From an uncultured Rivularia sp. (lineage in GTDB: Bacteria > Cyanobacteriota > Cyanobacteriia > Cyanobacteriales > Nostocaceae), in assembly GCA_963665115.1 (NCBI GenBank), contig OY762007.1:4832001-4896000 (forward strand): 64,000 bases of DNA, read 5' to 3'. A program made the translations under genes and the position numbers. The notes beneath the pieces were generated by a model. That model was not told the origin of the DNA. It ran no database searches and saw only the letters and a program-made list of their open reading frames with translations. Below, one piece after another: positions 1 to 64,000 of the stretch; within the stretch, counting starts at the first letter, position 1; each line of letters starts with the position of its first letter.

Positions 1-1
1 C

Positions 2-172
2 TATCGGGTATTTATGAAGCGCTTCGAGCTATCTGAAGATTTTATGGCACAAATGACAGTTGAGCAACTAAAAACTCAATTAAATCAATTTGGGGTGACT
101 CCTCAACAAATGTTTGACCAAATGAATCTTACTTTAGAACGAATGAAAGCCGACTTAGAAAGAAATCCCTAA
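2..172 (+). CDS. C-terminal part of a conserved cyanobacterial protein (DUF1825-like), truncated by the window edge
   Basis: Manual translation YRVFMKRFELSEDFMAQMTVEQLKTQLNQFGVTPQQMFDQMNLTLERMK..., ending in TAA at 170-172. Confidence 0.7.
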   Translation, partial: YRVFMKRFELSEDFMAQMTVEQLKTQLNQFGVTPQQMFDQMNLTLERMKADLERNP

Positions 173-238
173 TTGAGTTAAGAGCTAAAAGTTTAAACTT
201 CTAACTCCTAACTCCTAACCACCGCATTATACAAAAAG

Positions 239-2161
239 CTATTTTGCTTTGGGACGAGTATATTTTGAAGGCGCTGTAAAACTTTGTGCAGGTACGCCTT
301 TTAGCGCTCTTACCATAAAATCACGCCAAATCGGAGCTACATCGCCACCACCTGTCGCACCCCTAGACAAGGTTTTATTGTCGTCCCTACCAACCCAAAC
401 GGCCGTGGTTAACTGAGGTACGGTACCTACAAACCATACATCTTTTTCTGAAGATGTGGTTCCCGTTTTACCTGCTGTGGGACGACCTAAAGCCGCATTT
501 TTACCCGTACCCCCAGCAACCACGCTTTGAAGAATGTTGATTGTGGAAGCTGCTGCCCAAGAATCTAGTACTAGTTTGGGTTTAGGCGTATTATCCAATA
601 AAACATTACCCGTACTATCGGTAACGCGAGCAATTACCGTTGTTGGTGATTGCCAGCCGTAGTTAGCAAAAGTAGCATAAGCAGAAGCCATTTCCAACGG
701 TGTTACTCCAATCGCACCCAGAGGCAAAGAAGTTACAGGTTCCATTGGACTCATGATACCCAAAGTCCGGCTGGTTTCAACGACCTTATTCATCCCGATA
801 GCTTTACCAACCTTAATAACGGGAATATTTCGAGACAGCTTGAGAGCATGACGAATTGACATTGCACCGCCAAAACTGTTGTCATAGTTACGCGGTTTAT
901 ACCAACCACTACCGTCACGATAGCTGACTGGAGTATCGTAGACGATTGAATTGGGAGTATATTTACCAGTAGCAAATGCAGCGTAATAAACAAAAGGTTT
1001 AAAAGCAGAACCGGGTTGCCTTTGAGCTTGGGTAGCACGGTTGAATTCACTTTTTTTGGAATCTACACCACCAACCAATGCTTTGACGTAATGAGTCCGG
1101 GGATCTACAGCGACTAAAGCAATTTGGTTTTTGTATAAACCTCGCCTCAACAGTCGATAATGCCATTTTTTGACAACATCTTCTGCCATTTTCTGAAAAT
1201 TAATATCTACGGTTGTTTGTACCCGCATACCGCCTTTTAACAATGCATCGCGACCAAACTTTTTAGCTAATTCTCGCGAAACTTCGTTTGTAATATAAGG
1301 TAGAGCGCTACCTCCGAAGGACCTAATTTTACCCAGCTTAATTTCTTTTTTGAGTGCAGTATCGTATTCTTTTTGGTCAATCCATCCCAAAGTCAGCATT
1401 CGTCCCAGAACTACTTTCTGCTGATATTTAGCTTTCTTCATGCTAATAAATGGACTGTATTGCTCTGGTGCTTGGATTAAACCAGCCATCATTGCCGACT
1501 CAGCCAAATCTAATTGGCTCGCTGACTTGTTGAAGTAACTGCGTGCGGCAGTTTGAACGCCATAATTGTTGTGACCCCAATAAACTTGATTGAGGTACAT
1601 TTCTAAAATATCGTCTTTAGAAAGTATTTGTTCGAGACGAATTGCTAATACAGCCTCAGCTAACTTACGAGTATATTCGCGTCGCTGATTAAGAAACAGG
1701 TTCTTCACCAACTGCATGGTGATAGTCGAAGCACCTTGACTAACTCCCCCGGATGTATAGTTGGTCACAATAGCACGACCTACACCTTTGGGGTTAATGC
1801 CGTGGTGAAAATAGAAATCGCTATCTTCGCTCGCTAGTACGGCTCGTTTTAATTCTGGAGATATTTTTTCCTTGACTACAACTTCGCGGTTAGCTTCACC
1901 GTGTAAACTCGTAAGCAGCTTACCTTTTATATCGTAAATGTAAGTTGTTTCAGAAGGAAAGAAGTTGCGTAGTTGTCTGACATCGGGTAAATTACGGAAA
2001 CTAATTGCTAAACCGACTAATCCTCCCGCTACAATAGAGCTTGTCAGCATCGTGGCGGCTAACAGAGTTCCGCCAGCTACCTGACCGATTCCTTTGATAA
2101 ATTCAAAGCCGGACGAAACCGGAGCCTGGGGCTGCTTTTTTTCAAAAGTCCTAGATGACAC
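239..2161 (-). CDS. Class A penicillin-binding protein (transglycosylase/transpeptidase, PBP1A family)
   Basis: EDSDFYFHHG and GASTITMQLVKN glycosyltransferase motifs; SAFK (SxxK), SRN and KTGT transpeptidase motifs; N-terminal TM segment. Confidence 0.95.
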   Translation of the reverse strand: MSSRTFEKKQPQAPVSSGFEFIKGIGQVAGGTLLAATMLTSSIVAGGLVGLAISFRNLPDVRQLRNFFPSETTYIYDIKGKLLTSLHGEANREVVVKEKISPELKRAVLASEDSDFYFHHGINPKGVGRAIVTNYTSGGVSQGASTITMQLVKNLFLNQRREYTRKLAEAVLAIRLEQILSKDDILEMYLNQVYWGHNNYGVQTAARSYFNKSASQLDLAESAMMAGLIQAPEQYSPFISMKKAKYQQKVVLGRMLTLGWIDQKEYDTALKKEIKLGKIRSFGGSALPYITNEVSRELAKKFGRDALLKGGMRVQTTVDINFQKMAEDVVKKWHYRLLRRGLYKNQIALVAVDPRTHYVKALVGGVDSKKSEFNRATQAQRQPGSAFKPFVYYAAFATGKYTPNSIVYDTPVSYRDGSGWYKPRNYDNSFGGAMSIRHALKLSRNIPVIKVGKAIGMNKVVETSRTLGIMSPMEPVTSLPLGAIGVTPLEMASAYATFANYGWQSPTTVIARVTDSTGNVLLDNTPKPKLVLDSWAAASTINILQSVVAGGTGKNAALGRPTAGKTGTTSSEKDVWFVGTVPQLTTAVWVGRDDNKTLSRGATGGGDVAPIWRDFMVRALKGVPAQSFTAPSKYTRPKAK

Positions 2162-2338
2162 GGCTATCTCACTTCCTCACTTGTAAATAATAAGTCTAAT
2201 TAATAAAGGCAGGTCAAAGCGGTTGTTTTTTGTAATTATATTAGTTTGTTGTTTGGAGCCATCTCTATTATTTATAGAGCGATCGCGACTAAGCTTACAA
2301 CCAGAGTTAACACTATAAGTAGTAATTCCTAAATTAGT

Positions 2339-3532
2339 ATGGGGCATACCGAATCTTGGTTACATCGGGGTACTGTAGAAATTTTCCCCCAAGGAGACGA
2401 TTCCGATAAAGAATCCGAAAGTCTCGAAAAGCTTTTGAAAACAGCTAACAGACCTTTAAGAATTAAATTTGGCATCGATCCTACAGGTGCCGATGTTCAC
2501 CTTGGTCATAGTATACCAATGCGGAAACTACGAGCTTTTCAAGATGCGGGTCATACAGCAGTACTGATTATTGGTGATTTTACCGCTAGAATAGGCGATC
2601 CGTCAGGTAAATCGGAAACACGTCGTCAACTTACACAAGAAGAAGTTCTTCAAAACGCGAAAAACTATCTAGAGCAAGTTAAACCGATTTTGGATTTTGA
2701 CACACCAGGTAGGTTAGAAGTCCGTTATAACTCCGAATGGCTTAACAAGTTGAACTTAGGAAAGATTTTGGAGTTACTTTCAACAATGACAGTGCAGCAG
2801 ATGTTAGCAAAGGAAGGCTTTGCCGAACGCTATAAGAAAGAGAATCCTATTTTTATTCATGAGTTCCTATATCCATTGATGCAGGGCTACGATTCAGTCG
2901 CTGTTGATTCAGATGTAGAATTAGGAGCAACTGACCAAAAGTTTAACATTGCTGTCGGGCGAGATTTGCAACGTCACTTCGGTAAAAAGCCTCAATTTGG
3001 GCTGTTGTTACCAATTTTGGTTGGTACCGACGGCGTTCAAAAAATGTCAAAGTCCCTGAATAACTATGTCGCTGTCGGCGAACACCCTTCACAAAAGTAT
3101 CAAAAGCTACAAGCTATCCCCGACGAACTCCTATCTGATTATTTTGAACTATTAACAGATTTAGAAGAAGACAATCTGCCACAAAACCCTCGCGATCGCC
3201 AACAATTATTAGCTAAAGAAGTTGTAACTCAGTATCATGGCGAACAAGCAGCGATAGAAGCAGAAAAAGCTGCTGCATCTGGAGGCAAAGCTGGTGAAGT
3301 CCCAGAATATTCTTTAGCCGAAGTAGAATTCCCTGTAAAACTATTTTATCTTCTCAATGCTAGCGGTTTATGTAAAAGTAGCGGCGAAGGAAGAAGAAAA
3401 ATTCAGGAAGGTGGAGTGCGCTTAGACGGCGAAAAAATAACAGATACCGACGCTACCTTTAATACATTAGAAGAATTACAAGGTAAAGTTTTACAACTTG
3501 GCAAGAAGAAGTTTGTCAAGCTTTTACAGTGA
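2339..3532 (+). CDS. tyrS: Tyrosine--tRNA ligase
   Basis: [11 protein letters not shown] (HIGH) and KMSKS motifs, YPLMQGYD, C-terminal S4 domain. Confidence 0.97.
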
Positions 3533-3542
3533 ACACTGACTA

Positions 3543-3700
3543 AGGTCAAAGGTTAAAGGTTAAAGGTCAAAGGTTGAAGTTCTCCTTATTCCTTCATTGT
3601 CTCTCCTTGTCTACCCCCTCTCCCCCCTCTCCCCATCTCCCCCCTCTACCCCCTCTCCCCCCTCTACCCCCTCTCCCCATCTCCCTCTCCTCCTCACTCC
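3543..3700. repeat. Short tandem repeats: AAAGGT(C/T) heptamers followed by CCCCCTCT(A/C) nonamers
   Basis: Directly visible tandem units between tyrS and pyrF. Confidence 0.85.
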
Positions 3701-3702
3701 CT

Positions 3703-4407
3703 ATGCAAAAAATCATAGTCCCTTTAGACGTAGCAGATGAATCAAGTGCGATCGCGCTAGTTGAAAAGCTCTCCGAAGTTACTTTTTTCAAGGTTGGTTT
3801 GGAGTTGTTTACTAGCTGCGGGCCGAAAATTATTGAAGTACTAAAATCTCGTCAAAAAAAGATTTTTCTCGATTTGAAGTTTCACGATATTCCCAATACT
3901 GTAAAAGGTGCTTGTCGTAGCGCTGCTCGTTACGGTGTAGATATACTGACAATTCATGCTACTGCTGGTAAAGATGCACTCCAAGCTGCTACGGAGGGTT
4001 TATCTGAGGGTGCTGCACAAGCTGGGGTTGAACCGCCGAAGTTAATTGCTATTACTTTGCTGACTAGTATTTCTTCGAGGCAATTAGCATTTGATTTAAA
4101 GGTTCCTTTAGAATTGCCGGAATATGCCCTGCAAATGGCGCTTTTGGCAAAGGAATCGGGGTTAGATGGGGCTGTATGTTCACCTCAAGAAGTTGCGAAT
4201 TTACGAGATGTTTGTGGAGATGATTTTTTATTCGTTTGTCCGGGTATACGTCCAAGCTGGGCAGATAAAGGCGATCAAAAACGAACTTTTACTCCAGCAC
4301 AAGCTTTACAAGCGGGTGCCGATTATTTAGTGATTGGCAGACCGATTACTGCTGCCGATGAACCAGCGTTGGCTTGGAAAAAAATTTGTGAGGAGATTAA
4401 CAGTTAA
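3703..4407 (+). CDS. pyrF: Orotidine-5'-phosphate decarboxylase
   Basis: [12 protein letters not shown] signature, PGIR and VIGRPI. Start placed at ATG 3703 because the upstream extension in the ORF track is repeat-derived. Confidence 0.96.
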
Positions 4408-4556
4408 CAATTATCAATTATCAATAAAAATAACATTCTCAAATTGTTATGGAAATTAATGAATCCGATTTTTTCAAAAAAGCGGGTTTTTAGCCATCTC
4501 TTTGTTTACGTCGTTTAAATCGAGCATATTATGAAGTTAAGAATGGCGTAATTATT

Positions 4557-5165
4557 ATGGTTAGAAAGAAAAATTATTATTTATTGCTTTTATGTAGCTT
4601 TTGGTTTGCTGTATCTAATACATTTAATTATTCTGCATTAGCCGCAAACTCTGTAATTGAATTTAAAAAAGAAAAATCTTCTTGCTCAAATCAAGACTTA
4701 TCACAATTAACTAATAAATTATTGCGAGATTTACCAGCTTATTTTAATCGTGCGACTCAACGCGCTCGCCGTTTGGATAGGTCTGTACAGGTTTATAGTT
4801 ATATGTTGGTAGCTGGGAAACCCGATTTTCAACCTTTACCCTTGAAAAGCTGGACGGATGGGACAACGGATGAGGTAGCGGATGGGGTAGATAAATCAAC
4901 GGGTGCCAAGAAGGGAGTTGAACAAGTATTTTTTTCAACTTTAGAGCGGCAATATGTAAAGGGTAAAGCGTTACAGTTACAACAATTTCACTGGCTGTTT
5001 TTGACTAAAACCGAAAGTGGTTGGCGAATGTCAATGATGTATTCGCAAACTGGTGGTTATCCCAAACAAAAACCACCAACTCCACCAAGAGAAAGTAGTA
5101 ATAGTGCTGTAGGGCAAGGAATTAAAACTTGGTTGCGCGATTGTCGGGCGGGAAGCCTAAGATAA
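4557..5165 (+). CDS. Conserved exported cyanobacterial hypothetical protein
   Basis: 202-aa ORF with a signal-like N-terminus and LLRDLPAYFNRATQRARR / FFSTLERQY blocks. Confidence 0.75.
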   Translation: MVRKKNYYLLLLCSFWFAVSNTFNYSALAANSVIEFKKEKSSCSNQDLSQLTNKLLRDLPAYFNRATQRARRLDRSVQVYSYMLVAGKPDFQPLPLKSWTDGTTDEVADGVDKSTGAKKGVEQVFFSTLERQYVKGKALQLQQFHWLFLTKTESGWRMSMMYSQTGGYPKQKPPTPPRESSNSAVGQGIKTWLRDCRAGSLR

Positions 5166-5229
5166 TTCTTTGTTCGTAGTAAGCGATTTATCGCTTTCTT
5201 AAGTGCTGTATTCTCAAAGCTAGTAGTTT

Positions 5230-5437
5230 GTAGGTTGGGTTAGGCACACGAATAGAATAGTTTGTAATCAATAATTAATGTTGCGCCGTAATCCAATATC
5301 CGAGATATTATTAGTCCACAAATATTTTTAACTTCCCAAAAAATATCTTTTATCTATAGTCATAATGTTGGGTTACGACACGATAAACAAAATTTTGAAT
5401 TACCAACTAGATTTCTTTCATGTCTAACTCAACCTAC
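5230..5437. repeat. ~200-bp palindromic REP-doublet element (GTAGGTTGGGTTAG...CTAACCCAACCTAC family), copy 1
   Basis: Terminal inverted repeats plus an internal CCGTAATCCAA / TGTTGGGTTACG inverted pair; similar copies occur elsewhere in the window. Confidence 0.85.
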
Positions 5438-5774
5438 AATCTAGATTCCTAAATTGTGTTGAATCCAACCTACGATCTAATTTCTTTAACTTTATAGGTT
5501 GTTAAATCGAACTGCCAAAATTGTGTTGATGAATCGCGAGTCCTACTGAAGTAAAAGAACCTTGAATCCTCGGAAAATATCAGCAATATTTCAGTTAAAT
5601 AAAAATGTAGCAATATATCCATGCTACAAAAACTAGGTTAAACTGGATTATCTTAGTCTGTAATCCCTCCCAAACTTATATTGTGTGGGAGTTGTAAGTT
5701 TCAAAAACAGCTAAGAGTTTAAAAGTTATTTCCTCCCATATGGGAGATTTTTGTTTTCGAGGTAGTTAAAATCA

Positions 5775-7172
5775 ATGAATCCAGTTGATTTAGCGTTTGC
5801 ACCAGCGTTAAAACAGTCAGAATTAATCCGTCGTAAGGAAGTTTCGCCGCTGGAGTTGGTGGAATTATATTTGGAACGCATTCAACAATTTAATTCTAAG
5901 TTAGGAAGTTATTTTACTGTTACGGCAGAGCAGGCAATTGATGATGCTAGAAGCAAAACCGAAATGCTGGCACAAACTGAGGATTTGCCTTTATTTTTCG
6001 GCGTGCCAATTTCAATCAAAGATTTGAACCCAGTTGCTGGCATTCCCTGTAGTTACGGTAATGCAGCATTACTCGGCAATGTTCCGGATTATGATGATGG
6101 TGTAGTTGCAAAAATTAAACAAGCTGGATTTATAATTCTAGGCAAAACGGCAAGTTCGGAATTAGGTTCATTTCCTTACACTGAAGCTACGGGTTTTCCC
6201 CCAACTAGAAATCCTTGGAATTTAGAATATACTTCTGGTGGTTCTAGCGGTGGTGCTGCTTCGGCACTTGCGGCGGGATTGTGTTCAATAGCACAAGGTT
6301 CTGATGGTGGCGGTTCAATTCGCGGCCCTGCGGCTTGTTGTAATTTAGTTGGTATCAAGCCATCTAGGGGAAGAGTTACTCACGCACCGGTTGGCGATCG
6401 CCTGAATGGAATTGCCACAAATGGTCCAATAGCTAGGACTGTAGCTGATGCCGCAGCTTTATTAGATGCTATGTCTGGCTATGTTTCAGGAGACTCGTAC
6501 TGGTTGCCAGAACCTGAAAAAACATTTTTCGCTTCCAGCCAAGAAAAAATAGAAAATCTACGCATCGCCTTTTGTACAAGCATTCCTCCTTTAGGAGAAG
6601 CAGATGCAAACACTCATCAAGGCGTAATCCAAACAGTTAAATTATTAGAAGAATTAGGACATACAGTAGAAGAAAAATGTCCTGATATTAGCGCTTTAGT
6701 AGAACCATTTCAGATAGTTTGGCAAGCCAACGTAGCTGCTTCGGGAGTTCCTGTAGAAGTTTTACAACCTTTAAATCGCTGGCTATTATCCAGAAGTTGT
6801 TCTGCTGGAGAATACTTACGGGCAGTGTACCAGATGCAGATGGTAGCTCGAAAACTGGTTGCGTTTTTCGACAATATAGACGTATTAGTAATGCCAGTTT
6901 ATCTACATTCACCCATCCGCGTTGGTGAATGGGCTGCCTTAAGTCCCGAAGAAACATTTGATAATATAGTCCGCTGGATTGCACCTTGTCCAGCAGCAAA
7001 TGCTACCGGGCAACCTGCAATATCTCTTCCCGTTGGTTTTGATGAAAAAGGTTTACCCATAGCAGTACAGTTAATTGGAAAACCCGCCGCTGAAAACACG
7101 ATTATCAGCTTAGCAGCACAATTAGAAGCAGCAAACCCAATTTACGAAAAACGCCCGAACAATTATCAATGA
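5775..7172 (+). CDS. Amidase signature family protein
   Basis: SGGSSGG and GSDGGGSIRGPA amidase signature; catalytic Lys in IKDL. Confidence 0.93.
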   Translation: MNPVDLAFAPALKQSELIRRKEVSPLELVELYLERIQQFNSKLGSYFTVTAEQAIDDARSKTEMLAQTEDLPLFFGVPISIKDLNPVAGIPCSYGNAALLGNVPDYDDGVVAKIKQAGFIILGKTASSELGSFPYTEATGFPPTRNPWNLEYTSGGSSGGAASALAAGLCSIAQGSDGGGSIRGPAACCNLVGIKPSRGRVTHAPVGDRLNGIATNGPIARTVADAAALLDAMSGYVSGDSYWLPEPEKTFFASSQEKIENLRIAFCTSIPPLGEADANTHQGVIQTVKLLEELGHTVEEKCPDISALVEPFQIVWQANVAASGVPVEVLQPLNRWLLSRSCSAGEYLRAVYQMQMVARKLVAFFDNIDVLVMPVYLHSPIRVGEWAALSPEETFDNIVRWIAPCPAANATGQPAISLPVGFDEKGLPIAVQLIGKPAAENTIISLAAQLEAANPIYEKRPNNYQ

Positions 7173-7239
7173 ACAATGAACAGTTAACAATTAATAATTA
7201 ATTAGTTATTGATAATTGATAATTGATAATTGATGACTG

Positions 7240-8073
7240 TTACGAACCTTTACACCGCTTCCCTCTCGGAGTCGCATCGGGATAAAAGGTAATGATTCCT
7301 TTATTCTTTCTGACAAAAACTGTTGGAAAACTTGTTCCGGTTTCTTTATCTAATTGTTGATATATACAAGCACCTTCGGTGTTTTTCTGCTGTTTATATA
7401 CTTTCGTTACATCTAATAAAAGTTCTTCGGCATTAGATAAATAACCGTAACCTTTAATTTCATCTCTTATAGTGCGATCGCCCTGTTTTATTACTACGCC
7501 CATTGTATAAATTACGCCTGGAATTACTTCTTGTCTTCCTGGGTTTACGGGAAGTCTGCCAGCAATTTTTTGGTTTTGCAGTTGTAAATATCTACCAGAA
7601 AAATGCAATCCGCCGATATCGTTTTCGTTGTGTATTTCACCGCAGAATATATGTTCAAAGCCTTTATTTTTGAACCAAATATCAGTTAGGTCTTCTAAGA
7701 ATTCTAATCTGTTTGTACGACCGGGACGCAGTTGATTATTGGTAGCGATTCTAATCTTTGTTAATACTTCTGGATAAGCTGATAAAAGCTTTTTAAACTG
7801 ATTCGGTTCAACTTTTGTACCTATAGGGCCGCAAGTTTTAAGTACTGCTTTATCAAATGAATTTAGCTGAGGTGCTGGTGGTGTAATGTCTAATTTAGCT
7901 CCCGATGGATAATTGACTCGCACCGGGTTATTTTGATTATCAAAGAAAGGTAAAAGGTCTGTATCTTTCGGCTGAGCGTTAACTGGGTTATCTAGACTAA
8001 TTGAAGAAATTAATACTAAAGTAGTTAATCCGCTAAATATTCTTTTCAGGTTGGATGCAATATTCGGTTTCAT
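7240..8073 (-). CDS. Secreted protein with a bacterial EndoU-like nuclease domain
   Basis: Signal peptide (…PVNA|QP), GFEHIFCGE and GGLHF His motifs, C-terminal ITFYP. Confidence 0.75.
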   Translation of the reverse strand: MKPNIASNLKRIFSGLTTLVLISSISLDNPVNAQPKDTDLLPFFDNQNNPVRVNYPSGAKLDITPPAPQLNSFDKAVLKTCGPIGTKVEPNQFKKLLSAYPEVLTKIRIATNNQLRPGRTNRLEFLEDLTDIWFKNKGFEHIFCGEIHNENDIGGLHFSGRYLQLQNQKIAGRLPVNPGRQEVIPGVIYTMGVVIKQGDRTIRDEIKGYGYLSNAEELLLDVTKVYKQQKNTEGACIYQQLDKETGTSFPTVFVRKNKGIITFYPDATPRGKRCKGS

Positions 8074-8294
8074 CAGAAGACTTTTGCTATTTTATTTTGT
8101 GTGATACAAGTCTTCTATCATAATTCACGGAAATATAACTAATTGGGTTTGTAGTAAGCGATTCATCGCTCAATAAGTGAAGATGAGCCAAATTTCCTTA
8201 TATATACCGTTACGACATTCAAAAAATAGCGAATAAACTGAATAGGTTAATTAATAATTTATTTACTATTTACCTTTAACGCTTTGGCAAAAAT

Positions 8295-8513
8295 ATGTTT
8301 AAAAAGTCTAATTTTATAGTAGTATTTCTGCTGTTTGCGATATTTGTCGGAATTGGCGATAGCTTTTTACCAGAACCGATGAAATCTGCTAGCCTCAATA
8401 CTCGAACAAGCATCAATAAAACTTTAGTTGGTTTATTTCCCACTCGGAAGTCAAAACTTAAACCCCACGAAAGAACTCGTAAAGCCATAGACGAAGCTGA
8501 ACAAGGGAAATAA
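8295..8513 (+). CDS. Small membrane-anchored hypothetical protein
   Basis: 72-aa ORF with a hydrophobic N-terminus, then IGDSFLPEP and a C-terminal ERT..AI segment. Confidence 0.7.
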   Translation: MFKKSNFIVVFLLFAIFVGIGDSFLPEPMKSASLNTRTSINKTLVGLFPTRKSKLKPHERTRKAIDEAEQGK

Positions 8514-8687
8514 ATTGGGCATGGGGAATTGGGCATGGGGCATTGAGGATTGGGAATTGGGCATTGAATTAGGAGTTATTAGGATTAAGGAAAAAAATTA
8601 GCGAGCAAGATGCTCGCACTACGAATTTATTAGAACTATCAATTCTTAACTTCTAACTTCTAACTTCTAACTTCTAACTCCTAACTT
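8513..8687. repeat. STRR tracts (ATTGGG(C/G/A) and TAACTTC) flanking a REP hairpin AGCGAGCAAGATGCTCGCACTAC at 8600-8622
   Basis: Directly visible; the REP is identical to the copy at 30820-30842. Confidence 0.8.
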
Positions 8688-8691
8688 AAAT

Positions 8692-9696
<1,005 letters not shown>

Positions 9697-9825
9697 TTAC
9701 TGAGATAAGCATCCCGATCGATTACAGACTTTTCATATTACCGTAAAGCGGGTACTGATTAATAAGGTAATTCGTAATTCGTTCGATGTATTTTGAATTG
9801 CTGGTTTGAATATAGGTAACAACAG

Positions 9826-9854
9826 AAACCCAGTATCTTGAAGATACCGGGTTT
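9826..9854. repeat. Palindromic repeat AAACCC(G/A)GTATCTTNAAGATACCGGGTTT
   Basis: Near-perfect palindrome; another copy at 54011-54039 and degenerate copies near 13056 and 50486. Confidence 0.75.
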
Positions 9855-9880
9855 TTAAAGCTACGTATTTTTTCATGAGT

Positions 9881-10534
9881 TTATCTTAAAAACCCACCCA
9901 TAACCCATCCAATAGCTAACCCGACTGCGGCAATTCCACTTAAACTCAGCATTGCTGCATCAAAACTATCTAAGGCATTTCTTAACTGTCTTCCAGATTT
10001 ATTAGCGGTAACAATTAAATTACAATACCAAACTAAATGAAAAGCCCATTCGCCTAAACCTATTAGGGCTAATACTATCGTAAAAAATAATATAAAAGCT
10101 GGAACTACAATTCCACGGGTTTTAGATACAAAGATTAATACGAATACGAATAATACAAGATTAAATCCTAAAAAACCCATAAATAATGGGTTGAAAGCTG
10201 GTGTTCTTAAATAACATAAGGCAACTGCTAAAATAACCCGTGAAGCAATTAAAGAAACTACTAATAGCTTGGTACTTTTGAATAAAATATAAACTGTAGC
10301 TGCTAAAGGGAAAATGGCGAAATAAATTGCTATTAATTGTTTTAATCTATCTGGGTTGAAGTCTAAAAAATAGAATGGCTCTACTTGAGATATATTTATC
10401 ATCCAGCCATTAAAAACAGAAATAATTAAAAATGTTGCTAGCCAACCCCAATTCATTACTAAAGGGTTTTGTGCAAATCTACGGTAAGATTCGTTATTAT
10501 TTATTGTGTTAGATACGATTTTGAAAGGTAACAT
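9881..10534 (-). CDS. Hypothetical polytopic membrane protein
   Basis: 217-aa ORF with about 6 hydrophobic segments. Confidence 0.7.
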   Translation of the reverse strand: MLPFKIVSNTINNNESYRRFAQNPLVMNWGWLATFLIISVFNGWMINISQVEPFYFLDFNPDRLKQLIAIYFAIFPLAATVYILFKSTKLLVVSLIASRVILAVALCYLRTPAFNPLFMGFLGFNLVLFVFVLIFVSKTRGIVVPAFILFFTIVLALIGLGEWAFHLVWYCNLIVTANKSGRQLRNALDSFDAAMLSLSGIAAVGLAIGWVMGGFLR

Positions 10535-10849
10535 AGGTAGATTTTTGGTTCTATTTTCCGTAATTTAATTTAGCAGTTAATCAAAGCTAAAAAATGATAT
10601 CTAAAGCACATATCATTGAAAATCATTCAAACGAATTAATTTAAAAAGTTATATGCAATAATTTAATACAATTTTAATTTAGTTTTTACTTTGGAATAAT
10701 TAAACATATTTATACAATACATAGTTTCGCTAAAAAGAAATTCAATAGTAAGGAATATGCTAAATATTAATATTCAGCATAAATGCAATTCTTATTTATA
10801 ACTATTATTTTTAATATTGAAAATTATTGCTTGTTAATTAAAACAATAA

Positions 10850-11722
10850 CTATGATGAAGTTTCTTGATTGATTATTTCTACTTCTGCAACTGACAATTT
10901 AATATTGACGGCTTTTACTGAATCTTCAATGCTGCTAACTTTACTAGCGCCGGGAATCGGTAATATACAAGGCGATTTGGAACGTAACCACGCTAAAACG
11001 ATGCAGTATACTGATACATTTTTCTCTTCGGCTAACTTGGCGATCGCCGCAACATCTTTCAAACCACTATGGCGACGACGACCGCCAAATGGACTCCAAG
11101 GAAGAAAAGTTAAACCCTCGTTTTCGCAATATTCCAGTACTCCATCGGTTTCTGGTTGCCGTTGCCAAGGACTATATTGATTTTGCACTGAAACGATATC
11201 AACCACATCCCGCGCTTGCTTAATTTGTTCTACCGAGAAATTAGAAACTCCAATATTATTAATCATTCCTGCTTCTTGAGCTTCTTTCGCAGGGGTAAGA
11301 GATGCTTCAATGCTGTAATCTGGGTCTGGTGAATGATATTGCCAGATATCTATAGGTTTATTACCGCCAAAAGCTGCAAAACTGACTTTAATAGTTTCGC
11401 GTAGATGCTCTGGATTGCCGTTGCGAGTCCAGCTTTGATTAGGACGCATCAAACCGCCTTTTGTAGCGACAACTACATTACTGGTATCGTCGCTATAAGT
11501 TTGCAAAGCTTTGTGAATCAATCGCTCGTTATGATGCTTGTCCGATTCGTCTTTACAGTATGAGTCGGCAGTGTCGATAAAGGTTATGCCCAGATCCAAG
11601 GCACGATGAATAACCTCGATCGATTGCGATTCGGTAGGGCGATCGTAAACTGACATTGGCATTCCACCCAGACCGATCGCACTTGCAGAAACACTGCTTT
11701 TCCCAAGTTGTATGATTTCCAT
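10850..11722 (-). CDS. Aldo/keto reductase
   Basis: IGLGGM, FIDTADSY, VATKGG, IGVSNF and PIPGAS motifs; start chosen at MEIIQLGK. Confidence 0.93.
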   Translation of the reverse strand: MEIIQLGKSSVSASAIGLGGMPMSVYDRPTESQSIEVIHRALDLGITFIDTADSYCKDESDKHHNERLIHKALQTYSDDTSNVVVATKGGLMRPNQSWTRNGNPEHLRETIKVSFAAFGGNKPIDIWQYHSPDPDYSIEASLTPAKEAQEAGMINNIGVSNFSVEQIKQARDVVDIVSVQNQYSPWQRQPETDGVLEYCENEGLTFLPWSPFGGRRRHSGLKDVAAIAKLAEEKNVSVYCIVLAWLRSKSPCILPIPGASKVSSIEDSVKAVNIKLSVAEVEIINQETSS

Positions 11723-12031
11723 ATTTATTACTAAAATCCCCAGCGCCATTATTGGTTTAACAGCTAAAGCAGGAATTCAGAAACCATCCAAAGGCTATAC
11801 TTTTACATTTTTATAAAAAATATTCCCGCCTTTATTTTTTACCTGGGACAGATGACAAAAAATACACAATATCCTGAACGTTAAAGTGATGAAGGGGGTA
11901 GGACTCACAGCCCTTGTTATATTTAGGAATATTATATTTAAAACTTGTAGCTATAGAATATTTATCAAGTTATCTTAAACCAAGATATTAACAAATTAGC
12001 TCCAAATTACATCAGTATTTACACTTTCATT

Positions 12032-12958
12032 ATGTTGAAATTCTACACTCAGTTTTCTCCGAGTTTATTAAAAAGTAAATCTTGTTTATTTTTAAGTCTT
12101 TTCTTAGGAAGTTTAATTATTACGAGTTGCGCGTCAGAGTCTTATGACAAAAGTTATAGCGAACCGCAGAGTATAGTCTCAGAGGATGCAGTTCAGGAAG
12201 TGGCCGATGTTGCTCAAATCAACGAACCACTACCGCAAAAAAAACCGCAGCTAATTAAAAAAGCGAAAATGACGGTAATTGTTAAATCTTTAGACAAAAG
12301 CGTTGATGCTGTAGAGCAGATTATTAATAAGCAAAAAGGCTATTTGCTTAGTTTAGAAGAAAGACAACTTGATGATTCCTATTCTCGTCCCAGCGCTTCA
12401 GTTGAAATGCGAGTTCCGCAAAACCTTTTAGAAACAACTCTCAATGAATTAGCTGAATTAGGAACCGTACAAAATCGTAATATCAGTGCTGAAGATGTTG
12501 GCGAACAAATAGTTGATTTTCAAGCAAGATTGAGCAATTTACGCAGAACCGAAACTAATTTACAGAAAATTATGGATAAATCGGGTTCTGTCAAAGATAT
12601 TTTAAGCGTTGCTCAAGAACTGAGTAAAGTGCGAGAACAAATTGAACGAATTACCGCTCAATTAAAAAACCTGCAAAATCAAGTTGCTTATTCCATGATT
12701 ACGTTAAATTTAGAAGCAGCAGTTTCAAGTACTAGCAATCAACCAGGATTACCGTCACAAGTTCAAGATGCATGGAATAATTCTACTAGTTCCTTCGGTG
12801 CATTTACCGTTGGATTGATGAAATTAGGTATTTGGTTGATCGTTTACAGCCCCTATTTATTAATTTTGGTTGTTGCTGGGTATTTTCTTAAGCGTAGATT
12901 TCTTTCTTCGCAACCTTTAGCGCAAACCCCGCGTTCGAGAAATTCTGAAAATAATTAA
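12032..12958 (+). CDS. DUF4349-domain lipoprotein
   Basis: Lipobox ITSC, LIKKA…RVP…EDV…D..ARL coiled-coil core, C-terminal TM segment. Confidence 0.85.
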   Translation: MLKFYTQFSPSLLKSKSCLFLSLFLGSLIITSCASESYDKSYSEPQSIVSEDAVQEVADVAQINEPLPQKKPQLIKKAKMTVIVKSLDKSVDAVEQIINKQKGYLLSLEERQLDDSYSRPSASVEMRVPQNLLETTLNELAELGTVQNRNISAEDVGEQIVDFQARLSNLRRTETNLQKIMDKSGSVKDILSVAQELSKVREQIERITAQLKNLQNQVAYSMITLNLEAAVSSTSNQPGLPSQVQDAWNNSTSSFGAFTVGLMKLGIWLIVYSPYLLILVVAGYFLKRRFLSSQPLAQTPRSRNSENN

Positions 12959-13402
12959 TTGGGTATTGGGAATTGGGAATTGGGAATTATTCAAATGATA
13001 AATTTATTTTCTTGACGAATAATCTCGTTGGCTTAATTGATAATGAAGATTAACAAACCCGGCATCTTTGAGATATCGAGTTTTTAAGAGGATGCATTTT
13101 TTCAATATTTAAAGTTTTGAACATTAGATATCCATAAAATTACTTATTTTCCGGACAATCTTTCACAAATATCGAAATGTTCGGTAATTTGCTTTATCAA
13201 AAGAATAATATTTTAAGATAAACGAATCGTAAATCAATGTCCTATCTCCAATTCCCCATGCCCCACGCCCTATTCCCATACCCATCTTCACTCATAAAAC
13301 TTTACGAAACAATAAAATAACTTACCTTTGTACTTTTTATCACGAAATAATGACCGTTAAGAATGCCAAGATATGTGTTAGCACAAGCGTATCCGAACTC
13401 TT

Positions 13403-14935
13403 ATGCCAGAATTACGCCAATCAATCGCCCAGCATTATCACGAACGCACTAAGTACGATCCAGAAACTTTATCGGCCAAAAATAAAGGCTTGGATTGGGC
13501 TAAACAACCCGTACCTTTTAAAGAGTACAAAATTGGTTCTACTTTCGATTTAAAGCCTTATGTTGAAGAAAAACCGGGTTCATTCACTAACAACTTGGAA
13601 GCGCAATGGTGGCAAAGACTTTCCAGACTGCTGTTTTGCAGTTATGGTTTGACTGCCAGAATGCCTTCTATGGGAAGCACGGTTTACCTGCGTGCTGCTC
13701 CTTCTGCGGGAGGTTTGTATCCGGCGGAGATGTATTTAATTTCTAAAGGTACGCCGCTTTTACCGCCTGGTTTGTATAACTATCAATGTCGAACTCATTC
13801 CCTAATGAATTATTGGGAAAGTGATGTTTGGCAAAAATTGCAGTCAGCTTGTCTGGGGAATTCTTCTTTAGAAAACGCTGAGCTAGCAATCGTCATCACT
13901 TCTGTTTTCTATCGTTCTGCTTGGCGTTATGAAGATAGGGCTTACCGTCGAATTTGCCTTGATACGGGACATCTAATCGGTAACATCGAATTAGCTGGCG
14001 CTCTAACTAGCTATCGTCCCCATTTAATCGGCGGTTTTGTTGATGAAGATGTCAACGAACTGCTTTATATAGACTCCAAACAAGAGCAGGCGATCGCAGT
14101 TATTGGTTTGACAGATTTGCAAGATACTAAGCAAAAAACTGATGTAGTTCGTACTGCTTTACCTTCTGCCACCGAAACTGATTTTCCTCAAATTCCCGAT
14201 GGAGAATTGCTCGATTATTTCCACCGTGCAACACAGATTGAACCGGGCACAACTGGTAAATTAAATTTACCGGAAGTAAAGCAGGATAAGTCGATTGAGG
14301 ACAAATACAACTTTAGTTTTTGCGATAAAATTTCCACCGAGACTAAACCCGTTTACTGGGGTAAAAAACTAGAAGGGTTAGAAGAAACGATTCTTAAACG
14401 TCGTTCTACTCGTGCTTTTAGCGGTGAAACTTTGCAATTTGATGACTTAAAAGCTTTACTCGATTTCACTTATCAACCCCAAAATTACATTGACCAAAAT
14501 TTAGATAACTCCCCAGACTATTTCGATTTAAATCTAATCGAAACCTTTATTGCTGTTTCTGGAGTAGAGGGTTTGGAAAGGGGTTGTTACTATTACGCTC
14601 CTTCTTCACAGGAATTGCGTCAAATACGCTTCAAAAATTTCCGAAGAGAGTTGCATTTCCTCTGTTTGGGGCAAGATTTGGGACGAGACGCATCTGCTGT
14701 CATTTTCCATACTGCCGATCTCAAAAGCGCTGTGGCTCAATACGGCGACAGAGTTTACCGCTATCTGCACATGGATGCCGGACATTTAGGGCAAAGACTT
14801 AACTTAGGTGCAATTCATTTAGGTTTAGGCGTTAGCGGTATTGGTGGCTTCTTTGATGACAAAGTAAATGAAGTCCTCGGTATTCCTGATAAAGAAGCAG
14901 TTCTGTACATCACGACTTTAGGAAGACCAAGATAA
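13403..14935 (+). CDS. SagB/ThcOx-family nitroreductase-like dehydrogenase with two domains
   Basis: RAAPSAGGLYP, WRYEDRAYRRICLDTGH, RRSTR and QYGDRVYRYLHMDAGH. Confidence 0.9.
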   Translation: MPELRQSIAQHYHERTKYDPETLSAKNKGLDWAKQPVPFKEYKIGSTFDLKPYVEEKPGSFTNNLEAQWWQRLSRLLFCSYGLTARMPSMGSTVYLRAAPSAGGLYPAEMYLISKGTPLLPPGLYNYQCRTHSLMNYWESDVWQKLQSACLGNSSLENAELAIVITSVFYRSAWRYEDRAYRRICLDTGHLIGNIELAGALTSYRPHLIGGFVDEDVNELLYIDSKQEQAIAVIGLTDLQDTKQKTDVVRTALPSATETDFPQIPDGELLDYFHRATQIEPGTTGKLNLPEVKQDKSIEDKYNFSFCDKISTETKPVYWGKKLEGLEETILKRRSTRAFSGETLQFDDLKALLDFTYQPQNYIDQNLDNSPDYFDLNLIETFIAVSGVEGLERGCYYYAPSSQELRQIRFKNFRRELHFLCLGQDLGRDASAVIFHTADLKSAVAQYGDRVYRYLHMDAGHLGQRLNLGAIHLGLGVSGIGGFFDDKVNEVLGIPDKEAVLYITTLGRPR

Positions 14936-15782
14936 GTAAGCGCACGCTTTGTAGGAGGAATATGCCGATTTGAAGGTAAACTCAAGCTTTAAATATTCTT
15001 CAAATATGCTTAATAATTAGCAACATCTATCAATGCTGATTATTAGATAGTTAAGTAATATTAAGATGAAAGTTTATCAAGAATCGGTATTGCCCGTACC
15101 TAAATATCATAAACAAGTGTAAATTTAGGGTTTAAGATTATTAATCCGTTAAAATACTTATATATAAGATAATTCGAGAACTTATAAGGCTTAATGTCAA
15201 AAGAGGCGGCATAAGGCAGTATAACTTTCAAATACCACAGATATCAAATAAAAACGAATGACTAAATATTTAATATTGAAATTTATCCGAAAATTTATTT
15301 ACACAAAAATACCTGAAACGGCGTTTTACTATGTGAATACTTATAAATTCATTAAGAAAAGTTTTTAAAAATAACACAGTATGAATATTATTGGTAGTCA
15401 ATGGGTGACTCTAGAGTCTTTTTCAAGTGAATTTATTACCGTATATTCACATAGATTCTTTCAATTAGTTTTATTAATATGCTCAAAAGAGACATTTTTG
15501 AGTTATAACCTTTAAAATGAATTGTCAACCTGTAATATTACTTACCCAACTTCGGTTAATATCAACTTTGTAATCGGCAGCCAAAGCCTTCTTTGCAGCA
15601 ATTGCTAATAAGGAATTTTTCCCGAATTGTTAGTAAATATGCCGGATACTCTATGTGGTAAGCATGAAGTTCATAGAATATTACTTAAAACCATTTGCAT
15701 TTTTCGGATTAAAAATCCCGTACTTTATCTCGCTCTCGTCATAAATCAAAAAAATTACCAGTTTTGACATTCAGAGGTATCA

Positions 15783-16589
15783 ATGACTATTAATAGTTTT
15801 ACTCAAGCAAAAAGACCAAAAAGACCAGTTAAACAGCAATTAGAATACCAACGACCAGAATACCAACGACCAGAATATCAACGACCAGAATATCAACGAC
15901 CAGAATATCAACGACCTAACTTGATCGTTCCTGATGTTCCTAGCGTTCCTGATGTTCCCGACGACTACATGGGAACACCGGAAATTGGTCCAGACGGCAG
16001 CATTTTCACTTGTCCCAATCGCGGAAGAGTCGCAATCTTCATCGATGGTGCGAATTTATTTTATGCAGCATTGCAGCTTGGGATTGAAATTAACTATGCC
16101 AAACTACTCAGTTGCTTAGCGAAAGATTCAAAATTGTTGCGTGCATTCTTCTACACGGGAGTAGATCCAACTAACGAGAAACAACAGGGTTTCTTATTGT
16201 GGATGCGTCGGAATGGCTATCGCGTTATCACCAAAGATTTAGTGCAATTCCCAGATGGTTCCAAAAAAGCCAATCTTGATGTAGAGATTGCCGTAGACAT
16301 GATGAATTTAGCCCCTTACTACGACACTGCGGTTTTGGTAAGCGGTGATGGCGATTTAGCTTATGCAGTAAATGCAGTCTCCTATCAAGGTTCCAGAGTA
16401 GAAGTAGTTAGTTTGCGTTCAATGACTAGCGAAAGCTTAATTGACGTTGCCGACTGCTTTGTTGATTTAGATGCAATCAAAAAACATATTCAAAAAGAAT
16501 CAGATTCAGAGTATAGCTATAGACCGTTATCAAATTTTGACATACACCCACCAATTCACGTAGAGCAACCACATTACCCAAAATCTTAA
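15783..16589 (+). CDS. NYN domain (LabA/DUF88) PIN-like protein with a repetitive N-terminal extension
   Basis: FIDGANL, KANLDVEIAVD and LVSGDGD motifs. Confidence 0.9.
   Translation: MTINSFTQAKRPKRPVKQQLEYQRPEYQRPEYQRPEYQRPEYQRPNLIVPDVPSVPDVPDDYMGTPEIGPDGSIFTCPNRGRVAIFIDGANLFYAALQLGIEINYAKLLSCLAKDSKLLRAFFYTGVDPTNEKQQGFLLWMRRNGYRVITKDLVQFPDGSKKANLDVEIAVDMMNLAPYYDTAVLVSGDGDLAYAVNAVSYQGSRVEVVSLRSMTSESLIDVADCFVDLDAIKKHIQKESDSEYSYRPLSNFDIHPPIHVEQPHYPKS
15843..15917 (+). repeat. In-frame 15-bp tandem repeat x5 encoding EYQRP
   Basis: GAATA(C/T)CAACGACC(A/T), five copies. Confidence 0.95.
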
Positions 16590-16880
16590 TTAGTAATTCG
16601 TGATTCGTAGTTATGAATAAAGCAATTTTAGATTTTAGATTTTAGATTGATTCAGAACGGGGATACTTGTAAAACCATTACCGTCTTCTTTTCCCTCTCC
16701 TTAATAAGGAGAGGTAAAGCAAGATTCTGTATTGGAATTTAAAACGGTTTTGAAACTGTGTTCGTGGAATATCCGCGTAAATGACAATTTAAAATCTTTG
16801 AAGCTTTTAGTTAATTCAAAATCCAAAATCTAAAATCCAAAATTAGACATTAGTCACAATTGCGAATCACGATTTGTAAA

Positions 16881-18459
16881 TTATGAAGCTGGTAAATCAA
16901 CGCTGTAAAGCGTTTTTCCTTCTAAGTTATGCAGCGCAACGCTCATAACTTTGGTTTGAGAATTGATTTTCACCGTACCAAAAAACTGCAAACCATCTTT
17001 TGGCGATCTATTTGGTTTCATTGTCGAGTCTACGCTTTGAAACTTTACTTGCGGGCCAAAAGTATTATCAAGCTGATTTGGGCCAAAAGTGCCGGAATTC
17101 AAAGGACCGGCAACAAACTCCCAAAATGGTGTAAATTCCTGAAACTGTGCTTTGTTGGGGTCGTAATAATGGGCTGCTGCATAATGCACGTCAGCAGTTA
17201 ACCAAACCACATTGCGGATATTCTTCTGTTTGATAAAACGCAATAAATCGGCAATCTCTAATTCACGTCCCAATGCCACACCATCACCATTAGATGCATT
17301 TTCAAACTTGGTTTTACCATCTTTGACTAACAACCCGATAGGCATATCCGAGGCAATTACCTTCCAAGTTGCTTTGGAGTAAAGTAATTGATTTTTCAAC
17401 CAGCGCACCTGAGAGTTACCTAAAAACGCCGTTGCCGCACTCGCTTGTTGCTGTCGGTTAGCCGTATTAGGTCCTCGGTAGCTGCGTTCATCCAACATAA
17501 AAACTTCTAAATTAGACCCATATTTATAAGAACGATAAATTTGTTCTGGATCAATATCGTCAAAGCGAATGGGTGTATACTCCATAAAAGCTTGCTTGGC
17601 TCTGGCTGCTAACAGAGAAACACTTTTAATTTTGTAGCGATCGTCATCCAGAATCTCGCCAGGATACCAATTATTAGTAGTTTCGTGGTCATCCCACTGC
17701 ACCAACTGCGGAACTTCAGCATTAAACCGCTTCACATTTTCATCCAGCAAATTATAAACATAATTGCCGCGAAACTCCTGTAAAGTTTCCGCAACCTTGG
17801 ACTTTTCCGGGGTAACAATATTTTTCCAAATACTGCCATCATCCAATTTAACTTCAGATTCAATTGGCCCGTCGGCGTAGATATAATCACCAGAATGAAT
17901 AAAAAAATCCGGTTTTAGCTGCCGAATTGTCTCGTAGATTTTCATCCCGCCAAAGTCTGGATTAATACCCCAACCTTGTCCCGCAGTATCTCCAGACCAA
18001 GCAAAGAATATATCACCGTTTTCAGCAGGAGTGCGTAATTTTCCTGTATAAGGAGCGCTGTAAGTATTGATATCGGCTAAATCCTGAAAAATCACGCGGT
18101 AAAAAACTTGCTCTCCACTTGGCAAATTATTCAAATTGACTCGCGCAGTAAAATCGCTAACTTCCAAAGCCGCAGGGACCAATAACTCTTTTTGCATCCT
18201 TGAAAGATTCGTTAGTTGCATAATCAACAATCGCTCGCGCCGGTTTATCGCTACGACTCCAAATAACCGCACTATTGCCGTTAACATCACCGCTAGCAAC
18301 ACCGTAAGGAATTTTCGGACGCATTTTATCCGATGTAATAATACCCGGTGCTTGAGCAAAACTTTTATTTTGTAAAAACCTTGTGGCAATCATTCCAGAA
18401 GTTGCGATCGCGCTACCTATTAAAAAGCGACGGCGAGATTGTGAGAAGTTAGGTTTCAT
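16881..18459 (-). CDS. phoD: Alkaline phosphatase D family protein, Tat-exported, split by a +1 frameshift near 18175
   Basis: SRRRFL Tat signal and GVASGD in the N-terminal frame; GDYIYAD, WDDHE and TADVH in the C-terminal frame. Removing one base restores …RVIGPAALEVSDFT. Confidence 0.88.
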
Positions 18460-18607
18460 CTTTTTTAATTGTGTTTGAAGGTGAAATATTTTTTTTGCCT
18501 ACATTCTCGCTTAGGAAATAACTTTCCGCAATTTTACCCAAATTTATTTAGATAATTGTTGAGATACTTAAAATATCTGGCGGTTGAAACCGCTGCTACA
18601 CCAGTTT

Positions 18608-18799
18608 GTAGGTTGGGTTAGGCACATGAAAAATAATCATATTTAACGAAGAATTAATCTTGCGCCGTAATCCAACAGTCTTATTAAGAGTATTTTCAAA
18701 TATCTCGGTTGATCCAAAATATTGATGTTGGGTTACGACACGATAATTACAAATTTGGGTTACAGACTAAATTTCCGAATCGTGTCTAACCCAACCTAC
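18608..18799. repeat. GTAGGTTGGGTTAG REP-doublet element, copy 2
   Basis: GTAGGTTGGGTTAGGCAC…GTGTCTAACCCAACCTAC termini. Confidence 0.88.
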
Positions 18800-18840
18800 G
18801 AATAAATAAAAATTAAAAAAGTTTTTCAAATATAAATATA

Positions 18841-20298
18841 ATGACAAACCAAAGATTACAAGAAAGATACGAAATCCAGCGGCAACTAGGAAAAAATTCT
18901 GGAAGAAAAACTCTACTAGCAAAGGATTTAGAAACTCAAGAATTAGTAGTGGTTAAATTACTAAATTTCGATATTGAATTTGACTGGCAAGATTTGAAAT
19001 TATTTGAAAGAGAAGCGCAGATTCTACAAGAACTTTCACATCCTGCGATTCCGAATTATCTCGATTCATTCAAAATTGATTTACCCAATTCTAAAGGCTT
19101 TGGTTTAGTACAAACTTATATCCCGGCGAAATCTTTGGAAGAACATTTGCAACAAGGGCGTACTTTTAGCGAAACAGAAGTGAAGCAAATCGCTAAAGCT
19201 TTATTAGAAGTATTAACTTATCTGCATTCTCGACAACCTGCTGTTATTCACCGCGACATCAAACCCAGCAATATTTTATTAGGCGATCGCTCTGGCAATC
19301 ATGCTGGTGAAGTTTATTTAGTCGATTTTGGTGCTGTGAAAACCGCAGCGCAGCAACAAGGTGGAACTATGACTGTAGTTGGAACTTACGGCTATATGGC
19401 TCAAGAGCAGTTTGGTGGGCGTGCTGTACCTGCTTCTGATTTATATAGTTTGGGAGCAACTTTGATTTATTTAGTTACTGGTAGCCATCCAGCCGATTTG
19501 TTAGGGGATGAGATGGTTATTGAATTTGAGGATTCGGTTAATTTGAGTAATGAGTTTATTAATTGGCTGAAATGGATGACTCAAACTACTCTGAAAAAAC
19601 GTCCGTCTTCAGCAGAAGTTGCTTTGGAAGAGTTAGAAAATCCGACATTTGTAGAGTCGAAGTTAGTAGTTAATAAGCCGAAGGGTAGTAAGGTTCAATT
19701 GAGGAGGGAGAAAGATCAGTTGGAGATATTAATTCCTCCAGTTGGTATAACATTATCAATTGTAATTAGTTACTTTATTTTATTTTGTCCAACTTTATTC
19801 ATAATGTGGGTGGTATGTGGCTTATCTTATGGAGCAATTACATCCACTACATCCACAGCAGCACTTAGTTATATTGCGTGCCTTATATTATCTTTTCCAT
19901 TTTTAAGTGTAATGTTAGACATATGGCGAAAAATTAACTTTACCATGTTTGGATATACTTGTCTTTCAATTAATCAAAATAAAATTCAATGGAGATACGA
20001 AATTTTTGGTTTAAAGTGTTTCAAATCTCGTCCCATATCAAGAAGTAATATTTATAAGTTAGAAATAGTTGATAGAACAATAGATGAGAATTATGAACAA
20101 CAGCCAAAGCATTTAGTAAAATTAATTATCTCGACTGCTGTAGACAGTTACGAATTAACAAATTTTTTATCCAAGAAAATAAAATTTTGGCAATTTAAAA
20201 TTCAACCGCCTATTTTCACTTTACCTGAAATAGATTGGTTAGCTCAAGAATTAAGCGGTTTCTTGGATTTACCAATCAATAGAGATTCAGTTAGTTAG
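18841..20298 (+). CDS. Hanks-type Ser/Thr protein kinase with a C-terminal membrane region
   Basis: HRDIKPSN, DFG, GTYGYMAQE and SDLYSLG motifs; two TM segments. Confidence 0.93.
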   Translation: MTNQRLQERYEIQRQLGKNSGRKTLLAKDLETQELVVVKLLNFDIEFDWQDLKLFEREAQILQELSHPAIPNYLDSFKIDLPNSKGFGLVQTYIPAKSLEEHLQQGRTFSETEVKQIAKALLEVLTYLHSRQPAVIHRDIKPSNILLGDRSGNHAGEVYLVDFGAVKTAAQQQGGTMTVVGTYGYMAQEQFGGRAVPASDLYSLGATLIYLVTGSHPADLLGDEMVIEFEDSVNLSNEFINWLKWMTQTTLKKRPSSAEVALEELENPTFVESKLVVNKPKGSKVQLRREKDQLEILIPPVGITLSIVISYFILFCPTLFIMWVVCGLSYGAITSTTSTAALSYIACLILSFPFLSVMLDIWRKINFTMFGYTCLSINQNKIQWRYEIFGLKCFKSRPISRSNIYKLEIVDRTIDENYEQQPKHLVKLIISTAVDSYELTNFLSKKIKFWQFKIQPPIFTLPEIDWLAQELSGFLDLPINRDSVS

Positions 20299-20587
20299 TA
20301 GGTTGGGTTAGGTGTTTGAATAATCATGATGTTTAACAAAAAACTGATATCAGCACCGTAACCCAACATTCAATTATGGTGATTACTAATAGCTGGTAGG
20401 TTAGCTTCACGGTGCATGAAAAATCTTGATATTTAACGGGAAATTGATATTAGCACCGTAACCCAACATTCAATTATGGGTATTACGAAATAACTTTATT
20501 TATTCACAATGCTGCTGTTGGGTTACGACACGGTATTTAAACTTGGGTTACAAATTGAATTCTTCAATGGTGTCTAACCCAACCTAC
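20298..20587. repeat. GTAGGTTGGGTTAG REP-doublet element, copy 3, with an internal ~100-bp duplication
   Basis: Same termini; AGCACCGTAACCCAACATTCAATTATGG occurs twice (about 20352 and 20452). Confidence 0.88.
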
Positions 20588-21017
20588 GAATTCAATCATT
20601 TGTCACACAGCAAAGGCTTACGATACGGTAATTCAAATTCGGATTGCAAATCAAATTTCTCAATCGTATTTAATCCAAACTAAAAATTAAGGCTTTATTA
20701 AAAGAAACAACTGTAATTGACTTTTCAAGTTATTTTGATAGAATTCATGTATAAATAAAGACTAGTGCGTCTGATTGTAAATAGAAAAAGTTACTTTTTT
20801 GTTTGTGAGATATTAAGTAATTGATGTCTCAGGTTTTGTAGCTTATATAGTTGCTCTTTGACGAGAAAATTTTCATAAATTATCAATATTATTCAATCAG
20901 GTTACAAGTAAGTTTTGTATTTCATTAATATAAATATTATTTTTGTCATTAATACTATTGATAAAACAAATATAGATTTTTTATTTCTTAAATCAGGTTA
21001 AATTTTGGGATTAAATC

Positions 21018-22650
21018 ATGAATCAGATGCTGGAAAATCGCTATAAAATTATCAAAGAATTAGGCGATGGTGGATTTGGTAAAACTTACGTAGCTCAAGA
21101 TACCCATATGCCTTCTAATCGGTATTCTGTGATTAAACAGCTTAAACCGATGAATCAAGGTTCTGAGATTTATCAAATTGTCCAAGATAGGTTTTTGCGG
21201 GAAGCTGCTATTTTGGAGCAATTAGGAGGTGGTAGCAATCAAATTCCTTCACTGTATGCCTATTTTGAATCTAACGGACAATTTTATCTGGTTCAGGAAT
21301 ATATTGAAGGCAAAACTCTTGCTGAAAAATTACGTACTCAAGGAAAGTTTAGTTCGGATGCCGTCAAAGATATTGTGGTAAAAATTTTACCTGTTTTAGA
21401 TTATGTTCATAATCAAGGCATAGTACACAGAGATATTAAACCAGATAATATTATTATTCGCGATGCCGATAATTTACCCGTATTAATTGATTTTGGTGCG
21501 GTGAAGGAAACTATGCAGACTATAGTCGCTCAATCTGGTAGTATTCCTAATTCTATGATGACGGGAAAATCCTCTATTATCATTGGTACTCCTGGGTTTA
21601 TGTCTTCTGAACAAATGTCGGGAAGACCAGTTTTTAGTAGCGATTTATATGCTTTGGGTATGACTGCGATCTATTTACTGACTGGTAAAATGCCTCAAGA
21701 GTTAGATAGCGATCCTCGTACAGGAGAAGTTATCTGGAAAGAAGATGACAGTAATGTTAGTCCACAATTAGCTGCTGTATTAGATAGAGCAATTCAAAGT
21801 CATTTGCGCGATCGCTTTTCTAGTGTGAATGAAATGCTGGAAGCGTTACAGAGTGAAACGATTGCTACGACTGTAATTGCACCTCGCTTACCTGATGTTT
21901 CTCCAACAAATGAACCAAGCACGGTTGTTTCTCATCAGGAAAACAATACAGTTTCTTCTAATGTGGAAAAAGCCAAGGGTAAAAAAACACCAGTGATACT
22001 TGGTTTGGTAGGTATTTTGCTTTTAGGAGGAGTTGGAAACCTTTGCTTTCTCAATGATGGATCGGCAACAGGCGTTTCAGCAGAGATTAGCTGGTATAGA
22101 AGCAGAGCGTCAAAAAGCAGAAGAATCGCGAAAAGAACAAAACGAGAATAATACTAAAAAAGAACAAGAGCTACAGCGTCAATTAGAAGAAGAAAAAAGA
22201 CTCAGACAGGAAGCAGAAAATAGAAGAAAGCAGAATACAGTTGTCTCTCAGCCTGTATCAAATTCCAATTCCAATTCAAGCTCAAGTTCTAATTCCAATT
22301 CCAATTCCAATTCAAGCTCAAGTTCTAATTCCAATTCCAATTCCAATTCAAGCTCAAGTTCTAATTCAAATTCTTTCCCTGAAGGTAAATTTACAAATAG
22401 TGAATGGTCTTTAAATTTATTTACAATAAATAATAATATTTATTATCAAGCTCAATCGCTTAAAGATTCATCATCTTTAAACTTAGAAAATGGACGAACT
22501 TCTGGTAGTAACGAACGTAAAATTTATACTTGGAACAATGGAGCATATAGATATCAGGTAGTTTGGCAACCAAACGACCCCGATTTCGTTAGATTACGAG
22601 TATTTACTCCTTCAGGTGAAGTGTTAAATCAACTTCTTTCTAGAAGTTAA
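21018..22650 (+). CDS. Ser/Thr protein kinase with TM segment, coiled coil, Ser/Asn linker and extracytoplasmic domain; +1 frameshift near 22037
   Basis: GDGGFG, HRDIKPDN, DFG. Removing one A in GGAAACC joins LLGGVG to TFAFSMMDRQQ of the 22033..22650 ORF. Confidence 0.85.
22261..22362 (+). repeat. In-frame ~36-bp tandem repeat x3 encoding a Ser/Asn linker
   Basis: (AATTCC)2-3 AATTCAAGCTCAAGTTCT units. Confidence 0.9.
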
Positions 22651-22695
22651 CATTTGCCTCTTACTATTAAATAGGACTTATGCAAAGCAAAGTTT

Positions 22696-22887
22696 GTAGG
22701 TTGGGTTAGGTGCTTGAATAATCATGATATTCAACAAAAAATTGATCTTAGCACCGTAACCCAACATTCAATTATGGTTATGACAAAATATCTTGATTTA
22801 TCTAAATTGCTGCTGTTGGGTTACGACACGATAATTATAAATTTGCATTACAAACGAAATTTCCGAATTGTGTCTAACCCAACATAC
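22696..22887. repeat. GTAGGTTGGGTTAG REP-doublet element, copy 4
   Basis: Same termini and internal inverted pair; interior closely resembles copy 3. Confidence 0.88.
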
Positions 22888-22929
22888 AAGATAATAGCGG
22901 TAAAATAATCGTTTATTATGCAGCAAAAG

Positions 22930-22955
22930 GAGACGTAGCATTGCTACGTCTCTAC
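22930..22955. repeat. GTAG-REP hairpin GAGACGTAGCANTGCTACGTCTCTAC
   Basis: Palindrome; related copies at 34162, 43447, 43702, 43808, 53797 and 53965. Confidence 0.85.
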
Positions 22956-22978
22956 ATTAGTTATTTGTTGATAATCAA

Positions 22979-23287
22979 TTATTCTAATGGTTCTTGATAT
23001 TCCTCAGTTTCCTGTTCTAGTAGCTTAGAAAACTTTTGTCGCAAGTCTTGTATTTTTTTGTTGCCTTTTGGTAGTGCCATCAGACGAATTTCTATTTCTG
23101 CGATGTTGTCAATTCTAGTTGTCTTTTCCCAAACTTTACTGTCAACTTCCGATTGTGATTCATAACGAAAGGTAACTGTGTCTGAATTGACATCTAAAAT
23201 ATCTACGTTCTTTAGCCAGCCGTTACTGGTTTTCACCAATAACCAAACGTTCTGCTGACCAATTAGTTCTTGAAGCTTAGTCTCCAT
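22979..23287 (-). CDS. Conserved hypothetical protein
   Basis: 102-aa ATG-initiated ORF with globular composition. Confidence 0.7.
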   Translation of the reverse strand: METKLQELIGQQNVWLLVKTSNGWLKNVDILDVNSDTVTFRYESQSEVDSKVWEKTTRIDNIAEIEIRLMALPKGNKKIQDLRQKFSKLLEQETEEYQEPLE

Positions 23288-23627
23288 ACAGTTAAAAATT
23301 ATTAGTGTGAGCTAGTCAGAATCTAATTTAAATTTCTTAAACCTATCTTAAGACATATTCCTTTAGATGTAAAATATTTGTGAACATTTTTTCAAAATTA
23401 ATATTACAGATAGATGCATAAGAGGCTGTTGCTAGGTTATTATCAAGGGCTATATATATAAATTACACAAAATAAGTCTTTCAGCTTGCAATACCTTACT
23501 TTTGAGAGAGTTTGGGAGGATGCAATTTACAATTTTTTGTATTATCTTGCTTGTCAAGTGAATTTCCTGTATTGATTGAAAACAGATACAGTAAATTTTT
23601 GTTAAGCGGGTTAAGCAAGGAGTAAAA

Positions 23628-25103
23628 ATGTACGTTGTACAAATTGCCTCTGAATGCGCTCCTGTCATTAAAGCCGGGGGTTTGGGGGATGTTGTTTATG
23701 GACTTAGTACGGAATTAGAAAGCCGGGACAATTGCGTAGAGTTGATTTTGCCTAAGTATGATTGTATGCGTTACGACCATATTTGGGGTCTTCACGATGC
23801 GTATAAAGACTTATGGGTTCCCTGGTATAACGGTAAAATTCACTGTTCGGTTTACTGCGGTTGGGTACATGGGCGGGTTTGTTTCTTTATCGAACCCCAT
23901 TCTGAAGATAATTTCTTCAATCGCGGTTGTTACTACGGTTGTGATGATGACAATATGCGCTTTGCATTTTTCAGTAGAGCAGCATTAGAGTTTTTATTGC
24001 AAAGCAACAAGCGTCCAGATATTATTCACTGTCATGACTGGCAAACTGGTTTAATTCCGGTGATGCTGTATGAGATTTACAAGTATCACGGAATGGGAAA
24101 TCAGCGGGTTTGCTACACCATTCATAATTTCAAGCACCAAGGAATGGGTGGTGCGGAAATACTACAAGCAACTGGTTTAAATCGCGAGCCTTATTATTTC
24201 CAATACGATAAATTGCGAGATAATTTTAATCCTTTTGCGATCAACTTTATGAAGGGAGGAATTGTTTACTCTAATGCTGTAAATACGGTGTCTCCCCATC
24301 ATGCTTGGGAAGCTCATCATACAGATGTTGGTTGCGGATTGAGTCATACCATTGATTTACATCAAAACAAGTTTCGCGGCATTCTCAACGGTATCGATGA
24401 TGAGTTTTGGAATCCGCAAAATGACCGACATATTCCCGAACATTACAGCATAGATAACATTGATGCAAAAGCCAAAAATAAAAAAGCATTAAGAGAAAGG
24501 CTGTTGCTACAGGAAGTTGATAAACCAATTGTGGCTTATATCGGTCGATTGGATGGTCAAAAAGGCGTTGAGTTAGTACATCATTCGATTTACCATGCAC
24601 TGTATAAAGATGCACAATATGTTTTGTTGGGTTCGGCAACGGGGGCTAAAATTAACGCTCAATTCCAGCATGAGAAAAATTTCTTAAACGATAATCCCGA
24701 CGTTCATTTAGAACTTGGATTTAACGAAGAATTAGCCCATCTGATCTATGCAGGGGCAGATATGATTGTGGTTCCCAGTAACTACGAACCCTGTGGACTT
24801 ACGCAGATGATTGGTTTGAAATATGGCACCGTACCGATTGTGCGGGCTGTTGGTGGGTTGGTAAATACCGTGTTTGATAAGGATTACGATTCGGAAAAGC
24901 CAGCAGAGAAGCGTAATGGTTACGTATTTAACAATATGGATCATCATGCCGTAGAGTTTGCAATGGAGCGGGCTTTATGGTTGTGGCATAACGAGAAAGA
25001 TGAATTCCGTATGCTTGTCAAACAAGGTATGGATTATGACTATTCGTGGAATCATCCCGCAAACAAATACTTAGGAATTTACGAGTCGATTCGGGAGAAG
25101 TGA
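23628..25103 (+). CDS. glgA: Glycogen synthase
   Basis: KAGGLGDV, HCHDWQT, TIHN and PSNYEPCGLTQM motifs; AAGGAG RBS. Confidence 0.96.
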   Translation: MYVVQIASECAPVIKAGGLGDVVYGLSTELESRDNCVELILPKYDCMRYDHIWGLHDAYKDLWVPWYNGKIHCSVYCGWVHGRVCFFIEPHSEDNFFNRGCYYGCDDDNMRFAFFSRAALEFLLQSNKRPDIIHCHDWQTGLIPVMLYEIYKYHGMGNQRVCYTIHNFKHQGMGGAEILQATGLNREPYYFQYDKLRDNFNPFAINFMKGGIVYSNAVNTVSPHHAWEAHHTDVGCGLSHTIDLHQNKFRGILNGIDDEFWNPQNDRHIPEHYSIDNIDAKAKNKKALRERLLLQEVDKPIVAYIGRLDGQKGVELVHHSIYHALYKDAQYVLLGSATGAKINAQFQHEKNFLNDNPDVHLELGFNEELAHLIYAGADMIVVPSNYEPCGLTQMIGLKYGTVPIVRAVGGLVNTVFDKDYDSEKPAEKRNGYVFNNMDHHAVEFAMERALWLWHNEKDEFRMLVKQGMDYDYSWNHPANKYLGIYESIREK

Positions 25104-25310
25104 TTCGATGCAGGGATTTTAGATTTTGGATTGTAAAAGGCTTTTATATCAATACTTTCCAAAATCTATCTGTTGCATTCATTTTTATTAATTACGCGCT
25201 CTTGGGAGGGCGTTTTTTTATTTCTAAAGTAATTAATTTGGGTAGTTAAACCAATGACGTGGATTGTTTAGTGTATTTAAAGTTAGAATAAATCACTTTT
25301 TTTAGAAAAA

Positions 25311-26871
25311 ATGCGGATAATTTTTTCCAAATCAACTTTTTCAAAATACGTTTTTTCTCAATTCGCAGCAACTTTGATGTCTTTTTCACTACTACCATTA
25401 GCTACAAGTTGCACTTGGGTACAGCAATCCGAGGGAGTAGAGGCTAAGACTTCTGATTTGCAAAACAAACAGCAGGAAAAGGAACCAAGGGAATCTAAAA
25501 TGTCTCAGTTAATTGAAATATTAGAACAAAAATATAGACTATATGAACTTAAGAATTCTCCTGAAGCTTTAGCTGCAAGTCAAGAATTAGTAGAAATTGG
25601 TAAACCTGCGGTTCCAGAATTAATCAACGCATTGAGAAAAAATCGAGTATTTCTTACTTTGGGTGTCGCTGAAACGCTCTCGACAATCGCTCAAAATGAT
25701 TCATCTGTTGTACCTATTTTGATTAACAAGTTAGGGGATAAAGATTTACAGGTTCGTTTTGGTATAATGACAGCTTTAGAAAATGATTTGTTTGTACCTG
25801 AATTAAAAAAGGCTGCACAAAATAAAAATCCTAGAATAGCTGCTAGTGCTATTTATACTTTAGGTAAAGTAGCAGCTGACAGTTCTATATCACCTTATCT
25901 AAATAGTAAAAATTCACTGATTCGTATAAGCACAGAGCTTGCTTTACGCGACAAAACCCCAGAAATATTCACAAATATCAAAAATGCATTAGAACATGAA
26001 GACGTTTTTATCCGTGTAAATTCAGCTTCTATATTAACTCGTTCAATCGGATATATAAAGGAAGTTGCGGGGGTAATCGATTTTGAAGACCTTAATAAGA
26101 TTGCTGAAGTTCTGGTTGAAGGTACAGAACATAAAGACTCGTCAATTCGCTTTACAGCAGTTCAACCATTGCTTTTTATGCTTGTTATAAGACACACTTA
26201 TGAAATAAAAGCAAACCCGCCAATTGTACCCTCAATAATTCAACTGATAAAAGATGAGGACCCCAGGGGTTCGTTATATGGCTATGTTTATAATTTCAGA
26301 GTCAGGAAATGTGACAAAAGCTGCAATTCCATTATTGATGGAAGCGTTGAATGAGAAAGATGAAAGAATTCGCGGTGTAGCAGCTTTAGCATTTCAATAT
26401 ATGGGTTCAGATGCTAAACCAGCAATACCAAAAATAATCGCGATGTTGCAAAATAAGCAAGAAGATGAGCAGAATAGGCGTAATGCTATGAGAGCTTTAG
26501 GTAATCTTAAAAAAAATGCAGTATCAGCCATACCAGCTTTAATTAATACAATTGAAGACAAGCAAAATTCAAAATCTATAGTTCTTGCAGCCGCAGATGC
26601 TTTGCAGAAAATAGATTCTCTAGTTGTCATTCCTTATTTAGTTAACAATATATCAGAGAAAGATAAAAATTTTCGCGCAGCTTGGCTACGTCTTTTATGG
26701 GATGCTGCAAACGAAATAAAAAACAATAAAAAGAATTTATCTCAAGCTGAGTTAGAAAAGGCAATATCCGACTTAGAAACAGCTTTGAAAACTATCGAAA
26801 ATTCTGAACATGAGATTCCCCAGCATATTGCTTCATCACTACAAAGATCGATCGCAGAGTTGAAGAAATAG
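25311..26871 (+). CDS. Exported HEAT-repeat (PBS-lyase-like) protein, paralog 1, split by a +1 frameshift near 26265
   Basis: HEAT repeats; removing one base in GGACCCCAGGGG gives KDEDP(G/R)VRYMA, collinear with paralog 2 (EDQDSAVRYMA). Confidence 0.82.
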
Positions 26872-27005
26872 AGTTTTTCAATCTCTAAGCAGATTAATTT
26901 AGGTAATTAAACGAATGACGTTAATCAAATTACGTAATTAAGCTTGATTAAACCATATACCCTTGTAATATAAATTACTCGTTTACTTCAAAAAGGCGTA
27001 TTAAT

Positions 27006-28367
27006 TTGTCTAAATCAACTTTACCTAAATTACTTATCTCTCAACTGGCAGTAGCTTTGATGTCTTTGTCAATACTGCCACTCAATACAAGTACAGCTTT
27101 GGCTCAGCAGTTACAAGAACAAAATTCTCAACAAGCAGTATCTACAATTCCTAAATTGATTGAGATATTAGAGCAAAGAGAAATTTATCGCTCCTCACCT
27201 GTTGCTGAAGCTGCAATCCAACAATTAGTTAATATTGGTAAGCCTGCTGTACCGCAATTAATCGAAGCATTCAAAAAAAATCGGGCATTTTTGACTATAG
27301 GTTTAGGAGAAACGCTCGCGAAAATAGCACAAAAAGATTCATCTGTTGCACAAATTTTGATTGATAAATTGGGAGATAAAAATACTCAGATTCGTCTCGG
27401 TGCGATGCTTGCTTTAAATGATGATTCCTTTGAAGCTGCATTAAAAAAAGCAACGCAAGATAAAAATCCACGAATACGCACAAGTGCGGTTATTTCTTTA
27501 GCTTCAGTTGATAAGAAATCTGCCGAGACTGTGAAAATTATTAAAAATGGATTAAAAGACGAAGATATAATAATTCGTGTGACTTCAGCTTCGATATTGT
27601 CTGAGATAAATTCGGAAACAGCTTCTGCAACTCCTATATTAATTGAAGCATTAGAAAATCAAGATTCGGTAATTCGTTTAATCGCGTTTGAGCAACTTAT
27701 AAAAACTAATAAAAATAATTCCCAGAATTTACCTGTAATAATCAAAGCTATTGAAGATCAAGATTCAGCAGTTCGCTATATGGCTATTAATAGAATTTCA
27801 GATTTGGAAAAAGAACGTAAAGCGACAATTCCAGCTTTAATTAAAGCATTGGACGATAAAGATGGTAATATTCGCAGTGCTGCAATTTACGCATTAGGAA
27901 ATATGGGTTCCGATGCTAAAACAGCGAAGCCAAAATTAGTTGCGATATTGCAAAATCAGCAAGAGAGTGACGAAAATCGCGGTAGTGCTGCAATGGCTTT
28001 GGGTGAGATGAGAAAAGATGCTGTATCAACGGTACCCACACTGATCAATATATTAGAAGATAAGCAAATTACAAAAATGCTAGCTGTGAGTAGTGCGATC
28101 GCTTTAGATAAAATTGATTCTCAAGCTTTGATTCCTGCTTTAGTCAAAAGGTTGCCGGATAAACAAATGGAAGTTCCTTCGACAGTTATGTTGAGCAGTA
28201 TCGCATCCAAAATGAAAGAGAATCAAGCTAGTTTTTCTAATGATGAATTAGCGCAGGCAATTTCACAATTTGAAACAGCTTTGAAATTTATTGATAATTC
28301 GGAAAATGAAATTCCCCAGGATAAGGTTGAAGTGTTGCGGCAGTCGGTAGCGGTTTTGAAAATGTAA
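27006..28367 (+). CDS. Exported HEAT-repeat protein, paralog 2
   Basis: Signal peptide …STALA|QQ, multiple HEAT repeats, clear similarity to the upstream gene. Confidence 0.88.
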   Translation: MSKSTLPKLLISQLAVALMSLSILPLNTSTALAQQLQEQNSQQAVSTIPKLIEILEQREIYRSSPVAEAAIQQLVNIGKPAVPQLIEAFKKNRAFLTIGLGETLAKIAQKDSSVAQILIDKLGDKNTQIRLGAMLALNDDSFEAALKKATQDKNPRIRTSAVISLASVDKKSAETVKIIKNGLKDEDIIIRVTSASILSEINSETASATPILIEALENQDSVIRLIAFEQLIKTNKNNSQNLPVIIKAIEDQDSAVRYMAINRISDLEKERKATIPALIKALDDKDGNIRSAAIYALGNMGSDAKTAKPKLVAILQNQQESDENRGSAAMALGEMRKDAVSTVPTLINILEDKQITKMLAVSSAIALDKIDSQALIPALVKRLPDKQMEVPSTVMLSSIASKMKENQASFSNDELAQAISQFETALKFIDNSENEIPQDKVEVLRQSVAVLKM

Positions 28368-28499
28368 TAAACCATTTTGGATTTTTCGTAACCCTCATTT
28401 TTCGTAGCCCTCACTCTAGAAGAGTGGGGCTAATACTACGAAGCCCACCTGCGTGGGCTAATTAAAGAGCGTATTTAATATAAAAAAGCTTTTAAAAAA

Positions 28500-29384
28500 C
28501 TATTTAATTTCGGTGGTTAATTCGTATGTAGCGTTACCGCGAGTTCCACCTACTACAATTTGATAATCTCCGTTTTGAGGAAGTTTTCCGCTCCAATTTC
28601 TTGCTTCTTGCTGCAAAGTTTGACCGTTAGGAGAAAGTATATCAAATACAGCGTTATCTTCCAAAGAAGTTATATTCAAATTCATTTGCTGTCCTTTATT
28701 TGCACCAAGTAAATAAATATCGCGAGCTCCTCTAATAACGGAATCTTTAACGGTTTTGGAACTAGCACCTCGATCGAATTTTACTCTTATTGTTCTATCG
28801 CCAGGATTGTTGTAAAGAGCCGAATCATTTTCTGAAGTTGATGTTAAAGTCGAGCAATCGACTTTGTTATAAGTTGCTTTATCGGTAATTAAAGATGATT
28901 CTGTAATTGTCCAATTACCTTGATAATTAAGAATCTCAACTTCAATTCTTGTTTCCGCAGTAAGCTGTGCTTTATTTCCTGTAAGCGTTCCTTCAAAAGT
29001 ACGACTATAATTATCTGATGCACCTATAAAATTAAAATCACTTGTACCTGTAATTTTACCGTTGACTCGATTATTAGAATTAATATTTACTTCCGCTCCA
29101 GCATTAATAGTTTTTGTATTTGCTTTATAGCAGTAAGTACCGGATGCTAACGTTTTATTTGAAGCTGTTTTTGTTGTTTTTGATGTAGATACGGGAGCTT
29201 CCGAAGTTTCCTCGGTTGTGGAAGATGCTTGAGCAACTGAATCTTGATTATTCTGGGTTGTAGTTTCGACTGGAGCTACTGTTGTATCAGTCGTATTAGC
29301 CGTGCTGGAATTATCTTCTCCGCAACCCGTTAAATTTAACAATGCAATTATAATTGTTCCAGAAAATAATAGTTGATTTTTCAT
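28500..29384 (-). CDS. Lipoprotein with a C-terminal PPC-like beta domain
   Basis: Lipobox LTGC, Thr/Ser-rich linker, YLLGANKGQQM…LPQNGDYQIVV. Confidence 0.8.
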   Translation of the reverse strand: MKNQLLFSGTIIIALLNLTGCGEDNSSTANTTDTTVAPVETTTQNNQDSVAQASSTTEETSEAPVSTSKTTKTASNKTLASGTYCYKANTKTINAGAEVNINSNNRVNGKITGTSDFNFIGASDNYSRTFEGTLTGNKAQLTAETRIEVEILNYQGNWTITESSLITDKATYNKVDCSTLTSTSENDSALYNNPGDRTIRVKFDRGASSKTVKDSVIRGARDIYLLGANKGQQMNLNITSLEDNAVFDILSPNGQTLQQEARNWSGKLPQNGDYQIVVGGTRGNATYELTTEIK

Positions 29385-29641
29385 TTTGAAAAATTTATTT
29401 TCGCTTTTATGTTAAGGGATTATCTAGTTGATTGTAGATGATTCAAGTTAATATTAAGGTCATCCGTAAAAAATAGATATTTTCAAAATTAACAGGTATC
29501 ACATTGCTAGTCATCCGTAAAAATTACGATGCTTCCAAAGAAGAATAAGGGAATACATTTTTTAACAAATTAAATGAATCTAATTCATGTAGAATTATAT
29601 CGTGAAGCCTATATTTTCTCTTTTAGCTAATTTATAAAAAA

Positions 29642-30571
29642 ATGTCAGAGAAGCAATCGGTTAACCAGGAAATATTGTTAAAACCCGGCACCTTATGGAC
29701 AAGAATTCGAGAGCAAACCCAATACGGGCTTGAATGTGGTGCTTTGCAGTCTATTAAAACCGATTATGAATTTGTAGAAGAAAAGGGAGTTAATTTTTTA
29801 GTCAGAATTTTATCGAATTTAACTCGTAAAGACGAAGCGAAAAAGAAGCAGGATAAAGCTACTAAGAAAGGTAAGGATTTTAATCCTTTTCTTCCTTATG
29901 AAGAAGATTTATTTGTTGCTGATATTTCCCCAACGCATCTATGTTTGTTGAATAAATTTAATGTTGTCGAAAATCACCTGTTAATCGTGACTCGCGAATT
30001 TGAATCACAGGATAGTTTATTAAATTATCAAGATTTTCAAGCGATGTGGGCTTGTTTGGCTGAAATTGATGGTTTAGTATTTTATAACGGTGGCAAAATT
30101 GCTGGTGCTTCTCAACGACACAAGCATTTACAACTTGTTCCTACACCACTTGCACCAAATCAAAAAGAATCTATTCCAATTGCACCTTTGTTTGCATCTG
30201 CTGTTTTTGAAGGTGATGTAGGAAGGGTGCCGGATTTGCCTTTTGTTAATGGGTTGTGTAGATTTGCTTCCGATTTAGTCAATTCTCCTAATGATGCTGC
30301 TCAAATTACTCTTGAACTTTACTATAAATTGCTTAAGGCTGTTAATTTGTTGACTGAAGATACAGAAAATAATTCTATCTCTTACAACTTTTTAGCTACA
30401 AGAGAATGGATGTTTATTGTACCGCGTTCGGAAGAACATTTTGAGTCAATTTCTGTTAATTCTTTGGGTTTTGCTGGTGCTTTATTGGTAAGGAATCAAG
30501 AGCAAATGCAGATGTTAAAGGATTGTAAACCGATGGAGGTTTTGAAGCAGGTTGGGGTGAGTGATGATTGA
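29642..30571 (+). CDS. ATP adenylyltransferase / Ap4A phosphorylase II
   Basis: NPFLPYE, LLNKFNV, FYNGG..AGASQRHKHLQ and NSLGFAG motifs. Confidence 0.92.
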   Translation: MSEKQSVNQEILLKPGTLWTRIREQTQYGLECGALQSIKTDYEFVEEKGVNFLVRILSNLTRKDEAKKKQDKATKKGKDFNPFLPYEEDLFVADISPTHLCLLNKFNVVENHLLIVTREFESQDSLLNYQDFQAMWACLAEIDGLVFYNGGKIAGASQRHKHLQLVPTPLAPNQKESIPIAPLFASAVFEGDVGRVPDLPFVNGLCRFASDLVNSPNDAAQITLELYYKLLKAVNLLTEDTENNSISYNFLATREWMFIVPRSEEHFESISVNSLGFAGALLVRNQEQMQMLKDCKPMEVLKQVGVSDD

Positions 30572-30816
30572 GATAATGAACCAGATTGATGTTGGATAAC
30601 GAACTAGTACAGTACGGCGTAAATAAAGCACCCATTTAAAAAGTTTGAAAGCCTTATCATATAATACTTTTTACTTCTTACTTTTGACTTTTTACTTCCG
30701 CGCAGCGGTACTAGATTGATGTTGGATAATCAACCAGATTGATGTTAGATAACGAACTAGATTGATGTTGGATAATGAACCAGATTGATGTTAGATAACG
30801 AACTAGATTGATGTTA
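30572..30816. repeat. 23-bp minisatellite x6 with alternating variants, interrupted by a MITE
   Basis: GATAA(T/C)GAAC(C/T)AGATTGATGTT(G/A) units. Confidence 0.92.
30604..30714. mobile_element. ~103-bp MITE-like element flanked by duplicated CTAG
   Basis: CTAG-TACAGTACGGCGTAAATAAA…TTTACTTCCGCGCAGCGGTA-CTAG; sister repeat units contain a single CTAG. Confidence 0.85.
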
Positions 30817-30842
30817 AATAGCGAGCAAGATGCTCGCACTAC

Positions 30843-30973
30843 TAAGTACCTACGCAAAATTAATTGTGTATTGTCATTGCGAGGAACGAAGCATATGTCC
30901 GATAGGGACACGCTCCGCTAACGCAGGGACTTGAAGTTTTCAGAATGTTAAATTAATTTTGCACGAGTACTTA
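30843..30973. mobile_element. MITE-like element with 23-bp imperfect TIRs (TAAGTAC….GCAAAATTAATT)
   Basis: 19/23 inverted match between the ends; reads as a TA duplication within a CTAG target. Confidence 0.75.
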
Positions 30974-31027
30974 GTACATATAATGATAGTCTTGTCTTAT
31001 CTTACGAGCGCTAAGTAATTTACATCA

Positions 31028-31495
31028 ATGGTTCAAACATCAGATAGTTCCCCTATTTCGGATTCGGCTAAACAACAACGCGCACCTTACAGTATTGATT
31101 ATAAAATTAAGCTGCTATCTCAACTGCTATCGCGCAGGTTTAACGAACATCTCGAACATTTGAAATTAACTCCTTTTCATTGGATTGTTTTGTGCTGTTT
31201 GTGGGAAGAAGATGGTTTACCTACTTCTAGTATTGGCGAGAAACTGAAACAAGTTGGCGGTACTTTAACTGGTGTTATCGATAGAATGGAAGAAAGAGGT
31301 TTGGTACGTCGCGAACGAAATATGGAGGATAGAAGGGTTTGGCGGATATGGTTGACTGATGAAGGCAAAAAGCTTGAAACTGTTTTACCGCCTATTGTTG
31401 AGGATATTCGAGAACAAGCTATGGAGGGATTTTCAGATGGCGATCGCCATCTTTTCTCTCAGTTATTGAATAAAGCGGTTGCCAATTTATCTTAG
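31028..31495 (+). CDS. MarR family transcriptional regulator
   Basis: TLTGVIDRMEERGLVRR…DRR…LTDEG winged HTH. Confidence 0.93.
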   Translation: MVQTSDSSPISDSAKQQRAPYSIDYKIKLLSQLLSRRFNEHLEHLKLTPFHWIVLCCLWEEDGLPTSSIGEKLKQVGGTLTGVIDRMEERGLVRRERNMEDRRVWRIWLTDEGKKLETVLPPIVEDIREQAMEGFSDGDRHLFSQLLNKAVANLS

Positions 31496-31538
31496 TCTCG
31501 ATCTTTTTAAGATTTTAATAATAATCGATATTCACTAC

Positions 31539-31641
31539 TAAGCTGACGTGCAGCTAAATTGTATAAGGTAAAGAATTTGAACGATTGTAGTGCGGGCATC
31601 TTGCCCGCTTCTCATATACAAATTGAATATGCAACAGCTTA
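31539..31641. mobile_element. MITE-like shell (TAAGCTG…TGTATA / TATACA…CAGCTTA) enclosing REP GTAGTGCGGGCATCTTGCCCGCT
   Basis: Imperfect 27-bp inverted ends; internal hairpin at 31587-31609. Confidence 0.7.
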
Positions 31642-31860
31642 TATTTTGCAGCTAAAGCTAATTGATTGACTATTATACAAGCAGATAAAAACAGTAGAGA
31701 AAGAATAATTTGGTTGAGAGCAGTAATCATAAAAGCTAAATAAATTGATATTTGCTTGCTGTTAATAACTGCTGATTTGTTTGTTTGTCGAGTGCAGTGA
31801 GATACTCATTCCGTAACACATCCTACTAAGGCTGAATCCGCCACGTATAACAAAGCAAAG

Positions 31861-31906
31861 TCGAGGTAATTCTACATTTACTAGAGAATTACCTCGATTT
31901 TTTTTT
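31861..31906 (+). terminator. Rho-independent terminator
   Basis: Perfect 13-bp stem TCGAGGTAATTCT / AGAATTACCTCGA followed by T9. Confidence 0.8.
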
Positions 31907-31973
31907 ATACTCTTATTTGCTGCTTTTTAATCTGATTAATAATCAATACATTCGCTACCCTGATGCTTTATTG

Positions 31974-32195
31974 TCAAGCTTTTTTAGATGATGGCTTGAG
32001 AAATAGCCATGCTACAAAAAATGTTGCTGCGGTAAATAGTTGAGTTAAATCTAATGCTGACAAATAACCATCTGACAATGATGCAATACTTCTATCTGTA
32101 ATACCAAATAGCCAACATGATACGCCAAACAACCAAATCCCATTTTTGAGATTTACAATAAATTCTTTCGCTTCTGGCGATTTTTGCTTATTCAT
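31974..32195 (-). CDS. Small two-TM conserved hypothetical protein
   Basis: 73-aa ORF containing WLFGITDRSIA…YLSALDLTQLFTA…WLFLKP. Confidence 0.75.
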   Translation of the reverse strand: MNKQKSPEAKEFIVNLKNGIWLFGVSCWLFGITDRSIASLSDGYLSALDLTQLFTAATFFVAWLFLKPSSKKA

Positions 32196-32519
32196 AATGT
32201 CCTATTTTGTTGAGAAAAATAGCAAGCAGTAAGTACGAATGCCCCCATACCTCTCGATTAATAATTCTTAACTTAGTGACTATATGTTAATAAATATTTC
32301 CTAAACTTGACAGATGCCGCTTGATACAAATTAAAAATTGCAGTTGATTAATTGTAAGCGAGTCATTCAAATCGTTTTGTGCCAAGTTTGACCAAATGCT
32401 TTACAAATATTTAACTTTCTTCAAATAACTGTATTAGATACGGCATAATTACCCGTAGAAAGCTCGAACAAACAAAACAAAGCCCGTCTGTCTACACGGG
32501 CTGGATTAGGAATTATTTT

Positions 32520-32945
32520 CTAGAGTGTTGTATTTATTTGATTGCTCGCTTTTCGCGATGCAGCAATGATAAGGCAAGCTGGTGGCATCATTAACCAGAA
32601 ACCAGAAATTGGAATTGCGATCGCACCAATAATTGAAGTTATCAGCAGATTCCAGCCAATAGCTTCTGGTAATGAAATCTTATGAGAATGCGCCCAAAAA
32701 CATAGTTGTGCCAAAATTATAAAAAATGCTGTCAATGTCATAAACCAAAATGCATCTTCTCGTGCAAAATCAGGTGCAAATGGGTTTGGAGCAACACTAT
32801 TAAAAAATCCGTTGCGAACAATTTCTCCTAATGGCTCTCCATAAAGCCAGAAGCCAACAATCACATGGATGATACTCGTAACTACTAACCAATATCCGCT
32901 AAATTGAAGCATATTAAACCTCGTTTTCCTCTGAAACCAAACCAA
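32520..32945 (-). CDS. DUF6463-like membrane protein
   Basis: IH..G, AFWF and PISGFW motifs, four TM segments; the true start may be the downstream MLQFSG. Confidence 0.75.
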   Translation of the reverse strand: MVWFQRKTRFNMLQFSGYWLVVTSIIHVIVGFWLYGEPLGEIVRNGFFNSVAPNPFAPDFAREDAFWFMTLTAFFIILAQLCFWAHSHKISLPEAIGWNLLITSIIGAIAIPISGFWLMMPPACLIIAASRKASNQINTTL

Positions 32946-33360
32946 GCTGTTTCATGACTTCGAGCAGGTTGCATTCATACCACCACTCGATAATCTTGCC
33001 TTCAATAATTCTCAATAAGGTAAAGTCATTCGCTTTGACTGCTTTATTTGTTGCTGGAGTACCTAAAAATTCCCCTGTATTCGTCCCCTCAATTGTGGTT
33101 CGATAAACAACTTTGTCATCTTCAGCAATTACATCTTCAATTTGCTGTTTGATATCAGGGAATCCTTCAAACAAACTTAGATTAAATTCTTTATTCGCTT
33201 CTAATCCCACAATCGGCTCGGCAAAACTGTTGAAGTGATACACAACATCGGGACTCATTAATTCATCCCAAACCTCTCTCCAGTTAGCATTTATGCCCCA
33301 TCCTTCTTTCGCAAAGCGCAATGCTGTTACTCTGTTTTGTTCTGCAATGATATTCATCAA
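32914..33360 (-). CDS. SnoaL-like ester cyclase (NTF2 fold)
   Basis: GFPD…IEDVIAEDDKV…GTNTGEFLG.PAT…GKI.E.W. Confidence 0.9.
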   Translation of the reverse strand: MMNIIAEQNRVTALRFAKEGWGINANWREVWDELMSPDVVYHFNSFAEPIVGLEANKEFNLSLFEGFPDIKQQIEDVIAEDDKVVYRTTIEGTNTGEFLGTPATNKAVKANDFTLLRIIEGKIIEWWYECNLLEVMKQLGLVSEENEV

Positions 33361-33381
33361 CTTTTTCCTTTTTTTTATTTA

Positions 33382-33444
33382 ATACGCTACCGTATGGTTG
33401 TAGATTATTACTTAAATTAGTTGACTGTCAATACGCTGCCGTAT
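33382..33444. promoter_or_regulatory. Two palindromic operators ATACG-N4-CGTAT, putative TetR sites
   Basis: ATACGCTACCGTAT at 33382-33395 and ATACGCTGCCGTAT at 33431-33444, between the divergent genes. Confidence 0.7.
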
Positions 33445-34007
33445 GGTAAAAAAGAAAGAAACTATCAAACTGGGGCGAAAAGATTGGATTGGACAAGGAT
33501 TAAAAGTTTTAGGAGAAAGTGGTGTGGAAGCGGTACGAGTGGAAACCCCTGGCAAAATTAATGGATGTAACAAAAGGTAGCTTTTATTGGCATTTTAAAA
33601 ATCGAGATGAATTGTTAGAGGCGCTTTTGCAGGAATGGGTAAATAGTCAAACAAAAGGTATTATTCAACAAGTGGAAGGGAAAGATGGTGATGCGATCGC
33701 CAAGTTGATGGATTTGTTTGAACTGGCAATTGAGGATGATGGTAAAGTCGAAAATGCAATCCGGGCTTGGGCTACAAACGATGTCAAAGCTGCCAATATT
33801 TTGGCTGAGGTTGATTCGCATCGTTTGGAGTATACGCGAGATTTATTTTTACAAGTTGGATTTTCTGGAATTGATGCGATGGTGCGTGCCCGAATGGCTT
33901 ATTACACATTGGTAGTTGGTGAATTTACTGTCGGTACCAGAATGAATCAAGCTGAAAGATTGACTGAGGCAAGATTGCAGCACGCTATTCTTACTCGTCG
34001 GGATTGA
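33443..34007 (+). CDS. TetR/AcrR family regulator with a +1 frameshift near 33544
   Basis: ATG 33443 gives MVKKKETIKLGRKDWIGQGLKVLGESGVEAVRVE; removing one A joins it to PLAKLMDVTKGSFYWHFKNR. Confidence 0.88.
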
Positions 34008-34248
34008 ATTAAATTATTACTTTTATCTCTCTTTATCTCTTTCTTCCGCGCTCTTTGCGCTCTCTGCGGTTTTTGAAATCAACGATCTTCTGACTTAATA
34101 GCAGCTATACCTGAATCCTTTTTGGAGGTAGAATTAATCCGTGGGGTATCCACAATTCTGGGAGACGTAGCAGTGCTACGTCTCTACATCAGTGTTATGT
34201 TTTGATTTAAATTTTATTTATTCTAGTTATCAATAATTATTAATAAAT

Positions 34249-35850
34249 ATGGCAATAGCAATCGATTTTGGCACTAGTAATACCGTTATTGCTCGTTGGA
34301 ACCCGGTAACTCAGCAGCCAGAAAATTTAAATATACCGGAATTATCTATTCAACAAGGTTTAAATCCACCGTTAATTCCTAGTTTGTTATATGTGGAAGA
34401 TGCTTCAAAATCGCGAGTTTTAGTTGGGCAGCAGGTAAGAAATCGCGGTGTTGATATAAAAGGTGATTCGCGATTTTTCCGCAGTTTTAAACGTGGAATT
34501 GGTGCTGATATTCAAGGTTTTTTGCCTGAATTAGATGGACATAATATTACTTTTGAGCAAGTTGGGGAATGGTATTTACAAAAAGTAATTGAACAATTAT
34601 CTTCTATGGAAGGTGGTTTGGATTCCTTAGTATTAACCGTTCCCGTAGATAGTTTTGAGGCTTATCGTCACTGGTTGGGAAAGGTTTGCGAATCGCTACC
34701 CGTGGAACAGGTACGGATGCTCGATGAACCGACAGCAGCGGCTTTGGGATATGGTTTGACAGAAGAAGATTTGTTACTAGTAGTTGACTTTGGCGGCGGA
34801 ACTTTAGATTTATCTTTGGTGCGTTTAGATAAAAGCGTACAGCAAACAAATAAAAAACCTTTGGGATTTTTACTTAAGTTTGGCAATAAGTCATTAGCAG
34901 AAGATTCCAAACAAAAGGTGAAAACAGCTCGCGTACTTGCAAAAGCCGGTCAAAATTTAGGCGGTACGGATATTGATAATTGGTTAACGGATTACTTCGC
35001 AAAAACTCAAGATTTAGCGATAAGTCCTTTGACAACAAGATTAGCCGAAAAAGTTAAAATTCAGCTTTCCACGCAAAATCAAGCCAGCGAAGTTTATTTC
35101 AACGACGAAACATTTGAAAGTTACGAATTGGAATTAAACCGCGATACTTTTGAAGCTATTTTGCAAGAACATTCGTTTTTTGCAATGCTTGACGAGTCAA
35201 TGGCACAATTATTGCAGCAAGCACGACGGCAGGGAATAGAAGTTGCAGATATTAACGCCGTTTTGTTAGTTGGCGGTACCTCGCAAATTCCCGCCGTGCA
35301 GACATGGATAAAAAATTACTTCGATGCCGATAAAATTCGTAGCGAACAAGCTTTTGAAGCCATTGCCCACGGAGCATTACAATTAGCTCAAGGTTTTGAA
35401 ATCAAAGATTTTCTCTATCACAGCTATGGAATCCGTTACTGGAATCGTCAGCAAAACCGCCATAGTTGGCATCCGATTGTAAAAGAAGGGCAGCCTTACC
35501 CGATGAATAAACCAGTAGAACTATATTTGGGTGCTTCCTTAGAAAATCAACCCAGCATAGAATTAATTATCGGAGAATTGGGAGCAGAATCCGGCGGCAC
35601 CGAAGTTTATTTTGATGGCGATCGCCTAATTACCCGACGTGCAGAAAGCAGCGAAACCACGGTAAAACCACTCAACGACAGCGATGGTGCAAAAAATATT
35701 GCTAATCTTACACCACCAGGATTTCCAGGAAGCGATAGAGTTAAGGTATTTTTAGAAGTTGATAGTGAAAGATTTTTAAGAATTACCGTTGAAGATTTAT
35801 TAGCTGGTGAAACTTTGTTAGAAAACCAAATTGTAGCTCAGTTGAGTTGA
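34249..35850 (+). CDS. Hsp70 (DnaK-like) family protein
   Basis: IDFGTSNT, EPTAAAL, DFGGGTLD and LVGGTSQIP motifs; lacks a canonical DnaK lid. Confidence 0.92.
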   Translation: MAIAIDFGTSNTVIARWNPVTQQPENLNIPELSIQQGLNPPLIPSLLYVEDASKSRVLVGQQVRNRGVDIKGDSRFFRSFKRGIGADIQGFLPELDGHNITFEQVGEWYLQKVIEQLSSMEGGLDSLVLTVPVDSFEAYRHWLGKVCESLPVEQVRMLDEPTAAALGYGLTEEDLLLVVDFGGGTLDLSLVRLDKSVQQTNKKPLGFLLKFGNKSLAEDSKQKVKTARVLAKAGQNLGGTDIDNWLTDYFAKTQDLAISPLTTRLAEKVKIQLSTQNQASEVYFNDETFESYELELNRDTFEAILQEHSFFAMLDESMAQLLQQARRQGIEVADINAVLLVGGTSQIPAVQTWIKNYFDADKIRSEQAFEAIAHGALQLAQGFEIKDFLYHSYGIRYWNRQQNRHSWHPIVKEGQPYPMNKPVELYLGASLENQPSIELIIGELGAESGGTEVYFDGDRLITRRAESSETTVKPLNDSDGAKNIANLTPPGFPGSDRVKVFLEVDSERFLRITVEDLLAGETLLENQIVAQLS

Positions 35851-35983
35851 ATTTGGGGATTGGTCCGTAGTTGCGCTTTAGCGCCAAAAATCTTGAGTAA
35901 CAATTGGTAATTGGTAATAATATTCTTGTGGGATGGGCATCCTTGCCTGTCCGATTTAGGTGTTGAAATTTGCAATAACAGTC

Positions 35984-36568
35984 ATGCAAACTACAGAAAC
36001 TACTATCGAACTTCGTCTGTGGACAGTCGAGGAATACCATCGGATGGCAGAAGCTGGTATTTTTGATGAAGACGAACGAGTTGAGCTTTTAGAAGGAAAA
36101 ATTATTTGTAAAGATAAAATAGGAACTGTACATCGTTCCGCTACAGGAAGAATCAATTATTTATTACAAAATTGGCTAGAAAATCAAGCTTGGATATTAG
36201 TAAAAAATTCAATACAGTTAGATAATTATTCAGAACCAGAACCAGATATTGCAGTTGTAAAAATCGACTCATTAGACTACGCAGGCCACCATCCTACAGC
36301 AGATGAAGTTTATTTAGTTATCGAAGTTGCCGATACTACCTTTAAAAAAGATTGCGAAACAAAAGGGAAAGCTTACGCAGCAGCAGGTATTATAGATTAT
36401 TGGGTTTTAGATGTAATTAATCGTCAACTTCATGTATTTAGAGAAGCTTCGGATAATGGTTATAAAAGTGAAGTGATATTAAAGGAAAATGAGAGTATTT
36501 CGCCTTTAAATTTTCCAGATTTTAATATTGATATTTTTAAAATGCTACCGCCAGTGGTTGGTAAATGA
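35984..36568 (+). CDS. Uma2 family (PD-(D/E)XK) endonuclease-like protein
   Basis: WTVEEYHRM…ELLEG, EPEPD, IEVADTT, YA.AGI.DYW. Confidence 0.9.
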   Translation: MQTTETTIELRLWTVEEYHRMAEAGIFDEDERVELLEGKIICKDKIGTVHRSATGRINYLLQNWLENQAWILVKNSIQLDNYSEPEPDIAVVKIDSLDYAGHHPTADEVYLVIEVADTTFKKDCETKGKAYAAAGIIDYWVLDVINRQLHVFREASDNGYKSEVILKENESISPLNFPDFNIDIFKMLPPVVGK

Positions 36569-36623
36569 TACTCAATTAAATGCATATTCTAGTTCTTTCA
36601 ATCCCCACCATGCTATAAAAATT

Positions 36624-36851
36624 TCATGCTTCAATTAAAGGTAATTCACGTTCGGTAACTGCGGAGGCTGCATAACTGAGAGCTTCTTTAATATCTTCTG
36701 CTTGCAAATCTGGTAAAGCTTTCATTATTTCTTCGTCTCGCATTCCTTCAGCAAACATTCCCACAACAGTGGCAACCGGAATTCGTAATCCTTTAATACA
36801 AGGAACTCCACTCATCTGATTTGGATTTACTGTAATGCGCGTAAATTTCAT
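36624..36851 (-). CDS. DUF433 family protein (antitoxin-like)
   Basis: ITVNP..MSGVPCIKGLRIPV…PDL..EDI.EAL.YA. Confidence 0.88.
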   Translation of the reverse strand: MKFTRITVNPNQMSGVPCIKGLRIPVATVVGMFAEGMRDEEIMKALPDLQAEDIKEALSYAASAVTERELPLIEA

Positions 36852-36898
36852 AATGTTTTTGAGCTTTTTTAGCCGATCGGTATTTGCTCCACGATAAA

Positions 36899-37915
36899 TC
36901 AAATAGAATAATAAAGCGGAAAAGATTTAGCGTCTTTCGGCTTAACATAAACCCGTTGCTGGGGTTCTAAATTCAACTCATCAAATCTATCTCTGGTCAA
37001 ATGAGCGCTTACAACTTGTCCGTCATCTAATGTCAACTCTACTTGAATTTCCCAACCTAAATGTATTAATCTACTGATTCTAGCGGGAACTGTAGTTCCG
37101 TTAGGGGAAGTTTCTACTATTACATCTTGGGGACGCAAAAACATTTCCGACTGAGGAGAATCAAATCCGTTACTTTGGAATATGCCAGAAGTACTTGGTA
37201 AGACGTTCACCGGACCAATAAAACTCATTACAAATGCTGTAGCGGGATGGTCGTAAATCTCTGCTGGTGTACCAATCTGCTCGACTTGACCTTTGTTCAT
37301 TACCACAATTTCGTCGGAGACTTCCATCGCTTCTTCTTGGTCGTGGGTGACGAATACCGTGGTAACGTGGACTTCATCGTGTAATCTCCGCAACCAAGCA
37401 CGTAAATCTTTACGAACTCTTGCATCGAGCGCTCCGAAGGGTTCGTCTAATAGCAATACTTTGGGTTCTACCGCTAAAGCTCTTGCTAATGCAATTCTTT
37501 GTCTTTGTCCCCCCGAAAGCTGGGATGGATATCTGTCACCGAGTCCGCTTAATTGAACTAAATCTAATAATTCATCAACTCTAGCTTTGATTTTCGCTTT
37601 TGGTGCTTTGCGAATTTCTAAGCCAAAAGCAATATTTTTCCTTACCGTCATATGCTTGAACAAAGCGTAATGTTGAAACACAAAACCTATGTTTCGCTCT
37701 TGCACGCTTTGATATGTGGCATCCTTGCCAGTTAACAAGATTTTGCCGCTATCTGGCATTTCCAAACCGGCAATTAGTCGTAACAGAGTAGACTTTCCCG
37801 AACCAGAAGGTCCCAACAAAGCCACCAGCGAGCCGCTTTTGATTTCCAAGCTGACATTATCAACGGCTTTAAAACTGCCAAACTGCTTGCACGCGCTTTC
37901 AACTACTATGCCCAC
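36899..37915 (-). CDS. cysA: Sulfate ABC transporter ATP-binding protein
   Basis: [34 protein letters not shown] and a C-terminal TOBE-like domain. Confidence 0.92.
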
Positions 37916-38166
37916 TGTTCAAAAATCCTCTGCAACTAATCTACGGTTTGTTGGTAGAGATACCGTATTTTATATATACCACAGTATGGATTTTGGATTT
38001 TAACAACGGATGCTTTTGTTTTGGATTGTAGGATGTGTAACGGTATGAACAATGCTAGGAAAATAAAGACAATACTGTTTTAGCCGTAACGCACCACCAT
38101 CGATTAAATAGCTGACTATTAATTAAAATAAAATTATTACAGTAATTATAAAAGCCATTAATTATT

Positions 38167-38916
38167 ATGACGGCTGCAAAAAATTCGGAAGCGCTTACTA
38201 AATTGACTGTACTAAGAGAACCAGAAAATATTATCATTCCACCATGTAACTTAGAAAGTGATGAACCGCCTTTGGAAAGTGATTTACACCGGGATCAAAT
38301 TGAGTTATTGTTAGCTTCTCTCAAGTGGTTGTGGCAGGAACGCAATGATTATTACGCTACTGGTAATTTGACGATTTATTACAGCGAAGAGCATATTACC
38401 ACGCGGGATTTTAGAGGACCAGATTTTTTTGTGGTGTTAGGTACCCAAAATCGTCCCCGTCGCAGTTGGATGTTATGGGCTGAAGAAGGTAAATATCCAA
38501 ATGTAATTGTGGAATTGCTTTCCAACAGTACTCAAAAAGTTGATAAAACGACAAAAAAAGAACTTTACCAAGATACCTTTCGCACTCCAGAATATTTTTG
38601 GTTTCATCCAGAAACTTTAGAATTTCAAGGTTTTCGTTTGATGTCTAGTAAATATCAACCGATAAAAGCAACTCAGGAAGGATGGTTGTGGAGCGAGCAA
38701 TTAGAGTTGTTTTTGGGAGTTAGCGATTCAAAGCTAAGGTATTTTACTCAAGATAAACAGTTGGTTGTAACACCTGAAGAAAGAGCGATGGTAGCGCAAC
38801 AGCAAGTTGAAGCAGCACAACAACAAGTTAAGGAAGAACGAAAACAAAAGGAAATTGCACAGCAACGAGTAGAAGCATTACTGGCTAAGTTGAAAGATTT
38901 AGGAATCGAACAGTGA
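38167..38916 (+). CDS. Uma2 family protein with a coiled-coil tail
   Basis: SDEPPLESDLH, GPDFFVV, VELLS.ST and PEYFWF motifs. Confidence 0.9.
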   Translation: MTAAKNSEALTKLTVLREPENIIIPPCNLESDEPPLESDLHRDQIELLLASLKWLWQERNDYYATGNLTIYYSEEHITTRDFRGPDFFVVLGTQNRPRRSWMLWAEEGKYPNVIVELLSNSTQKVDKTTKKELYQDTFRTPEYFWFHPETLEFQGFRLMSSKYQPIKATQEGWLWSEQLELFLGVSDSKLRYFTQDKQLVVTPEERAMVAQQQVEAAQQQVKEERKQKEIAQQRVEALLAKLKDLGIEQ

Positions 38917-39126
38917 ACAATTATCAATTATCAATCTTTAACTGTAGATTAACATTTACTGACTTCTTACACCATTATTAACTAGCCCTCAAAACCTATA
39001 AACTTCATACGTTGAAACGTACTAAAAAGTTTACTCAGTCTGATTTATCAGACTTTGCCTATTAGCCTGGGAATTCATTCCAAGGCGGTTATTGTAACTG
39101 GTACGAGATGTCAGATTTATCAACTA

Positions 39127-39393
39127 TCAAGCAAAGAACCATAATATTATATTCAAACTTATTAAAACGGCTAAAAGTACGCCATTTACTATAAAATCGT
39201 GTTTGTGCTGTTTAAATTTTCTTTCAAATAAAGCTCCTCCGGTGGTAAATAAAAAACCTTTTATGGGTTTGGGGATTTTGTCATAATAAGGTTTGTAGCG
39301 CAGCAAATTTATAATTAGTTGAACTGTTCCGAAAAAGGTGATTCCGAAAAGCCCTAAACGGAAGATGCTGTATAGATTAAAGTAGTTCTCCAT
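39127..39393 (-). CDS. Small two-TM hypothetical protein coupled to the upstream gene
   Basis: TAATG stop/start overlap with the DUF1232 gene. Confidence 0.7.
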   Translation of the reverse strand: MENYFNLYSIFRLGLFGITFFGTVQLIINLLRYKPYYDKIPKPIKGFLFTTGGALFERKFKQHKHDFIVNGVLLAVLISLNIILWFFA

Positions 39394-40415
39394 TAGATGT
39401 GTTTGAGGATTATTTTTACGGCGATCGCCAATATTGCTGCGATGATACTACCAGTTAATGTGATTCTGACAATGCGGTTATATTTCCGCACTTCTATATC
39501 GGCTAATTCTTCTGCAACTTCAATTCCTTTACTTGCTGATTGCTTAGCATATTTACTCACCTCGAAAGCTAAGGTAGAGGCAACGGAAACAATCACCGCG
39601 ACATCATCTGTAAGTCCTAATACGGGAATTACATCGGGAATCGCATCGAAAGGAGAAATCAGATAAAGCAAAGAACCGATTGCTAATGCTTTTGATGTCC
39701 AAGCAGCTTTAGGATCTAAAACCATTTGGAATAATGATTGAATTTTTGGCCAAATTTCTTTAATAGGACCTCGATTCATTGACGGTAATTTTTCGGTAAT
39801 TTTCTGAATATCTTTTTGAATATTCTGCGGATTAACAGATTTAACCAGTTTATTAAATATATTCTTGATTTTATCGGAATTACTCGCGGTTTTTAACCTT
39901 TCATCAACTTCTTCAATCGCTTCTTCTGTTTTTACTACTTCTTTTTCTTTTTGAGTTAACTGACTAAATAACTTTTTTATTTTATTGGAACTGGTTTTTG
40001 AACTTGTTTTTACTGGTGGTTCGCTTATAATCACCGGGTTAACTTCTTCAATCGTATTTTCAATAGTAGATTCAGCCGTAACATCCGCATTTTTCTTAAA
40101 TACATTTTGTATAATCGATTGCAATCTATTTTCTTTCTTAACTTCTTTGTTATTTTCGGTTTCTACTTGTGGATTAATTGGTTCGACATCTGATGCAATT
40201 TCTGTTTTAATTTCAGCTTCTTCTTTGGCTGTTTGATCCGAATGCGAGTCTTTGCGGAACTTACTCCATACTTGTTTAATAAATCCCTTTTCTGTTTCCG
40301 AAGATATTTCATCTGGAGGTGATGGTTGGATATCTATCGTTATTGGGTTCTCTATTTCATCCGATTCTTGTTTCGTTTTTCCAAAAAGCCTATCCTTGAT
40401 TCCCATACCCATCAC
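39393..40415 (-). CDS. YkvA/DUF1232 family protein with a long charged N-terminal extension
   Basis: LLYLISPFDAIPDVIPVLGLTDD motif. Confidence 0.85.
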   Translation of the reverse strand: MMGMGIKDRLFGKTKQESDEIENPITIDIQPSPPDEISSETEKGFIKQVWSKFRKDSHSDQTAKEEAEIKTEIASDVEPINPQVETENNKEVKKENRLQSIIQNVFKKNADVTAESTIENTIEEVNPVIISEPPVKTSSKTSSNKIKKLFSQLTQKEKEVVKTEEAIEEVDERLKTASNSDKIKNIFNKLVKSVNPQNIQKDIQKITEKLPSMNRGPIKEIWPKIQSLFQMVLDPKAAWTSKALAIGSLLYLISPFDAIPDVIPVLGLTDDVAVIVSVASTLAFEVSKYAKQSASKGIEVAEELADIEVRKYNRIVRITLTGSIIAAILAIAVKIILKHI

Positions 40416-40537
40416 CTCATATTCACAGTCACTTACTAAATATAAGCAAATATTCTGCGACCATGCATCAAACTAAGTGAATGTAAATGAACTATTGCTA
40501 GATTTATCAAAAATCTATCTTTAGTAGGAAGATATTT

Positions 40538-41326
40538 TTACTTCGACTCGCAGGCAATCCCATCATTGTCCCTATCCTTCTTACTAGCCCAGGGGTTGAT
40601 AGCAACGTCAATATTTTTGATACCTCGTGCCCTTAATTCTTTACAGGTACCAGATTGTTGAGGAATAACTTCACCAGAGCTTGTAGTAACTCGCTGCTTT
40701 TTATCAACGGGGGTAGATTTGGCATCTGTAGGGTTTTTCGCCACCGTACAGAATTGACTTCTATACTCTTCTACTAAACCTTCCGCTCTTTCGGGATAAT
40801 CAGCAATACTTTTTTTCACCGCTTGTCTAATTTGCTTTCTGCTCAAACCCTGCAAACTTTGAGGATTGTAGTTTGCGATCGCGATTGTCGCGACTTGAAT
40901 TTTATATTTTTGATTTACCTTACCGCACCCAATTTTATCGCTAATATCTGCAACTAGCTTATCTACAGAAACTGGCTTTTCAGCAGTAATCTTTGACTTA
41001 ACAACAGTTTTATTAATTACGGGTTTAACAGTCTCTTTGATTGAAGGTGTTGCTTTTAAAGTTGGGATTGATGTTTGTGCTGTAGATTTACCAGCAGGTT
41101 TTTCTGGTTGTATTAATTTAATAACGGGTTTAATTGGCTTGATTTCGGGTACTGCTTTTAAAGTTGGTATTGATGATGGTGCCTCTTCAGGTAGGATGCG
41201 AGATACAGGAGTACTTTCGGCTATAGGCTCTTGTAATTGAGATGATTCAACTGGTTTATTTGTAGAAGTCGAATCGCAAGCAGCAACAGTTAAAGCAATT
41301 ATTGTAAGTATAAAAGTTTTATTCAT
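40538..41326 (-). CDS. Lipoprotein with a C-terminal Excalibur calcium-binding motif
   Basis: Lipobox VAAC; TCKEL…DRDNDGIACE. Confidence 0.82.
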   Translation of the reverse strand: MNKTFILTIIALTVAACDSTSTNKPVESSQLQEPIAESTPVSRILPEEAPSSIPTLKAVPEIKPIKPVIKLIQPEKPAGKSTAQTSIPTLKATPSIKETVKPVINKTVVKSKITAEKPVSVDKLVADISDKIGCGKVNQKYKIQVATIAIANYNPQSLQGLSRKQIRQAVKKSIADYPERAEGLVEEYRSQFCTVAKNPTDAKSTPVDKKQRVTTSSGEVIPQQSGTCKELRARGIKNIDVAINPWASKKDRDNDGIACESK

Positions 41327-41506
41327 GGTGGTTTATTGGTAAATTTACCCAGAGTACATTTACCATAATTATTTTGCGTGTAAAGTGATTTAAATCACTC
41401 TTTATTGCAATTGTTCTAACTGTAGAAGCTCTATATAAGTGATTTAGAAGCGGTAGTTACTCCTTTCCCGTCTCTATTTAAATACCATTCTTGATTCATA
41501 AATTAA

Positions 41507-41577
41507 TGTTGGGTTACGACGAAAAATCAATTGATTGGCGGATAGTTAAATCTTGTCGTGCGTCTAACCCAACCTAC
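41507..41577. repeat. Right half of the GTAGGTTGGGTTAG REP-doublet element
   Basis: TGTTGGGTTACG…GTCTAACCCAACCTAC. Confidence 0.8.
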
Positions 41578-41586
41578 AATTACTAA

Positions 41587-42528
41587 TCAACTAACAACCA
41601 ACGACAAAAACATACATTCCCAAACTAAACGCGGTTGCGCGTAAGAAAGTAAAGCTTTACGGGTTTTTTCAAGCTGTTGAATAATACTTGGTTGTCGGCT
41701 ATTTTGCCAATATGACTGTTGTAAATAATCAACTAACCATAACTGCGCTTCGTTATCTAATTCTTTATCAACTTGTTTCGCTAATTCCAATGCAGAGCGG
41801 TAACTTTTAGGTGCTTGAGTACAAAAGCGCAATAAATCAAGAGGAATATTTTGCATTTGTTCGTAAGCTTCAACCGCTTTTCCCGGACTTCCTGCTGCGA
41901 TACTTAAAACTGTAGGATGATTCAATATTTCGCTATGTCCCGATAATGCCAGTACTTGAGACATTGCGGCAGTATCTAAACAGTAAAAAGGAATTTTTTG
42001 ACACCGAGAAACCAATGTTGTCAAGATAGAATCGGGTGTTGGTGCAATCAAAATCAGCGTTGCTTTTCCCGGTTCTTCCAAGGTTTTGAGTAAAGCATTA
42101 GCAGCTGATTCTGCCATCGTTTCGGCTTGCTCCAACACTACTATATTTCTTGGCGCTTCTAAAGGTGGACGACTGAGAAATTCCGCTATTTGGCGAATTT
42201 GTTCTAAGCGAGTTATGGGGGGTGCTTTACGTTTTAACCCTTTTTCTGCGGCTTCTTCAGCACTGAATAATTTTCCTTGATGTAGATAAGTAGGCTGTAC
42301 CCAAAGTAAATCGGGATGATTCCTTTTTTCTATTTTGCTTTTAACAACAGTAATATCGCGATTATTTTGAGTAAACAGTAATTCCGAGAAGCATTTTGCA
42401 GTTAAACTTCGTCCGATTCCAGGAGAACCCACAAACAAATATGCTGGTGCAATTCTGTCTTTTGCAACAGCTTGTTTTAATAATTCTACAGCTTGGCTTT
42501 GTCCTATAAGCGGTGCGAAGGAATCCAT
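41587..42528 (-). CDS. holB: DNA polymerase III delta' subunit
   Basis: APAYLF.G, HPDLLW, ANALLKTLEEP and T..SRC motifs; downstream of tmk. Confidence 0.94.
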   Translation of the reverse strand: MDSFAPLIGQSQAVELLKQAVAKDRIAPAYLFVGSPGIGRSLTAKCFSELLFTQNNRDITVVKSKIEKRNHPDLLWVQPTYLHQGKLFSAEEAAEKGLKRKAPPITRLEQIRQIAEFLSRPPLEAPRNIVVLEQAETMAESAANALLKTLEEPGKATLILIAPTPDSILTTLVSRCQKIPFYCLDTAAMSQVLALSGHSEILNHPTVLSIAAGSPGKAVEAYEQMQNIPLDLLRFCTQAPKSYRSALELAKQVDKELDNEAQLWLVDYLQQSYWQNSRQPSIIQQLEKTRKALLSYAQPRLVWECMFLSLVVS

Positions 42529-42563
42529 TTTCAGTTATCGCCATATATTCTACTAATGCCCAA

Positions 42564-43214
42564 TTAGCAATTACCAATCCCCCATTCTTCCAATTTAAAA
42601 GTTAATATTTGCTGAATTTGCTTTTGTACTTCTTCTTTACTCAAACCAGCTTCTATTCTAAAATTTCGTTCTGGAGATAAAGCTGCTTGTTCCTTATATC
42701 CTTTTTGGACGCGACGATGAAATTCAATTTTTTCTTGCTCGATTCTATCTGCTTTTTCGCCGGTTTTTCGCTTGCGTGCCATTCCTTGCTCAACGTCTAA
42801 GTCTAACCACAAAGTTAAGTCACTTTTCAATCCCGATGTTGCTATTAAGTTAAGTTGGTCGATTAAATTCATGTCTAAATTACGACCGTAACCTTGATAG
42901 GCTATCGTCGAATCAATATAGCGATCGCACAATATAATTTTTCCCGCTTCCAGATTCGGAAGCAGTTCTTGTTCTACGTGTTGAGAGCGATCGGCGGCGT
43001 ACAATAATAGTTCTGTGGTGGCACTTATTGCTTGATTTTGATTACTTTCCAACAACAAAGAGCGAAGATGCAATCCTAATTGAGTTCCCCCCGGTTCGCG
43101 AGTTGTTACCACGGCTATACTTAAACTTTGCATCCATTCATAACAAAGCTGCATTTGCGTAGTCTTACCGCAACCTTCTACCCCTTCAAAGACAATTAGT
43201 TTACCTTTCATCAC
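42564..43214 (-). CDS. tmk: Thymidylate kinase
   Basis: FEGVEGCGKTTQ, TREPGG and CDRY..S..AYQG motifs. Confidence 0.96.
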   Translation of the reverse strand: MMKGKLIVFEGVEGCGKTTQMQLCYEWMQSLSIAVVTTREPGGTQLGLHLRSLLLESNQNQAISATTELLLYAADRSQHVEQELLPNLEAGKIILCDRYIDSTIAYQGYGRNLDMNLIDQLNLIATSGLKSDLTLWLDLDVEQGMARKRKTGEKADRIEQEKIEFHRRVQKGYKEQAALSPERNFRIEAGLSKEEVQKQIQQILTFKLEEWGIGNC

Positions 43215-43261
43215 GTTAAAGTCTGCTGCCAGTAACTCTTTAACATACCACCTTTACCTTA

Positions 43262-43950
43262 CTAATACTCCACCACATTAATTTTGCGGGGTTCTAAGCA
43301 GTCGATTAAAAAAAAACCGCAGAGGGCGCAGAGTACGCTAAGGAAGAGGAAAGAGAGAATTAATTCGAGAGGAATAAAATTGATGTTATCTAGCAAAACT
43401 TATATGGTGGAGTACTAATAATCCTTTTCATTAATTTTAACGGGTTGTAGAGACGTTATACATAACGTCTCCCGAAGGTTACGGGAAAAACGAACCCTTC
43501 AGAATTTATGCAATCAACTACTAATATTCCACCACATTAGTTTTGCGGGGTACGTAGTTGCGCTTCAGCGCCTCATATTCCTGTATCCGGAGGCGCTGAA
43601 GCGCAACTACGAACAATTATTAACCCCGCAAAATTAATGTGGTTGGGTACTAATAGTCCTTTGCATTAATTCTGAGGGGTACGTTTTCGACCTAACGTCG
43701 GGAGACGTAGCACTGCTACGTCTCTACAACCCATTAAAACAAATGAAAAGGACTACTAATAGTCCTTTTCATAAATTCTGAGGGGTACGTTTTCGACCTA
43801 ACGTCGGGAGACGTAGCACTGCTACGTCTCTACAACCCATTAAAACAAATGAAAAGGACTACTAATACTTCACCACATTAATTTTGATGGGTATCCGGGA
43901 GTGCAAGCCGGAAAGCTCGCTGGTTGTCACGAACGAGACGCTCCCACTAT
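43262..43950. mobile_element. Tandem array of six TIR-bounded MITE-like cassettes separated by CTAA
   Basis: Units 43266-43414, 43419-43520, 43525-43649, 43654-43755, 43760-43861 and a truncated unit from 43866; CTAA precedes every unit. Confidence 0.88.
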
Positions 43951-44057
43951 GAGAAATCAAAGAAAGTAAATAGCAAACATCTCGAAAAAAAGTAAAAATC
44001 AAAACAGTTTTTAGCTTTTACCTTTCAACTTTCACAATCTCTCTTTCTCTTTCTAGC

Positions 44058-44381
44058 TCAGAGATACTGTGTTAAAGTTTTAATTAAGGTTGTTTTTGGT
44101 ACTGCACCCACAACCGTATCGACTTGCCGACCGCCTTTAAATACTATCAGCGTTGGAATGCTGCGAATACCATAGTGACTAGCAACAGTGGGATTTTGGT
44201 CTGTGTTGAGTTTCACCACTTTAACTTGTCCTTCGTATTCCCCAGCAACTTCATCTACTACCGGAGCAACCATTCGACAAGGACCGCACCAAGGTGCCCA
44301 AAAGTCTACCAGTACAGGAACTTGGCTTTCGAGGACTTCTTGCTTAAAAGTGGCTTCTGTCACATTCGTAATGGATGACAT
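44058..44381 (-). CDS. trxA: Thioredoxin (TrxA2 / m-type-like)
   Basis: WCGPC active site; divergent from a RexT-like regulator. Confidence 0.96.
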
Positions 44382-44411
44382 ACTTGTCCTCCTATTAATA
44401 TTATTTCTATA

Positions 44412-44428
44412 ATTCGAGAAAATCGAAT
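44412..44428. promoter_or_regulatory. Palindrome ATTCGA-N5-TCGAAT, putative operator of the ArsR/RexT-like regulator
   Basis: Perfect inverted repeat in the 84-bp divergent intergenic region, next to a TATAAT. Confidence 0.6.
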
Positions 44429-44465
44429 AATTAAAATATAGACCTTTTTAAGACAACCTGCAACA

Positions 44466-44804
44466 ATGAGATTTCTTTATCATCCAGAGCAAAAAAATAT
44501 ATCTTTAGCGGGAGTGCTTTATGCGTTAGGGGACCCTGTTAGATTAGAGATTGTCCGACAGTTAGCCACGAAAAAAGAGCAATGCTGTGGGGACTTCGAT
44601 TTTGCGATCGCGAAGTCAACAATGTCTAATCACTTCAAAATATTGCGAGAGTCAGGGTTAGTATTAACTAGAAAAGAAGGCACCCAGCACATAAACACTC
44701 TGCGAATTGAAGATTTAGAAGAATTATTTCCAGGGCTATTGGAAGCCATATTGAATTCCGCTCAACCATTCATCATCCCTCAGAAAGAAGCTGTTATCAG
44801 TTAA
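44466..44804 (+). CDS. rexT: ArsR/SmtB family redox-sensing regulator
   Basis: ALGDPVRLEIV, EQCC, KSTMSNHFKILRESG; divergent arrangement with trxA, as known for RexT in Anabaena. Confidence 0.8.
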   Translation: MRFLYHPEQKNISLAGVLYALGDPVRLEIVRQLATKKEQCCGDFDFAIAKSTMSNHFKILRESGLVLTRKEGTQHINTLRIEDLEELFPGLLEAILNSAQPFIIPQKEAVIS

Positions 44805-44844
44805 CAGTGGGCAGTAAACAGTGGACAGTTATCAATCATTATTA

Positions 44845-44938
44845 ACTCCCTACTTTCTACTCCCTACTTTCTACTCCCTACTTTCTACTCCCTACTTTCT
44901 ACTCCCTACTTTCTACTCCCTACTTTCTACTCCCTACT
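44845..44938. repeat. 14-bp tandem repeat ACTCCCTACTTTCT, about 6.5 copies
   Basis: Directly visible. Confidence 0.92.
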
Positions 44939-45764
44939 TGCTACTCTTAACCGTGTTCGTAAAGTCGCTCAATCCTAATTTTGCATTGTTGAAGCTAGCA
45001 TTGGTGAGATCGGAGCCTTGGAATGATGTTACTGAATAAGTAGTAATTTCTTTAATGGCGTAGCGAAGGGAAATTAGAGTGAATCCAATATAAGTTAATG
45101 ATAAAAAGCTTAAACTAAATCCCCATATAAGATTTTGAGTACTTAGAAAAGCAATTGCTCTTGTTCCTGCTAAAAAACCAAATGCATAGCTGTAAATTGT
45201 TCCTGCTATAGATAAAGTAATTGGGATAAACCCTTTTTTAAAATAAAAGCTGCTAATTGCCATTATTAATGCTGCAATAACAGCAGAGGCAATTGCTACT
45301 TGTGGATTTTTTCCACCAGCAGCGGTTCCACCATAAAAGAATCCTAAAATAGATCCTGAAGTTGCACCGGAAATAATTGTAGTAATACGTTTAAAAATAG
45401 ATTTTCTTTCAGTTAAACTCATTGCAGCAGAGGCTATACCGGCAATAGCTAAGCTAATAGATAAAGCAATAGCATATACCCAAACTGGACTTTCAGGAGT
45501 TCTTTCTATGACTCCAAATGCCATTTTACTAACCGCATGAAAGACTATGATAGTTGTTATAAAAGTGATAGCTATTAAAGATAAAAATATTTTAGTTGTT
45601 TGACCTGCTTTAATATGATCAAAATTAGCTCCTCGCAATAAACTATTACTAAAATCGCAACCGCGAACATCGGATGCATTGAAGTTAGCACCATTAAGAT
45701 TTTGACCTTTGAAAGAACGCTTTCTTAAATCTTGATTGCTAAAATTAAAATTTTCAGAGTTCAT
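44934..45764 (-). CDS. Pentapeptide-repeat membrane protein
   Basis: Pentapeptide repeats at both termini around about 6 TM segments. Confidence 0.85.
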   Translation of the reverse strand: MNSENFNFSNQDLRKRSFKGQNLNGANFNASDVRGCDFSNSLLRGANFDHIKAGQTTKIFLSLIAITFITTIIVFHAVSKMAFGVIERTPESPVWVYAIALSISLAIAGIASAAMSLTERKSIFKRITTIISGATSGSILGFFYGGTAAGGKNPQVAIASAVIAALIMAISSFYFKKGFIPITLSIAGTIYSYAFGFLAGTRAIAFLSTQNLIWGFSLSFLSLTYIGFTLISLRYAIKEITTYSVTSFQGSDLTNASFNNAKLGLSDFTNTVKSSK

Positions 45765-45836
45765 GTTATCAGTTATCAAACGTAAAATACTCAATACTTT
45801 CTACTCCCTGTTGCCCGTTCCCTATTCCTTTTTTCA

Positions 45837-46748
45837 ATGAATAGTTCTACAAATCAAAGCCAATTTCTATATTCAAACAAATTCATATTTACAACTGCAA
45901 CGGGTTTTCTACTATTATTACCGCTGATACTTTATGGTTGGCGATGTTTTTCGCGTCCACCTCAAACTGATTCAGAAGAGAAATTATTCAAAGGTATTGT
46001 CTACAAACGTAATTTTGGTTTGACAGCACGTCCGGCAATCGTTCATATTGTGACTATTGATTTATCAGTGCCAGGGGTGAAAGTGCTGGTAACTCCACCA
46101 CGAGCTATCGATCAAAATAGTACTTTAGCGCAAACTACTTCACAATTTGTGCAAAAATTTAAACTTCAATTAGCTATAAATGCTAATTATTTTCATCCTT
46201 TCCGCGAAAAAACTCCTTGGGATTATTATCCTCATAATGGAGATGTTACCTATGCTATAGGACAAGCAATTTCTAATGGAAAGCGTTATTCAAAAGCCGA
46301 TCCGAAATGGGCAGTTTTATGTATTGTTCAAAACAACCGCGCCCAAATTTTAGAAACTGGAAATTGTCCTAAAAATACGCTTCAAGGTGTTGCGGGAAAA
46401 GATGTGTTTATTAATAATGGTAAACCTGTAAAATTAAACTCCGAGCCAGATAAACCTTACCCACGGGTGGCAGTTGCGACTAATAAACAAGGAAATATTC
46501 TTTGGCTGATTGCTGTTGATGGGAAACAGCCACTTTACAGCGAAGGAGCCACGATGGCGGAGTTGACACGAATTGTTCAAGGTTTGGGCGCATATACAGC
46601 TTTGAATTTAGATGGTGGGGGTTCAACCACTTTAGTCATAACAAAGAATAATAAACCAAAGCTATTAAATGCACCAATTCATACTAAACTACCAATGCGC
46701 GAACGTCCGGTTGCTAATCAGTTGGGTTTTTACGCAGATCGCCTGTAA
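45837..46748 (+). CDS. Phosphodiester glycosidase (NAGPA-like) family protein
   Basis: AINANYF, PRVAV, VDG…SEG and NLDGGGST motifs. Confidence 0.88.
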   Translation: MNSSTNQSQFLYSNKFIFTTATGFLLLLPLILYGWRCFSRPPQTDSEEKLFKGIVYKRNFGLTARPAIVHIVTIDLSVPGVKVLVTPPRAIDQNSTLAQTTSQFVQKFKLQLAINANYFHPFREKTPWDYYPHNGDVTYAIGQAISNGKRYSKADPKWAVLCIVQNNRAQILETGNCPKNTLQGVAGKDVFINNGKPVKLNSEPDKPYPRVAVATNKQGNILWLIAVDGKQPLYSEGATMAELTRIVQGLGAYTALNLDGGGSTTLVITKNNKPKLLNAPIHTKLPMRERPVANQLGFYADRL

Positions 46749-46910
46749 TTTAAGTGTCTCTGAAATATTCAGTAATTGTAAATTGAGTTACTTGACTCTC
46801 ACGTAGTCAATAAATTAATTAAATGATTATTACAAACCATTGGTAGTCGATGCGTTGTAAAAAATCAAAAGCTAAACTAGTACCGTACTCAGAATTAAAG
46901 GACTAATAAA

Positions 46911-47516
46911 ATGATTCAAGAGCGCGACTATACATTAATTATTGATAAAAGCGGTAGTATGTCAACTCCAGATCAAGCTGGTGGTAAAAGTCGATGGGAG
47001 ATAATGCAAGAATCTACCCTTGCTTTGGCTAGAAAGTGCGAGCAGTTCGATCCAGACGGGATGACTGTTTACCTGTTTTCCGGTAGATTTAAGCGTTTTG
47101 AGGATGTGACTTCAGATAAAGTAGCGCAAATATTCATGGAAAACGATCCAGCCGGTACTACCGATTTAGCGGGTGTTCTCAAAGATGCTACCGATGATTA
47201 CTTCAAGCGTAAAGCAGCAAACCAAACTAAGCCCAACGGCGAAACGATTTTAGTTGTTACAGATGGCGAACCTGACGATAGAAAAGCAGTTTTTGAGGTA
47301 ATTGTCAATGCTTCCCGTCAGATGGAGAAAGATGAAGAATTAGGAATCTCTATCGTTCAAGTTGGTAGTGATGCTCAAGCAACAAAATTTCTTAAAGCTT
47401 TAGACGATCAAATGGAATCGATTGGCGCAAAATTTGATATTTGCGACACTGTAACTTTCGATGATATGGAAGATATGAGTCTTGCAGAGATATTAACTAA
47501 TGCAATTACTGATTAG
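46911..47516 (+). CDS. vWA domain protein, copy 1
   Basis: MIDAS motif DKSGS, GTT and VVTDG. Confidence 0.92.
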   Translation: MIQERDYTLIIDKSGSMSTPDQAGGKSRWEIMQESTLALARKCEQFDPDGMTVYLFSGRFKRFEDVTSDKVAQIFMENDPAGTTDLAGVLKDATDDYFKRKAANQTKPNGETILVVTDGEPDDRKAVFEVIVNASRQMEKDEELGISIVQVGSDAQATKFLKALDDQMESIGAKFDICDTVTFDDMEDMSLAEILTNAITD

Positions 47517-47574
47517 GTAATTGGTAATTGGTGATAGTAATAAATAGATCAATTAGCTTACAGGAAAATGAATT

Positions 47575-48180
47575 ATGTTAGAAAATCGCGACTATACCTT
47601 AATTATTGATAAAAGCGGTAGTATGTCAACTCCCGATCAAGCAAGTGGTAAAAGTAGATGGGAAGTAATGCAAGAATCTACTCTTGCTTTGGCTAGAAAA
47701 TGCGAAAAATTAGATCCTGATGGGATGACGGTTTATCTATTTTCCGGTAAATTTAAGCGTTTTGACGATGTGACTTCCGATAAAGTCGCGCAAATATTTA
47801 TGGAAAACGATCCTGCGGGTACGACTAATTTAGCGGGAGTTCTCAAAGATGCTACAGATAATTATTTTAAGCGTAAAGCAGCAGGTCAAACCAAAGCCAA
47901 CGGGGAAACAATTATAGTTGTAACTGATGGTGAACCCGACAATAGGAAAGCAGTTTTTGAAGTAATTGTTAATGCTTCCCAGCAGATGGAAAAAGATGAA
48001 GAATTAGGAATCTCTCTTGTTCAAGTTGGTAGGGATGCTCAAGCAATGAAGTTTCTTAAAGCTTTAGACGATCAAATGGAATCAATTGGTGCAAAGTTTG
48101 ATATTTGCGACACCATAACTTTTGATGATATGGAAGATATGAGTCTTACAGAGATATTAACTAATGCAATTACTGATTAA
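47575..48180 (+). CDS. vWA domain protein, copy 2
   Basis: Same motifs and length; near-duplicate of copy 1. Confidence 0.92.
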   Translation: MLENRDYTLIIDKSGSMSTPDQASGKSRWEVMQESTLALARKCEKLDPDGMTVYLFSGKFKRFDDVTSDKVAQIFMENDPAGTTNLAGVLKDATDNYFKRKAAGQTKANGETIIVVTDGEPDNRKAVFEVIVNASQQMEKDEELGISLVQVGRDAQAMKFLKALDDQMESIGAKFDICDTITFDDMEDMSLTEILTNAITD

Positions 48181-48249
48181 TTAGGGAATAGAGAACAGGG
48201 AACAGGGAAAAGTGAATACTAATAAATAAATTAAGAGGAGAATTGATCG

Positions 48250-48855
48250 ATGTTAGAAAATCGTGATTACACTTTAATTATTGATAAAAGTGGTAGCATG
48301 GCAACCCCCGACCAAAAAGGTGGTAGAACTAGATGGGTAGCAGCAGAGGAATCAACCTTTGCTTTAGCGAGTAAATGCGAACAGTTCGATCCAGATGGTA
48401 TTACCATTTATACATTTTCTGGGCGATTTAAAAGATATGAAAATGTTACATCCAAGAAAGTGATGCAGATTTTTCAGGAAAACGATCCCTCCGGAACTAC
48501 CGATTTAGCTTCAGTATTAAAACACGCTACAGATAATTATTTTCAACGCAAAGCTGCGGGTGAAACAAAGGAAAATGGTGAGACAATCTTAGTAATTACC
48601 GATGGCGAACCCGATGACAGAAAAGCGGTGATGAAAGTGATTATTGAAACTTCTCGTCGTATGGATAAAGATGAGGAATTAGCAATTTCCTTTATTCAAG
48701 TTGGAACCGATCCTCATGCAACTCGCTTTCTCAAAGTCTTGGATGACGAAATGCAAAGTGCAGGAGCTAAGTTTGATATCTGTGACACGATTACAATGGA
48801 TGATATGGAAGACTACAGTCTTTCAGAAGTATTGCTAAATGCAATTATTGATTAG
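48250..48855 (+). CDS. vWA domain protein, copy 3
   Basis: Same motifs and length but more diverged; AGAGGAG RBS. Confidence 0.92.
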   Translation: MLENRDYTLIIDKSGSMATPDQKGGRTRWVAAEESTFALASKCEQFDPDGITIYTFSGRFKRYENVTSKKVMQIFQENDPSGTTDLASVLKHATDNYFQRKAAGETKENGETILVITDGEPDDRKAVMKVIIETSRRMDKDEELAISFIQVGTDPHATRFLKVLDDEMQSAGAKFDICDTITMDDMEDYSLSEVLLNAIID

Positions 48856-48882
48856 TTATTGCCATTAATCGGAATTAAACCA

Positions 48883-49320
48883 ATGGATTCCATCGATAAA
48901 ATTTTGTCCGAGCTTCAAGCTGAATATCAACAATCAGCTAATTCTCAATCTGGGAAAACAGAGGAAGTAAAGAAGGTTAAACAAGTAAAGAAAGTAAAGC
49001 TTGATTCATCTCCACCTTCCTCACTTTTTACATCATCATCAAAAGGAGATGTAATTGATAATATATTAGCTGAAGTTAAACAAGATATTGAAGAAAAAGA
49101 AGTTTTAGAAGAACAACAAAAACAGCAAGAGCTTGAAGAAGAACGAATTCGACAAGAAAAAATTAAAGCAAAGCAATTAGAAGCCTTAAAAGCTCAAGCT
49201 CAACAGTGGTTACAAAAATTAGAACCATTATCTACCGAAGGAATGTGGTTTGAAACTTTTGCTAAAAGCTACCCTTCTAAATTAGAAGCAGCAATTGAGT
49301 ATTTAAGCAGTGAGCAGTGA
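48883..49320 (+). CDS. Coiled-coil protein of the Slr1339 salt-stress family
   Basis: C-terminal WLQKLEPLSTEGMWFETFAKSYPSKLEAAIEYL. Confidence 0.72.
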   Translation: MDSIDKILSELQAEYQQSANSQSGKTEEVKKVKQVKKVKLDSSPPSSLFTSSSKGDVIDNILAEVKQDIEEKEVLEEQQKQQELEEERIRQEKIKAKQLEALKAQAQQWLQKLEPLSTEGMWFETFAKSYPSKLEAAIEYLSSEQ

Positions 49321-49694
49321 TCGAGTACTATTTAATAGTAAAAAATCAACTTTTTGCTATACATAGCACTCTATCGCAACCCTAAATTAGTTGAAAAAAA
49401 ATTATGCTTATTTATATATAAAGTAGTGCGCTAGCGCAGCGTGTCCGACAGGACATGCATCTTGCTCGCTATTGCCTATATATAAATTGTCCGAATTTAA
49501 GCTGCTCGCAAACCTATTTTTTTGAAAAAGACTGAATTTATTAATTATCAAAAATAGCGAATACTTTATTTATTTATATATTTATTTATTTATTAGATTA
49601 ATTTTGTACGGCTATTGTTTACAAACGAACCCTATTTTTCATCTAAATACTGATAATTGATAATTGATAATTGATAATTGTTAACTGCTCACTG

Positions 49695-50027
49695 CTAACT
49701 GCTGACTGTTAAATGCTTCGCTCCCCATTCATGCATTGCATTGAGAATTGGTTGCAAACTTTCTCCTAAAGATGTCAGCGAATATTCTACTTTTGGGGGA
49801 ATTTCAGCATAAACTTCGCGATGTACGATTCCATCTTGTTCCATTTCTCTTAATTGCTGGGTTAGCATTTTTTGAGTGACTCCAGGTAAAGCACGCTGTA
49901 ATTCTCCAAAGCGTCTTATACCTAATAGTAATTCTCTAATAATCAATACCTTCCAGCGCCCTCCTATTATTTGAAGCGTTGTTTCTACTTCACAGCTAAC
50001 TATCTTTTTAGGGTTTTCCGCTTTCAT
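49695..50027 (-). CDS. HxlR family winged-helix regulator
   Basis: [19 protein letters not shown] and PPKVEYSLT motifs. Confidence 0.93.
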
Positions 50028-50224
50028 TTTTATAGTTACTTTTTGGTAAGTATCTGACTTTTAAGTGGGTACTTTACATCATACCTTTATGTGGGTTAAG
50101 GTTGAGCCGGTATTAGTTAGATGACAAAACAATTAGTACAAATCATCAGCTTATTCAAGTCGAATGCTTTAAAATAAATTGCATTTTGGCTAAAAGTTTG
50201 CTGTCATTTTTTGAGGAGAACACT

Positions 50225-50461
50225 ATGAATCAACCTGTAATTGCCGATAAAAAACCTGCCGTAATGGAATTAGAAGCCGGTACTTATTACTGGTGTAGCT
50301 GCGGTAAGTCTAAAAACCAATCTTTTTGCGATGGTTCTCATAAAGGTAGTGAATTTACACCAGTTGCTTTTGAAGTAACGGAGAAAAAATCTGTAGCAGT
50401 ATGTAACTGCAAGCATACTAGCAATCCACCCTATTGTGATGGTTCTCATAGCAAACTTTAA
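50225..50461 (+). CDS. CDGSH iron-sulfur protein with two motifs (MiNT/CISD3-like)
   Basis: WCSCG.S..QSFCDGSH and CNCK.T…YCDGSH; GAGGAG RBS. Confidence 0.92.
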   Translation: MNQPVIADKKPAVMELEAGTYYWCSCGKSKNQSFCDGSHKGSEFTPVAFEVTEKKSVAVCNCKHTSNPPYCDGSHSKL

Positions 50462-50645
50462 TTAATTCCGAATCTAAAACTCAGGAACCCGGTATTGTTA
50501 AATATATCGCGTTTCGGAGTTTTTATCAGTTGAAACTTTTTTAATCATTTAATGAAAATTTCTCTAAAATCAATCAAATATTGAGCAGTAATCAACATAA
50601 ATTGACCGGCATAATCAATTAGTAACTTGTAATTAGAGACAAATT

Positions 50646-51146
50646 TTATCTAGAAGTAAAGTTTAAAAACTTACTCACAATATTATCAACAGAACGTTTT
50701 AGTTGATTCTTGCGATACCATCTTTGAAAAGCTGCTTCATACTCTTCACCTTTCATTTGAAAAGTATTCCAGCCATCCAAACCTACAAACAGCCCCCAAA
50801 ATAGTACAATATAAAGCGCCCAGTTAATACCTCCACCCGTAAGCAAATCCAGCGAGACTAAAAAAGTATTAACAATCGCGTAATTGCCAGCACGCTTTTT
50901 GAATCTTCTTTTACGATGGACATTAAATGCTTGTCTGTGCTGAATTTCACCTTGTTTTGTTACCCAATCTGCTTCTGCTAAATTAAGAGTTTCCAGGGAG
51001 ATATCTAACTCCGCAGCGATTTCCAAAAGCACCTCGTGAGAAAACTCCTTATCATCATCAACTTGACGTGCGATCGCCAACTGCAAAATCTGCTGTACGT
51101 CTTCTTGGCTATAACAACGACTAATTTTATCTCCCGAATTCGTCAT
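50646..51146 (-). CDS. 2TM domain protein
   Basis: YSQEDVQQILQLAIARQ N-terminus and two TM segments with a WG motif. Confidence 0.82.
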   Translation of the reverse strand: MTNSGDKISRCYSQEDVQQILQLAIARQVDDDKEFSHEVLLEIAAELDISLETLNLAEADWVTKQGEIQHRQAFNVHRKRRFKKRAGNYAIVNTFLVSLDLLTGGGINWALYIVLFWGLFVGLDGWNTFQMKGEEYEAAFQRWYRKNQLKRSVDNIVSKFLNFTSR

Positions 51147-51324
51147 ACTTATAATCTCTTCTATTACTTTTAATAGAGAATTTCTTCTTTTAGCACACAG
51201 AGTACTGCTATTACCTCTAGAGTAACAAATCAATCAGTTGAATTTTGGATTTTGGATTTTGGATTTTGGATTGAAAGTTATGAGTTAGGAGTAGTGAGTA
51301 GTGAGTAAGGAATTAGGGGTTAGT

Positions 51325-51432
51325 TACTCCCATTCCGCTTTAAGATTACTTATCTCTCTTTATCTCTTTCCTCTAGGCTCTCAGCGTCTCTGCGGTTTTT
51401 ATAATCGGTAATCTTCTGCCAGGAAGGGAGTA
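51325..51432. mobile_element. MITE-like shell (TACTCCC…AAGATTAC TIRs) enclosing a CTCTGCGG-type repeat
   Basis: Imperfect 25-bp inverted ends; GTTAGT on both flanks. Confidence 0.7.
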
Positions 51433-51601
51433 GTTAGTTAGTTAGTATTTATTTATTCTCCCCCCCTCTTCCCCCTCTCCCCCCTCTTCCCCCTCTTCCC
51501 CCTCTCCCCCCTCTTCCCCCCCTCCGTCCCTTTCTTAATCAATCCTTTACCTAAAAATAAGAAAATCACAATTGGAGATTGCTTTTTACACTTGGGGAGA
51601 A

Positions 51602-52312
51602 ATGTCAGTGGAATCTAATCAAAATATCCGTACATTATCGGTTGATATTGGTGGTAGTGGCGTAAAGGTAATGGTTTTGGATATTAAGGGTAATCCTTTA
51701 ACTAAGAAATTGCGGGTAGAAACACCCCAACCTGCTTCTAAAAAATTAGTGCTTGAAGCGATTTTAGAGTTAGCTGGAATGGCAGGTGAATTTGAACGGG
51801 TTTCGGTTGGATTTCCTGGTGTGGTACGAAATGGAATAACCAATACTGCGGTTAATTTACATCCTGACTGGATAGATTTTGATTTAGCAACAGCTTTATC
51901 TCTATTGCTAAAAAAGCCGGTTAAAGTAGTTAATGATGCGGATATGCAGGGTTTAGCAGCAATTTACGGGCAAGGAGTGGAACTGGTAATTACTTTAGGA
52001 ACGGGATTTGGTTCGGCTTTATTTGTAAATGGTAAATTGGTTCCGAATCTGGAAATGGGACATCACCGCTTTCGTAAAAGTGAGACTTACGAACAACAAT
52101 TAGGGCGTGCTGCTTTAGAAAAAATTGGCGATGAAAAATGGAATAAACGTTTGGGGAAAGCGATAGATTCTTTACAACATTTGTTTAATTATGATTATCT
52201 ATATATTGGTGGAGGTGAAGCAGAAAAAATCAATCTCAATTTATCCGCTAATGTAAAAGTTATTCCTAATGTTTTTGGGTTATTAGGTGGTATTGCATTG
52301 TGGCGGAATTAA
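51602..52312 (+). CDS. ppgK: ROK family kinase, polyphosphate glucokinase-like
   Basis: DIGGSGVK, GFPG, NDADMQG, TLGTGFGSA and NLEMGH motifs. Confidence 0.85.
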   Translation: MSVESNQNIRTLSVDIGGSGVKVMVLDIKGNPLTKKLRVETPQPASKKLVLEAILELAGMAGEFERVSVGFPGVVRNGITNTAVNLHPDWIDFDLATALSLLLKKPVKVVNDADMQGLAAIYGQGVELVITLGTGFGSALFVNGKLVPNLEMGHHRFRKSETYEQQLGRAALEKIGDEKWNKRLGKAIDSLQHLFNYDYLYIGGGEAEKINLNLSANVKVIPNVFGLLGGIALWRN

Positions 52313-52362
52313 AAGAAAGGGTTGGGGGGTTCGGGGGGAACGGGAAACAGTGGGAAGACAAA

Positions 52363-52836
52363 TTAGGTACTAGTAGGTGATGTCGTTGTATCCGTTGTAT
52401 TTTGTATTGATTCCTTTGAGAACAATTTTTGAGAAATCCAGTAGGTGAAAATGTGAGAAAGTAAACCTAAAGGACCTGCAAATAAGCAAAGTGCAAGGGA
52501 ATGAAAAGTCCAAACACTTGTTTTAACACCAGCTAAATATATATAGCGTCCTACAAATAAATCCATCACTAAGAAGTGAATCCATCCAGTTGCAGCAGCA
52601 GTTTCATCACCAAAAAATCGAGCAATATCTGCTAATTGAGGATTTGATAAAGCCTCTGCATTCTCTGGTGTAACGCTGCTAATAAATAAATATAAATATA
52701 GTCCAGCTAAAGGTATAAATGGGATGTACGATTCCATTACTCGTTGTGTAACTTTCCACTTTGGCAGAAAAATCATCAACGCCCAAAAAGGCAAAACAAA
52801 AAGATTCGCAATATTAAATAGTTCGCTGACAGACAT
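52363..52836 (-). CDS. ABA4-like (DUF4281) membrane protein
   Basis: LPFWALMI and GWIHFLVMDLFVGR motifs; GP.GLL. Confidence 0.88.
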   Translation of the reverse strand: MSVSELFNIANLFVLPFWALMIFLPKWKVTQRVMESYIPFIPLAGLYLYLFISSVTPENAEALSNPQLADIARFFGDETAAATGWIHFLVMDLFVGRYIYLAGVKTSVWTFHSLALCLFAGPLGLLSHIFTYWISQKLFSKESIQNTTDTTTSPTST

Positions 52837-53055
52837 AAGATAACTCCACGTTAAGCACCGATCGTAATTAGTATAAATCTATCGCGTACATTTAATTATT
52901 TTCTATCATATTATTGTGGATAAAAAATACTTATTATACTGATTCCGAAAGCAGTTAAAATATTTAATTGCAGCAAAAAATAATTGTAATAGAATACTTT
53001 CTATAATAATATATTTATTACCTCTAACCTTTGACCTAAAACAGGATGGCATCTC

Positions 53056-53784
53056 TTGGCAACTATTAAATGCAAAGATAAAACTTTTTCTAATATACAA
53101 GCAATTTTATTTGATAAAAACGGTACCTTAGAAGACTCAGAGGTGAATTTACGTTACTTTGCTCAAAAAGCAGCCAGAATTATAGATGCACAAATACCGG
53201 GTATCGGCGAACCTTTATTAATGGCATTTGGTGTTAATGGCGATACTTTAGATGCTGCGGGATTAATCGCGGTAGCAAGTCGTCGGGAAACAGAAATCGC
53301 GGCAGCAGCTTATATTGCCGAAACGGGAAGAGGTTGGATTGAGTCTTTGAAAATAGCCAGTAAAAGTTTAGATGAAGCAGATAAATCTCTGAGTGATTCT
53401 TCTTCACCTTTATTTGCAGGTAGTTCAGAAATATTACAAAAGCTTTCGCAAGCAGGTTTAAAGCTGGGTATACTTTCAGCAGCGACAACCCAAGAAGTAA
53501 ATAGGTTTGTACAAGTTCATCAACTGGGTGAATATCTAAATTTAGAAATGGGAGTAGACGGTAATATTTTTAAACCAGATCCAGCTTTGTTTATCCAAGC
53601 TTGCGAAAAATTGGGAGTAGAGCCAAGCGCTACGTTGATGGTGGGAGATTCCGTTGCCGATATGCAAATGGCAGGCGATGCAAAAGCCGCTGGATGTGTT
53701 GGTATTACTTGGATTGGGAAGTCGGATAATGTTCGAGGTGCGGATGTTGTGATTAATAAATTAGATGAAATTCAAGTTTGTTAA
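53056..53784 (+). CDS. HAD family hydrolase
   Basis: FDKNGTL, KPDP and MVGDS..D motifs. Confidence 0.9.
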   Translation: MATIKCKDKTFSNIQAILFDKNGTLEDSEVNLRYFAQKAARIIDAQIPGIGEPLLMAFGVNGDTLDAAGLIAVASRRETEIAAAAYIAETGRGWIESLKIASKSLDEADKSLSDSSSPLFAGSSEILQKLSQAGLKLGILSAATTQEVNRFVQVHQLGEYLNLEMGVDGNIFKPDPALFIQACEKLGVEPSATLMVGDSVADMQMAGDAKAAGCVGITWIGKSDNVRGADVVINKLDEIQVC

Positions 53785-54066
53785 TCAACAAATAATGTAG
53801 AGACGTTGCATTGCAACGTCTTCGTAAATTGTGATTTTTATCGAGAATTCCTCAAAACGAAGACTGCAACCCAAGTGTAAATTGCCAATCCGTTTCTAAT
53901 TGAGGTCCATCTAAGTCGCGCAAAATGGGTAATTCAAATTCCATCGCTTTAAATTTCGCGGGTTGTAGAGACGCGATATATTGCGTCTCTACAGTATTTT
54001 GAGGATAAAGAAACCCGGTATCTTCAAGATACCGGGTTTCTGAATTCAACTATTATTTGTAATTTC

Positions 54067-54588
54067 CTAAGGTTGCACAACTACTGTTGTTCCGACTGAT
54101 GCCCAATTAAATATTTTTTTTGCATGATTGGGCGCTACATTTACACAACCATGACTAACAGGGGTACCAAAATTGTTATGCCAGTATGCACCATGAATTC
54201 CATAACCGCCCTGATAATACATTGTGTGAGGAACATTTTTGACATCGTAATCTTCCCCTTTCATCCGAGTTTTGACCAACTTTGTATAAATATTAAATAC
54301 GCCAGTGGGGGTAGGAGTAGATTTTTTACCAGTGGAAACAATAACCCCAAAAACAGGTTTATTCCCTTGCCAAGTAATTAATCTTTGTTCAGATAAATCT
54401 ACTTGAATCCAACGTTTATTGGAATTTTTAAGTTGCTTAACTTTCTGACTGACTTTGTGCTGAGACTTTTGAGTGTGATGCGCTGTAGCCTTATTCGTAG
54501 GCAGACTTCCAAAACTAGCTGATAGCGCTATTGCCGCTACAAGAACTTTTATATAGCGAATATACTGAGGCAAAATTAACAATTTCAT
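54067..54588 (-). CDS. L,D-transpeptidase (YkuD family)
   Basis: [12 protein letters not shown] and IHG…SHGCVN motifs; signal peptide. Confidence 0.92.
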
Positions 54589-54689
54589 AGTAAATATTCT
54601 CAAATGTAAGTGTTTATTGTTTATTCTCTTTTATAGCTGTATTTAACAATTGATTTCTGTCACTAGCTATTAATATCTCTATTTCTATC

Positions 54690-55343
54690 TTAATTCATAT
54701 TTTCAAGTAGCATTTCTGCTCGTCGAGTTATTAAGTCCCATTCTCCAGACATAACTAGATGTTTTGGAAACAACTCGCTGCTCAACCCTATGGCGATCGC
54801 ACCTACTTTGAGAAATTCAGCAGCGTTTTCTATAGTTACACCTCCAGTTGGAATTAAGGGAATTTGTCCCAATGGAGCCTGCAAACTTTTGATGTATTGA
54901 GCGCCACCAACTACCTGTATGGGAAATACTTTGACGCAGCTTGCACCATTCTTCCAAGCTGTAACAATTTCAGTTGGAGTTAGCGCTCCGGGTATAACTG
55001 GTACGTTTTGATTAACAGCCGCTTGAATTATTGCTAAGTCAGTATGGGGAGTAAAAAGGAATTGCGCTCCTGCAAGTACAGCCTGTTGCATTTGTTCTAT
55101 ATTTAACAGCGTACCCGTACCGATAATGCAGTCAGGTAATTCTACACGTAGTTGTTCAATTAACTTGCCAGCTTCGGGAGTATTCCAAGTTATTTCTATC
55201 AAATGCATTCCAGCAGATGCCACTGCTAAAGCCATTTTTCGGGCTAAGTGTTTTTCTTGGGCACGAATAACAGCAATAACACGATGTTTTTCTAAAAGTG
55301 TTAACCAAGCAGAATTAGGAATTGATAATTGGGCATTGGGCAT
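54690..55343 (-). CDS. eda: KDPG/KHG aldolase
   Basis: IEIT, GTGT, PGALTPTE, VKVFP and PTGGV motifs. Confidence 0.92.
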   Translation of the reverse strand: MPNAQLSIPNSAWLTLLEKHRVIAVIRAQEKHLARKMALAVASAGMHLIEITWNTPEAGKLIEQLRVELPDCIIGTGTLLNIEQMQQAVLAGAQFLFTPHTDLAIIQAAVNQNVPVIPGALTPTEIVTAWKNGASCVKVFPIQVVGGAQYIKSLQAPLGQIPLIPTGGVTIENAAEFLKVGAIAIGLSSELFPKHLVMSGEWDLITRRAEMLLENMN

Positions 55344-55651
55344 TGGGAGTTGGGTATTTGGTATTAATAATCAGAAATTGCAAAACTTTGATTTCAAGTC
55401 TTGTTTTATGATATTTAAGCTGTATAAAATCAATTCACCTTACAATCTAAGTTGAATTATTTATTTTTCCATAGAATAATAATCACTTATTTATTAATGC
55501 AAGTTTTCTTCTATCTTCTACTGTAAAGAAGAAATAAACTCAAAATTTCATCTTTTTTTTGATTAATTATGTATATATGTATAGCTAATGTGCTAAAAGC
55601 TAAGTAAATAAACGCAATTGTAACAATTTAGTCATTGAGCCTTTAGTTAAC

Positions 55652-56743
55652 ATGATTCACAAACAATTTTTTCACAAAAGCTTTATAGCTTCGGTTGCAG
55701 CAGCGACAGTTATTGTCTGTGGAAGCCAATTAGATCGCACTTTTGCTCAAACCGCACCTCGATCGACTACAGCATCTTCACAATCAAAACCTGCTTTTAC
55801 TTTGCAGGGACATATATGGACTATCCAAGCTTTAGATTTTAGTCCAGATGGGCAAACTTTAGTCAGCGGTAGTTACGACCACACCGTGAAAGTCTGGAAC
55901 CTGAATAATGGTAAACTCATTCGCACCCTTGATGGACATAAAGATGGGGTAAACGACGTGGCGATCGCTCCCGACGGAAAACTGTTTTTCACTGCTGGTG
56001 GAACGGCAGAACCCAATACCAGTAAGGTAATTAAGGTATGGGATATGAAAACAAAAAAATTACTTCGCACCTTCAAAGGACATACTTTAGGAGTGACTTC
56101 CCTAGCAATAACCCCAGATGGTAAAACTCTTGTTAGCGGTAGCTACGACAAAACAATTAGATTATGGGATGTAGATAAAGGTATAAGAAAACGTACTTTA
56201 ACCGGACATACCAGCCCCGTGCGTTCAATTGCAATTAGCCCAGACGGAAAAACTCTCGCTAGCGGTGGTGGCTCGCTTAAAAGTGATTCCGACAAAACAG
56301 TTAAATTATGGAACCTGCAAACAGGAGAATTAATTAGCAATATTAAGGGAAACGAAAACGTTATTAGCTTTATCGGCTTTACTCCCGACGGAAAATATCT
56401 TGTCAACTCCACAGATCCAAAAATCAACGTTTGGAATTTAAGTACAGGTAAACTAGTGAATCGTTTTGGAGTATCCGACATCGAAGGAGTGACTTCTGCA
56501 ACTTTAGGAAACGATAGTAAAAGTATCGTCACAACCACATTAGATGGTGCCGTAACAATGTGGGATTTAACCACCGGAAAAGCGATCAAAATTTTAGTTG
56601 AAGCCGCCAACAATCCTCAAAACTACGACCAACTTTATCCCACAAGTACCGCATTCAGCCCCGACGGTAAAACCATTGCCATTGGTGAGGGAGGTGGAGC
56701 TTACAATTCAAAATTTTCGATTAGCATTCGACGAATGCCTTAA
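55652..56743 (+). CDS. Exported WD40-repeat protein
   Basis: Signal peptide and about 7 GH…SPDG…WD repeats. Confidence 0.93.
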   Translation: MIHKQFFHKSFIASVAAATVIVCGSQLDRTFAQTAPRSTTASSQSKPAFTLQGHIWTIQALDFSPDGQTLVSGSYDHTVKVWNLNNGKLIRTLDGHKDGVNDVAIAPDGKLFFTAGGTAEPNTSKVIKVWDMKTKKLLRTFKGHTLGVTSLAITPDGKTLVSGSYDKTIRLWDVDKGIRKRTLTGHTSPVRSIAISPDGKTLASGGGSLKSDSDKTVKLWNLQTGELISNIKGNENVISFIGFTPDGKYLVNSTDPKINVWNLSTGKLVNRFGVSDIEGVTSATLGNDSKSIVTTTLDGAVTMWDLTTGKAIKILVEAANNPQNYDQLYPTSTAFSPDGKTIAIGEGGGAYNSKFSISIRRMP

Positions 56744-56910
56744 ACAGTTAACAGTGAGCAGTGAACAGTTAGGGGATGAGGGAGAGGGGGAGAGGGGGTA
56801 GAGGGGGTAGAGGGGGCTGGTAACTGTTCGCTAATTTCTGCCCATATATGAACAAGTCTACCGGAATGTCCATATAATGATTGGTAGTAATAAAGGTAGT
56901 TACTATAGAC

Positions 56911-57546
56911 ATGAACCAAGAAGACATGACAGTCAGTATTGGAGAAGCGGCTGATAAGTTGGGAGTTTCGGTGAAGACAGTTAGGAGATGGTCTGACGCT
57001 GGTAGACTTAGATGTGAACGAACTCCAAGTGGTCATCGTAGGTATTACACCTCAGACATTATCCGGATGACCACCAAGCCTGCCAAAGAAGAGCGTAAAA
57101 CGCTGGTGTATGGCAGAGTTTCGAGTCATGACCAAAAAGATGATTTAGTGAGACAAACAGAAGTACTTTCCCAGTTTTGTGTAGCCAAAGGCTGGGAGTA
57201 CGAGGTGATTATTGATTTGGGTAGTGGTTTGAATTATAAGAAGAAGGGACTTAAGAAACTCCTTAAACTCATACTGACTAACCAAGTAGAGCGAATTGTA
57301 CTCACGCACAAAGACCGATTGCTTAGATTTGGTTCTGAATTGGTTTTTGCGATGTGCGAAGAATTTCAAACAGAAGTCGTAATCATAAATAAAACCAAAG
57401 AAGACAGCACTTTTGAAGCCGAACTAGTTCGGGACATGATCGAACTCGTAACTGTGTTCTCAGCTAGGTTGTATGGTTCTCGCAGCAGGAAGAACCAGAA
57501 GATAGTAGACAATATGGTCACATCTGTACAAAAAGATTTAGAATAA
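56911..57546 (+). CDS. tnpA: IS607 family transposase (MerR-like HTH plus serine recombinase)
   Basis: IGEAA..LGVS.KT.RRW, RTPSGHRRY, YGRVSS, GSGLN, HKDRLLRFG and FSARLYG motifs. Confidence 0.95.
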   Translation: MNQEDMTVSIGEAADKLGVSVKTVRRWSDAGRLRCERTPSGHRRYYTSDIIRMTTKPAKEERKTLVYGRVSSHDQKDDLVRQTEVLSQFCVAKGWEYEVIIDLGSGLNYKKKGLKKLLKLILTNQVERIVLTHKDRLLRFGSELVFAMCEEFQTEVVIINKTKEDSTFEAELVRDMIELVTVFSARLYGSRSRKNQKIVDNMVTSVQKDLE

Positions 57547-57560
57547 ATCCACTTTATGTG

Positions 57561-57589
57561 TTGACAATTGATAGGCATGGGCATATTTT
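57561..57589 (+). promoter_or_regulatory. Candidate sigma70-type promoter for tnpB
   Basis: TTGACA-17 bp-TATTTT in the 75-bp gap between tnpA and tnpB. Confidence 0.5.
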
Positions 57590-57621
57590 AAATATAAGGT
57601 CGAACAAAACAGGAATTTCAA

Positions 57622-59142
57622 ATGGGTACAAAAACATTCACGACGGAGTTACCAAAACCTTTAGTTGGTTTCGCCGTCAGATATTCCAAAAAACAAAAAG
57701 AGAATCGTAATAAAGCTTTGGACTTAGTTAGTAGTGATATAGCCAAAACCAAACAAAACCAAGAGCTACAAAAACTTGGTTACAATAAAAGACAGGCGAA
57801 TTCCCTACTAATTGATATTGAAGGTAAAATCGGTTCTGCGTCCGAATGCCGTGAAGCTCATGTCGAGACTCTTGAAGGTAAAATAAAATCTGCTGTAGAA
57901 CAAATAAAAGAGTGGGAGGATAAGCTAGCCAAAATTGAATTGCCTGCTTGCCGAGTTCGCCGTAATCAGTTTAAATCTAGACAACACGAACTGAGATTTA
58001 AAATTCACCACAAACGCCGTTATGTAATAGCTCAACGAAGAAAGGTAGATAAGCTTAAAGAGCAGCCCGTTCACGTAAACCTTGGGACTGAATTTAACTT
58101 TTCGTTAGTTGGTAGCCAAGGTGAATCCAAAGGTAATCAGATATGCCAATATGACCATATAAAGAAGTCTTTAAAGATTCGCGTACCAGTAGAATTTGAA
58201 GCTGAGTTTGGTAAATATGTTTCTGCTAATCTAGAGTTCGCCTACGGACAAGATTGTATAGAAGCGGCTTTAATGCGCCGTTCGGAAAATAGTAAAACTT
58301 TAGAAGTAATTCCCGAAGGTAAAGGAGAAGCGCTTTCTTGGCGAATTTTCTTTAAGAACAATCGCTGGTACATTGCGGTTTCTGTCGAAGTTACAGAAGT
58401 TCCTTTATATTCCAAGCCAGTTAGATACGGCTGTATTGGTGTTGACTTGAATCCCGGTGTTATAGGTTGGTGCTATGCTGACCTTAATGGGAACCCTGTA
58501 GCCAAAGGTCAGATTAAGTTAAACTTACATTCTCGCCGTTCCGGACAAGTTAAAGCAGAACTCTCAGACGCTATTAAGAGTTTAATCCGACTAGCCGAAT
58601 TGTACTGTTGCCCAATAGTTATCGAAAAACTTTCTTTCTCAGCTAAAAAGAAGCGAATGCGAGAAGAAGGTCGTCGATACTCTAGAATGCTTAACTTCTT
58701 TGCTTACTCTGCCTTCGGCGAAGTTATACAATCTCAGGCGAAAAATAAAGGTATCCAAATAATTAAAGTTAATTCTGCTTACTCTTCATTAATCGGATTA
58801 ACCAAGTTTATGTCCTTGTACGGTATGAGTTCTGATACCGCAGCAGGACTAGTATTAGCTCGTAGAGCTATGAGACTTAGTGAGTCTGTACCTACCCATG
58901 TCGCTCTCCCTTCTGTGATGGATGGAACGAGACACGTATGGAGTTCATGGTACAGAATTAATAAGTCGCTCAAGTCGGTACGCCGTCATGAGTACTATAA
59001 CCAACAGGTGTTAACAGCGCACCTCAGCCATTACTCTACAAGCGACAAGCTTGTTGAGGTGGGTAAATCCGATGTGATTCCGGTTGAGGAACCCAGTGAA
59101 AGTCTGGGCTGTAATCCCGAACTAGCCGTTAAGGTCGGGTAG
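57622..59142 (+). CDS. tnpB: TnpB-related RuvC nuclease, 506 aa, no zinc finger
   Basis: RuvC-I IGVDLN, RuvC-II IVIEKL, VNSAYSSLIG and RuvC-III SDTAAGLVLARR. Confidence 0.88.
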   Translation: MGTKTFTTELPKPLVGFAVRYSKKQKENRNKALDLVSSDIAKTKQNQELQKLGYNKRQANSLLIDIEGKIGSASECREAHVETLEGKIKSAVEQIKEWEDKLAKIELPACRVRRNQFKSRQHELRFKIHHKRRYVIAQRRKVDKLKEQPVHVNLGTEFNFSLVGSQGESKGNQICQYDHIKKSLKIRVPVEFEAEFGKYVSANLEFAYGQDCIEAALMRRSENSKTLEVIPEGKGEALSWRIFFKNNRWYIAVSVEVTEVPLYSKPVRYGCIGVDLNPGVIGWCYADLNGNPVAKGQIKLNLHSRRSGQVKAELSDAIKSLIRLAELYCCPIVIEKLSFSAKKKRMREEGRRYSRMLNFFAYSAFGEVIQSQAKNKGIQIIKVNSAYSSLIGLTKFMSLYGMSSDTAAGLVLARRAMRLSESVPTHVALPSVMDGTRHVWSSWYRINKSLKSVRRHEYYNQQVLTAHLSHYSTSDKLVEVGKSDVIPVEEPSESLGCNPELAVKVG

Positions 59143-59215
59143 ATGTCCAGATATGTTCATATTTGGGTATATTTGTACACTTTTTATGTAACGGTAGAAA
59201 AAATCAAAATCCTAA

Positions 59216-59303
59216 CAATTACCAATTACCAATTACCAATTACCAATTACCAATTACCAATTACCAATTCCCAATTACCAATTACCAATTACCAATTCCC
59301 AAT
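59216..59303. repeat. STRR heptamer CAATT(A/C)C, about 12 copies
   Basis: Directly visible. Confidence 0.92.
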
Positions 59304-60256
59304 CACTTCTCATACTTTTCGTATGCAGCAACAATACGCTGTACTAAAGCATGACGCACCACATCTTTTTGAGAAAATTCACAAAAGGCTATGCCTTCTA
59401 CGTTTTTTAAAATTTGAAAGGCTGTTACTAATCCCGATTTTTGCTGTGATGGTAAATCGGATTGCGTCATGTCACCTGTTACTACCATGCGGGAATGAAA
59501 ACCCAAACGAGTTAAAAGCATTTTCATCTGGGCTGGTGTGGTGTTTTGGGCTTCATCCACAATTACAAAGGCATTATTTAAAGTTCTTCCTCGCATATAA
59601 GCTAGTGGCGCAACTTCGATTATGCCTCTTTCGATTAACGACGGTACTTTATCTGGCTCGATAAATTCGTTGATTGCATCGTAAAGCGGGCGCAAATAAG
59701 GGTTAACTTTTTGCTGCAAATCTCCAGGTAAAAAGCCGAGTTTTTCACCTGCTTCGACGGCAGGACGAGTTAAAATTAGTTTCTCGTATTTATTATCAAG
59801 CAATGCTTGAACAGCGACAACAACTGCCAAAAACGTTTTACCAGTTCCCGCAGGACCAATACAAAATGTCAAGTCACGCTTGCGTAGTGCTTCAATATAC
59901 TGTCGCTGGCGAAATGTTTTTGCACGAATTTGTTCGCCGCGACGAGTTTTAGCAAGTACATCTTTTTGTAATGTTTGCAGTTCATCTTCTCGATGAGTAT
60001 CGAGGGCTTGACGTGCTGTCAATATATCCGTGACAGTTAATGTATTGCCCTTCGTCCAAACATCTTCCAATGACTTTACCAATCGACTAACCAAATCGAT
60101 TTGTTTTTCCGTACCGCTAACGTATAATTCTTGTCCGCGCAGTACAACAGTAGCTCCAGTTTGTCGCGCTAAAAGCTTAAGGTTTTCTTCTTGGTTTCCC
60201 GCTAATGCCATAGCACTTGGGATGTCGGGCAGTTCTATTGTTATGGCATCTGCCAT
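59303..60256 (-). CDS. phoH: PhoH family ATPase
   Basis: GPAGTGKT, RPAVEAGE.LGFLPG, YMRGRT and DEAQN motifs. Confidence 0.95.
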   Translation of the reverse strand: MADAITIELPDIPSAMALAGNQEENLKLLARQTGATVVLRGQELYVSGTEKQIDLVSRLVKSLEDVWTKGNTLTVTDILTARQALDTHREDELQTLQKDVLAKTRRGEQIRAKTFRQRQYIEALRKRDLTFCIGPAGTGKTFLAVVVAVQALLDNKYEKLILTRPAVEAGEKLGFLPGDLQQKVNPYLRPLYDAINEFIEPDKVPSLIERGIIEVAPLAYMRGRTLNNAFVIVDEAQNTTPAQMKMLLTRLGFHSRMVVTGDMTQSDLPSQQKSGLVTAFQILKNVEGIAFCEFSQKDVVRHALVQRIVAAYEKYEK

Positions 60257-60436
60257 AGTATTTATTATTGGTAAGCAGTGATTTTTACAAATTACTCCCT
60301 TTACGGGAGATGAATCTTATTTTCTGACCGATTGGTGAAAATAGCAATATTTCTTAATAATTCACGTTCTTTTCTATTTACTATCAGCCATAGGGCTGAT
60401 AGCGAATAAAACACGAAACAACTTTTATTGTTTCAT

Positions 60437-60874
60437 TCAAATGCGAGTTTGGGGCTTGGTGAAATCTCTACGTCCGTCACCACGTCTTACTTTAGGCTTG
60501 GGCATTGGTAATACTTTATGCCGTTCTTCACTATTAGATGCGGGTGCATCAATTCGATCGTTACTGCCGTAAATATCTAGATATGCCGATTGTTCGGCAG
60601 CTTGAGCGGCCAAAGAAATCACGGTGCGAATAGCTTGGATGTTGCGTCCTCCACGACCAAAAACTTTGCCTTTATCTGCACTGTCAAAGGCAATGCGAAT
60701 CCAAACTCGTTTAGTACTACGAGAAATTTCACAATCAACGCTTAGAGAGTCTGGAGATTCCAAAAACGGCTGCATCAAAAAATTGACTAGACCAACATAA
60801 TCTGGAGTCGTACCGGAATTGGTATCTGTTACTGTATCAGGATGCAGTTGCTGCACGGACTTGTTCAAAAACAT
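60437..60874 (-). CDS. khpA: KH-domain RNA-binding protein (KhpA-like)
   Basis: [17 protein letters not shown]; located downstream of rpsP. Confidence 0.85.
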
Positions 60875-61097
60875 TATTTTTTTCTAAAATGCGACGCACG
60901 GTGTCAGTTGGTTGAGCGCCCTGTTGTAGTCGCTTGACAATACCATCAACGTCTAATTTTACTTCTTTAGTTCTAGGATTATAAAATCCCAATTCTTCGA
61001 GGGGACGACCGTCACGACGAGCAAGATTATTCATGGCGACTATACGGTAACTTGCTTCTCGTTTTTTACCAATTCGCTTAAGGCGCAGTTTAATCAT
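60837..61097 (-). CDS. rpsP: 30S ribosomal protein S16
   Basis: [20 protein letters not shown] and GAQPTDTV motifs. Confidence 0.98.
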
Positions 61098-61284
61098 GAT
61101 TAAGAGGTTATTCTCCTACTTCGTAAGGTATTAATTTACAACTAAAGTTCGTAACAAATCCATTTAACATTATGAAAGCATTTCCACCAAAAGGGTAATC
61201 TTTCTCCCCGTGGAAGATAAAAAATTCCCACAAGTAGCAGATGCTAATTTTAGCACTTGCACGGCATGAAGTGCTATTGAATCT

Positions 61285-61346
61285 AAAGGTCAAAGGTCAA
61301 AGGTCAGAGGTTAAAGGTTAAAGGTCAAAGGTTAAAGGTCAAAGGT
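61285..61346. repeat. STRR heptamer AAAGGT(C/T), about 9 copies
   Basis: Directly visible. Confidence 0.88.
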
Positions 61347-61372
61347 AACTGCTCACTGTTAACTGGTAACTG

Positions 61373-62806
61373 TCAAAGCGTACCAAAACCTTTTTTCTTC
61401 TTAGCTTTTTTCGGCTTCTTTTTACTGCCAGCATTTCCAGCAGCCATTGGATTTCCGCCGCCACCAAACATTCCGCCTCCTCCTGGCATCCCTGGGAAGT
61501 TACCTTGTCCCATTTGCTGCATCATGCTTCGCATTTTCTGGAAGTCGCTCACCAGTTTGCTGACATCTTTTTCTCTATACTTAGGTTCACCGCATCCCTT
61601 TGCAATCCGTCGCCTTCTACTGGGAGAACTCGCTAATAAATCCGGATTTTTGCGTTCTTCCGGAGTCATGGAATTAATCATCGTCTCGGAGCGTTTAAGC
61701 TGAGATTGCCCTTGCTCTAGTTGTTCGTTGGAAATTTTGTTCATCCCTGGAATCATCTTCATGATGCCTCCGAGGGAACCCATATTTTTCAACAGACGCA
61801 GTTGTTTGAGAAAATCGGTAAAATCAAACTGTGCCGACAGCATTTTCTCTGTCATTTTTTCGGCATCGCCGATGTCAAATTCTTCCTGGGCTTTTTCTAC
61901 CAGAGTTAAGACATCTCCCATCCCCAAAATCCGTGATGCCATTCTATCGGGATAAAAGGGCTGTAGGGCTTCGACTTTTTCACCTACACCAACAAACTTA
62001 ATTGGCGCACCGGAAATTCTCCGCACCGACAACGCCGCACCACCACGGCTATCACCATCTAACTTAGTTAAAATTGCACCGCTAATACCAATTTTATCGT
62101 GGAAAGTACGGGTCAAGTTTGCTGCTTCTTGACCAGTCATTGCATCCACTACCAGCAGCGTTTCGTGGGGCTGCACGGCTTGTTTAACATTGGCTAATTC
62201 CGCCATCATGTTTTCGTCAATTTGCAGACGACCGGCGGTATCAATAATTACGGTATCGATTCCTTCCGCCTTTGCACGTTCCACACCTTGACGGGCAATC
62301 TCAACTGGGTTTGCGTCGCTTCCCAGTTCAAATACCGGCACGTCAATTTGTTTACCTAAAGTTATTAATTGGTCGATCGCAGCAGGACGATAAACGTCTG
62401 TCGCCACCATCAAACAATTGCGTTCTAATTTTCTGAGGTGTAATGCTAACTTAGCCGTAGCGGTAGTTTTACCAGTACCTTGCAAACCAGCCATTAAAAC
62501 AATAGTTGGTGATTCTTCGGCTTGCACGAGGGGGACATTAGTTTCCCCCATCACATTTACTAATTCATCATGAACAATTTTGATAAACTGCTCGCCAGGA
62601 CGTACTCCATTCAATACCTCAGCACCTTGTGCTTTGGTTTCAACTTCGCTAATAAATTCTTTAATTACTTGGAGGTTGACATCCGCTTCCAACAAGGAGC
62701 GACGTACTTCCCGCAAAGCTTCCTGAATATTGGATTGGGAAATTTTACCTTGTCCCCGGAGCTTTTTCCAGGTAGATTCTAAACGGTCGGCTAGTGCGTC
62801 AAACAT
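61373..62806 (-). CDS. ffh: Signal recognition particle protein
   Basis: GLQGTGKTT, DTAGR, TKLDGD.RGG and a Met-rich M domain. Confidence 0.98.
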   Translation of the reverse strand: MFDALADRLESTWKKLRGQGKISQSNIQEALREVRRSLLEADVNLQVIKEFISEVETKAQGAEVLNGVRPGEQFIKIVHDELVNVMGETNVPLVQAEESPTIVLMAGLQGTGKTTATAKLALHLRKLERNCLMVATDVYRPAAIDQLITLGKQIDVPVFELGSDANPVEIARQGVERAKAEGIDTVIIDTAGRLQIDENMMAELANVKQAVQPHETLLVVDAMTGQEAANLTRTFHDKIGISGAILTKLDGDSRGGAALSVRRISGAPIKFVGVGEKVEALQPFYPDRMASRILGMGDVLTLVEKAQEEFDIGDAEKMTEKMLSAQFDFTDFLKQLRLLKNMGSLGGIMKMIPGMNKISNEQLEQGQSQLKRSETMINSMTPEERKNPDLLASSPSRRRRIAKGCGEPKYREKDVSKLVSDFQKMRSMMQQMGQGNFPGMPGGGGMFGGGGNPMAAGNAGSKKKPKKAKKKKGFGTL

Positions 62807-63001
62807 AATTCAGTTACTATTACTCAGCCAGCAAAGTATTTAAGCGTTATCTACCAGCTTAATAGTTTTTAACTGGTAAAAGCTAGCGGTAGGCAGCCAT
62901 TACTACTTGTATGGTGAGGGACTTACGCAAAGCTCCCCTTTTCTAAGGGGAGCCACTGCATTATATTTGATAACTATTTAAAGCCCTATCAAGTTCAAAC
63001 C

Positions 63002-64000
63002 TTAAACTTTTGCTTGAGAAAACATTGCTTTAGTTGCTGATTCTCCTGCTAATCTAACCTGCTTGATTAAATGCCGATTCAATAATCCTAAAATAACTAG
63101 TTGGCAAAGAAAAGCAATAAAAATGCTGGTAACTGTAGACTGCTCGACAGTAAACCAGAAAGCAACCGTGAATAGCCACAAAATATTTTCTGGTTGAATG
63201 TTTAGAATAGCAAAAACTATTATTGGTGAAATAATTATTGCACTTGTAGTTCCCATTGCCCATAAAGTGCGCTTAGAGTTTTTCAGCATCAACATGATTT
63301 GAGCAATAGTAGCGTAAATCGTGATTAAACTGACAAAAACTAATAAGGTACTCAAAATCCATAGAATTGTCTTGCTTGAATTTGAGTTATCAATATTTGC
63401 TTTTAAAAATAGTACAACAAAGGCACTTGCAGCAATTGATAGATCGATCGCGATTGCTAAAATAGCTGGGCTTTTCTCACCGAACATTAATTCTGAAAGT
63501 ATAGACTTTTTAGATGCATCCTTCTGATATCGAAATCGCGCCCAGTCTTGTATCGCTTGACGATGAGGTAACAAAAGAGCAAAAAATGGCACAATCAAAA
63601 ACAGATTCCATGCATATAAACTGAGGATACCCTCATACAAGCCGTTCCAGCGAGTATAATCTTCGGAAACATAAAATCCTAAAATCATTACCTCAAAACT
63701 TGCAACAATCAAATAACTTTGCTGTTTACTGATAATCGTTGCATTAGGATTGCGAAAACAACGTTTTAATCCTTGCCAAGCCCAATATGTCCAGAGAGCG
63801 TAATTTAATAAATGTATTCCTACTACACCAACAAAACTTTTCCCCAGAGCGAAATTAAAAAACTCTAAATCTTGTAGTGCTGAATTTGAATTAGACAGGT
63901 TTGGAAAAAGATAATTAGCTATATCCGTAGGGCTAAATAATCTAAAAAAAGCAATGTAACTGTGATAATTACCTGCGAAAGTTATAGGCACGTTTATCCA
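63002..64000 (-). CDS. C-terminal part of a polytopic membrane protein (ABC-2 permease-like), truncated by the window edge
   Basis: Frame stays open to the window end; many TM segments; DWARFR and GESATK motifs. Confidence 0.75.
   Translation of the reverse strand, partial: WINVPITFAGNYHSYIAFFRLFSPTDIANYLFPNLSNSNSALQDLEFFNFALGKSFVGVVGIHLLNYALWTYWAWQGLKRCFRNPNATIISKQQSYLIVASFEVMILGFYVSEDYTRWNGLYEGILSLYAWNLFLIVPFFALLLPHRQAIQDWARFRYQKDASKKSILSELMFGEKSPAILAIAIDLSIAASAFVVLFLKANIDNSNSSKTILWILSTLLVFVSLITIYATIAQIMLMLKNSKRTLWAMGTTSAIIISPIIVFAILNIQPENILWLFTVAFWFTVEQSTVTSIFIAFLCQLVILGLLNRHLIKQVRLAGESATKAMFSQAKV

Follow-up and report, generated by a model that had tools for sequence, protein, structure and literature searches.

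How did the intergenic region between tmk and trxA come to hold a row of short inverted-repeat units, each joined to the next by the same four bases, CTAA? In the window, which is the whole stretch of 64,000 nucleotides analyzed here, this interval contained a CTAA-joined array of five complete elements of 102-149 bp and one half element. We are confident that the array is a stack of IS630-type MITEs built by repeated insertion, and our main reading (probability of approximately 0.6) is that the MITEs were inserted one at a time by an IS630-type transposase that copied its NTAN target and was drawn to resident ends. Unprefixed coordinates refer to the window, and C1:n refers to positions in the genome bearing it (G000; 8.69 Mb, 37.9% GC), which also contained an abundant octamer (2618 copies) that we take to be the cyanobacterial HIP1.

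The array between tmk and trxA

A direct search located the junction sequence TACTAATA at exactly six window sites (Table 1), and the CTAA positions, unit lengths, and inversion of unit 2 all agreed with an earlier interpretation of this DNA made without database searches (referred to as the sequence-only reading); the orientation of CTAA was unchanged although unit 2 ran in the opposite direction to units 4 and 5. On the other hand, the claim of six cassettes held for units 1-5, which were complete, but not for unit 6, which only had its left end: no partner end was found in G000, and the right end was also absent from G001, G003, and G007. Unit 6 was the unit common to all four genomes with an array at this place.

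Table 1. Features of the tmk-trxA interval (window coordinates)
Feature	Position	Strand	Remarks
tmk (dTMP kinase), downstream neighbor	42564..43214	-	TIGR00041, 189.9 bits; start 48 bp from the stack
Outer copy of the CTAA target repeat	43262..43265	+	Precedes the first unit in G001, G003, and G007 also
Unit 1, 149-bp MITE, cargo family 5	43266..43414	+	A-type ends (25/26 and 20/26 to IS ends)
Junction CTAA	43415..43418	+	
Unit 2, 102-bp MITE, cargo family 1 (GTAGAGACG REP)	43419..43520	+	B/C-type ends; inverted relative to units 4 and 5
Junction CTAA	43521..43524	+	
Unit 3, 125-bp MITE, cargo family 3	43525..43649	+	A-type ends; inverted REP doublet (REPIN-like)
Junction CTAA	43650..43653	+	
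Unit 4, 102-bp MITE, cargo family 1	43654..43755	+	B-type ends; identical copy at C1:4131604 with CTAG/CTAG flanks
Junction CTAA	43756..43759	+	Loop of a 13-bp hairpin from the abutting ends of units 4 and 5; terminator-like on the minus strand
Unit 5, 102-bp MITE, cargo family 1	43760..43861	+	99% identical to copies elsewhere vs 98% to unit 4
Junction CTAA	43862..43865	+	
Unit 6, half element with family-2 REP doublet	43866..43951	+	A-type left end; no right end
trxA (thioredoxin), upstream neighbor	44058..44381	-	TIGR01068, 136.1 bits

The cargo of unit 1 was a purine-rich ACCGCAGAG direct repeat and not a GTAG REP hairpin. Copies 98% identical to unit 2 occurred elsewhere, flanked by CTAC or CTAG, and the doublet arms of unit 3 were 96% complementary across 25 nt (fold z of the unit: -14). 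Contigs from sequencing runs X1 and X2, which may be from the source sample, spanned four junctions with zero differences. The window ORF list contained no ORF of at least 80 amino acids within the array, a promoter scan of the array was at background (1 vs 1.9), and an Rfam scan of 42000-45000 gave two weak miRNA-hairpin matches far under the gathering score, with none at the gathering level among the matches listed. Three terminator-like hairpins were found at 43317-43772 on the minus strand, i.e., the trxA-tmk strand (shuffles: 0.7 +/- 0.9), and one of them was the unit 4/5 junction; such hairpins could affect tmk expression. Elsewhere in the window, three tandem paralogs of 201 amino acids with a DKSGSM motif (46911-48855) are presumably vWA-like.

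Ends, transposases, and cargo

G000 was searched with a profile of the 26-bp ends (cut-off score of at least 16), using both strands of the reversed genome as the control. Since 418 ends were detected at 155 loci, vs 1 and 2 per strand in the reversed genome, the array ends are not chance matches. The 144 complete MITEs delimited by this genome-wide search agreed with the proposal that the shells are non-autonomous, multicopy elements. Another end adjoined 198 of the 418, and the gap at these junctions was 4 bases in 77, 1 base in 11, 7 bases in 8, and 2, 3, and 6 bases in one each. At least one junction was present in 49 of the 155 loci, and the window locus was one of four with five junctions. 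Two pairs of gap-1 and gap-7 junctions each bracketed one unit, which is expected from a 4-bp repeat at an overlapping NTAN three bases over; the remaining gap-1 and gap-7 junctions may have been caused by slippage. At the 77 gap-4 junctions, abutting ends were less alike than shuffled pairs (7.97 vs 8.53 of 13) and end pairs of the same subtype were rare, as if perfect palindromes were purged from end-to-end junctions. At both C1:392033 and C1:3927107, a 124-bp MITE occupied the loop of a REP hairpin of the GTAGAGACG type; this loop is one base long, and that base was repeated on both sides of the MITE, unlike the NTAN rule.

The same 26-bp ends bounded four long elements, of which three were A-type, with a length of 1307-1308 bp, and one was B-type, with a length of 1253 bp; this size range (1253-1308 bp) is within that of the IS630 family (1.0-1.4 kb). 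An intact A-type transposase was located at C1:2371372-2372679. They encoded an IS630 transposase (NF033545: 142.4 and 110.3 bits on the second ORFs, with a cut-off of 100), which also matched PF13358 and PF13565 (HTH and DDE type), was split into two ORFs, the overlap of which was at an A8C run, and contained the residues D53, D136, and E178 (spacing D-D41-E). Array ends were identical to IS ends at 20-25 of 26 positions. The relationship to IS630 that had been suggested for the family B ends was thus borne out by full-length elements with the same ends, and likewise applied to family A. All four full elements were located in stacks, and 7 of their 8 ends adjoined another end; two of them were 99.9% identical, with GTAG/GTAG and CTAG/CTAG flanks, respectively. 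The second ORF of the sole B-type full element (C1:1997731-1998983) was frameshifted, and B shells would therefore depend on an A-type enzyme or a lost copy. In the mechanism that we propose, the A-type transposase, with its two ORFs fused by a -1 frameshift at A8C, would act in trans on shells of both types and move them by cut-and-paste. At C1:708419-709982, the MITEs on the two sides of a full IS were 99% identical and ran in the same direction, which would fit a duplication of the neighboring MITE upon insertion.

None of the 144 MITE cargos matched three IS interiors (E 0.01), and a route to the interiors by deletion was not encountered in this comparison. The cargos formed 29 interior clusters (16 in A shells, 6 in B shells, and 11 in A/B hybrids, which comprised 19 elements), supporting the claim of shared shells with unrelated cargos and not a single shell-cargo pairing. 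The GTAG-REP motif was present in 123 of the 144 complete MITEs (20 of 29 clusters), vs 233 of 5000 intergenic windows. REP cargos had been assigned to the units of the array, and this was correct for units 2-6, which contained GTAG REPs with RAYT-like partners, but not for unit 1 (family 5), a non-REP repeat without the GTAG motif (fold z: -1.8); the REP doublet of unit 6 was degenerate (fold z: 0.04). Copies without an upstream end accounted for 81-93% per cargo motif: 444/536, 144/176, and 284/354 for the REP motifs of units 2-6, and 114/123 (free of ends) for the motif of unit 1. Free REPs as decayed MITEs were rejected because upstream end scores equaled the background.

Each GTAG cargo type flanked a RAYT-like gene in G000: six copies of the unit-3 motif at C1:2458262 (83.2 bits, cut-off of 80), two copies of the unit-6 motif at C1:4654846 (102.3 bits, same cut-off), and seven copies of the unit-2/4/5 motif at C1:379260, for which the score (50.6 bits) was below this cut-off. 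Such an arrangement would suit cassettes moved by RAYT tyrosine transposases via their REPs, with the IS630 ends as passengers; however, REP-free cargos (unit 1 and family 4) and REP-less full-length IS630 elements stacked identically, the boundaries were at IS ends and not at REPs, and we find this explanation hardly credible. The proposed two-tier system of transposase-TIR and REP held as a description of composition only. Candidate routes for the cargo are repair filler and recombination via REP homology, and the latter fits the 122 unpaired ends in G000, 84 of which opened into known cargo: during either process, the shells may have taken up REP DNA as filler, which they would subsequently have disseminated. 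In another genome (G013, C2:4169600-4172100), seven tandem 154-bp units, each consisting of one end and a GTAGGTTGGG REP doublet, resembled repeats beside RAYT genes.

Target repeat, growth of stacks, and a probable preference for resident ends

Of the ends in G000, NTAN adjoined 173 of the 220 that were free and 184 of the 198 that were joined. Among 148 paired elements, 122 had NTAN on both sides and 26 lacked it on one side. The same 4-mer was present on both sides in 78 of the 122, 44 of these being non-palindromic (permutation mean of 27.8 and maximum of 45), and with one element per locus the values were 33 of 63 and 17 (14.2 and 3.4 expected). Consecutive junctions of a stack shared their 4-mer in 27 of 31 cases (expected: 0.22). 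Non-palindromic 4-bp repeats were found at CTAA, CTAC, and ATAG sites, and another genus provided an ATAG/ATAG repeat. In five pairs of identical elements, the 4-mer differed within each pair and was matched on both flanks in 5/5; therefore, the four bases belong to the target, as the sequence-only reading had deduced from CTAA being kept by the inverted unit 2. Five stacks or solo elements were included in a search for empty sites, one having no ortholog and two having flanks too rearranged to read; G007 possessed a single CTAC where G000 held three units and four CTAC. The 44 non-palindromic 4-bp repeats depart from the TA-only duplication by which IS630 is defined, and we class these elements as a variant of the IS630 type and not among its canonical members.

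Could the ends instead be 27 bp long, with a variable last base and an ordinary TA duplication, and the 4-bp repeat a by-product of donor bases or later conversion? Twenty-four of the 122 elements read NTAG..CTAN, the pattern of a plain TA duplication with a terminal G/C, a further 20 agreed with neither rule, and the 17 neighbor-free, NTAN-flanked elements in G000 included 8 of this type, 2 CTAG/CTAG, and only 1 non-palindromic 4-bp repeat. Among distant relatives (protein identity of 53-62%; 50 of 80 with definable ends), 37 of the 50 were CTAG/CTAG, 10 were NTAG..CTAN (9 of which adjoined another repeat), 3 were other, and none had a non-palindromic 4-bp repeat. ISY100 duplicates TA in vitro (PMC2170065). 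However, identical elements changed both terminal bases to each target in all five pairs, the inverted unit 2 retained CTAA, and permutation tests keeping donor bases together were exceeded, making this explanation improbable. The 24 NTAG..CTAN elements were mostly older or had unique cargo (median nearest-copy identity of 0.855 vs 0.96), and their presence, together with the scarcity of 4-bp repeats among neighbor-free elements, suggests that two products may coexist. The 4-bp repeat is probably the main product, and we read it, with the chemistry inferred from these sequences, either as a shift in this lineage away from an ancestral TA duplication or as a second register. The ISY100 end as printed begins with its own TA (PMC2170065), which fixes the register of the ends; those described here, terminating in TA, would be joined to target positions with a spacing of 4 nt, displaced by one base from the ISY100 register, and this shift would replace the terminal base of the element by that of the target.

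A two-mode idea, in which founders duplicate TA and only end-adjacent arrivals duplicate four bases, was suggested by G000, but was not reproduced in G013, in which 9 neighbor-free elements among 40 regions picked for good end matches included 6 CTAG/CTAG, 2 four-base repeats, and 0 NTAG..CTAN; the empty CTAC allele of G007 also opposed it. The difference between founder and end-adjacent flanks in G000 may be an effect of age.

In 15 other readable genomes, the tmk-trxA interval contained one unit in G001, two each in G003 and G007 (units 1 and 6), and none in the rest, vs six in G000, where units 2-5 lie between units 1 and 6. The array was not invariant, with array-free and 1-, 2-, and 6-unit alleles among relatives, and this variation in unit number supported the proposed repeated arrival at one site. 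A second CTAA stack contained 1, 4, 3, and 6 units, with different cassettes, in G001, G003, G007, and G000, respectively. Internal units of the stacks in G000 were the youngest (median nearest-copy identity of 0.98 vs 0.93 for edge and 0.86 for solo units). The closest copy was a stack mate for only 5 of 38 units, and units 4 and 5 had closer copies elsewhere, indicating that most growth came from units arriving separately, and some from duplication in place. As the main route, local tandem duplication together with unequal recombination of ends is largely refuted by these comparisons, by the presence of four cargo families and of both orientations in the window, and by the different cassettes gained by relatives at the same CTAA; we regard this route as very improbable in spite of the two 99% identical units flanking the full IS at C1:708419, the tandem half units in G013, repeated like units at another locus, and A/B hybrid shells (19/144).

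Unit 1 and its positional counterpart in G003 and G007 were only 77% identical, with flanks of 95-96% and a unit-6 cargo of 95% identity; relative to these genomes, it has been replaced or converted by another copy. The tmk-trxA interval of array-free relatives was 181-575 bp with varied other repeats, and is a general repeat sink. The 5' part of tmk was interrupted in G003, G006, and G015 by an insertion of ~2.3 kb, which, by eye, looks like a group II intron whose ORF ends in HNH. No transposition, circle, excised form, or sign of expression was observed in the contigs of the sequencing runs, in which the joints came from other copies; two RNA runs contained a fraction below 0.1 of the sequence words. 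The analogy with CRISPR or integron arrays drawn by the sequence-only reading extended to the architecture, but no further: growth was internal and not polar, the cargos were host repeats, and the site was 1 of 49 stacks. Junction duplication as in CRISPR was rejected because end types tracked the cargo and not the neighbor, and no CRISPR- or integron-like function is indicated.

Why do insertions fall beside existing ends? In G000, 62 of 65 young elements adjoined another end. Regeneration of TA-CTAA-TA had been offered as a sufficient reason for piling; a model learned from the sequence of founder flanks, which weighed intergenic sites, predicted end-adjacent shares of 4.7% and 6.3%, vs the observed 99/(99+155) = 39%, and this claim was not sustained. 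The same elements and 4-bp repeat may also stack without guidance by a protein when the terminal TA improves NTAN and insertions at other places are either infrequent, the DNA being inaccessible, or removed by selection; this explanation combines the mechanism of the sequence-only reading with survivorship. TA was enriched next to the 4-mer in founder flanks, albeit in only 29 of 103 (weight of 2.7, with little information otherwise), a null confined to 300 bp around ends yielded 65% adjacency, junction partners were not type-matched (AB: 58 vs 48.6 expected), and P elements provide a documented case of double insertion via site preference (PMC5932611). However, besides the low genome-wide share, 589 perfect intergenic 8-mers and 9252 half sites were available in G000, the regional null was exceeded (87%, 99/114), only 7 loci consisted solely of young complete units, and intergenic DNA tolerates hundreds of free REPs. 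We consider this explanation unlikely.

End-directed targeting, as an excess over the sequence-based expectation, is likely, and we give an even chance to its being guided by a protein; selection against new solitary insertions may also have contributed to the adjacency. A type-specific guide would predict like-with-like junctions, and the AB excess counts against it; self-like neighbors were found at 3 of 95 ends in distant relatives, the genomes of which may hold few copies. In our main reading, the transposase, or its DNA-binding half, on a resident end would favor the capture of an adjacent NTAN. More tentatively, and with slightly less than even odds, a Tc1/mariner-type enzyme with a 4-base stagger may home to its own ends, each insertion being the next landing pad, thereby building arrays and spreading REPs. 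Cruciform-loop targeting was rejected: naive 4-bp sites were not hairpin centers (3.15 vs 3.06 arm matches, n = 13), and the low likeness of abutting ends also opposed it.

Distribution and comparison with known systems

Every one of the 27 genomes in the genus, counting G000, contained the junction pattern, with 1-91 matches vs 0-1 in the control. The strict pattern gave no match in 300 other genomes of the order, but was too narrow because a looser pattern, among 401 genomes searched, picked up true junctions in 7 of 46 further members of the family, with counts of 1-4; seven other matches looked by eye like chance or coding sequence. In a Nostoc mirabile record, a REP-carrying MITE was joined through CTAG to a full element. 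At nine loci of Dehalococcoidia, related IS630 elements adjoined a different conserved repeat that started at the flanking C-TA, i.e., an end-to-end stacking of two element types.

In CTAG-targeting IS630 elements, the palindrome hides whether two or four bases are duplicated, whereas the stacks gave dozens of non-palindromic sites reading four, and point to an intact transposase suited to testing against the TA rule of the family. End-directed insertion is known from copy-out/paste-in families; in a mariner-type enzyme, it would, if true, be a simple route of gene avoidance, and would offer a landing pad that renews itself during serial DNA insertion. Together with a 4-base stagger, end homing, if true, would yield stable, heterogeneous, species-specific arrays at dozens of loci and a second REP vehicle. 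Ordered polymorphic stacks serve as lineage markers and as a record of REP capture by MITE shells; the evidence here did not indicate a host function.

CRISPR arrays and integrons also alternate repeat-like junctions with variable units and grow at one locus. The stacks differ from them in the lack of polarity, the host-repeat cargos, and the junction halves that arrive with the incoming unit, and no adjacent cas or integrase gene was recognized by eye among the listed window ORFs.

IS630 targets 5'-NTAN (PMC5678879). The elements described here share with ISY100/IS630 an HTH and DDE transposase, short inverted ends starting with TA, a central target TA, and presumed cut-and-paste, but differ in the two ORFs with a frameshift, the D41E spacing, and 4-base repeats beside existing ends, while ISY100 has a TA-only duplication and no reported stacking (PMC2170065). 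RUP and Correia are IS630-derived MITEs (PMC2817692), and Nezha and Muzha are cyanobacterial MITEs (PMC3184786, PMC10969869); like the units here, all four are non-coding, 100-150 bp in length, intergenic, and multicopy, with the ends of autonomous ISs and empty sites in relatives, and pneumococcal repeats are described as bunched (PMC2817692, PMC3184786, PMC10969869). In contrast to those MITEs, at least 29 unrelated interiors, none of which were IS-derived, shared the shells here, and the ordered stacks abutted at a fixed 4-bp spacer. YTAR-duplicating MITEs of the IS5 type are also described (PMC3189936).

IR-targeting by IS30/IS911 similarly involves insertion beside a resident end, fixed-spacer end-to-end junctions, and end conversion; however, those elements move by copy-out/paste-in, and their junction is a reactive intermediate driving rearrangements, whereas the elements here are cut-and-paste by descent and their junctions persist across species (PMC9333248). 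In tandem transposon dimers, the spacer is also the target duplication, and unequal exchange may expand them later; they are a minority product of site preference between like elements, unlike the adjacency rule of young copies and the mixed families here (PMC5932611). GTAG REPs, REPINs, and RAYTs resemble the cargo in the GTAG foot and hairpin, the doublets, the hundreds of free copies, and the flanked RAYT-like genes (PMC3733652, PMC3116915). A close precedent for a REP in a shell is found in Anabaena variabilis, in which GTAG-15 dimers are located within long palindromes starting with TATAG; in that paper, these palindromes are not tied to a transposase or to stacks, and their consensus differs from the ends here (PMC3733652).

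A search of the openly accessible literature yielded no report of a non-palindromic-site 4-bp repeat or of such stacks for IS630-type elements. Each ingredient has a precedent, namely, IS630 MITEs, double insertion, IR-targeting, and REP dimers in palindromes. The elements described here stand apart in three respects: their 4-mer matches the target, their young copies almost exclusively adjoin other ends, and their mixed arrays are polymorphic and occur across the genus.
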